From the NCBI RefSeq assembly GCF_004010195.1, contig NC_057724.1, positions 43,822,641-43,867,616 on the forward strand: DNA of 44,976 nucleotides. Direction: 5' to 3'. How positions within the stretch are numbered: position 1 is the stretch's first letter; every line of letters starts with the position of its first letter. This document shows positions 1 through 44,976 of this stretch, piece by piece. Source of the DNA: Chiloscyllium plagiosum (taxonomy: Eukaryota). A program made the translations under genes and the position numbers. The notes below the pieces were generated by a model. The model was not told the DNA's origin. It ran no database searches and saw only the letters and a list, made by a program, of their open reading frames with translations.

Positions 1-282
1 AGCTCCTTTTCCACCTATCCACTCCACCCTCTCCTCCCTGACCTATCACCTTCATCTCCTTCCCCACTGACCAATTGTACTCTATGCTATTCTCTCCCCA
101 CCCCCACCCTCCTCTAGCTTATCTCTCCACGCTTCAGGCTCTCTGCCTTTATTCCTGATGAAGGGCTTTTGCCCGAAACGTGGATTTTGCTGAAGCTCCT
201 CGGATGCTGCCTGAATTGCTGTGCTCTTCCAGCACCATTGATCCAGAATCTGGTTTCCAGCATCTGCAATCATTGTTTTTAC
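1..282 (+). mobile_element. Penelope-like element terminal-repeat fragment (family A) with hammerhead motif
   Basis: A pyrimidine-rich tract is followed by CCTGATGAAGGGCTTTTGCCCGAAACG and GCTCCTCGGATGCTGCCTG. The same sequence recurs at 27743-27797 (minus) and 40949-41043. The Penelope assignment is inferred from the minimal hammerhead and the fold-back structures of related copies. Confidence 0.75.
152..185 (+). ncRNA. Minimal hammerhead ribozyme motif, probably inactive (GUG at cleavage triplet)
   Basis: CTGATGA 155-161, extra A, stem II GGGC/TTTT/GCCC 163-174, GAAA 175-178, then CGTG. Hammerheads need NUH (H not G) at the cleavage site. Confidence 0.7.
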
Positions 283-1103
283 CACATATCAAAGCAACAG
301 ACTTCAAAATGGCAGCTTTATCATTCACTTTATCCTTTTACCTTCAGGAATAACATATTTCCCAAATACCTTTTTTTCTTTCAGAAAGCCGATCACTAAA
401 GAGAATCTGATGTTTCTCTTCCCTTTTTGCCTGAACAGTTTTTTGTGGGGAATCTGTAGACGGGATAAGCGTTTACATTCCTTTATTAACAATGCTGTGT
501 ATTAACCGTCTTTATTGAATAGGTTTCTTTGAAATAAACCAATAGTCGTGATTATTAAGAGGCCTAATTATTAGATCTTTATGTATAACCTGACACAAAT
601 CAGGTGTATAGTTGGCCATCTACGTAATTGGGAAAAGCACTTTTTATTTTATGTTATGATCAGTGGAGCAATGGGACTAGAGTGATGGTGTATTCCTCCA
701 GCCTTGGTTGTATCACTGCATTCAAAATGGCTGCATTGAGATTCAATATTACAATATCCAGCCTTAATCCAACATTATCTCTTTCTCTCTACTTTGATCA
801 TATAAGCCACCCAAATGTGCTACATATAGAAGCCTCATAATTCTTAATACTTTCAGCCCAGCCTACCATGCAGATGAAACTGATGCTTCAGCCCATTTTA
901 TCTTATTCTTCCAAAATACCAAGCCTTCCACCTTTGTATTAAGATACCCAGCACTTTTCTTACAATAAAAATATCCCCCATCTTGACATCAACCCCCTAC
1001 AGAGTAACTGAGATGTTCATTATTCTTTATAAAAATACACTGATTTTTTAGAATCAAACTTAAATTCGTCCTTTAAAAGCTGAAGCCTGCAGTTCAGTCA
1101 TAC

Positions 1104-1245
1104 CTAAAAACGTTGTTCTGAATTTATTTAATGTTTCAGCTCCACTAAAGCTGAATTTAAGTGGGACCCCCTCAGGTAACCCTCTCCCCGATTTCTTCAA
1201 AAGATCTAGGAACCTTTGAGGTAAAGTAGCAGACTTATTCTGCAT
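1104..1245 (-). CDS. Candidate alternative first coding exon of an unidentified host gene (MQNKSATLPQRFLDLLKKSGRGLPEGVPLKFSFSGAETLNKFRTTFL + 1 nt)
   Basis: ATG at 1245 has an in-frame stop just upstream. It opens 47 codons + 1 nt, ending at the donor-like TTAG|GTATGA (1103-1098). The context is non-repetitive. No homologue recognised. Confidence 0.4.
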
Positions 1246-1689
1246 TCATAACAGCAAGGTGAGCTTTTGGCACAGAGCAAGTGATTGGAAACAATCTGGA
1301 GCTCCCTGTTACACAGATGGACTGGGTCATTCAGGAAGAGTATCACTTCAGGCATTTGCTGAAATCCCAAGAGTTCACTGCGTGCTATTCAACAAACTGA
1401 CATAAATTCCAATACCACAGGCCGTATGCTTATAGTTCACAGTAAGCCCATGTCAGTTGAGCACTCTGAAATGTGGTTTAAAAAAAATTAAATAAATCAT
1501 TTGCATTTTTGTTTTAGGCACCTCTGGCCTTCAAAACCAGCCGTCTATTCTTAATGCACCTGCTGCTTCTCGTTTCTCTATCTTCCTCACTCCCTCCCCC
1601 CCACAGCATTTGAAGTTTTTTTTAAGAAAACGACCTTTGCTCGTAAACTCCACTCTCTGCAGAGTAGTTTGAAGTTACGGATTTTCTGC

Positions 1690-1730
1690 CTCACAGAGCC
1701 AGCTGGGAGCCGGCTCTTTTAAAGGTAAAA
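1690..1730 (-). promoter_or_regulatory. Possible TATA-like core promoter upstream of the 1104-1245 candidate exon
   Basis: Minus strand reads CCTTTAAAAGAGCCGGCTCCCAGCTGGC: a TTTAAAAG element at 1723-1716 followed by a GC-richer stretch. Inference only. Confidence 0.25.
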
Positions 1731-2094
1731 TTTTACAAATTCTTCTATAGAGTTGGGAAAAGGGGAGAAAGCAATTAAATCGCAAACGGGATTAAATAGC
1801 ATAAAAGGGAAAAAAAAAACAAGTGATTTAATGTTGAAGTTTCAGTAAGAATCTTTTCCAAATGCTTGACTGATAAATCAGTTTCAGCATTTCTGTTGAA
1901 CTTCAAGTAATTTTAGAATCAAATAATGCTCTTGATCAAAAAACCATGATCGGGGAATGACTCAGCCATTTTAAAACTTGTATCCTAAAGCACAATTTAT
2001 ACTCAGATACAATTCTGCCAGACTGAAACCCACAGAATCTTTTATAAGGGCTCAATCTCCATGTCCAAAACTAGAAATTGAGTATTGCCATAAC

Positions 2095-2215
2095 AAGTTT
2101 TGCAGCAGTTTACAGTTGCCATGTTTGCCTACATTATAACATTGATTACAGTTAAAAAGCATCTATTTGCCTGTGAAGCATATTAAGACAGTTGAGAATG
2201 TCAGAGGTGTTATTA
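2095..2215 (+). mobile_element. Decayed 3' tail of a Deu-domain/L2-tailed SINE
   Basis: GCCATGTTTGCCTACATTATAACA...CTGTGAAGCAT...AGGTGTTAT resembles the SINE tail at 43940-44045. Confidence 0.45.
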
Positions 2216-2920
2216 TCTACTCATTTAGTGTTTGTACTTGACCTCATCGAGCAGCAGCCAATATATAGTTGTCAGGAACAGAAGTTCTGGCTGATGTAAG
2301 CCCTATTGCAGATGAATGGTCTTGACTGATACGAATGTAGCAGTCCTTCTATTGATGTTTAGGTTGGAGGAAGTAGTTGGCGAGGGAGGAAACGGACAGT
2401 GGCTCAGGCTCTCTTTGTGGAAACTTGATAAAAACTGCTTTGTTCTTCCTGGCCCAACAAAAATAAAAGTTGCAACCCAACTTTGGGATGGTCTCTGACT
2501 GGGCTGAGTTACCAGTAGATACTAGCTGGAGTGTGTGCAGCACACAATCTTTACAAGTGCAACAATTGAAATGAAGTTCGTGTACATCATAAGACTTTGA
2601 TCAGCACGTTCAGTGAGTCTGCTGCATAAATCGTGGGACTGTGCCTGCTGCCAAACATGAGGCTTAAGGAGACATTGCTATCACCTTTATAATGGAGAGG
2701 TAGGTTATGGCCCACCATTTTTGGAGTGCTACTGCTCTTTCTAACAACTTGAAAATCCACCCACCAGGCAATTTTGCCATTTTTAAAAAACAAAACAGAG
2801 CAGAAATCTTCAACAGGAATTTTTAAAAAAGACACTTGAGATTTATTGGAAAAGCAACTAGAAGCTCATGATGATTTGAATGTAGTGTTTCTTAAAAACA
2901 AAAGCAGGGATTTGCCTTAC

Positions 2921-2935
2921 CGAGACACTGTAAAT
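2921..2935 (-). CDS. Candidate 15-nt frame-preserving microexon (ATTTACAGTGTCTCG)
   Basis: Minus strand: TTTGATCTGCAAGTTTGCTTCTTCCTTTTCAG|ATTTACAGTGTCTCG|GTAAGG. Strong acceptor and donor, length a multiple of 3, no stop in any frame, TGC motifs close to the 3' splice site. Confidence 0.6.
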
Positions 2936-3406
2936 CTGAAAAGGAAGAAGCAAACTTGCAGATCAAAACACGAGATTCTCTGATGCATTTTCAGCCTATC
3001 TTGAGCCATAAAGATTTGAATGAGCTCTGATACTCAGCCGAGTCCAGCTATGGTGACACTTAAGATACGACAGATTTGTTTAGCCTTTCCAGTATAAACT
3101 AGTGGATTTTTTTTTTAAAATGTTCCCACTTCTGAATACTATCTGGTTATCATTGCTGGAAAGCTCATTTTTGTACACGTTGAGTAAAGTGGAATTGGGC
3201 CTGTTTGTATCATTCAGCCAGTGAAAACTATAACTGCTCTCTATTCAGTCTTGCAGATTAAGCTTAGTTAATGAGGTGAGGTATAGAAGGCTGCTGACAC
3301 CTGGTGACTGTTCCCCAGCAATTGGATGTGACTTCAACTTTGTATATTTCATGCTATTGTTTAAAATCAAAGTCTCCATAACAACAATGGGGCTGCTCTC
3401 TCATGT

Positions 3407-3407
3407 G

Positions 3408-3443
<36 letters not shown>

Positions 3444-3456
3444 AGAGAGAGAAAGC

Positions 3457-3494
<38 letters not shown>
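3407..3494. repeat. (GA)n microsatellite, imperfect
   Basis: Direct reading. It explains the RE repeat in ORF 3276-3632. Confidence 0.97.
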
Positions 3495-3849
3495 CAGTTA
3501 CCCCAGCATATTCAAGCAGTTGTAAAACAACCCTCTGGATTGTCTTGTCTACTGACAGCTGACCAAGTCGATATTGTGTGTACTGTACACAATCTAAAAA
3601 GTCAAAATTACTCCAGTACTTTCAGAAGATAGGTACAGGGAAAAGGCTGAAGGATGCAAAAATGGGGAAAATGTTGAAAGGAAAACAAGCAAAGAAATAT
3701 GTGCAGAAGCTCCAGTGATCCACACTCGGAGCAGGTAGTACAAGAGGTATACATTCAGTTACATTGTTAAACAAAACCCCAAAATAGATGCTTAAATTTA
3801 ATGCAGTTGTGATTTTATGATTACATCCCACTGCTTGAACAGGATAAGA

Positions 3850-3937
3850 GTTCTGAAGAGGAGTCATAACTCTGTTTCTCTCTCCACAGATGCTGCCAAA
3901 CCCGCTGTGTTACTCCACTTTCTGCATTGGTTTCAGA
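3850..3937 (+). mobile_element. Penelope-like family C fragment with internally deleted hammerhead
   Basis: GTTCTGAAGAGGAGTCAT-AACTCTGTTTCTCTCTCCACAGATGCTGCC. It is the reverse complement of copies at 7140-7240, 15707-15838 and 26560-26655. Confidence 0.6.
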
Positions 3938-4099
3938 GCTTCATTTTCTCACGAGGCTTCACTTTTACAAGTCCTTTTGGAAATCCTATTTTTACTATAT
4001 CAACAGGAGTGTTATAGAAATGAATCAATATTAATAAAAATGAAGTAATGGCTGCCTTCTGTACACATTTTAAAACTAAGAATTTTACATTTTGATATT

Positions 4100-4242
4100 C
4101 ATAAACAAAAACTTGGACTGCCATAGTATTAAGGGCTTGGATGCAGAGGAATTTGTTAAGTTTGTACAAGAAAATTTTCTGATTCATTATGTGGATATAC
4201 CCACGAGAGAAGGTGCAAAACTTGACCTACTCTTGGGAAATA
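4100..4242 (+). mobile_element. CR1/HER1 LINE ORF2 endonuclease-domain fragment
   Basis: Translation GLDAEEFVKFVQENFLIHYVDIPTREGAKLDLLLGN matches the CR1 APE C-terminal motif (PTR...LDL). Confidence 0.85.
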
Positions 4243-4248
4243 GAGTCA

Positions 4249-4480
4249 GTGGAGTTTGCACATTCTCCCAGTGTCTGCGTGGGTTTCCTTCGGGTGCTCT
4301 GGTTTCCTCCCACAGTCCAAAAATGTGCAGATTAGGTGAATTGGCCATGCTAAATTGCCCGTAGTGTTAGGCGAAGGGGTAAATGTAGGGGAATGGGTCT
4401 AGGTGGGTTGTGCTTCAGCGGGTCGGTGTGGACTTGTTGGGCCGAAGGGCCTGTTTCCACACTGTAAGTAATCTAATCTA
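4249..4480 (+). mobile_element. HE1-like (V-SINE) SINE, 5'-truncated
   Basis: GTGGAGTTTGCACATTCTCCCC...GGTTTCCTCCCACAGTCCAAAAATGTGCAG...GGGCCGAAGGGCCTGTTTCCACACTGTA with an ATCTA-repeat tail. Same family as 13495 and 33716. Confidence 0.9.
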
Positions 4481-4987
4481 GATGTACAGCATGAAAACAG
4501 ACCCTTCGGTCCAACTCATCCATGCCGACCAGATATTCCACCACAATCGAGTCCCACCTGCCAGCACCCAGCTCATATCCCTCCAAACCCTTCCTATTCA
4601 GATATCTATCCAGATGCCTTTTACATCCTGTACCTCAGGATTCCCTCCAATAACTTGCCAACCATTGACATCAAGCTCACACTATAGTGCCCAGGCTTGT
4701 CCTTACCACCAGTCTTAAATTGTGGCACCACATTAGCCAACCTCCAGTCTTCCAGCACCTCATCTGTGACTATCAATGATACAAATATCTCAGTAAGAGG
4801 TCCAGCAATCACTTTACTAGCTTCCCACAGAGTTCTCGGGTTTACCTGACCAGGTCTTAGGGATTTATCCACTTTTATGCGTTTCAAGACATCCAGCATT
4901 TCCTCCTCTGCAATATGGACATTTTTCAAGGTATCACCATCTATTTCCCTACAGTCTATATCTTCCATGTCCTTTTCCATAGTAAAT
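4481..4987 (-). mobile_element. CR1/HER1 LINE: 3' tail (4481-4622) fused to a pre-RT ORF2 segment (4623-4987)
   Basis: ORF 4621-5022 gives LKRIKVDKSLRPGQVNPRTL...DWRLANVVPQFKTGGKDKPGHY, a CR1 ORF2 signature. The tail matches 15343-15500. Confidence 0.9.
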
Positions 4988-4988
4988 A

Positions 4989-5035
4989 GTTGGACCGAAG
5001 GGACTGTTTTTGTGCTGTACATCTCTATGACTCAA
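4989..5035 (+). mobile_element. HER1 LINE 3' tail fragment, inverted relative to 4480-4515
   Basis: GTTGGACCGAAGGGACTGTTTTTGTGCTGTACATCT is close to the reverse complement of 4480-4515. Confidence 0.8.
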
Positions 5036-5250
5036 AGAATTGAAAAACCAAACATGGTGTGATGGTCGATGGATCCAACATTTCACTGTGCGATAAGTCC
5101 AGCAATTGCAAGAAATCACAACTTGAATCAGGCTGTATTGTATTGTAAAGCATCACTTGCCCACACTGTAATTTCAAAGACAACTAGGGCATTTTCTGCA
5201 CTGCTGGACAGGCAGACATTGACCCCTGACTCCTTTCTAATTTGACTTAC

Positions 5251-5320
5251 ACTCAGGCGGGGCACAAGCTGATAAGCAGGTGAGGAGGTTATTTGCCACA
5301 ATCAGACTCATACACAGACT
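5251..5320 (-). CDS. Candidate 70-nt exon (one open frame SLCMSLIVANNLLTCLSACAPPE, ending in phase 1)
   Basis: Minus strand: CTGACCCATTTTGTCCTCAG| ... GAGT|GTAAGT, i.e. a branch-point-like CTGAC, an acceptor and a consensus donor. Only one of three frames is open, and it contains an ATG. Confidence 0.4.
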
Positions 5321-5534
5321 CTGAGGACAAAATGGGTCAGCAGGCTAATCAAACAGTTACACATTCTCACGCTTCAGCCGGTGCTCAGAATTCCACCGTC
5401 ACCTTCAGCTTGTTTCACAAATAGATGCAGCCAACTGTTTTGATAGTTCTACTATTTGTTTGCAAGAAGGACCTTTGACATATAAACCCTGATTTCCACA
5501 TGACCAGTCCCCCACCATGAAACGTTAACCATTA

Positions 5535-5711
5535 GAGAAGTGATCCTTGAGAAGCACAGGTACTTGCGAAGGAAAAAACCATGCACGGTTACGGGGTGAA
5601 GGCAGGAGAAAGGCAAGAGATGAGATGCTAATTTGGAGAACCAGTACAAACACAATGTACTGAATGGTTTCCTTCTGCACTAATGATTTTGGTGATTTTG
5701 TAATTTTGTGA
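5535..5711 (+). mobile_element. Decayed CR1 LINE 3' end
   Basis: GGTTACGGGGTGAAGGCAGGAG...TGAATGGTTTCCTTCTGCACT followed by a GATTTTG-like tandem tail. Confidence 0.6.
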
Positions 5712-5806
5712 CTCAGTCAGCAAATATTAATAAATTGTAAGGGCTTGACTTTATTCGTTAGGACCAGCACAACACCGTGCTCAATGCCTTAAACTATTCT
5801 GCATCA

Positions 5807-5936
5807 TGATGTAAAGGAGCTGGTGTTGGACTGGGGCGGACAAATTTAAAAATCACACAACACCCAGTTACAGTCCAACAGGTTTGTTTGAAGGAGCAGC
5901 GCTCTGAAAGCTAGTGCTTTCATCAGGTAGTTGTGG
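5807..5936 (-). mobile_element. Penelope-like family B short element with 12-bp TSD and internally inverted ribozyme core
   Basis: Flanked by TATTCTGCATCA at 5795-5806 and 5937-5948. The body matches 24880-25004. Confidence 0.85.
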
Positions 5937-6109
5937 TATTCTGCATCAGCTAGCCTTTAGAAAGATGTGGTAGGACTCTGGCATCATTAAGTAGCCATTA
6001 ATTGTTTGAGTTGAAAACAATGAGCATTACCTGGGCATTGATGGCTGAAGAAAGCACCATTGTTAAAAATAATGCTACCCTCAAACATGAAGAGAAAAAG
6101 GATATGTGA

Positions 6110-7961
6110 AGGCAAATGTAGGTGCCTCACAATCAGAAACAGAGGCAGTTATTATGGGGGATAAAAAGATGACAGAATAATTAAATGCATACTTTAGTTC
6201 TATATTCAAAAAAGAGAACATAAATAACATTCCAAAAAATATTGGGGAACACAGGGTCTAGTGAAACGGAGAAAAGAAGGAAATTCATATTAGTAGGGAA
6301 AAACTTGATGGCATTAAAGGCTCAAATCCCCAGGGCCTGAATGTACATCCCAGAGTACTTAATGAGTTAGCTCCAGAACTTTGGTGGTCATCTTTCAAGA
6401 TTCTACAGACTCTGGAACAGTTCTTTGAATTGGAGGCTACCAAATGCAACATCACTATTTAAAAAAGCAAAGAGAGAAAACAAGAAATTAAATGACTGGT
6501 TTGACATCAGAAAGGGGGAAAATACCAGAGTCAATTACACAAGATTTAAAAGCAGAGCACTCAGAAAACAGAAAAATCAATATGTACTTTGGAAAAGCAA
6601 ATCATGGTGGAAACAATACTAGAACTATTCGAGGATGTAACTCGTAAAGTTGATAAGAGGAAGTCAATGGATGTGGTTTACTTGAACTTTCCGACGGCCT
6701 GTGATAAGGTCTCATGAAAGATATTCGGATGTAAAATTAATGTGTTTGGAACTTAAGGTGGTCTGGATAGAGAACTGGTTGGCAGACAGAGTGTAGGATT
6801 AAAACAAATCTATGAAACAGTGACTAGTGGGGTAGTACAGGAATCAGTGCTGGGCCCCAGCTATTCACAATAACTATTAATGATTTAGATGAGCAATTTA
6901 CATCCAATATCTCCAAGTTTGCAGATGACACAAAGTTGGGGGTGAGGGTGAGCTGTGCGGAGGATGTGGAGATACTTCAGTGAGATTTGGGCAAGGTGAG
7001 TGAATGGAAATGCTTGGCAGATGAAGTGTAATGTGAAAAAATGTAAGGTTATCCACGGTAACAAAAAGCAAGAAGGCAGATTATTATCTGAATGATGATA
7101 AACTGGGAAAGGTGAAAGTGCAATGAGACCTGTGTGCCGACAGAAAACAAAAAAACGCTGGCAATGAAGCAGGCCAAGCAGAATCCACGGAGAGAACGCA
7201 AGCTAACGTTTCTAGTCTAGATGACTCTTCATCAGGGCTAGAGATCCTAGATGTCCTTGTACAGCAGTCGCTGAAAGTCAATGTGCAGATGCAGCAGGCA
7301 GTGAAGGAGGCAAATGCTATAATGGCCTTCGGTGAGAGGATTAGAGCACAGCAGCCGGGATGTTTTCTGTAATTATACAGAATTTTGAGTGCAACCACAC
7401 CTGGAATATTATATGCAGTTTTGATCTCCTTACCAGAGGAACTATGTTCTGGCAATGAAGTGAGTGCAACAGAGAATTTGTTCCTACCTTTACCAGCCTG
7501 ATTCCTAGAATGGCAGGGCTGATGTATGAAGAGAGACTAGGTTGGTTAGGATTATAGTAATTGGAGTTTATAAGAATGAGGGGAGATCTCACGGAAACAC
7601 AAAATTCTAACAGGACTAGCCAGGGTAAACACAGAAGGACATTCCCAATATTTGGGAGTCCAGAGCCATGAGTAATATTCTAAGGATACAGGATAGACCA
7701 TTTAGGACAGAGATGAGGAGACATCTTTTCATCCAGAGAGTGGAGAGCCTGTGGAATTCTCTGCCACAGAAAATGATGTCACAACAGTGAATCTATTGAA
7801 AAGGGAATTATATAGTTCTTAGGGTAAAAGGGATCAAAGGATAGGGGGAGAAAATAGGAACAGAGTGCTGAGCAGGATTATCAGCCACGATCATACTGAA
7901 TGGTGGAGCAGTCTCAAAGGACTGAATGGTCTAATCCTGCTCCTGGTTCTATGTTTCTTAT
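6110..7961 (+). mobile_element. CR1 LINE ORF2 (RT) and 3' UTR, degenerate
   Basis: Remnant motifs WRLPNATSLFKK and VTSGVVQESVLGPQLFTITINDLDE...SKFADDTKLG (about 6820-6940), plus a CR1 3' end CTGAATGGTCTAATCCTGCTCCTGGTTCTATGTTTCTTAT. Many stops and frameshifts. Confidence 0.92.
7140..7240 (-). mobile_element. Penelope-like family C insert with hammerhead motif, nested in the CR1 LINE
   Basis: Minus strand AGCC-CTGATGA-A-GAGTC-ATCTA-GACTA-GAAA-CGTT-AGCT. It interrupts the CR1 sequence, whose GAGACCTG..TG.CC segment appears degraded on both sides. Confidence 0.75.
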
Positions 7962-9429
7962 CTAACATTGATATATGTTCTTTTTGCTAGGAGTACAGTA
8001 ATCAGGATCTTTGCCTGCTTTCCCCCACACCGATTTTTTAAGCCCAAGGTCAACTGTAACATCTGAAGTATTAAGAGCAGCAAAATCATGAATTAATTTG
8101 AGACATTCCAGTCCTACATAGCTCAGTATCACGCCAGACAGTGATATATTCACTGCACCAATAAGGGTCTTTTGTAAAGATGCTTTTCTCTCTCAAATTT
8201 ATCATTCACAATTTATGTTATAAATTGTAAAGCTGTTGATTCATCCACACAAATATTTTGCAGGGCCTTATACTGCAGATGCCAAATTCATCTTTAAAAC
8301 CCATAAGAGTTGCACATTAACCCCCAGTATCACACGCCATTAACTCAGATGACGGCATATAACATAATTAGATGTGAGAGCAACCATTTTCTCAGTATGT
8401 GAAACTTGCTAATTCAATTTTGCTTGTTAATTAGAGCAGCCAGGTGCTGCGTCTTCTTGTTTTGGACTGTGTAAGCACTGACAGAAGGAAGAGAAGCCTC
8501 CATCTCAGTTGCTGAAGGTTAAGGGCATCATTAATAATGTCCAAGAGAAGAGAAGGAACTCTGTTTCTATTGTGCTTCCCTCTTCACCAAGTCAGCCTTT
8601 AACACACTTTAAGCCTTGGGCCTTGCATTCAGGCCTATTCAGAACTCAAGCCAGACAAGGCCGCATTCTCCCCTCCAATTGGATTTACATGATTTCACTA
8701 CTGAGGCATAAACGGCATATCCAGGTTACCATGGAAACTTCAGCTTTCTCCTTCTCCACGTAACAAAGTTTTTTTTCTTGGTTGCATTGTGTGTGTTTAA
8801 ATCAACTAAGTGCACGATAGCATTTGCCGTGAATGCATCTGGTGTACGGTCTCTTAACAAAATTATCACTCATTAAAAGTCTTTCGATCTCCTCTTCTAT
8901 TCAGCTATGCAGACAGGCAGAATTGTAAATCTCCCCATGAATACCTCCAGACCCTCCTCAGTATGCCAGCTAATTTATTTATAGCTTCATCTTCCTGTCA
9001 AGTCCTCTCTGTTTCTGGAGGGCACTGTCTGTATCTACTGATGCTGCACTGTGGGCAGTAGCAGCAACAATATTGCAGACACACCAACTGAGAAGTGCTG
9101 TGGCCATTCTCTGCATCTTTTCTATCACATTAACAGTACAGAGTAATTTTATGAAATGCATCGTGCAAGATTGAGGAAGAGCGTCAGGTCCAGTTTTATA
9201 ACAATTAGTATAGAACTGCTGTTCCTAATTCGGCAATGAACACAAGGTGGAAATAACTTAAAAGGTGATATAACATTAGAGAGATCAGTAAAGATACAGA
9301 ATAGAACTAAAGTTTTACAAAATAGAGTTGGATACTTTCAAGGCCAGTGAAACTGGAATCTAACTATATGAAGTATTAAATTCTGATCAAAAATGTGCTA
9401 AGTAGTAGCACAGAGAGCTACAGTTTGTA

Positions 9430-9815
9430 CAATGTAATAGGACAATTCCAAGGCACTGGAAAATGTTGACAAGTATAGCTGCAATGGTATAAAATACATC
9501 TGCAGGAATTGCACTCATATTCCAAACACTGTTCAGGCCACAGTTAAATTCCGTGTTCACTTTTGGCCACCAAGCTCCACAAATACGAAGGATTCATTGG
9601 GAAGGATTCAAAGATCAATAGGACAGATTCTAACTATAAAATGATGTGCATAAGGAATGATTAAAGAAGCTTCAGCTTCAGAATCAAAGTTGTACAAAAA
9701 AGCAACCAGCAGGCTAACATTAGAGAACATTAAAATATTGCTTGAAAAATGAAGAGTGAATGACAAAAAGTAAATAGAAATTTGTAACAAGTCGATTTCG
9801 CACAACGTTTAGGAA
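9430..9815 (+). mobile_element. Highly decayed CR1-like LINE 3' part
   Basis: CCACAGTTAAATTCCGTGTTCACTTTTGGCCACCA resembles the CR1 PxLEYCVQFWxP segment seen at 31275-31310. Confidence 0.4.
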
Positions 9816-10126
9816 GAACTTCGCTACTAAAAAATGTACTAAAAATTTCTAAGTGCTGCTGAGGTCTTAATATTCCAAATCAAAATACTTTGAAAACACT
9901 TGTCATGCAAGATCAAAGGAAAAGCCCATTTACCAGCCGATCACCTTTCATGCAAAGAACAATCCTGTTTCATCAAAAATCTCTCATTGCATTTGTTGAT
10001 AAAGGAGAACTGTTACCAAAACAAATGTGCACCTGCAAATCATCTTGTACTTTTGCAAACTGTTACTTGGTAACTAAGTAGTAGTTTATCAATATCAGTT
10101 TGGTGTCAATTGTGAGTGTGAAAAAA

Positions 10127-10299
10127 GTAAAGGTAAAGTCACCATAGTCATACAGAATTACAGTGAGACAACTGAGTATCACCAGACCTTAAGTGAGAGA
10201 TGAGATTGTGCAAGAGAGTCCTTCATGGTAACTCAGCCAGTGTGGAAATCAAACCCCCAGTGTAAGCATTAATCTGCACTGAAAGCCAACTGAGCTAAC
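10127..10299 (-). mobile_element. tRNA-derived SINE, decayed
   Basis: Minus strand starts GTTAGCTCAGTTGG (A-box-like), contains GGTTTGATTTCC (B-box-like) and ends GACTATGGTGACTTTACCTTT. Confidence 0.7.
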
Positions 10300-10689
10300 A
10301 TTTAAGTTGAAAAAATATTCCTTTCCAGAGATCCATATTTTTATCAGTTTTGATAAGGGAATGTAGATAGTTAATTTCACAAGACATGGTTAATGGCTGT
10401 TTAGGGTAGTTTTACTTTACTTCTTTGTATTTTCTGTGTGCAACAAGGCAAACAGGGCTGGTGATGTTCAATGAGAGACGACAGGAGTGCAGAGTAGAAA
10501 GTTACATTTAAACATAATGCATTTCAGGGCCATTCAACTGGTTTTTATCATGTGATGTTTCAGGAAGGGAGTGTGTTGCAAGACAAGATGGCCTATTTTG
10601 AGGAGAGATTCAGAGCAATTTTACCTGATTGTCTCTCTAAGGCTGGTTAGGCTTATTGGGACTGGGGTGGAAGAACTGTAATGGTTGCT

Positions 10690-11356
10690 AACATTGGACT
10701 TGATATTTCATGTCCACTCTAGGTAGCAGGGGTGTGTGCGTGCATGTGCATGCGCGGGTTTGGTGCGGGTTGGCAGCAGCCTGAAGAATCTGGGGGCTGC
10801 CCAGCCCACCAATTCTCTATCCACCGCTCAAACTCACCCTCATAATATGGAGTGTAGGTGGGCACCATATGTAGAAAAATACTAATGGATCATTTGAGCT
10901 AAATAAATAAAAGCTTGCCCCAGTCCCTATTAGGTGTTAAACATGGAGGAAGGAGGGAACAGTATCTTCACAGCGGGCCCTTTTTGCATCGGGAGCAACC
11001 CCCAAAAGATACTTACCCTGCACGGTCTTCTCTGCCCACACAGAATTTAACACGCACCCCTTCCCACAAGCTCTTAGCACCACTCCCTAATGTAGCCAAA
11101 CTATCCCTTCCCAATGGTCTTATTTACCTGGGGCCCACAGACCTTCACCCTGGAATGTCCCGAAAGAGCTCAGGCATTGGCAGGATCACTGGAACTGTGA
11201 CTCAATCAGACCCTCCCAGTGAGGATCAGAAGTCCCACCTATTTAGCCACTCACAACTCATTACGGACTTGGAGTAGGCGATTCAGTCTGTCAGCTGGCT
11301 GTCATTTTCACCTCCTGGGGGTGAGATCTCCCCAGCCTGCTGTAATTTTCTGTCCG
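10690..11356. mobile_element. Probable decayed non-autonomous DNA transposon
   Basis: GC-richer block ending in GTAATTTTCTGTCC, similar to the terminal motifs at 15195-15209 and 28891-28903. Left boundary uncertain. Confidence 0.3.
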
Positions 11357-12579
11357 CTAATTGGAACACGTGTCCATGTTCATTTTAGCAGGCACTAATG
11401 AATTTCATTAGATCCATCTAACTTTGTGGAACTCTGAAATCAGAATTTTGAAAAATTATTTAAACAAATTAACTTGTGTAGTTCATTTAGGGTCTGTATT
11501 ACATTTCCCAAATAGTACATGGCTACACATTAACTAAGACAGCATGGATATGCGAATGGAAAGAAAGACTATCAGATCATACAGGCATTGCTTCCATCTT
11601 GTTCAAGGGGCAACTATTGAGTGTCCTTGATAATTATGTACCTGTCAGGCAGGTAGGAAAGGGTCGTGCGAGGGAAGCAGATGAGGAGGAGGTGGTGTGC
11701 GTTTAACTGGTGGGTAATTGCCAAAGACGTTATAAAGTCTAAAATGAAGTAAAAACACTTCGAAGTTTAACAAACATGGAAAGATGGAATAAAATATCAG
11801 AAAACAAAACTAAGGAAAGATACTGCAGCCAAAATAAATATTCAAAATAGAAACTAAAGCTTGTCCGGACTCTGCTACACATCCTGTGTGTTCTCTGACA
11901 GTATGCTCTAGCCACAAGCGCCATCACAGATGCAAGCCAGAAACCAAATAACTGGCAAGCAATTAGTGACCAGCTTCCAACTTCAAATCTTTCCCAGACG
12001 CTCAAATATCTTCCAGGATGGCAGCAGTGTGACAGAAACAGAATGTTAGTCAGGATCTCTTTTGACTCTTTAATGGTTTTTCCTCACTTGAGGACTGTAA
12101 CGGCTGTAGTAATTGCCCAGGTTGAGCTCCCTGCCTGCAGGTAAGTACTTTACACAATGACTCCCAGATGCGATGACTTTGCATTCTGTATTGAATTAAG
12201 CACAAAATGTCAAGAGGCCTTCTTACGTTCTGTTTTGCTGAAGGCTGCCTTGATCTAGGGATTTCTACTATTACGGTACAAACAGAAAAAAAAACTTTGC
12301 CATTTTTAAAATCAAAGTGAGCCCAAGTGTTCATTTGCCTCCTGGCTTGGCATAAAAGGGGCAAATCTATTGCCCAAAAATCTTCCTTTTGCCCTTATAA
12401 GTGCTGAACAGTCTCTTCAAATAATAAAACCTAAAGAAAATTCTGAGCATTTGTGCTAATGACGAACACGACATACCAAAATTCTTGTAAGCTATTTTCT
12501 TGTCAGACCAACTTACATGAGGAGTTGTGGAACAGCAAAGCAGTTTAGGTATCCCTTCATACATATCACAAAAGTACTG

Positions 12580-12765
12580 GTGGACAGTAGTAAAAAAGGA
12601 TAGAGTCTTTTAATTCAAAAAGGTTTGGAACACGAAGTAAGGAAATTATGTTTCGACTGGATATAGCCTTGATCAGACCTGATGTATAATTTGCTTTCAG
12701 TTCTGGGCACTGTACCTCTCAAGAAAACTACTTTAAGTTGGAAGGGAAACAATGCATTCACAAGA
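12580..12765 (+). mobile_element. Decayed CR1 ORF2 C-terminal fragment
   Basis: GGTTTGGAACACGAAGTAAGGAAATTATG...ATATAGCCTTGATCAGACC...TTCAGTTCTGGGCAC resembles CR1 GxEYKSKEVML...LVRPxLEYCxQFW. Confidence 0.55.
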
Positions 12766-12769
12766 CTCC

Positions 12770-13220
12770 TTTCTTATTCATACATGGAGTGTGGCCATTT
12801 ATTTTCCATCTCTATTTGCGCTTGAAAATGTGGTGGTGAGCCACCTTCTTCAACAGCTGCAATTCATGTAGGCACAGGGACACCCACAATGCTGTTAAAA
12901 CAGGAGTTAAGCAGAAATTTTGACTCAGCAACAGTTGAAGAGCAGCAACATAGTTCCAAGTGAGGCTGATGTGCGGCTTAGAAGGGAACCTGCAACATGT
13001 TACTCTAGTTGATAGAAGTCATGGGATTGGAAGGCTTTATTGAATTAATATCATACATTCTGTATATTATCTTGATGCACAGTGGCAGCAGTGTGTACAA
13101 TGTGAGCATTTAAACAGGGAGATAGGGTGTCGATCAAATAGGTTGCTTTGTTCTTGACAGTATCAGAAATTCTCAAGTATTGTAAGAGCAGAATCCAGGT
13201 TTAGTGGAGAATATTCCTGA
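12770..13220 (-). mobile_element. 3' end of a LINE (CR1/L2 group), decayed
   Basis: CTTGAAAATGTGGTGGTGAGCCACCTTCTTCAACAGCTGCA...CACCCACAATGCTGTT...TAGTTCCAAGT. A second copy lies at 21475-21830. Confidence 0.65.
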
Positions 13221-13494
13221 TTGGTAATTGAACTCACTAAATCTCAGTGCTGGTACTTTGATGTAATTAAATAAAAAAAACTGACGATGTTAAGGAAACA
13301 TCGATAAATCATTTAATCACATGATTTTGACAGAATAAGTTTCTTTTTTACATTCCAGTGTGGTAATTGGAAATACAAAGGGAATTTGCTTCTTAGAATT
13401 TTGTTGTCTTACTACTAAACGTCACACTGCTTGCCCAGCCAAGCTATCACATTATTATGTTTATGTAAAGTCAAACAGGAAGAATCATAGATCC

Positions 13495-13846
13495 CAGTGG
13501 TTAACACACTGCTGCCTCACAGCGCCAGGGACTCAGGTTTGATTCCTGCCTTGGGCGACTGTCTGTGTGGAGTTTGCATATTCTTATATCTGCATGGGTT
13601 TATTTTGTGTGCTCCAGTTTCTTCCCACAGTCCAAAGATGTGCAGGTTAGGCAGATTGGCCATGCTAAGTTGTCCGTAGTGTCAAAGGATGTGCAGGCTC
13701 GATGGATTAGCCATGGGAAAAGCAGGGTTACAGGGATAGGGTGGGGGATATGGTCCTGGGTGAGTTGCTCTTCAGAGGATCAGTGTGGACTCGATGGGCC
13801 AAAAGACGTACTTTCACACTGCAAGGATGCTATGATTCTTGGATTC
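13495..13846 (+). mobile_element. HE1-like (V-SINE) SINE, near full length
   Basis: tRNA-like head CAGTGGTTAACAC...GGTTTGATTCC, core GTGTGGAGTTTGCA...CCCACAGTCCAAAGATGTGCAGGTTAGG, and a LINE-derived tail. Confidence 0.9.
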
Positions 13847-14279
13847 AGGGACAAGTCTACATTTCTAAATCTTCCTTAACAATCAGACCAAACGATCGAT
13901 CACTACCCAGTACACTGAATTTGCCAAGTTCAGACAGAATTGGATTAAGGGATTTGAAAACAGGTTTGAAGTGAATTCTCTGTATGACTGGATGGGACAA
14001 ACAGAATAAAAAGAAACAGATGGCTTCTATTGGTTGAGTGGGTCCAGAAGGACTGGATATAGGTACAAGGGCCCAGAACACATGCATAGACAGAAGATAC
14101 ATGTTGGGAGCATGTTGTGACATAGCTGATTGTCTGGAATTGCACAGCAGAATGAACCCTCTGAAAAAGCCCCCAACTCTAGAGATTTCATAAGGTTTTG
14201 ACTTATCTTCATAAATTTCCAGGAAAAATCAAAGGAATTAAAAGCTGCTCCAATTCCAAGCTAACTACAAAAGTGCACA

Positions 14280-14345
14280 GCAATGGTGGCATAGTGGTGA
14301 GCATAGCTGCCTTTCGAGCAGTTGACCTGCATTTGATTCCTGGCT
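14280..14345 (+). pseudogene. tRNA-Gly(TCC)-derived pseudogene; anticodon position reads TTC
   Basis: GCAATGGTGGCATAGTGGTGAGCATAGCTGCCTTTCGAGCAGTTGACCTGCATTTGATTCCTGGC aligns with vertebrate tRNA-Gly-TCC (GCGTTGGTGGTATAGTGGTGAGCATAGCTGCCTTCCAAGCAGTTGACCCGGGTTCGATTCCCGGC). The T-arm and 3' acceptor strand are damaged. Confidence 0.8.
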
Positions 14346-14351
14346 TTTACA

Positions 14352-15209
14352 AGTCCTGAATTTTACAGCGGTTGTGGCGTAGTAGTAGTGTCCCTACCTC
14401 TGAGCCAAGAGGCCCAGGTTCTAGTCCCATGTACATCTCAAAACAGGCACACTCCCCACCTAATCCCACCCCCAATTCTCTGATGTTCAAACGTCTGCAC
14501 GGACCACTGGCCCAACTGGAAGACCTGACTCTTTTCCCCATTTCACTCCACCAGAACTGAAGTCCCTCCCCACACCAAACAATGTGACCCCTGCCCCTCA
14601 ACCTCAGATATGCCTCCTCATATCCAACGTACTTCCCCTGATTCTGGTCTCTAAGCCCCCACTCACCCCTCCCCAACTCCCAATCCTCCAACTACAATCT
14701 CCCCACACACTCTCCCAATTTCCACCACCATCCCTGACAATCCCCCCAACCTGACCTTTTCTGATCGAGCACCCCCAATGGGCATGCCCTGACAGCCCAC
14801 ATCACAGCTTCCAGATCCAGACCCCAACCAACCTTTAGCCTTCAATCACTTACCTGCCACATTACACGCTCATGCATCTGGCATTCTGGTCCCTATCCTC
14901 CTGGCACTTGCATTCCTCAACCATTCAGTACCTTAACTCCCTCAATACCTTACACTCCTGCCTTCCCTCAGTAGCTGTCAAAATGGCTACAGGATCCTTA
15001 AACTACAAAATGCAGCACTTACAGCTACAAAGGGGCTTTGCTTTCAGCATCTATCCTCTCCGCTCTGCCTTCATGGATTCCTGACTTTGACTCTGTCATT
15101 TTGACTGGGAAGCCTCCAGCCTCAGAAGTTCAGCAAAAGAAAACACTCGCCCCCCCTCCAAAAAAAGGCAACTTTAATTCTGATCTCAAAAGGTAGGGAA
15201 TCCAACCCA
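14352..15209. mobile_element. Probable non-autonomous DNA transposon remnant with C-rich low-complexity interior
   Basis: Starts GTCCTGAATTTTAC and ends GTAGGGAATCCAACCC, an imperfect TIR-like pair resembling 27387/28903. C-rich tract at about 14450-14830. Confidence 0.35.
14368..14432 (+). mobile_element. tRNA-like SINE head
   Basis: GTGGCGTAGTAGTAGTGTCCCTACCTCTGAGCCAAGAGGCCCAGGTTCTAGTCCC has A-box-like and B-box-like motifs. A related decayed minus copy lies at about 38780-38850. Confidence 0.65.
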
Positions 15210-15342
15210 GACTGTAACATTTGGGATTCAGAGTCAGCGTATGTGACACTTTGGAACATACTTCAAAAGTTAAAGATGGGAAGTCAAGGTCACCTCAACA
15301 TTTAAAAGTGAAAAAGGTTAAATAAGAAGATTTGCATTTATA

Positions 15343-15693
15343 GAATCATAGAGTCAGAGAGATATACAGCATGGAAACAGACCCTTCGGTCCAACCTGTC
15401 TATGCCAACCAGATATCCCAACCCAATCTAGTCCCACCTACCAGCACCTAGCCCATATCCCTTCAAACCCTTCATACACCCATCCAAATGCCTCTTAAAT
15501 GTTGCAATTGTACCAGCCTCCACCACTTCCTCTGGCAGCTCATTCCATCCATGTACCACACTCTGTGGAAAAAGTTGCTCCGTGGGTCTCTTTTATATCT
15601 TTCTCCTCTCACCCTAAACCTATGCCCTCTAGTTCTGGACTCCCCGACCCCAGGGAAAAGATTTTGCCTATTTACTCTATCCATGCCCCTCAT
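15343..15693 (-). mobile_element. CR1/HER1 LINE 3' end
   Basis: ORF 15472-15693 MRGMDRVNRQNLFPGVGESRTRGHRFRVRG is the CR1 ORF2 C-terminus. It is followed by the HER1-type tail. Confidence 0.93.
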
Positions 15694-15706
15694 ATTATAT
15701 AGATAA

Positions 15707-15838
15707 ATAAAACAAAGAACTACAGATGCTGGAAATCTGAAACAAAAACAGAAATTGCTGGAGGAAATTCAAGTCTGGCAGCTTCTGTGGAGAGAAAGCT
15801 GCCAGACATGCTGAGTTTCTCCAAAATCTTCTGTTTTC
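15707..15838. mobile_element. Penelope-like family C fold-back fragment
   Basis: AAAAACAGAAATTGCTGGAGGAAATTCAAGTCTGGCAGC ... GCTGCCAGACATGCTGAGTTTCTCCAAAATCTTCTGTTTT forms an imperfect inverted repeat. Confidence 0.7.
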
Positions 15839-16140
15839 CATTTATATACAGCCGTTAATAATCACCAGATATTCCAAGCTGCTTTGTAACCAGTGAAGTA
15901 ATGCAGAACACATGACAGATATTTTGCATAAAAACACTCAAGGTGCATTAATAATCAGATAATCTGTTTGATTTGTAATGCTGATTGAAGAATAAATAAT
16001 TTGCCAGGGTAGAAGGGTTAGGTCACAAGGGGTCCTTTTCAGAATTGTGGGTCCAAATGAGGGAGACGATGGGCCTCAGTTTAACATCTCATCTGAAAGA
16101 CAACATCTCGCAGCACTGCACTGGAACATAAGTCTTGATT
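15839..16140 (-). mobile_element. Deu-domain SINE (SacSINE1/AmnSINE1-like)
   Basis: GGGCCTCAGTTTAACATCTCATCTGAAAGACAACATCTC...CACTGCACTGG is the reverse complement of the Deu core. Its extreme tail (TTGCATTTATAG) appears at about 15330, left of two nested insertions. Confidence 0.7.
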
Positions 16141-16191
16141 CTCCTGTTCCCCTGTCTCTTTGGCCTTCAGACATTGCTCTCATTCTCACCT

Positions 16192-16418
16192 TGAAATAAC
16201 TCCACAGAGGCCGGTATTCCTGTCACCAAGTCACCTCTTATTTACACATGAACAGTCCTTTATACTGCCTCTTCAGAGTCAGTTTTCAGAATGCCAGCAT
16301 TTCTGACACTTCCTTTTTATCTGTCAGCCAGGGCTCCCTGGTTAGGGCTGTTAATCTGGTCCAATCAGGAAACCCACTCTATATCATCCAGCTGGCTGAT
16401 CACATTACAATCATGACA
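16192..16418 (-). mobile_element. Solo LTR (227 bp) with perfect 5-bp TSD CACCT
   Basis: Termini are TG...CA. CACCT occurs at 16187-16191 and 16419-16423. On the minus strand a TATA-like GATAAAAAGG precedes a decayed polyA signal GTAAATAAGAG. Confidence 0.85.
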
Positions 16419-16439
16419 CACCTCAAAATTTGTGGTGTT

Positions 16440-16675
16440 ATTTCCATACTAGAGACTGACGCTCAAAATTAAGCTGTCATCGCTGTGCATTTGAGCGGTG
16501 CCATCTTTCAAATGAGAAATTAAATAGAGGCCTGTTTGTCCCCTCAGATGGATGTAAAAATTCCATGTCTTTTGAATTTCAAAGGTGACTAATTTCAAAG
16601 TAATGTATTCGCTATAAAGCACTTTCAACTGTCCTAAGCTCATGAAAGGTGTTATATAATTGCACGAATCTTTAA
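16440..16675 (+). mobile_element. Deu-domain SINE fragment
   Basis: GGTGCCATCTTTCAAATGAGAAATTAAATAGAGGCCTG...CTCAGATGGATGTAAAAATTCCATG and tail AAAGGTGTTATATAATTGCA. Confidence 0.7.
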
Positions 16676-18283
16676 TTCTATGTATAATGTAACCATTAAA
16701 CAAACATATCAAGGTCAAAGATTTGCCCCGCCCCAACGTCTAAGAATGATATTGTTCTAGCAATTACCAAGCAACACAGGGAACCACATAATTCACCCGC
16801 AACAGAAAAGGCAGAAAAAAAATTTGAAGATGGGGATAGAGGATCCAAAGTCAAAGACAGGAATCTGAACTTGTGATGAAATAATTATGGATTGTCACAG
16901 ACATCATAGCACACAAAGTCAAGATTTCAGAGCCAGTTATTTTCTGAACACATACTGGCACAGTGCACCTTGGTAACCGCCAGCAAAATATCAGAAAACG
17001 ACAAGCACACAGCCAATGATTTTCTGGTTTGCTATAGTAGCTGGGGATGCTTTGCCACTTCTATTATATGCTCTGAAAAAAGTCCTCAAAGCATTCTTCT
17101 GGCATGCAGAGGTCATTATTTTAAGGTCAATGTCTATGTGAAATATTTAAAAGCAGCATACAGAATGAATATTTTAAAAAATGTTGACATTATCAAATAC
17201 ACATTCAACTTATTCATAAATATTTGATTGAGGACTCTTGTAAATTTTTATATTTCGACTCCCCATTCTCCAGTCCCTGAGACACTGGATAAGAATTAGT
17301 AAGAGGAGTTCGGGAAGTGGGGGCAGCAACAGAGATGGGGGGAAATACTAAAGTAAAGTAAAACCACAAAGCATCCAAATGCAAAAAAAAGTTAATCAGA
17401 GCTTGAAACAAAAGCATGTGACTTGGCATTGCTTTCTTCGGCCTAGCAGTCTTCCCTGTACAGCGGCACAATAGAGCAGTGGGAAGCTCTGCCAAGCCTG
17501 GCAACCAGCTCAGCAAACCAGTCTTCAGCTGTCAACATTCAGATCTCTTTCAATGGGCCTCATGCTGTCAGTGTAGCAGGGCCAGCTCAAAGCCCATTTT
17601 GTGAGGTGAGTGGAGCCTCTGAAAACCTACAGAGCTCAACTTGCACAAAGCTTCACGAGAGGATTTGTATTGTGGGGTCCCACTGCCAACCACACCCCTC
17701 CCCCAACCTTTCTTCCTCCTTTTCTATTCATTGACAGAGGCATATTCTTTCATTAAATTTATTTAAATTTACATTACTTAACATTCCTAAACAATATAGC
17801 ATAAACGTATTGCTTTTCTCTTCACTGTGGTATTCAGAGTTTGTTCACGATATTCTCTTTATTTCCAGAAATCGTATTCTTTTACACTAACTGCTCAATG
17901 GATCTTTAATCTGCTAAATGTGCTGCTGAATGAAACTCAACATTTAGTATGTTCATCCAATGTAGTGTAGTGATTAACAAAACCAAATGCAATTTTAAGC
18001 TGTATGTTGGAACACAAGACAAAGTAAACTAAAGAAACTCTAAATATTCTGGAGAGACGGCACAGTGAATACAACATAATTCTAAGCCTAAGGAAGGGAG
18101 CAGACAATAAAGGAAATGCCACAAGGTGGTTCTTCATGTTAGTTGTGGAGAAAAGAGGGAGAAATCTGGAATTTGCAATAGTAATAAATAAAGTGCCTGA
18201 AAGGTAACTGTGGAGGTTTGTAGGTCGTTAATGGCATGGGAAAAAAGTAAATCCAAGAAACTGTGTTAAGCCACATATAACAA

Positions 18284-19680
18284 CTTAAGAACTTGGAGCA
18301 GGAGTAGGCCATTCTGCCTCTCCAGCCTGTTCCACCATTCAATATGATCATGGCTGATTTCACCTCGGCCTCAACTCCACTTGCTTGCCCGATCCCTATA
18401 ATTCTTCAAAACGCTACTAATTTTTTTTTTAAAATCAATCTATCTCCTCAAATTTACTCAATGTCCCAACATCAACCATACTCTAGGGTAGTGAATTCCA
18501 CAGACTCATGAGCATTTGAGGAGTAACTTCTCACCTGTTTTAAATCTGCTACTCCACAGCCCCAAACTATTACTTATCATTGTTTCTTCTTGTGGGACAA
18601 TAGATGGAGAAACAAGAGAAAACATCCTCTGTCTACTTTGTCAATCCCTATGGAATTTTGTTTACAGTAATTCCTTCATATCCAAGAAGATTCAATACCT
18701 GAGAACCTCTGCAAATTATGAAAGTCACGAGTTAAAAATTGGTTAAAAATCACGATAGGCAATTTTTGCCTGCAGAATTTGACTTTTGTTGCTACTTTTT
18801 TTTGATTTGGAGATGCATGGAAAACAAATTTGCGATTTGTGATTTTACAGACACAGGATTTACTGTACCTCAAATTAGATCCCCTCCAATTCTTTTAAAC
18901 TCCAGGCAGTATTGGCCTAAACTTCTCAATCTCTCTTTAGACAAGCCCCTCACCTCTACAAACAGTTGAGTGAACTTCCTTTGAACTGCCTCTAATGCAA
19001 CTACATCTTTCCTCAAGGAAGAGAACCAAAACTGTATGCAATATCCCAAATGCAATCTCACTAAGGCCTTGCATAGTTGCAGCACCACTTCACTACTTTT
19101 GTACTCTATCCCTTTAGTAATAAATGCCGAAATGCCATTTGTCTCCCATACTAACTGCTGTACCTGGACACTAGTTTTCTGTGATTCATGCAGGAGGATA
19201 TCCAGATCTCTGTGCAAAAAAACTCTGAAATTTCCCTCCGTTTAGATAGGTTACTGTTCTAGTCTTCCAAACAAAAATGGATAACCTCAGTTATCCAAAA
19301 TTAAACTCCATCTGCCAGATTTTGGCCCACTCTTTAAACTTTGCGGATACACTTGTAAATTTATTTTCTCTTTATTGCAACTTGCTGTCCTATCTATGTT
19401 AATACCTTCTACCCCTATATCCAAGTCATACATATCAATTGTAAATAGCTGAGTCCCTGAGGACACAACCTAATGGAATCCTACCAGTTACATCTTGCCA
19501 ACCAGAATAAGGCCCATTTATCCCAATTTTCTGCTTTCAGTTGCTGCACCAATCCTCTCTCCAAGCACAAATTACTGCTAACCCCATGTAATCTTGCTTT
19601 AGTCTTTTACAAGGCACCTTCTCAAATGCCTTCCACAAATCCAAATATACTACAGATACATAATCTCCATTATCCATCAT
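18284..19680 (-). mobile_element. CR1 LINE ORF2 3' half and 3' UTR, degenerate
   Basis: ORF 18870-19217 (KGIEYKSSEVVLQLCKALVRLHLGYCIQFW...LEAVQRKFTQ) and the CR1 tail at 18284-18340 (GGAGCAGGAGTAGGCCATTC). Confidence 0.9.
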
Positions 19681-21474
19681 GGTTTTATGCAGGTAAACCA
19701 TATTTTATGATTTACTGAGGATCTTCTAAGATGTAACGTGCAAACTTTGATTGATTGTGTTTTGATTTTCTAAATGTCCTATTCTTACTTCCTATTGGAG
19801 AGAACTCAGGTTCAAGCTAGTATGAAATTAGCTAGTGACTAATAAAATATGCTTCATGTAAAGAGTTAAAATATATTAAATTGACATAAAACAGTAGTTG
19901 TGTCTTGCACTGAATGTGCTTAACAGCTGACATCATTATTGAATTAAGTTTACTTATACCTCCCAAACAAAGGCAGCAGCAGACAGATCTTTGATTTACA
20001 CTGCTTCCGCATTTAAAATAAAAATAATTAATTAACATGTAAAATGATATAAGCAACAATTTATTAAAATACAACATGACTAAACTAATATAAAGAATAC
20101 CTGAAATGTATCAGTTGGTTGTACTTATGTTGCTACTGTAATCACAGCTAAAAACATTCAAAATATATCTGACTGAAATTACCATAGTGATTTACATGTT
20201 AAAGAAATTTCTCTTTAACTCCATCAAATGTTGAACAAAAATATAATTTCAGAAGAAATAAAAGTCAAAGTTTTATTCTTCCTTCATGAATGCAATATTT
20301 TCAATTCGCCTAGCTGGTTTCTCGCTCTTTTTGTGTATCTTCTTCATTACCATTGTCTCTGATCTCTGACTGCATCTACCCTGAATTTTTGACCATCAGC
20401 TTCACTTAGTGGTTGGGATTGTGATCTTGATTTATCTGAAACAAATATGCTGATTTACTTCTTGCTGCTTATGGAGTCAGTATACCAGCAAATTTCCAAT
20501 TTCCTTATAACTTTCACTTTCCTTCTGACTTCTATTTTGGACCCCAAAGAGGAATTTGTAAGAATTTTAGCGCGCTCTACTTTTGTCAAGATTTCCACTT
20601 TCAAACCAACTCTTCCAAACTTTAAGAGTCTTGGTAATTTCCCACCCTTCCGTGAAGTGTGTCTCAAATGGAGACAACCAATGTTACTTTCATTCTAAAG
20701 TCAAACATCACAAAACCATGGGAAGAAGTGCAGGTCCCTTTCTTGGGAGGGAACAGTACTTGTGTTGATCCATAGCTGTAGCAAGTGGATAAATGGTGAG
20801 ATCTTCCCAAAATCTCAAGTATTTCTTTGGGTCATAGTGGATCAAAAGAGCATCTTGATTGATTTCAAATGCCTTCTGACACCACACAGACCACTCCCAA
20901 TCATTTCCAACTTTGGAAACCTGCTGCAGTGAACAAATGCATTCGCTAAGTTAGGGCTGAGCATTGAATAATACAGTATTCTCTATGGATGTTTCTTTTT
21001 GTTTTGTGGTCTCTGTATTTTCAAAATCTATTCAAATTTTTTCTGCAGTGGGTGCCCACTCTCCTTATCTATTTATTGATTGAAGTGCATTGCCAATGAT
21101 ACTACAAAGCAACACTTGTGCTTTTTACTTTTGATGCCATAATCAAGTAGTTGATACAGGGCTTTCTTCAAACTGATCTTGTACTCTGTGTCCGAATGCC
21201 AATGGGAAAGTCACCTGCAAAACAGCACACTCCTTTCATCCCACTTAGTACCTGTTTGTACTGGTAAAATCTTTACAATATATGGATGGTAAGCAGTTAT
21301 TTGCTCTCAAGTGTGAATATGCATTTGACAAATCTCTTATTGAATACTATTCCATTAGATTAGAAAATAAACTGCATGACCAGGCAATGGGAATTTGTCA
21401 TTCTGCATTCTGAACTACCTCAATCGATGCAACTCCATCACTGCTCTTCACTTCCATTTGTTTTCCGTATTTGT

Positions 21475-21830
21475 TCATAGGGTGTGGATAGGTTTGGCTA
21501 AGTCAAGATTTATCTCCCATCCCTAATTGCCTTTGAGAAGGCAATGGCAAACTGCCTTCTTGAATAACTTTATCCATCCCCGTCCAACACCGGCACCTCC
21601 ATCTTACATCATCTTGAACCACTGCAGTCCATGTGGTGTAAGTACACCCACAGTTCTGTCAGGAACAGATTCCAGAATATTGACCCAGTGGCAATGAAAG
21701 AACAGCAATACAGTTCAAAAGGCAGCTGCTTTGCCCTGGATGGTTTTGAGCTTTGAGTGTTTTAGGAGCTGCGCCTATTCAGGCAAGTGGAAACTACTGT
21801 ATTGCAATCCTTATGGTTTGTGGACAGAAG
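21475..21830 (-). mobile_element. LINE 3' fragment (same family as 12770-13220) inserted in the Gypsy RT
   Basis: CCCATCCCTAATTGCCTTTGAGAAGG...CTGCAGTCCATGTGGTGTAAGTACACCCACAG. Confidence 0.7.
21565..21611 (+). mobile_element. 47-bp terminal stub of Penelope-like family B with 7-bp TSD
   Basis: CCGTCCAACACCGGCACCTCC...ACATCA, flanked by TCTTGAA at 21558-21564 and 21612-21618. Confidence 0.7.
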
Positions 21831-22819
21831 AGGCTTTTGGGAGGCACCAAGTTTGCTATTTGCCATGGTTTTTCTTTCTAATCTCCTCAGCTCTGTAGTT
21901 ACTACTTCTAACTCGGCAAGAGGCACTGACCTAGCCTGACAAAATGTTGGCTTGGCATCATCCTTTCTTCAGCCTTGTGATGCCAAATTTTATTTGATCC
22001 TCCTTACTGAAAGTCCACTTTGAGGAATTGCTGAGAGCGCACAATGTCAGACACATGTTTACTCATCACTAATGCAAATGCAAAATCACTCAAGTTAAAC
22101 CCTGGCCTCTTAAGCCAATTCCTTCCCTTTGGAAGACAGACATTCTTCCCTCCAATTATTAACAATGGCAAGTAAAAAGATACAATCATACTCCATCCTG
22201 ACAACAGCTTCAATAACGTTAGGACAACTCATCAGTCTTATACCAGTTTTGCCTAAGGTAATGTGACTTAGGGATTTCCTGCATTCTCATTCAGGGATAA
22301 CAGACACTGCTGCAGATGTATCAATGACGAAACTAAGTCATGAATCTCTGATTTTACTTTCTACTGTGGACATGGCAATTATATATCTTCAGCCTTATTA
22401 CTCTCATTTCCCATGTGCTGTTTTTCTTATTCTTTGAGTACAACTTTTCAGCTTCTTGATTAAGAACATCAATTTCTGTGACTGTTTTTATTATGTGTAT
22501 TTGAGGACTTAAGCTCAACAATTACTGTTCAAAGAATCTCAACCTGGTACACGGGTGTTACCTGAAGCACTTGACCTAGAGCATTACTGTTTCCTCTATT
22601 CCTGCAAGACATCTAGATATGACTGACTTTCCACGAACATAGCACTTTTATTGGAAATTAGGACAATTTGATGCATGCCTACTACGGTAATGGTAACATC
22701 GAAATTTATTAAGCAAGTGTGAACTTGGTTGCAGTAGGCAGGATTCCACCGAAATTCAGTGGACCTCCCATGGCAGTTCAGGGAACAAATAGCCACGTGT
22801 TACAAGGGCATATCTTTTT

Positions 22820-23040
22820 GCTGTGCCTTCAGCAGCAAAAGGCTTAATGTCTGGTACTCCCTCCCTAAACCTAAATTATATACCCTTTTCTTTTTTCTCT
22901 CTCTCTAAATTGTTCCTTAAAGCCTCTCTTTGACCAGGTTTTTTGTTATCTGTCCCACTATTTGCTTGTGAAATTTTCTCTTATGCTGCTCCTGTCAAAG
23001 CTCATGAGATTATACTACGATATTGAGGTTTCTAAATAAA
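22820..23040 (+). mobile_element. L2-like LINE 3' end inserted in the Gypsy gag
   Basis: GCTGTGCCTTCAGC...TCTGGTACTCCCTCCCTAAACCT...CCTTAAAGCCTCTCTTTGACCAGG...GCTCCTGTCAAAGC, typical of the L2 end (F....P.LWNSLP, LKT.LF). Confidence 0.65.
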
Positions 23041-23408
23041 GGGAAATTAGGGTCATTGAATCAACCAAATAACCTTCATGAGAAATTTGCTTGTGATTCC
23101 ACAATCCTGCAATAAAACTATCCATACTCAGATGTAGAACACAAAATATGGAGACAAATATCAGCCACAGCTAGTACCTCCAGGATTGGAGAGCAGAAAA
23201 GTAGGAAAGCATTCATTCATTCTTCTTCATAATGGTCAACCATTTACAAGCTTGACCTCCTTTAGCGACCATACATGTTCACTATCACTGGTAGCAGATG
23301 GTTCAGCAGGAGACAAAAGTGCAGCTACATGTTTGCTTGTCTTTGATGATTCTGCTATCAATATTTTACCACAGCTTCTATTTCTCATCTGTTAGCCAGA
23401 TAAGATGT

Positions 23409-23749
23409 TGGCTAACACCAATTGTTACAGTTAACCTGAGAATGTAACTTTTAAAAAAAAAGTTTTGTGATTTACAATATAAAAGAAGTGAAACTATCAT
23501 GGTATTCAAACAGATGAAAAGACTCAACAAGCAATCAAGGTATTTGTCAATGTATAATTTCAGTTACATCACACTGTAAACTTTTGCTATAAATTGTGTG
23601 TCTTAACAATTGTGTCCTCCACAACCACCTGATGAAGGAGCGACGCTCCGAAAGCTAGTGCTTCCAATTAAACCTGTTGGACTATAACCTGGTGTTGGGC
23701 GATTTTTAACTTTGTACATCCTAGTCCAACACCGGCAACTCAAAATCAT
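23409..23749 (+). mobile_element. Penelope-like family B terminal repeat
   Basis: Highly similar to the reverse complement of 24447-24760. Ends GTCCAACACCGGCAACTCAAAATCAT. Confidence 0.85.
23626..23660 (+). ncRNA. Minimal type I hammerhead ribozyme, intact core
   Basis: CAC-CTGATGA-A-GGAGC-GAC-GCTCC-GAAA-GC-TA-GTG: stem I CAC/GTG, stem II 5 bp, palindromic AGCT stem III, CUA cleavage triplet at 23655-23657. Confidence 0.85.
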
Positions 23750-24088
23750 AACCTAAATTAGATGCTGTGTTCACTTGATAAGCTCAAGCAACCCAGATGA
23801 AATATATAAACCTAGTAAGCTGCCTTGGAATTAATATTTTAAATCAAGTAGCATTGGAACTCAAAGAGGCATCAAGAAATTTACATCTCTTGTTTTACTT
23901 GCATTTGCATGATATCTGAACAAATTGAGATGAAAAAAATGCCTACAACTATTAATGACACAGACACCGTACCCAGAAAGGAGTGGTATATCAACAGCAG
24001 TCATTGAATAAAAAAGGTAAGAAACAGTAATATGAATGGGGAACAGCAAGGAATCTGGAAGCTCTTCTCTCTCTCTCTAATGACAGAT

Positions 24089-24249
24089 GGGGAGCTGCCA
24101 GTGTTGGACTGGGATGGATAAAGTCACAAGTCAAGTTATAGTCCAACAGGTTTATTTGAGCGCAGCTCCTTCATCAGCCATGCTCCAAAAGCTTGTGATT
24201 TCAAATAAACTGGTTGGACGGTAGCCTCGTGTCATGTGACTTCTGACTG
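24089..24249. mobile_element. Older family B fold-back element with imperfect 11-bp TSD
   Basis: Inverted arms GTCCAACAGGTTTATTTGA / TCAAATAAACTGGTTGGAC. Flanks TAATGACAGAT (24078-24088) and TAATCACAGAT (24250-24260). Confidence 0.7.
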
Positions 24250-24917
24250 TAATCACAGATACCAACATCAATTAATCAAGCAGCTCTGATAACTCATCAT
24301 GGAGCAGCAACTCAAGATCTGGAAACTTCACCACTGCTAAAGAAATAGAACAGTTAGACTTGCGTATGTTCATTCTCACAACTAAAAAGACTCCTAAACC
24401 AAAAGTAACTGCAATTGTAGTTCTTGTCTCTGCTGTGTTTGAGGTTATGATTTGGAGATACAAAGTTAAAAATCACACAACACCAGGTTATAGTCCAACA
24501 GGTTTAATTGGAAGCCCACTAGATTTCGGAGCGTCGCTCCTTCATCAGGTGATTGTGGAGGGCTTGATCGTAACACAGAATTTATAGCAAAAATTTGCAG
24601 TGTGATGTAACTGAAATTACACATTGAAGAATTGATTGTCTGTTAAGCCTTTCATCTGTTAGAATACAGTGATAGTTTCACTTCTTTCATGTGTAAATCA
24701 CAAAACCCTTTTTTTAAAAGTTGCATTCTCGGGTTAGCTGTTAACAATGGTGATAGCTAGACAATATGTTGAAGGTGTTAGCCCCCTGTGTTCTCTGTCT
24801 ATGACCTGATGTTTAGATTGATTCCAACCTAAAAAGTGAGATAACAGAGTTTTACATAAATTCATTCATCTCCGAATCATGATTTGGAGATGCCGGTGTT
24901 GAACTGGGGTGTACAAA

Positions 24918-25090
24918 GTTAAAAATCACACAACACCAGGTTATAGTCCAACAGGTTTAATTGGAAGCACACTAGCTTTCGGAGCGACGCTCCTTCGTCA
25001 GGTGATCCGGATGAAGGAGCGTTGCTCCGAAAGCAGTGTGCTTCCAATTAAACCTGTTGGACTATAACCTGGTGTTGTGTGATTTTTAAC
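24918..25090. repeat. Long near-perfect inverted repeat (arms about 84 bp, spacer about 6 bp)
   Basis: GTTAAAAATCACACAACACCAGGTTATAGTCCAACAGG... pairs with ...CCTGTTGGACTATAACCTGGTGTTGTGTGATTTTTAAC. Confidence 0.95.
24970..25004 (-). ncRNA. Minimal hammerhead ribozyme, intact core
   Basis: Minus strand CAC-CTGACGA-A-GGAGC-GTC-GCTCC-GAAA-GC-TA-GTG. Confidence 0.85.
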
Positions 25091-26394
25091 TGTGTTTGAG
25101 GTTGTATTTGATTTTTCTTTTGGAGTATTCGGTGTTAGTATGCCACTCTCCTTCATTCAAGAGAACTTTGGACTTGGCTCTCCTTCATTTTTGATCTGCT
25201 TAAGACAAATTAATTAACATGTAACATGCAAAAAAGAGAAAGATAACTATTCATTTGACTGACCCAGAGAGTGCTAATACAAAAAGAGGGGTCATGATAC
25301 CTCCTCATCTGGTTCTAACAAATCAAAATTCCACACAGATGCAGATATTAGGATATTAGAAATCCAAAATTCCTCCCCTGGGACTTGGCCCAGGTTGAAT
25401 AAAGACGGAACATTCCGCTTGTGTAGCTCCTGCACAGCCACCACTTAGCCAGAAGATTCTTTAAACAGCTACGGAAGGGAGATCATGAGGGATACAGAAA
25501 ATTACTTGGGACATTTTTCTATAATATACAATCATCCCTTTAAAGTTTTAAATCAAACTGAAGTTGATAAAGGAGGGCTATATTCGACATTCACGATATG
25601 TACTTGGTGTACAAATAGCTAACATGATTATTCTGCCACTGATAATGCAAACAAGTTACAACCTAACAGTATACATCTTATCTTAAATCTGATAAACAGT
25701 GCAGTTCTCATCAAGATGCCAGACATTTGCCATCATCCGTTTCAGACAAACCCACCCCCCCATCCACCATATGCTTCAGTTCAATTTTCCCAAGTGAGGA
25801 GTTTGACAGGCATCAACATTCCATGGATTGCAGAAAACTAAAGCTTCAGTCACATCAGAGGCAGAGGGGTGAGGGAATAAAAAGATAACACAGGAGAGAA
25901 AAACAAAAAGCATGTAAAGATAGATAAATCCTTACAAATTGGTGACTGAAAAATAACAAAACTTCCAGTTACAACACAGTTGAACAAATTGTGAAAAGTA
26001 CTAAAGCATGGAAAATCCAACAGAATAAAATGAGGTGATTGATCCTGCACTAAATCTTTTCAGTAGATAAATTATGTGACAAGGTTTACAATGTTTGTTT
26101 TGAAACAATAAACATTAATGAAGTGGGGAATTCTTCACTGTGTATTATGTGAGATGTGCAGTGAGACCAGTCACTGCGCTGAGATTATTCACTGAAAATG
26201 CTGCACAAGGAAAGTCAGCAACAAATTTAGCTAAACTAAAAGGATCTGTTGAAGGGATTCCAGCCCCACCCACACAGTTATCCTATACAAAAATGTTATA
26301 TTCCAGCAATATATTATGATTAATACCAAGCTTCTCTTTGAAAGGCAGTTTGAGTGTAAAACATTCCAAATCACCTCATGGGAGAATTGTACAT

Positions 26395-26530
26395 GAAGGA
26401 AGAATTAGAAGAGTTGGAGGTTTGGTTTAGGAGAAAGCTTTTGAAGATCAGTAGAAATTTTTTAAAAAGGGTGAGATTTAGGAAGGGAATTCCAGAGTAC
26501 AAGAGCTCTTCCATCAACAGCAACAATAAG
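26395..26530 (-). mobile_element. Decayed L2-like 3' fragment
   Basis: GATTTAGGAAGGGAATTCCAGAG reads LWNSLP on the minus strand, as at 22850. Confidence 0.45.
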
Positions 26531-26559
26531 GGACTTGGTAGGAACCAAATTAGAAAAGT

Positions 26560-26655
26560 GGGAAGAAAGTGTTGGAGAAACTCAGCAAGTCTGGCAGCAT
26601 CTGTAAACAGAGAAACAGTTAACATTTCAAATCTAGTATGACTCTTTTTAAGAAA
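26560..26655 (-). mobile_element. Penelope-like family C fragment, decayed hammerhead
   Basis: TGGAGAAACTCAGCAAGTCTGGCAGCATCTGTAAACAGAGAAACAGTTAACATTTC...ATGACTCTT matches 7140-7240 and 15707-15838. Confidence 0.65.
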
Positions 26656-27234
26656 CATTGACATGAAATCATAGGAATTTTGGCCAAGGTCAGATTCTGA
26701 TAAGCCATTTCAACCTTACACCTGGTGTAGACCTTATCAAATGTGATAACAGGCTGTTGACTATATGATCTTTCTCTCTTTGCCTAAGAAGGCAGTCAAT
26801 TGCTGCTGTTGATTTTACGATAGTGTTCTGTAGACATTTTGATAGATGCGTATTGATACTTCATAGTTCTGGGGTGAGTCATTACTGACTAAATTTTAAT
26901 AAATCACTCCTCAAATATTCAGAAAGTAACTCTTCTCTTCATTGTTAGCAGGGAAGGAATTTGATTCAAGATATCTTGAAACAACCATTTCACGCTTCCA
27001 GTTGCCTACACAAGATCAAAGCAGCCTATCAACTCCTGCAAAGGCATCTGTCTCATTTGCTTAAACACAAGACACAACTTTAACTAGTTGTTACCGAACA
27101 CCCTACAGCATCTCAAAAATACTAGGAACATGTGTAAAGCACACTGTACTGAGAGAAATAACTAGAGCCTTTTCCAAACAAACCATGTTGTTCCACAAAA
27201 TTGGAGGGGGGTTGTGAAATAACATTACAGACGA

Positions 27235-27312
27235 AGATCTGAAGGGTTGCACCTGCAACTTCTCCCCTTCCTGATGCTGCCTGCCTTGCTGTGTTCTTCT
27301 AGCCTCCTGTTT
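27235..27312 (+). mobile_element. Penelope-like family A fragment, decayed
   Basis: CCTGATGCTGCCTGCCTTGCTGTGTTCTTCTAGC resembles 200-235. Confidence 0.55.
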
Positions 27313-27742
27313 TTCTACCACAAAACAATGGCCATTCATTCCAGAACTTTCTACTCAATTCCATACTCTCCCGATCCAAAGATGATGGGCTGAATCTTAC
27401 TGCTTATTGGCTACATTTCATTTTTCTTAAGTTTCTCTCTACAAGGCCGAGCAAGTTTTCTTGCATGATCATCAAAACAACCACCAGCATGCCTCTCATC
27501 CAATGTTAGTCTGATTCCACCACTCACATAGTCAGAAGGACTCACCACTGCCAGGACAGGTCAGAATAGACTGGCATCCTTGACGCCAGTGCCATCTTTC
27601 TTTAAAGGGCTGTGGCACACCTGGACAAGCACCATCAGCCAGGGGCCACACTGTACAGTATATGACATTTGGGATAGGATGTGCAGAGGTGGTGGGAGGA
27701 GCAGACTAGCATTACGAGTCAAAACCAGGCCTTGCCACCCAG

Positions 27743-27797
27743 ATTCTGGATTAGTGGTGCTGGAAGAGCACAGCAATTCAGGCAGCATCCGAGGACA
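27743..27797 (-). mobile_element. Penelope-like family A fragment nested in the Harbinger-like element
   Basis: GATTCTGGATTAGTGGTGCTGGAAGAGCACAGCAATTCAGGCAGCATCCGAGGA is almost the exact reverse complement of 197-250. Confidence 0.8.
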
Positions 27798-28584
27798 GTT
27801 GAGGTCCCCACTTGAGCCAGTGCAGTGTCAGTGATCTGGAGGAATGCCCAGCACTTTAGGATGCTCAAAGAACTTCTCCACTTTGCCATCTTTTTTGTAC
27901 TATCTCACACTCAATCCATCTCTACTAATGCACACACCTTCCACAAGGCTTTACCGTTCTTATTAATGCATACAACAAGTTCTCCAATTACTCTTATCAT
28001 TGCCTCCCCTTCCAACACCTCAGAACACTAACACTGTGTCCTCTGCGCTGCCTATTCCCTCACTCGGGCCATTTCACCCCCCCACCAACACCAGCAGTAA
28101 TGACTAAACTACCCACTTTCATCTCACTCAATCCCTCTCTGTCTCAGTGCAAGGCAAAATGGCCAGTAATAGGATAGAAACAGCCAAGAAGATGGTGGGA
28201 TGCCCAGCATTCTGCTCCACACCTAACATAATGAGGGTATGGCCCTGACCAACCAAGGTGGCCAATCATTCCCAAGCCCCTGGACTGATACTGAAGACTG
28301 TCCTTGACCTATGGTACTGGGATGCCCAGCCTATCACATGACTACAAACACCACAGCTTCCTGTAACTTTGAGACATGGCCATTTGGTTGATGCAAATGC
28401 AATTTGCCTACCACTTAAGCTCTAGCACATGATACAGGTATAACACTGACGTAGCATGATCCATTTGGTGGATTGTAACCACTTACAAATTGTGACAAGT
28501 TGCCTGACACTGCGTCAGCTAAAAGTCAGGCAGGGCAAGGCAGAGTAGCTGGCAGCATCCAGACCCAAAGTGAGTGAGCATTAG

Positions 28585-28632
28585 GGGAAAGAGAGAGGAG
28601 GAGAGGGAGAGGGAGAGAGAAAGAGAGAGAGA
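28585..28632. repeat. GA-rich simple repeat
   Basis: GAGAGGAGGAGAGGGAGAGGGAGAGAGAAAGAGAGAGAGA, direct reading. Confidence 0.8.
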
Positions 28633-29699
28633 AGCCCTAAGATGCTGCCGGGTCTGTTGGTGAGTCAGGTGCTTGTCCCTGCAAGGAAAATGTCCTTGTA
28701 GAAGTACTTTACAACAAAAAGGGTGCCAGTATGCTCCAAAAAGCAGTTCTCTTGCCACACCCTAGTCAGAATTTTATCAACTCGTGGAATTCTATTCAAA
28801 AATGCATCTCATTGCTCCCAACATCGTCCTGGACGTCACACATAATTCTTCCAGATTTCTTTGTCACAATCAATGTTACTCTGGGCTTGCTAAGATTCCA
28901 CCCAGAGTTTTCTAATCGCAGAAATGGGGACTCAAATGGGAGTTTTGTTTGTTTACTCTTCATTGTGATTTTATTCCTAAAATTTGAAATCTATGGATAA
29001 TAGGCAATAGTAAGCTTTCAGCTTTTCAATCACAAATTACCAATTTGGTGAGTTTCACTGGGTGAAATTAAGACAACAAACATTTTCTCATTAATTCATA
29101 CCATAAAATGAATTGGTTTTGTATAAGCAATCCATGGTTTTTAGAAATCATTGGATTTATGCCCCCCCCCCCCGCCCAGCACTAACATTTGAATTAATCA
29201 TGTTGAAATTAAAGCTTCTCAGTGTTGTTAAAGGGGAAGGTTGGGTTGCTAATGTGTCAGAATTCACAGTCAGAGCAAACATTACAATCTTTGTTCGGCA
29301 GAACAGAAACAGACAGCAAATATTTGTCTTAGGTGCAGAGTCCAGAAGATTTCAGAGAGGAACTGAGTCTTTTCCTTTCTATCATCACCAAACAAATGAC
29401 AATACATCAAGGACTTTGCATGTTCTGGGGATGGCAAACAGAAATGGTAAGGCCCTCCTGACTCTATGGCAACAGCATGGTACAATAGAGCCGAAGCAGT
29501 CTCACTAACATTTCACGAACTGGCGGTAAGTGAAGACCTGTTTTAGCAGCACATCTTAAATCTATACTTTACTCCTATCCTGATGGTGTCTACTTGTAAT
29601 CCTGCTGGAAGTTATTTCCTTCTTTTCTTCTTTATGTCTCCCAATGAATCGAACAGAATATTTAATTTGGAGCCATCTTAGTCAAACCCAATCTAGACC

Positions 29700-29810
29700 C
29701 ACCCAAAGCTCTCACACACCTTTCCCACAGTGTTGATCAGAGGCCGGGCACTGAAGCCATTGCCAGCCTCAGCTAAGATCAGCTGACTCAGTAGATTCAA
29801 TCCTGGGACA
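29700..29810 (-). mobile_element. Decayed SINE-like fragment
   Basis: GCTAAGATCAGCTGACTCAG...TCCTGGGAC. A related plus-strand segment GCTGAGTTAGC lies at about 37900-38000. Confidence 0.35.
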
Positions 29811-30404
29811 ATGCTGTTGTCCGTGTCTCAATGGGAAGGTAGGTTGTCCATTTATCCAGTAGGTCAATGAACTCCCTTTTCAATCACAGAATTACTTGTG
29901 CATGCTCAATTCCACGTTCTTAGCTTTGTTAACCATTCTGGAAAGGGGAGAACATTGAATTGACATGAAGGAAGAGAATTAGGGGTAGGATGGTAAGCAA
30001 ACATTTTTTCCAATCTTGGAAAAGACTTTGAAATTGATCCTTCTAACTAACAGGATGAATCTTCATTGGCAAGCCACAATAGATCAAGAACTACTTAAAT
30101 TTAACAGCTAAGCCTTACTTAAACTCCACTATCTATATGTTCCAGACAGGAGATTAACAGGGAGCGATAAAAAAATTGCTTCACCCAGAGTCATCCACAG
30201 TGACAACCACAGGGGTGCGCCATCATTTGTGTGGGCTCATGTGGGTTCTTTCTATGGAAGGCTTCAGCTTTCCTTGTGAGGCCTGGAAGACATCACTACA
30301 CAACAATAGGGAATGACGTATTGCAAGGTCATTGGCTCTGTATCACCTCTCCCTGAGTCCTGCTGCAATTATGATAAACTCTATTGCCATGGATGAACAG
30401 TCAG

Positions 30405-31817
30405 AAAATTGGAGATAGGAGGATGGCTAATGCGATGCCATTATTTCAGAAAGGTGGTAAGAGAAAGCGAGGGAACTATAGATTGGTGAGCCTGATATTG
30501 GTGCTGGTTAAGTTTTTGGACAGGATTGAAATATATTTGGAAAGACAAGGATTGATTAGGGATAGTCAACATGACTTTGTAGATGGGAAATCATGTCTCA
30601 CAAATTTGATTGAGTTTTTTTGACAAGTGACAAGAAGGTTGATGAAGGTAGAGCAGTGGATGTTCTCAATATGGACATCAGCAAGGCTTTCGACAAGGCT
30701 CCACATGGTAGGCTTGTTAGCAAGGTTAGATCACATGGAATCCACAGGGAGCTAGTCACTGAATAAAAAAATTGGCTTGAAGGTAGGAGACGGAGGGTGG
30801 TGGGATGAAGGATTGCCTTTCAGACTGGAGGCCTGTGACCAGTGTGCCACAAAGATCGGCCCTGGGTCCACTGCTTTTTGTCATTTATATAAATGATTTG
30901 GATATGAATATAGAACGAATGGTTAGAAAGTTTGCAGATAACACCAAAATTGGTGATGTAGTGGACAGCAAAGAAGAGTACAATGGGATCTTGATCAGAT
31001 GGGTCAGTGGGCCAAGGAGTGGCAGACGGTGTTTAATTTAAATAAATGTGAGGTGCTGCATCTTGGAAATCAGGACTTATTCACTTATTAGTAAGGTCCT
31101 GGGGAGTGTTGCTGAACAAAGAGATCTTGGAGTGCAGGCTCATAGTTCCTTGAAGGTGGAGTCACAGATACATAGGATACTGAAGGAGGCCTTTGGTACA
31201 CTGGCCTTTATTTGTCAGAGCATGGAGTATAGGAGTTGGGAAGTCACGTTGCAATTGTAAACGAAGTTGGTTAGGCCACCTTTGGAATACTGTGTTCAAT
31301 TCTGGCCTCCCTGCTACAGGAAAGATGTTGTGAAACTTGAAAGAATGCAGCAAAGATTTACAAGGATGTTGCCCAGGTTGGAGGATTTGAGCTACAGTGA
31401 GAAGCAGAATAGGCTGGGGCTGCTTTCCCTGGAGCATCGGAGGCTAAGGGGTGACCTTATAGCGGGTTATAAAATCATGAGGGGACATAAATAGAGTGAA
31501 TAGCCAAAGTCTTTTCCCCTCAGAGTAAAACTAGAGGGCAGAGGTTTGAGGTCAGAGGGAAAAGATTTCAAAGGGATCCAAGGGACAGCCTTTTCACAGA
31601 GGGTGATGCGTGAATGGAATGAGTTGCTAGAGGGAGTGTTGGAGGCTAGTACAGTTATAACATTTAAAAGGCATCTGGGTGGGTATATGAATAGGAAGGG
31701 TTTGGAGGGACATGGGCCGCGTGCTGGCAAATGGGACCAGATTAATTTAGGATATCTGGTCAGCGTGGATGGGTTGGACCAAACAGTCTGTTTCCATGCT
31801 CTATATCGCTATGACTC
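30405..31817 (+). mobile_element. CR1/HER1 LINE, 5'-truncated RT and 3' tail
   Basis: GNYRLVSL, QHDFVDGKSCLTNLIEFF, PQRSALGPLLFVIYINDLD...KFADNTKIG, RPPLEYCVQFW, RRLRGDLI, and the HER1 tail GGGTTGGACCAAACAGTCTGTTTCCATGCT. Confidence 0.95.
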
Positions 31818-32521
31818 ATTAACTGTTTTCTCCTTCATTAATGCCTCCCCAATGCAATGGCACCCTTCAACCAGCACCAGTAAGAAATCAAATGGAAAAA
31901 GCATTAGCCATTTCACAGACTGAGCGCCCACAACAGGGAACAATGTGATGCATCAGAAACACATTTCTAAGCTAGCAAGTAAAAGGATTTCACATCTGCT
32001 CGACCAATGAAAGGGGCTTTGAAGGCAAAGCTAATGTTTCCAATGTTGCAAGGCACCAGCTGTCTTCCCTTGACTCAGAGAGATTTTGGCCCTTGACCTT
32101 GACACTCTGCCATACACAAATCCCAACTGCAAACCTTCATATCTCTTTCAATCATTGGTTTTCAGAGTCTTGCAGATAGCCCTTCTAGAGATGGCTATCT
32201 CAAAGCTGAAACCACAACCCTCTCCAGAGTGTGACCACACAGAAAAAACAGCATTGCTGACTGCCTTGTTAACTACTTCCATATGTGTACACAGTTCCAT
32301 TTTAAGCTTACAAGAAGATGACACCATTCCCAATTCCACAGAATAATATTTCATGGCCAAAAATTTTGTACATAAATTAGAATATTTTACAGAACTCTCC
32401 AAAGCAACTCGTTATGGAATCCTGACTGCATGTACTACTGAACACTGTTTTTCCTCCAGTCTTAGCCCATTCTCTGTTAATGCTGCTGGTTACTAACCTT
32501 TATTACTCCCTTAAATAAAGT

Positions 32522-32651
32522 TAAAAATCACAATCAGGTGCCTGAAGAAGAAACAGCATTCTGAAAGCTAGTGCTTCCAAATAAGCGTGTTGGACCATAA
32601 CCTGGTGTTGTGTGATTTTTAATTTTGTCCAACACCAGCTCCTCTACATCA
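32522..32651 (+). mobile_element. Short family B element with inverted 5' stub and 15-bp direct repeats
   Basis: TCCCTTAAATAAAGT at 32507-32521 and 32652-32666. Decayed core CTGAAGAAG...GAAAGCTAGTG. Confidence 0.8.
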
Positions 32652-33715
32652 TCCCTTAAATAAAGTAGCCATTGTTTTGTGTTCAATAGCCACCAGCAAG
32701 CATTTAATTAAAATGGCACCAAAATCAAACCAGGGCCTGTCTTCCATTCACTCACATATCAGCAAAAGAGACACGAAGTAAATTTTCTCCCTATCCGTTG
32801 CCACTGAATGCAGTTATTGAAAGCAATCTAGTGCCATAGCTGAGAGTTGGGATCTTGGATGCTGATGATCTATATAACTGGATATTCTCTCCATTGGGTA
32901 ATCCATTTCCAATGCAGACGTTTAGAGGTCACACAAAATATTTTAAACTTTGTCACCTATCTACCTTCCAATAATCCAAAATGCTGGGGAACAATTGTTC
33001 TTGGGCACTGTATATGTTTTGATATTCACTTTCTTTTGGATCCATAATTTTTTTTAAAAACACAGCAATAAACTATTGATGCAATTATGACATGCTCTCC
33101 ACTTAAAATGACTGAAAACAGTGTTAAAGCACCATTCTCCTTTAAGACTGAGCTGGCACCAAAACGTTTAACACAAGACATCATTCATATTCTCTTCAAC
33201 TTTCTCATGGGTCTCCTTCAACTGTCATTTTTCTGTTTCACTGCATGATTTTCCAATTTCAACAGATCATTTACATATTTTTGACTATAACCAATGAAAA
33301 TAATTCATTTCCAGACTTGCTTTTCCAAAGATTTTATAAACTATACCTGCTGTGTATTTAAAGAGACAGGCCATTTCCTCACTAGGTTTTCAATAAAATA
33401 TTTAGGACAGAAGTAAAATTTTCAGCATCCATCTGAACGAGGAAGTGCTATCTGCCCTTCAAGATTTAGATGGTGACAGCACACAGTGTTTCCAGCTGAT
33501 ACATTAAGGATATAGTACAGTGTGTCAGAATTATATCACTTGCTGTGGCAGAAAGAGTCTAAAGTAATGGATTAAGAAAAGCAGCAGCATTTTTCATAAC
33601 ATTAGTGCGTCGAAGGTTTAAGTGCAATCCACTTCAATATTCAGCAGCATATTGGAATTTACCATTTCGTATGGCTCAATATCATACCATAAGGTACATT
33701 TATCCACTCTGCCAG

Positions 33716-34003
33716 AGATTGATTAGATTAGATTTCCTACAGTGTGGAAACAGGCCCTTCGGCCCAACCAGTCCACACCGACCCTCGAAGAGTAACCTAC
33801 CCAGACCCATTTCTTAACACTATGGGCAATTTAGCATGGCCAATTCACTAACCTGCACATCTTTGGACTGTGGGAGGAAACCAGAGCACCTGGAGGAAAC
33901 CCAAGCCGACACGAGGAGAACGTGCAAACTCCACACACTGGAATTGAACCTGGGACCCTGGTGCTGTGAGGCAGCAGTGCTAACCACTGAGCCACCCTGT
34001 CAC
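33716..34003 (-). mobile_element. HE1-like SINE
   Basis: Minus strand GGTGGCTCAGTGGTTAGCACTGCTGCCTCACAGCACCAGGGTCCCAGGTTCAATTCC head, V-core, and ATCTA tail. Confidence 0.92.
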
Positions 34004-34682
34004 CTCTTCAGTTATTCCTCTTCAGAAATGCTCAAAGTTACAGTTCAGTAAATATGCCTATTTTGTTGGGGATCTGCTTTTAATTTAAAAAGTGATATGT
34101 GCATTCTGGTTTATTTCATCAATATACAGTGTGTGGCCTCAGATTACTATTGCTGGTACACAGAGGAATCCAACCGCCTCGTAATATTGTTGGCTCACAC
34201 ATTTTTAGTCAGATTAAGTTAAAAATCACTTGTAAGAAAAGCAATGTCCCTGTGATCTGCTGCCAGCAGTCTATTTAAAGGTCAGAGCCAGTCCAGTTCA
34301 GAATGGGTGTTGCTGCATTGGAATTTGTGTCCATGGATTAAGCGTATTTTTGGCATTAGAATGATATGTTTGTATTTAACCACTCCCTTCCCATTCCCCC
34401 TCTCACTCTGAAGTTTACTTGGAATTCTGAAATAACATTGGAGGTTTGCCCATTAACTCAGCTAGGTTAGATTTTGTCAAAAAAAAAATAGTTCTCCTTT
34501 TCCCCCCCAAGTTTAATTCCACCCGGTATTGCATATGGCACAGGGTTCCCAGAAACATTTTCCATCACTTTAACCAAGGTCTTTCAAGGATGGGTACTGA
34601 GGAAGAGATAGTTGCAGGGATGGATGCATTATAAACCATTTTTAAATCTTATTTAGTCTCTAATAGAGTGAACTGAGAAGAC

Positions 34683-34742
34683 TGTGTGTGTATGTGTGTA
34701 AATGTGTGCATGAAAGAGAGCGCAAGAGAGAAAGTGCGCGCG
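34683..34742. repeat. TG/GA low-complexity tract
   Basis: TGTGTGTGTATGTGTGTAAATGTGTGC...GAGAGCGCAAGAGAG...GCGCGCG. Confidence 0.6.
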
Positions 34743-35078
34743 AGGTGGAACAGGCAAAGAACAAGATTCACAGTCTTCCTCACTATTTAATGGCATCTGC
34801 TGTGTGCCCTTTTCCTCCCCATCACCAAATCACCATGATATTTTGCCATCCATTAACCAACGCCATTAAAATAACCCATGTTTTCCAATCAATAGATGTG
34901 CAAAGCCAGTTAAAGTTAATGCAAACCATCCAAGGTGAGAACATGCATACAGTTAAAGACGCGGTAAGAATCAATCTCAGCTGTGATGTCTTCACATCTG
35001 AATATTCTGCTAATTTCACATGTAAAGATTGCCCATTTCAAGTGGTTCTGAGAGTTGGAGTCACAGATATATATATTT

Positions 35079-36410
35079 CCAACTCGTCCATGCCGTGCAG
35101 ATAGCCTAACCTAATCTAGTTCCATTTGCCAGCACTTGGCCCATATCCCTCTAAACACTTCCTGTTCATATACCCATCCAGATGCCTTTTAAATGTTGCA
35201 ATTGTACCAGCCTTCACCACTTCCTCTGGCAGCTAATTCCATACGTGTACCACCCTCTGCATGAAAAAGTTTCCCCTGAAGTCCCTTTTATATCCTTTCC
35301 CTCTCACCCTAAACCTATGCCCTATTGTTCTGGACTCCTGCACCCCAGGGAAAATACTTTGTCTATTTATCCTATTCATGCCCCACATGATTTTATAAAC
35401 TTCTATAAAGGTCACCCTTCAGCCTCAGATGCCCAAGGGAAAAAAGGATCAGCCTATTCAGCCTCTCCCTATGGCTCAAAGCCATGTTGACTATTCCTAA
35501 TCAGTCCTTGCTTTTCCAAACACATGTACAACCTGTCTCTTAGGATTCGCTCCAATAACTTGCCCACCACCGATGTCAGGCTCACCGGTCTATAGTTCCC
35601 TGGCTTGTCCTTACCACCTTTCTTAAACAGTGGCACCATGTTAGCCAACCTCCAGTCTTCCAGCACCTCACCTCATCAGTGATTACTGATGATATAAATA
35701 TCTCAGCAAGGGGCCCAGCAATCACTTCCCTCGCTTCCTACAGAGATCTATGGTACATCTGATCAGACTCTGGGGATTTATCCACCTTTGTGTGTTTCAA
35801 GACATCCAGCACCTCCTCATCTGTAATATGGAGATTTTTCTAGATGTCACCATCTATTTCCCCCCATTCTATATCTTCCATATCCTTTTCCACAGTAAAC
35901 ACTGATGCAAAATACTCGTTTAGTATCTCACCCATCTCTGGAGCTCCATACACAGGCCGCCTTGCTGATCTTTGAGGGACTCTATTCTCTCCCTAGTTAC
36001 CCTTTTGTCCTTAATGTATTTATGAAAATCCCTTTGGATTCTCCTTAACTCTATTTGCCAAAGCTATCTCATGTCCCCTTTTTCGCCCTCCTGATTTCCC
36101 TCAAGTATACTCCTATTGCCTTTTTACTGTAAGAATTCGCTCGATCTCTCTTGTCTATACCTGACATATGCTTCCTTCTTTTTCTTAACCAAACCCTCAA
36201 TTTCTCTAGTTTTCCAGCATTCCCTATACCTACCAGCCTTTCCTTTCACCCTAACAGGAATATACTGTCTCTGGACTTCGTTATCTCATTTCTTAAGGCT
36301 TCCCATTTTCCACCTGCCCCCAATCAGCTTTTGAAACTTCTTGCCTGAAACCGTCAAAGTTCCTCCAATTTTGAGCTTCAACTTTTAGATTTGGTCTGTC
36401 CTTTTCCATC
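35079..36410 (-). mobile_element. CR1/HER1 LINE with internal deletion of the RT core
   Basis: ORF 35469-35666 (DWRLANMVPLFKKGGKDKPGNYRPVSLTSVVGKLLE...QHGF) joins directly to the ORF2 C-terminus (ORF 35233-35415) at about 35480. Confidence 0.93.
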
Positions 36411-37451
36411 GAATTGCCACACTGTAAAAGTCAGCACATCCTCATTTGGTTTAACCATGTAATTCTAACCACACTGTATTCAGATGGGCCAGCAAGAGTA
36501 ACTGTTGGCATTGTTCAAAGAAATTAATGGGTACATTGCAACATACAGAGTTCGGCCAAGGAAGGGTTAACAGATGAGGCTTCAGGCACAAAAAAAAATC
36601 ACAGATAATTAGCAGATGCACTGAGCAACTGCTGCTAGACCCAAAGAACAAGTTTCTCAAAACAAGATATCAAATTTTAATTCCCTGCTACACTGCTAAG
36701 AACATTGACAGGACAGGAGTTTGAAAGATCCAGCCAGACATGGAGAAGTCTTTGCTGAGTCCTGGAATGCAGCAATTCATTTTCCTGGAATTAAAACCTG
36801 TAATTTATTCTGAGGTGGGCTCCCCATTAGGAGAAATACACCATTGTAGTCGAACCTGCTTTCAAAGCATGTTGAAGTCAAGTTTCTGAAATAATTCAAA
36901 ACAGAAATTAAACTTCAGTTTAGAGTTGAAGAGAAAAAGACTCAGGGTTGAAAGCTCTCAAATCACTCCAGGAATTGAGTTTGAGTTTATTGACTGAGTT
37001 AAAGATCGATTCCTTTACTGCCAAAACATTTTTTGCATTAGGCAGTGACTCAATGTGCAACTAATCTAAGAGTCTCCATTCAAAAAGGAACCTTATGCTG
37101 GTCTGAGTATTTGGCAAGACTGGGCATTTGAAGTAATAGGAACATAACTTCAATAAATACAGCTCTAAAGTGACAAGAAAGGGATGCAAAGGGGGACAGC
37201 TTGCACAAAGGCTGAACAAACAGGGTAAGAAATGGCAAAGGGAAGGTGAGGCCACTGATAAACTAAGGTTGGGAGAGAGTGAGAAGCAGAAATGTGGAAA
37301 CAAGCGAAAACCACAGTTGAGTGCTGGAACAGAGATAAAGAGAAATAAAGGCAGAGTCACACAAAAAGATAGATAACTAAAGATGAGTGGACAGTGAGAG
37401 GACAGGACAAAAGGGGGAATTCCTAATTCCAATTATGAAGAAAGCCTGAGC

Positions 37452-37656
37452 TACAAAGTTAAAAATCACACAACACCAGGTTATAGTCCAACAGGTTTAT
37501 TTCGAAGCACTAGCTTTCAGAGCACTGCTCTTTCATGTCGCAACCACCTGATGAAGGAGCAGAGCTCTCAAAGCTCGTGCTTCCAAATAAACCTGTTGGA
37601 ACTATAACCTGGTGTTGTGTGATTTCTAACTTTGTACACCACAGTCCTCCAAATCT
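37452..37656. mobile_element. Family B fold-back element with two head-to-head hammerhead remnants
   Basis: Inverted repeat 37452-37536 vs about 37550-37636. The plus-strand core has CAAA instead of GAAA, and the minus-strand core is 5'-truncated. Confidence 0.85.
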
Positions 37657-38349
37657 TATCTAAAAGATTAGCCAATCACTAAATTTCATTTGGATCACGT
37701 GATGCAACATGCTGTACAATACGCATGCATGTGCACAATTTAAAACTCAAAAGTATTTGGACAGGTTAGAGCACAGAATTTAAACACTACTTCAAATTAA
37801 TAAAACCTTTAATGAAAATGGCTAATTAAAAATTTACACTTTGTTCCTGTCCATTAAGTTCACTTGAGAAATACATACTGGTCCTTTTTCCACTTCCCCA
37901 TTGGTGGTACAGTGATTAAATGTACACGGTGTGGACTCAGCAATATAAACCAGAATGCCCTGATTTAGTTTTTGGAAGCTGCTGAGTTAGCAAAGTCTAG
38001 GTCATAATCTGACAACCATGACAAACAGCTCCATAGCAGCTGAGACAATGGATGACATTCTAAAACAATCAACATTTTTTAAAAGGTTAATAGATCCTAT
38101 CTTCCAATGCTAAGTGATCCTTTGCAAAAAAATTCAAAAGTCTGTTCCACATCTTCACCAAAAGTTTATCAGTTCTTCCCTGCTTCATACGCTGTGTGCC
38201 AAGTTTCATTGAAACCCATCAATTAGTTTGAGACATGTTGTCTACAAGCAATGGATAAACAGAGCTGAAAACATTACCTGCATTCATCCTCAGGAGCAAG
38301 ATTAATAAAGACGTTCACAGTGAGAACGTGAGCCAGGCAGTAGGTTTTT

Positions 38350-38465
38350 ATGCAAGTCAAGAGTAGCTTTGTCATTTCTACCATATACAAAAACAGTTAA
38401 AAAAAAAAGAGACAGTGTTCCTCTAGGACCAAGGTGCTACATGGACAGCACAAACTACACAATCA
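38350..38465 (-). mobile_element. Possible Rex/Babar-type LINE 3' tail
   Basis: CAAGTCAAGAGTAGCTTTGTCATTTCTACCATA...GTTCCTCTAGGACCAAGGTGCTAC. Recalled similarity only. Confidence 0.3.
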
Positions 38466-38852
38466 TACGCAGGGCAGCATAAGGTGGTTTCATCTAGCAG
38501 AAATGTTACGTCAAAACGACTGATAGATAGTTGAACAACTACCTACACCTCTATATTTTGTGGTAGTGACACATTTACAAATCACTCGGAGTCTGAGTTA
38601 CTGTGGCAACATACAGTTTTACATTGCAGGTTGCAGCTACGGATAGTGATGGCAGAGGCTTGAACTTTTCTTTCAGTTGCGTGGCTGAGCAGGAATCTCT
38701 TTCACTCTTACTACCTGCCAATGACATGAGCTGGAAAGATTTACAAGTTGATGATTGACCTGTTTGACCACATGATGGAAGCACCTTCCTTGACCATCCA
38801 GGCCAGGAGTAGCAATAAAACCCTGAGCCTCTGACTCAGAGGCAGGATTGTC

Positions 38853-39465
38853 GAATCACACAGGACAGTGGAGGCTGTTTGGCCCATCTAGTCTGTACTG
38901 CCAAAAACATACTAACTGTGCTAATCCCCCTTTCCCACATTAGCCCACAGCCTTAAATGTCGGGACACTTCCCATGCTCATCGAAATTCTTTTTAAAGGT
39001 TATGAGGTTCCTCGCCTTAACTGGGCAGTGCATTCCAGATCCCCACCACACTCTGGGTGAAAAGGTTTTCCTCAAATCCCCTCAACTTCCTGCCCTTCAC
39101 TTTAAAACTACACCACCTTGTTAGTGACCTTTTGATTAAGGGGAACAACTCCTTTCCATTCATCCAATCTTGTATATCAGGTCACTGCTCAACCTTTCCT
39201 GCTCCAGAGAAAACAACCTGAGTTTATCCAGCCATAGTTGAAATGTTCCATGCTCGGCAAAATCCTGGTGAATCTCCTCTGTACTCTCTCCAACACAATC
39301 ATGTCCTTCCAACAGTATTGTGACCACAACTGCACACAGTACTCCACCTGAGGCCTAACCAAACGGTTTTGTACAGCTCCAATGTGACCTCTCTGCTCTG
39401 ATAATTTATGCTATAACTGATAAAGGCAAGCATCCTTTCTGCCTTCTTAACTACCCCATTAACCG
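38853..39465 (-). mobile_element. CR1 LINE 3' part
   Basis: Tail GGAGGCTGTTTGGCCCATC; GCATTCCAGATCCCCACCACACTCTGGGTGAAAA; CACAACTGCACACAGTACTCCACCTGAGGCCTAACC (VRPQVEYCVQLW on minus). Confidence 0.85.
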
Positions 39466-39519
39466 GTCTTCTCTGTTCAAATCCATATAAACTCCATCAT
39501 GCACTTTGGTACAAAGAAG

Positions 39520-40233
39520 AGAGGCTGGACTATTTTGTAAATGGGGCGAAAATTCAGAAGTCTGAACTGCAAAGAGACCAGAGAGTTCGAGTCAAGAATT
39601 CCCTCAAGGTAAATCCTGAGAGAAGGCAAATGTTAGGAAGGCAAATACAATGATGGCATTTGAGAGGACATGAATATAAAAGCAGGGGTATACTTCTAAG
39701 GCTCTAAGGCTCTGGTCTGACCACATTTGGAATATGGAGTAGTTTTGGGTCCCATGTCTCAGGAAGGATGTACTTACCCTGGACTATGTTCAGAGGGGGC
39801 TCACAGGAATGGTCCCAGGAATGAGAAGCTTAACATATGAGGAACGTCTGAGGACCCATGGATCTATACACGATGGAGTTTGGAAGGATGAGGGGGGGAT
39901 CTAATTGAAACTTACAGAGCACAGAATCTCATGGACAGAGTTGATGTTGGGAAGATGTTTCCATTAGAAGAGACCAGGACCCGAGGACACAGCCTAAGAG
40001 TAAAGGAAAGACCTTTCAGAATGGAGATAAAGAGAAACTTCTTCATGCAGAGAGTGGTGAATCTATGGAATTTATTGCCACAGAAGGATGTAGAGGCAGA
40101 GATAGATAGGATCAAGGGTTACAGGAAGAAAGCGGGAGATTGGGGATGAGAAACATATCAGTCATGATTGAATGGCAGAGCAGACTCAAATGGGCTGAAT
40201 GGCCTAATTTCTCTTCCTATGTTTTATGGTCTT
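39520..40233 (+). mobile_element. CR1 LINE 3' part
   Basis: ORF 39931-40149 MDRVDVGKMFPLEETRTRGHSLRVKERPFRMEIKRNFFMQRVVNLWNLLPQ, and tail GGCTGAATGGCCTAATTTCTCTTCCTATGTTTTATGGTCTTAT. Confidence 0.92.
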
Positions 40234-40239
40234 ATAACT

Positions 40240-41400
40240 GCACTAACCTCATCGACAAACCTGATCACTACCTCAAAAAAATCAATCAAATTTGTTCGAC
40301 AGGCTGGCCCTCTGAAATCCATGCTGACTATCCTGAATCAAAGCTTGCCCCTCCCAACTGGAAATTAAGTCTCTCCTTCAGAACTTTTTGCGATAGCTTC
40401 CCTACCACTATGGGAGACCCACTCATCAATAATCCCTTGATTTATCCCCATCACCCTTGATGAAAAAATTGAGCCATATTATCTATCTTCCAGTCCTCTG
40501 GTATCTTGCCTGTGGACAGAGGGGAATTAAAAATTTAGGTCAGAGCCCCTGTAATGTCCTCCTTCATCTCTCAACAGTCTAGAATACAATTCTTCTGGTT
40601 CGGAGAATTTGTCCACTTTCAAACCTGCTAAAACCAGCAATACCTCTTCACTCGCTGTCAAACTACTCAAGAACCTCAGTCCCTCTTCCCGAATTCTGTA
40701 CCTGCACCCTCCATCTTCCAAGTGGAGACAAATGTAAAGTGCTTGTTTAACACTCTACCTCTGACTGCGCGCACAATTGCCCTCTTGGTTCCTAGTGGGC
40801 CCTACTCATTCCCTGGTTACCTTCTTCCAATTAGTTCACTTGGAAAATAGCTTTGGATTTTCCTCAATTTTACCTACTAGTGCTTTTTTCAAATGTACCC
40901 TCTCTAATTGCTTTAAGTCACCACCATCTCCTCCCCGCCATGGGGCCTATTGCAGATGAAGGGCTTTTGCCCGAAACGTTGACCTTCCTGCTCCTCGGAT
41001 GCTGCCTGACCTGCTGTGCTTTCCCAACACCATACTCTCGACAGTTATTCTGATGGCCTCTGTTGATTTGCTCCCTCTGTACCTGCTAAAAACACTTTTC
41101 CTTCTTATCCAGTCATGAGTATTTCCAGACATCCAGAGTTGGCTGGGGTTACTGCACTTACATTTCACCCTACAGGGAACATATTGGGCCTATAGTTTTC
41201 CCATTTCCTTTTTGATCACACCCTCACTGTTTTGCTATAGGTTTCCCACAAATGGCTGTTCCCAGTTTGCTTTGGCCAGATCTTGCCCTATTTTAATAAA
41301 ATCTGCCTCCCTCCAATCCAGAACCATATTTGCAGACCCGCTTTTTCCCCTTTTCATAACAAATTTAAACCATATGGTGCTCGAGACGCCACAACCACCC
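40240..41400 (-). mobile_element. Decayed CR1 LINE ORF2 5'/middle part
   Basis: ORF 40527-40721 EEVLLVLAGLKVDKFSEPEELYSRLLR. CCATGCTGACTATCCTG reads QDSQHG on minus. Likely the continuation of 38853-39465, split by the plus-strand CR1. Confidence 0.8.
40949..41043 (+). mobile_element. Penelope-like family A fragment; hammerhead core mutated (CAGATGA)
   Basis: CAGATGAAGGGCTTTTGCCCGAAACGTTGA...GCTCCTCGGATGCTGCCTGACCTGCTGTGC matches 155-235. Confidence 0.8.
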
Positions 41401-41512
41401 ATCCAACTTTGGTCCCCAGGTTTAGGTCCAGTGTTGTCCTTTGTTGGATGATCTATGGGTTGACAGAGAGTCAGTCGATCAATGCTCCTTCTTACAAATT
41501 TCTCACAGAAGT

Positions 41513-41745
41513 ACCATAAAGACTTTGCAGAGCAAATGCAGATTATTCAACCCAACAGGCATATGCCAATGTTTATGATCTACATTTTTCAAAGAATCAC
41601 ATGAACATATCCTATTCCTTTCTCCTCATCTACTTACCAAGCTAATCTTTGAATGTATCAATGTCACTCATTCAACCATTGCTTGTGGGTAGCAAGTTCC
41701 ACATTCTAATCACTCTCCTGGTAATGAAGTTGCTGCTCAATTCCT
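41513..41745 (-). mobile_element. Decayed CR1 3' end
   Basis: GTAGCAAGTTCCACATTCTAATCACTCTCCTGGTAATGAAGTT reads approximately F...RVIRMWNLL on minus. Confidence 0.6.
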
Positions 41746-43799
41746 TAAAATGGGAACTTTACATATCGAAAACATTGCTGACTATTTTATTTCCTCAAGT
41801 TACCTCCCAATAGTAATCATGCCACTCTGATATCAGTTTCTAAGTGGTAAACTCAGGGGTGGCCCGATTATTCAGAGATTAGTTGAGCTCTGTACAAATA
41901 CCTGTAAAGGTAAAACAGTTGGAGGTGATGATCCAATTTATACAGTAGAAGTAACTAGCTCCAGAGTCCCAGCAGACAGCCTTGCTTTAACAACTTCAGG
42001 AGTTAGTCCAATTTGCTCTAATCATACATTATCATATGACCAAGTTGCCAGCACCAATAATAAGGTTCTGCTGATTCCAGCTCCACTAAAACCCTTTGCT
42101 AATTACACTCCTCAGTCCTAACTGTTCACCATGCTCAACCCCTTCATGAAGAGCTCTGATCACAATCACTCAGTCAGGAAAATAGATATGAAGGCAGAAG
42201 GAAAAAACATCAAAAAGGTAAGACAAAGCAATAAGGTGACTTTTAGTTGAAAGAACAGTCATAGACATCAGGCTTGCACGTAAAAAAAACATTAGTGATT
42301 ATGCCAGAATCCACACAGCCTGGCTGGTATGATACAGTATGTGAAATGTGAAACCAAACAACCTGGAGCCAGAACTTAGGCTCTAACAAACTCCTTTCAT
42401 ATCAGATCTCATTACACCCCAAGGTCTAAAACTGGATTTGGATAAGGTCAGAGCTATTTTGTAAATTCCCAAGCTATGAACATCACAAGAATCCAGACTG
42501 AGGTCCACTGAGCTCATCACTTATCTCATTAAAATATTGCTGAAGCTCAGCAATATGTGGGAGAGACTGAGGAAACTGTACTTCAAAACACAGAATGGTT
42601 TCTGTTACTTATTCACAGTCAGCAGGAAGAACTCGGCCTAAACACACTTCTCATAAACAAGTCTTGGAGCAGCACTTGAGTAGACAGGACTGCTAGCTGC
42701 ATATGGAAATCCCAAACATACTGATACTAAAAGTTTGCACGATCAGATTGAAAGTGAGCCCACAGTTATACTTGGACTTGACAGCATTCACCAAAACACT
42801 TACTGCAGATCAACAACATTACACACAAAAACAAACTCTTACAAGTTAATAAAAAAACACTTCATAACACTCAGAAAAAGGTTAGAGGCAAAGAAAATGA
42901 ATCTGTATGCAATTTTTTTTAATGTGTTCTTTCAAAGTCCAATTTCTCCTTAAATGGTGTTGAATTAGAGGGATGAAATGAAGAAGAAGTGTATCAATGG
43001 TTTGAAGAGGCAATTAATGTTTTACTGTAAAGAAGAGGGAGTTTAGAACAGGATTGTATTATGTAATTGTAGTATACTTTGTGAATTAGGCAAGTGGCGG
43101 ATTTGTTGTATAAAACCATCTTTTTGCAGTTCCTAAACATTCTTCTGGCTCAAGTAAAATGCCAAGTCTAGATATCTGGTTGAGATACACAGGCTGAATA
43201 TACTCACACAAGCTGAAATTCCTCCTTCATGAACTTGTGACTAATAGAATCCCACACATCTCACAATCTTTAAAAGTGGTCAAATATTGTCTGATTTATG
43301 TTGCAGTCAACCTATGCCTTAAAGTTGCAGTCTATTTCCTTCACATGCCGACATCATAACTATTTAACTGCATCTACACAAGGGGAGCACGATGACACCA
43401 AATGTGCCTCCTGATCAGCTTGATTAACATTTCTTTCTCGATTCTCAATTAGAAGTTTGAAGTTTCAGAAGCTGCGCTGCAGAGTGAACGGTTGTTCATG
43501 ATCACACTCATGGATTGGAAATCGGCACTGAGCGGAGGTTGTTCAACATGGGAGGCAAGTACAGTCTCAGATAATATTTTCAACAGTTGAATTGCAATCC
43601 AGAGAAGCTGCTGCAGTGAGGATCTTCAGTTGTACTCTGAAAATACTCAAATTAGCAATTTACTACAAAGCTAAAACTAACTGTTGATTGATGGAGGAGG
43701 ATGAGCCATTCTTCAATGTCTCAGAATTCATCCGTAGTGGTGGTTATACATGAAGTCTAAAAGTAAGCAACAGTCAGGTCAAAGTTGGGGTCACTAGCT

Positions 43800-44045
43800 C
43801 TGCTTTCATTAGTAACAACTTCATCTCTTTCAGTTAGGCAGTTCTGAGCCCCTGGTCCCATAGACTTGAGTACAAAAACATAGAGCAATGCTTCCGTATA
43901 ATTCTGAAGGAGTGCTATTTTTGAGAGCTTGCTTTGTGTAAGTTGATTGCTGATATTCCTACATTACAACAGCACCTATTCTTCAAAATACTTTACACTT
44001 GGGAACATCCCGTGATTGCGAAAGATGCTACTAAAATGCAGTCTC
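43800..44045 (+). mobile_element. Deu-domain SINE, decayed
   Basis: GACTTGAGTACAAAAACATAG...CTGAAGGAGTGCT...TTCCTACATTACAACAGC...GAAAGATGCTACTAAAATGCAGTCT. Confidence 0.55.
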
Positions 44046-44851
44046 TCGTACTCGCTTTTTCTAACAAAAAAGTTTCCAGCAAAATTAAAAAGGCAAAGAC
44101 ATAACACATCAAAATGAGAAATGTTTTTTAAATACATGCAGAATGAGCGAGCGCTTTATCATTGAGTAATATTCATATATCCTCCATAAAACCAAAGTTA
44201 GCAGCCTCAAAAGTAGACAGGCAACAACCAATCTACCACAATCCAAGGACACTTGCCCCTATGTCTCACTTCACTTCAAAGACCAAGGAATTCTATGGAC
44301 GACAGAGATAGCTGTTCATCCAGGAAGTACGTTGGTAACAGTGCCAAGGTGTCAGTTGGTCAATGTCATTGCTGCTCCCAGTCAACTTGCCCAGCCATGC
44401 AATGATGTCACCACCATGAACACACCAGATGTCAATGCAGCAGTGATTGATGGGCCACCCACTGTTTACAAACATTTTGCAGGAGCAAATCATTATAAAG
44501 GTATTACTTTTGTTTCAAATATGTAAACACAGAGGGAGTTAAACATGTGATTTGTATTGTTTATTTTTACAAGAGGGCAATGCATAAGACATGCAGTGCA
44601 AAGAGTGGACTGGTAAAAACCCGAGGTCTGCATGACGAGAGCACACTGACTCTTTTGTCTGCTGCACTCCAGATGTGTTCCTTCCTTATTTCTCCCATTT
44701 TGGGAATGGTCCAGCACAAATAATGAGTCAAAAAGAGGCGAGAGGTTGAAAACATGGATTTCTTAAAAAAATAACAAGAGACAGATATGGAAAAAGTCAG
44801 AGAGATCATTTCAGAGTGAGAGCAGACACAGGAGAATGGGGGCAAAAGAAA

Positions 44852-44870
44852 GGGGGGGGGGGGGGGGGGG
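44852..44870. repeat. Poly-G tract (19 G) within a purine-rich region
   Basis: Direct reading. Confidence 0.9.
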
Positions 44871-44976
44871 AGAGAGAAAACAAGTGGGAGAACCCAGGAA
44901 TGGGCAAGTGAAGGATGTGATATGGAAGCAGCAAGACAGGACTGAAAAAACTAATAGGAAGGGGAGGGGTGCCGAG

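What the first reader, a model, noticed from the sequence alone, without database searches (positions are those of the whole stretch)
23626..23660. Three families of short hammerhead-bearing retro-derivatives; intact minimal ribozyme here
Seen in sequence: families A (GGGC-TTTT-GCCC, GAAACGT), B (GGAGC-NNN-GCTCC, GAAAGCTA) and C (GAGTC..GACT, GAAACGTT) have different stem II sequences but share CTGANGA + extra A + GAAA + a loopless palindromic stem III (ACGT or AGCT). About 14 insertions occur in 45 kb, some as stubs that have lost the core. Established: Penelope-like elements carry minimal hammerheads with palindromic stem III proposed to act as dimers, and an extra A after A9 is tolerated in some natural hammerheads. 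Inference: shark genomes may host very abundant non-autonomous, retrozyme-like ribozyme elements that are poorly described.
Basis: partly seen in the sequence, partly recalled or inferred. Interest (0 to 1): 0.75.

Follow-up and report, generated by a model that had tools for sequence, protein, structure and literature searches.

The report
Penelope end: hammerhead then poly(A) site
This is a real but known kind of tiny self-cutting-RNA (hammerhead) motif in a broken-off end piece that likely comes from a very abundant Penelope-like jumping gene, and RNA reads show that transcripts of this repeat family get their poly(A) tail 27-30 bases after the predicted cut site, which would put one ribozyme at each end of the element's full-length RNA.

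Summary
The motif is real. 23626-23660 meets every sequence rule of the minimal hammerhead described in Penelope-like elements (3 full matches in the window, 0 in 300 shuffles). About 15 insertions of three families occur, but only two cores are canonical. The "fixed short retrozyme" reading is not supported. The motif sits in a ~345-bp piece. Family copies have variable 5' ends, head-to-head inversions, 12-15-bp target duplications and an optional 33-39-nt tail. The one tandem junction is a one-off, and the body continues upstream in other copies. These are Penelope hallmarks, although the parent RT/GIY-YIG ORF could not be reached. This scan noted shark Penelope hammerheads before, in this genome and others. 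Genomic copies run past that site, so they were likely copied from RNA not ended there. With a likely start just before the ribozyme, the full mRNA would be terminally redundant, with one hammerhead at each end. This lone copy is likely inert. Known kind, with one testable new detail.

The parts
23626..23660 (+). Minimal type I hammerhead motif (stem I 3 bp, CUGAUGA, extra A, stem II 5 bp, GAA, AGCU palindrome, H17 = A23657)
   Evidence: sequence
23405..23749 (+). Whole family B piece holding the motif: 5'-truncated end of a longer element; left edge within 23405-23419; no target duplication found
   Evidence: DNA read depth rises from about 8-23 to above 40,000 at the left edge and falls back after 23764
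23588..23593 (+). TATAAA, 38 nt before stem I; likely promoter box (inferred, start site not measured)
   Evidence: sequence; 4 short sense copies start at positions equivalent to 23619-23628
23667..23672 (+). Polyadenylation hexamer ATTAAA; the T23668A variant (AATAAA) is in about half of DNA depth
23684..23687 (+). Poly(A) addition sites of family B transcripts (655 and 824 reads), 27 and 30 nt after the predicted cut
   Evidence: run X21; reads come from many copies, not shown for this locus
23692..23712 (+). GU/U-rich stretch downstream of the poly(A) site (position fits a downstream element; function inferred)
   Evidence: sequence
23711..23749 (+). Optional 33-39-nt tail ending at ...ATCAT; the inverted copies at 25007 and 37452 lack it
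24447..25089 (.). One compound insertion: inverted tail-less copy (25007-25089 +) head-to-head with a partial tandem on the - strand (hammerheads at 25004-24970, canonical, and 24551-24517, stem III changed; cut sites 453 nt apart); 14-bp target duplication at 24433-46 and 25090-103
5807..5936 (-). Short family B copy with an internal inversion through the hammerhead; 12-bp target duplication
32522..32651 (+). Short family B copy with a fold-back 5' end and a decayed stem II; 15-bp target duplication
37452..37658 (.). Head-to-head pair of family B copies; the + copy has G12C; no target duplication found
24086..24262 (.). Old, decayed head-to-head family B pair
21565..21611 (+). Tail-only family B piece between 7-bp repeats (may be chance)
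1..290 (+). Family A end piece running off the window start; hammerhead at 152-185 with G at position 17
40948..41033 (+). Family A stub, core changed (U4A)
7150..7240 (-). Family C stub, hammerhead at 7238-7202 with a G10.1-A mismatch

Best explanation
The motif is a sequence-perfect minimal hammerhead inside a 345-bp broken-off end piece that likely comes from a Penelope-like retrotransposon, and this lone copy is predicted not to cut itself for lack of an intact same-strand partner. Shown: the family has variable 5' ends, head-to-head inverted copies, target duplications of 12-15 bp, an optional tail, a longer shared upstream sequence, and transcripts polyadenylated 27-30 nt after the predicted cut site. 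From the literature: Penelope reverse transcription starts inside the RNA at the tail, and minimal hammerheads cut poorly and only as dimers or with the element's protein. Inferred: the terminal repeat works like U3-R-U5. Transcription would start about 30 nt after TATAAA, just before stem I. The same repeat at the 3' end would end the mRNA at the poly(A) site, so a ~65-nt repeat holding the whole ribozyme would sit at both ends. Copying primed at the tail would run to the RNA's 5' end and give the ~130-bp stubs. Longer copies such as this one would need a jump to the 3' repeat, or passage round a circle made by the two hammerheads, and then stop early.
For: Descriptor and shuffles. Same layout as published Penelope motifs, including an AGCU palindrome in a turtle, and A at position 17 with a CAC/GUG stem I in a shrimp element. 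Target duplications at 4 of 7 family B insertions (14, 15, 12, 7 bp). Head-to-head or fold-back 5' ends at 4 of 7, as described for Penelope elements. 3' ends pile up at ...ATCAT(GA) with unrelated flanks, agreement 0.35-0.38 in the contig runs. Upstream continuation shared, agreement 0.69-0.81 in 4 of 4 runs. Poly(A) loose ends in 1,479 of 4,061 laid reads; depth of reads with the first mate on - falls from 1,746 to 282 across the site, while first-mate-+ depth falls from 390 to 327 and DNA depth 1.7-fold. Internal initiation at the tail and protein-assisted cutting in the anole element.
Against: No RT or GIY-YIG ORF was linked: no genome is held, 0 of 131 window ORFs hit such a family, and protein and DNA collection searches were empty or irrelevant. 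The start site is not measured. The RNA depth step at 23615-29 can come from read length, the DNA step from subfamily divergence, and RNA reads extend upstream of the proposed start. Neither lay listed a pile of molecule ends, including at the cut site, though poly(A) capture would lose a ~30-nt product. The predicted double hammerhead (-16.3 kcal/mol) is no better than two monomers (-16.2) and far weaker than a stem II-swapped duplex (-28.9 to -35.4). The poly(A) data come from one run; the second RNA run gave 0 reads. No target duplication at this copy. D. virilis Penelope has a TATA-less internal promoter.
Confidence: 0.8

Rival explanations
1. A non-autonomous retrozyme-like family: a non-coding unit with hammerheads that is cut out, circularised and copied by a Penelope enzyme in trans.
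For: No coding sequence seen in any copy. Depth 420 nt upstream of the 3' end is still about 0.5-0.7 million summed. One partial tandem with hammerheads 453 nt apart. Retrozymes are reported in one chondrichthyan and derive from Penelope ends.
Against: The tandem junction is a one-off (depth 274) and is a small fold-back palindrome. 5' ends vary from 47 to over 420 nt. No head-to-tail array among the 3 rows. The hammerhead is minimal, not the canonical form typical of retrozymes.
Confidence: 0.12
2. The poly(A) result is an artefact: oligo-dT priming on A-rich flanks of genomic copies that happen to end at 23684-87. This rival touches only the new detail, not the Penelope reading.
For: Only the top 6 loose-end rows per DNA run were shown (926 rows hidden). 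A weaker A-rich signal appears at the tail end, where DNA copies do end (87 + 61 reads, agreement 0.47-0.49). One RNA run only.
Against: The element is not A-rich after 23687. The sites lie 12 and 15 nt after a hexamer, with a GU-rich stretch behind. None of the 12 DNA loose-end rows shown lies at 23684-87. The sharp depth drop is confined to one mate direction of the RNA run.
Confidence: 0.1
3. This copy is a domesticated host switch (ribozyme before a poly(A) site, as in mammalian Clec2 3' UTRs).
For: Perfect core here, and a poly(A) site that the family uses. The Clec2 precedent is described.
Against: Intactness is expected from youth (P = 0.36). Only 49 of 4,061 reads are 99% or more alike to this copy. 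No host exon was identified. No intact same-strand partner nearer than a decayed copy 8.9 kb away.
Confidence: 0.04

Closest known systems
Minimal hammerheads (min-HHR) in pLTRs of metazoan Penelope-like elements, Cervera and de la Pena 2014 (PMC4209133; parts 1-3 of 4 and supplement file 2 part 2 read)
   Same: Core, extra nucleotide after A9, G10.1-C11.1, palindromic 15.2-16.2, short stem I, mostly solitary copies, opposite-strand pairs
   Different: No shark row in the part of the alignment read and 0 hits for 'shark' in that supplement; copy numbers there are thousands, here likely hundreds of thousands; no poly(A) site mentioned in the parts read
EN+ Penelope-like elements (Penelope/Poseidon, Neptune): Arkhipova 2013 (PMC3846280, passages), Craig 2021 (PMC8557442, passages and section 10)
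   Same: 5' truncation, partial tandem, inverted head-to-head copy, optional 30-40-bp tail, target duplications
   Different: ORF not reached here, so clade not assigned; target duplications 12-15 bp against 8-10 bp in the rotifer examples
Poseidon of Anolis carolinensis, Frangieh 2024 (PMC11167929; parts 1-3 of 4 read)
   Same: Hammerhead near the tail; two 3' end classes; no RNA ends seen at the cut site
   Different: There the ORF starts inside the hammerhead; here a likely ATG lies about 90 nt after the cut, with a poly(A) site in between
Non-LTR retrozymes, Cervera 2020 (PMC7229834, passages) and Li 2026 (bioRxiv 10.64898/2026.07.22.740005, parts 1-3 of 5)
   Same: Type I hammerhead, short dispersed pieces, link to Penelope ends
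   Different: No fixed unit, no array with two complete hammerheads, minimal rather than canonical ribozyme
Retroviral LTR U3-R-U5 layout (own knowledge)
   Same: Promoter box, start, poly(A) signal and site within one terminal repeat; would give terminal redundancy
   Different: Works-like comparison only; no tRNA primer site, integrase ends or PPT were looked for, and the start site is inferred

Membership tests
min-HHR of PLEs | CUGANGA and GAAA core around a stem II | tested here: met
min-HHR of PLEs | Extra nucleotide between 9 and 10.1; G10.1-C11.1 pair | tested here: met
   A23636; G23637-C23649; features listed
min-HHR of PLEs | Palindromic 15.1-16.1 with no loop; UH cleavage site; stem I of 3 bp or more | tested here: met
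   AGCT, A23657, CAC/GTG; similar rows
min-HHR of PLEs | Self-cleavage as a dimer or with protein help | not testable with these tools
   folding alone does not favour the active dimer; no end pile-up in poly(A) reads
EN+ Penelope-like element | ORF with telomerase-like RT and GIY-YIG endonuclease | tested here: inconclusive
   none in the window; no genome; searches empty
EN+ Penelope-like element | Variable 5' truncation of a longer parent | tested here: met
EN+ Penelope-like element | Inverted 5'-truncated copy head-to-head; partial tandem | tested here: met
   4 of 7 inverted or fold-back, 1 of 7 partial tandem
EN+ Penelope-like element | Optional 30-40-bp tail at one end | tested here: met
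   33-39 nt; the inverted copies at 25007 and 37452 lack it
EN+ Penelope-like element | Target-site duplication | tested here: met
   4 of 7 family B insertions; none at the 23405 copy
Non-LTR retrozyme | Tandem repeats of a fixed short unit with two or more complete hammerheads | tested here: not met
   one partial tandem with one broken hammerhead and a unique junction; this window only
Non-LTR retrozyme | Canonical type I hammerhead with a stem III loop | tested here: not met
   loopless minimal form; Li 2026 also accepts minimal forms
Non-LTR retrozyme | Abundant circular RNA | not testable with these tools
   only poly(A) reads and contigs were available

The most novel reading that the evidence does not exclude
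The Penelope terminal repeat is a true U3-R-U5 unit whose ~65-nt R region is cut to fit the ribozyme: the RNA starts 2-7 nt before stem I and is polyadenylated 27-30 nt after the cut. Only a full-length mRNA then carries two hammerheads, which pair end to end, remove cap and tail, and leave an exact unit ready to circularise; the same R allows a retrovirus-like strand jump. As a by-product, hundreds of thousands of stubs scatter working poly(A) sites through the host genome.
Probability: 0.3. Interest if true: 0.65.

Novelty: new member of a known kind. Interest (0 to 1): 0.4.

Why it matters
How Penelope-like elements make their terminal repeats and what their hammerheads do is still open. 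A mapped poly(A) site just behind the ribozyme gives one end of the element's RNA and makes two models testable with standard RNA methods: strand jump through a terminal repeat, or circle by double cleavage. It also predicts that this very abundant repeat ends some host transcripts and should be depleted on the sense strand of introns. The ribozyme motif itself, and this particular copy, are ordinary.

Tried and rejected
No whole genome is held, so no genome-wide count or parent assembly. Rfam: 6 matches up to E = 5, none a hammerhead; the MIR845 and mir-5892 hits are the head-to-head inverted repeat, below gathering score. Family B patterns found 0 matches in metagenome contigs, viral contigs (32) and prokaryote genomes (75); a family A pattern found 0 in viral contigs (76). 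Word-index protein searches with read-through frames of family A and B ends found nothing (one search was in a frame other than the one intended). The HMMER search gave one hit, P0001, a 4,178-aa repetitive T/A/S/V-rich protein matched in 16 short stretches; rejected. Pfam on 131 stop-free stretches of 68 aa or more: 2 with weak hits below cut-off, none RT or GIY-YIG. No RNA holder was listed as on record; run X22 gave 0 laid reads (no test). No splice joint was seen in RNA reads, so a possible acceptor in the tail is unsupported. Core-versus-flank conservation could not be settled: only 40 of 113 variant rows were shown. None is a substitution in the core or stems and the loop varies strongly, but the 37 nt after the ribozyme are nearly as invariant, and a 2-nt insertion at 23657 marks one subfamily. 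Hairpins around the hexamer are not significant alone (z -0.6 to -1.1). Lunse 2017 (PMC5785218) is not held; seen only as cited.

Full report
Observation. Positions 23626-23660 (+) read as a minimal type I hammerhead: stem I CAC/GTG, core CTGATGA, an extra A, a 5-bp stem II with a 3-nt loop, GAA, the palindrome AGCT in place of stem III, and A23657 as the cleavage-site base. A structural descriptor found 5 core+stem II hits in the window, 4 with a palindrome and 3 complete, against 0.09, 0.007 and 0 per window in 300 shuffles. A plain pattern gave 4 matches against 0.01. By hand I count 15 insertions (7 B, 4 A-like, 4 C-like; 5.7% of the window). Only two cores are canonical, 23626 (+) and 25004 (-). 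The best A copy has G at position 17, the best C copy a G10.1-A mismatch, and 32539 passes only by a weak alternative stem. That the host is a shark rests on my recall of its repeats and on unchecked notes of this scan, not on a call of mine.

What carries the motif. It is not a 35-nt or fixed short unit. Contigs of two DNA runs, from two species labels, cover 23405-23750 at summed depth up to 7.9 and 8.8 million, against 8 and 5.6 in the flanks. The tool warns that this is no copy number. The ratio (about 0.6-1.6 million) and the window density (9 pieces per 45 kb, about 200,000 per Gb) both point to hundreds of thousands of copies or more. Target duplications flank 4 of 7 family B insertions: 14 bp at 24433/25090, 15 bp at 32507/32652, 12 bp at 5795/5937 and 7 bp at 21558/21612 (the last may be chance); the 23405 copy has none. 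Four of 7 have a head-to-head or fold-back 5' end and one has an internal inversion. The 3' ends fall in two classes 33-39 nt apart, and the inverted copies at 25007 and 37452 lack the tail. These are the features described for Penelope-like elements: 5' truncation, partial tandems, an adjacent inverted copy and an optional 30-40-bp tail (PMC8557442 passages; PMC3846280 passages).

Retrozyme test. The insertion at 24447-25089 holds two hammerheads 453 nt apart and could be a retrozyme monomer. Laying 4 runs on 24770-24930 rejects this. Depth at the tail-to-body junction falls to 274 in X1, against 141,610 and 665,104 on either side, and the junction is a small fold-back palindrome. Reads leaving the body at 24865 continue with one shared sequence (agreement 0.69-0.81 in 4 of 4 runs), so this copy is a truncation of something longer. 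Contigs leaving the tail at 24877-24880 continue into unrelated AT-rich flanks (agreement 0.35-0.38). At 24877 the five letters next to the element are the same in 3 of 3 contig runs and read ATG ACT AC on the sense strand, which likely marks a common continuation such as an ORF start (inference). I could not reach the ORF: no genome is held, 0 of 131 window stretches hit RT or GIY-YIG, and searches gave nothing usable. A long non-coding parent therefore remains possible.

RNA. Run X21 (single-cell poly(A) library, raw reads, same species label as the best DNA holder) gave 4,061 laid reads of 12,955,460 records read; X22 gave 0. Loose ends made of A follow 23684 (655 reads) and 23687 (824 reads): 1,479 of 4,061, or 114 per million records. 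The sites lie 12 and 15 nt after ATTAAA (AATAAA in about half of DNA depth), ahead of a GU/U-rich stretch, and 27 and 30 nt after the predicted cut. Depth of reads with the first mate on - drops from 1,746 to 282 across the site; first-mate-+ depth goes from 390 to 327 and DNA depth falls 1.7-fold. None of the 12 DNA loose-end rows shown lies there, but 926 rows were hidden, so that control is partial. The loose parts have a median of 68-69 letters, which fits barcode plus oligo-dT (own knowledge; the kit is not named). Only 49 of 4,061 reads are 99% or more alike to this copy, so the result is about the family. These RNAs run through the cut site uncut and extend upstream through the body; no pile of ends was listed, although a ~30-nt product would be lost. 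A weaker A-rich signal at the tail end (87 + 61 reads) may be priming on flanks.

Likely mechanism. Genomic copies run 23-65 nt past the poly(A) site, so they were likely not primed on the poly(A) end. That agrees with internal initiation at the tail shown for the anole element, where the hammerhead cut only with protein, was dispensable in vitro, and left no RNA-seq ends (PMC11167929). TATAAA lies 38 nt before stem I, and the 4 short sense copies begin at positions equivalent to 23619-23628. I took the start-site idea from earlier notes of this scan and tested it only on these copies; RNA and DNA depth steps there are confounded by read length and subfamily divergence. If the start is right, the repeat has a ~65-nt R region holding the entire ribozyme, present at both ends of a full-length mRNA. 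Stubs of about 130 bp would be copies that reached the 5' end. Longer copies such as 23405-23749 would need a jump to the 3' repeat, or a circle as proposed in PMC4209133. The upstream poly(A) signal would have to be ignored, as in retroviral 5' LTRs (own knowledge). Against easy cutting: the double hammerhead scores -16.3 kcal/mol, two monomers -16.2, and a stem II-swapped duplex -28.9 to -35.4; in the natural tandem the swap is predicted to dominate (nearest-neighbour energies ignore tertiary contacts and folding kinetics). This copy has no intact same-strand partner nearby, and its perfect core needs no selection (P = 0.36 from about 10 private changes in 345 nt).

Comparison and novelty. 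The motif, the extra nucleotide and the palindrome are in PMC4209133, whose alignment has an AGCU palindrome in a turtle and a shrimp element with CAC/GUG and A17. Penelope-like expansion is reported in the whale shark (bioRxiv 10.1101/443036 passages). A 2026 preprint derives retrozymes from Penelope ends and finds them in one chondrichthyan; its supplements are closed and may list this family. This scan has noted shark Penelope hammerheads many times, and one note mentions a hammerhead before a poly(A) signal in 3' UTRs. I found no paper mapping a poly(A) site behind a Penelope hammerhead in the search listings, nor in term searches of PMC2377424 and PMC7229834; the library lacks most subscription papers. 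PMC6155905 and PMC6765202 were seen as passages.

Verdict. Observation confirmed, interpretation partly supported, a new member of a known kind. The mapped poly(A) site is the one addition and makes the terminal-redundancy model testable. Interest 0.4.

Noticed in passing
window 24970-25004 and 24517-24551 (-): The stem II regions of the two tandem hammerheads are exact reverse complements over 13 nt, so they are predicted to pair with each other rather than form the active dimer.
   Followed up: partly
window 23657: A 2-nt insertion right after the cut site is in 633 of 2,589 RNA reads, about 4.5% of X1 depth and about 0.1% of X14 depth: a subfamily that expanded under one species label and is over-represented in RNA.
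   Followed up: no
window 24770-24800: Depth is 222,000-635,000 in X1 but 7,000-206,000 in X14, and 23480-23510 shows a similar gap: the two species labels differ in which subfamilies amplified.
   Followed up: no
window 24877-24880 (-): Minor A-rich RNA loose ends at the tail end (87 + 61 reads, low agreement); a second poly(A) site or priming on flanks.
   Followed up: no
window 23706-23726 and 24905-24925 (-): A TTAAC motif, a pyrimidine-rich run and AG in the tail resemble a splice acceptor; no RNA joint was seen.
   Followed up: partly
window 15715-15845: An inverted pair of family C-like ends that has lost the hammerhead core.
   Followed up: partly
window 4249-5033, 13495-13825, 15351-15701, 30418-31817, 33724-33989, 35078-35899: Other dispersed repeats, recalled as CR1-type LINE 3' ends and HE1-type SINEs; the labels come from memory, not from a call.
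   Followed up: no
window 184-300, 40982-41060, 7120-7203: The family A and C copies show no AATAAA or ATTAAA in the 78-116 nt after their hammerheads, so the poly(A) layout may be specific to family B.
   Followed up: partly
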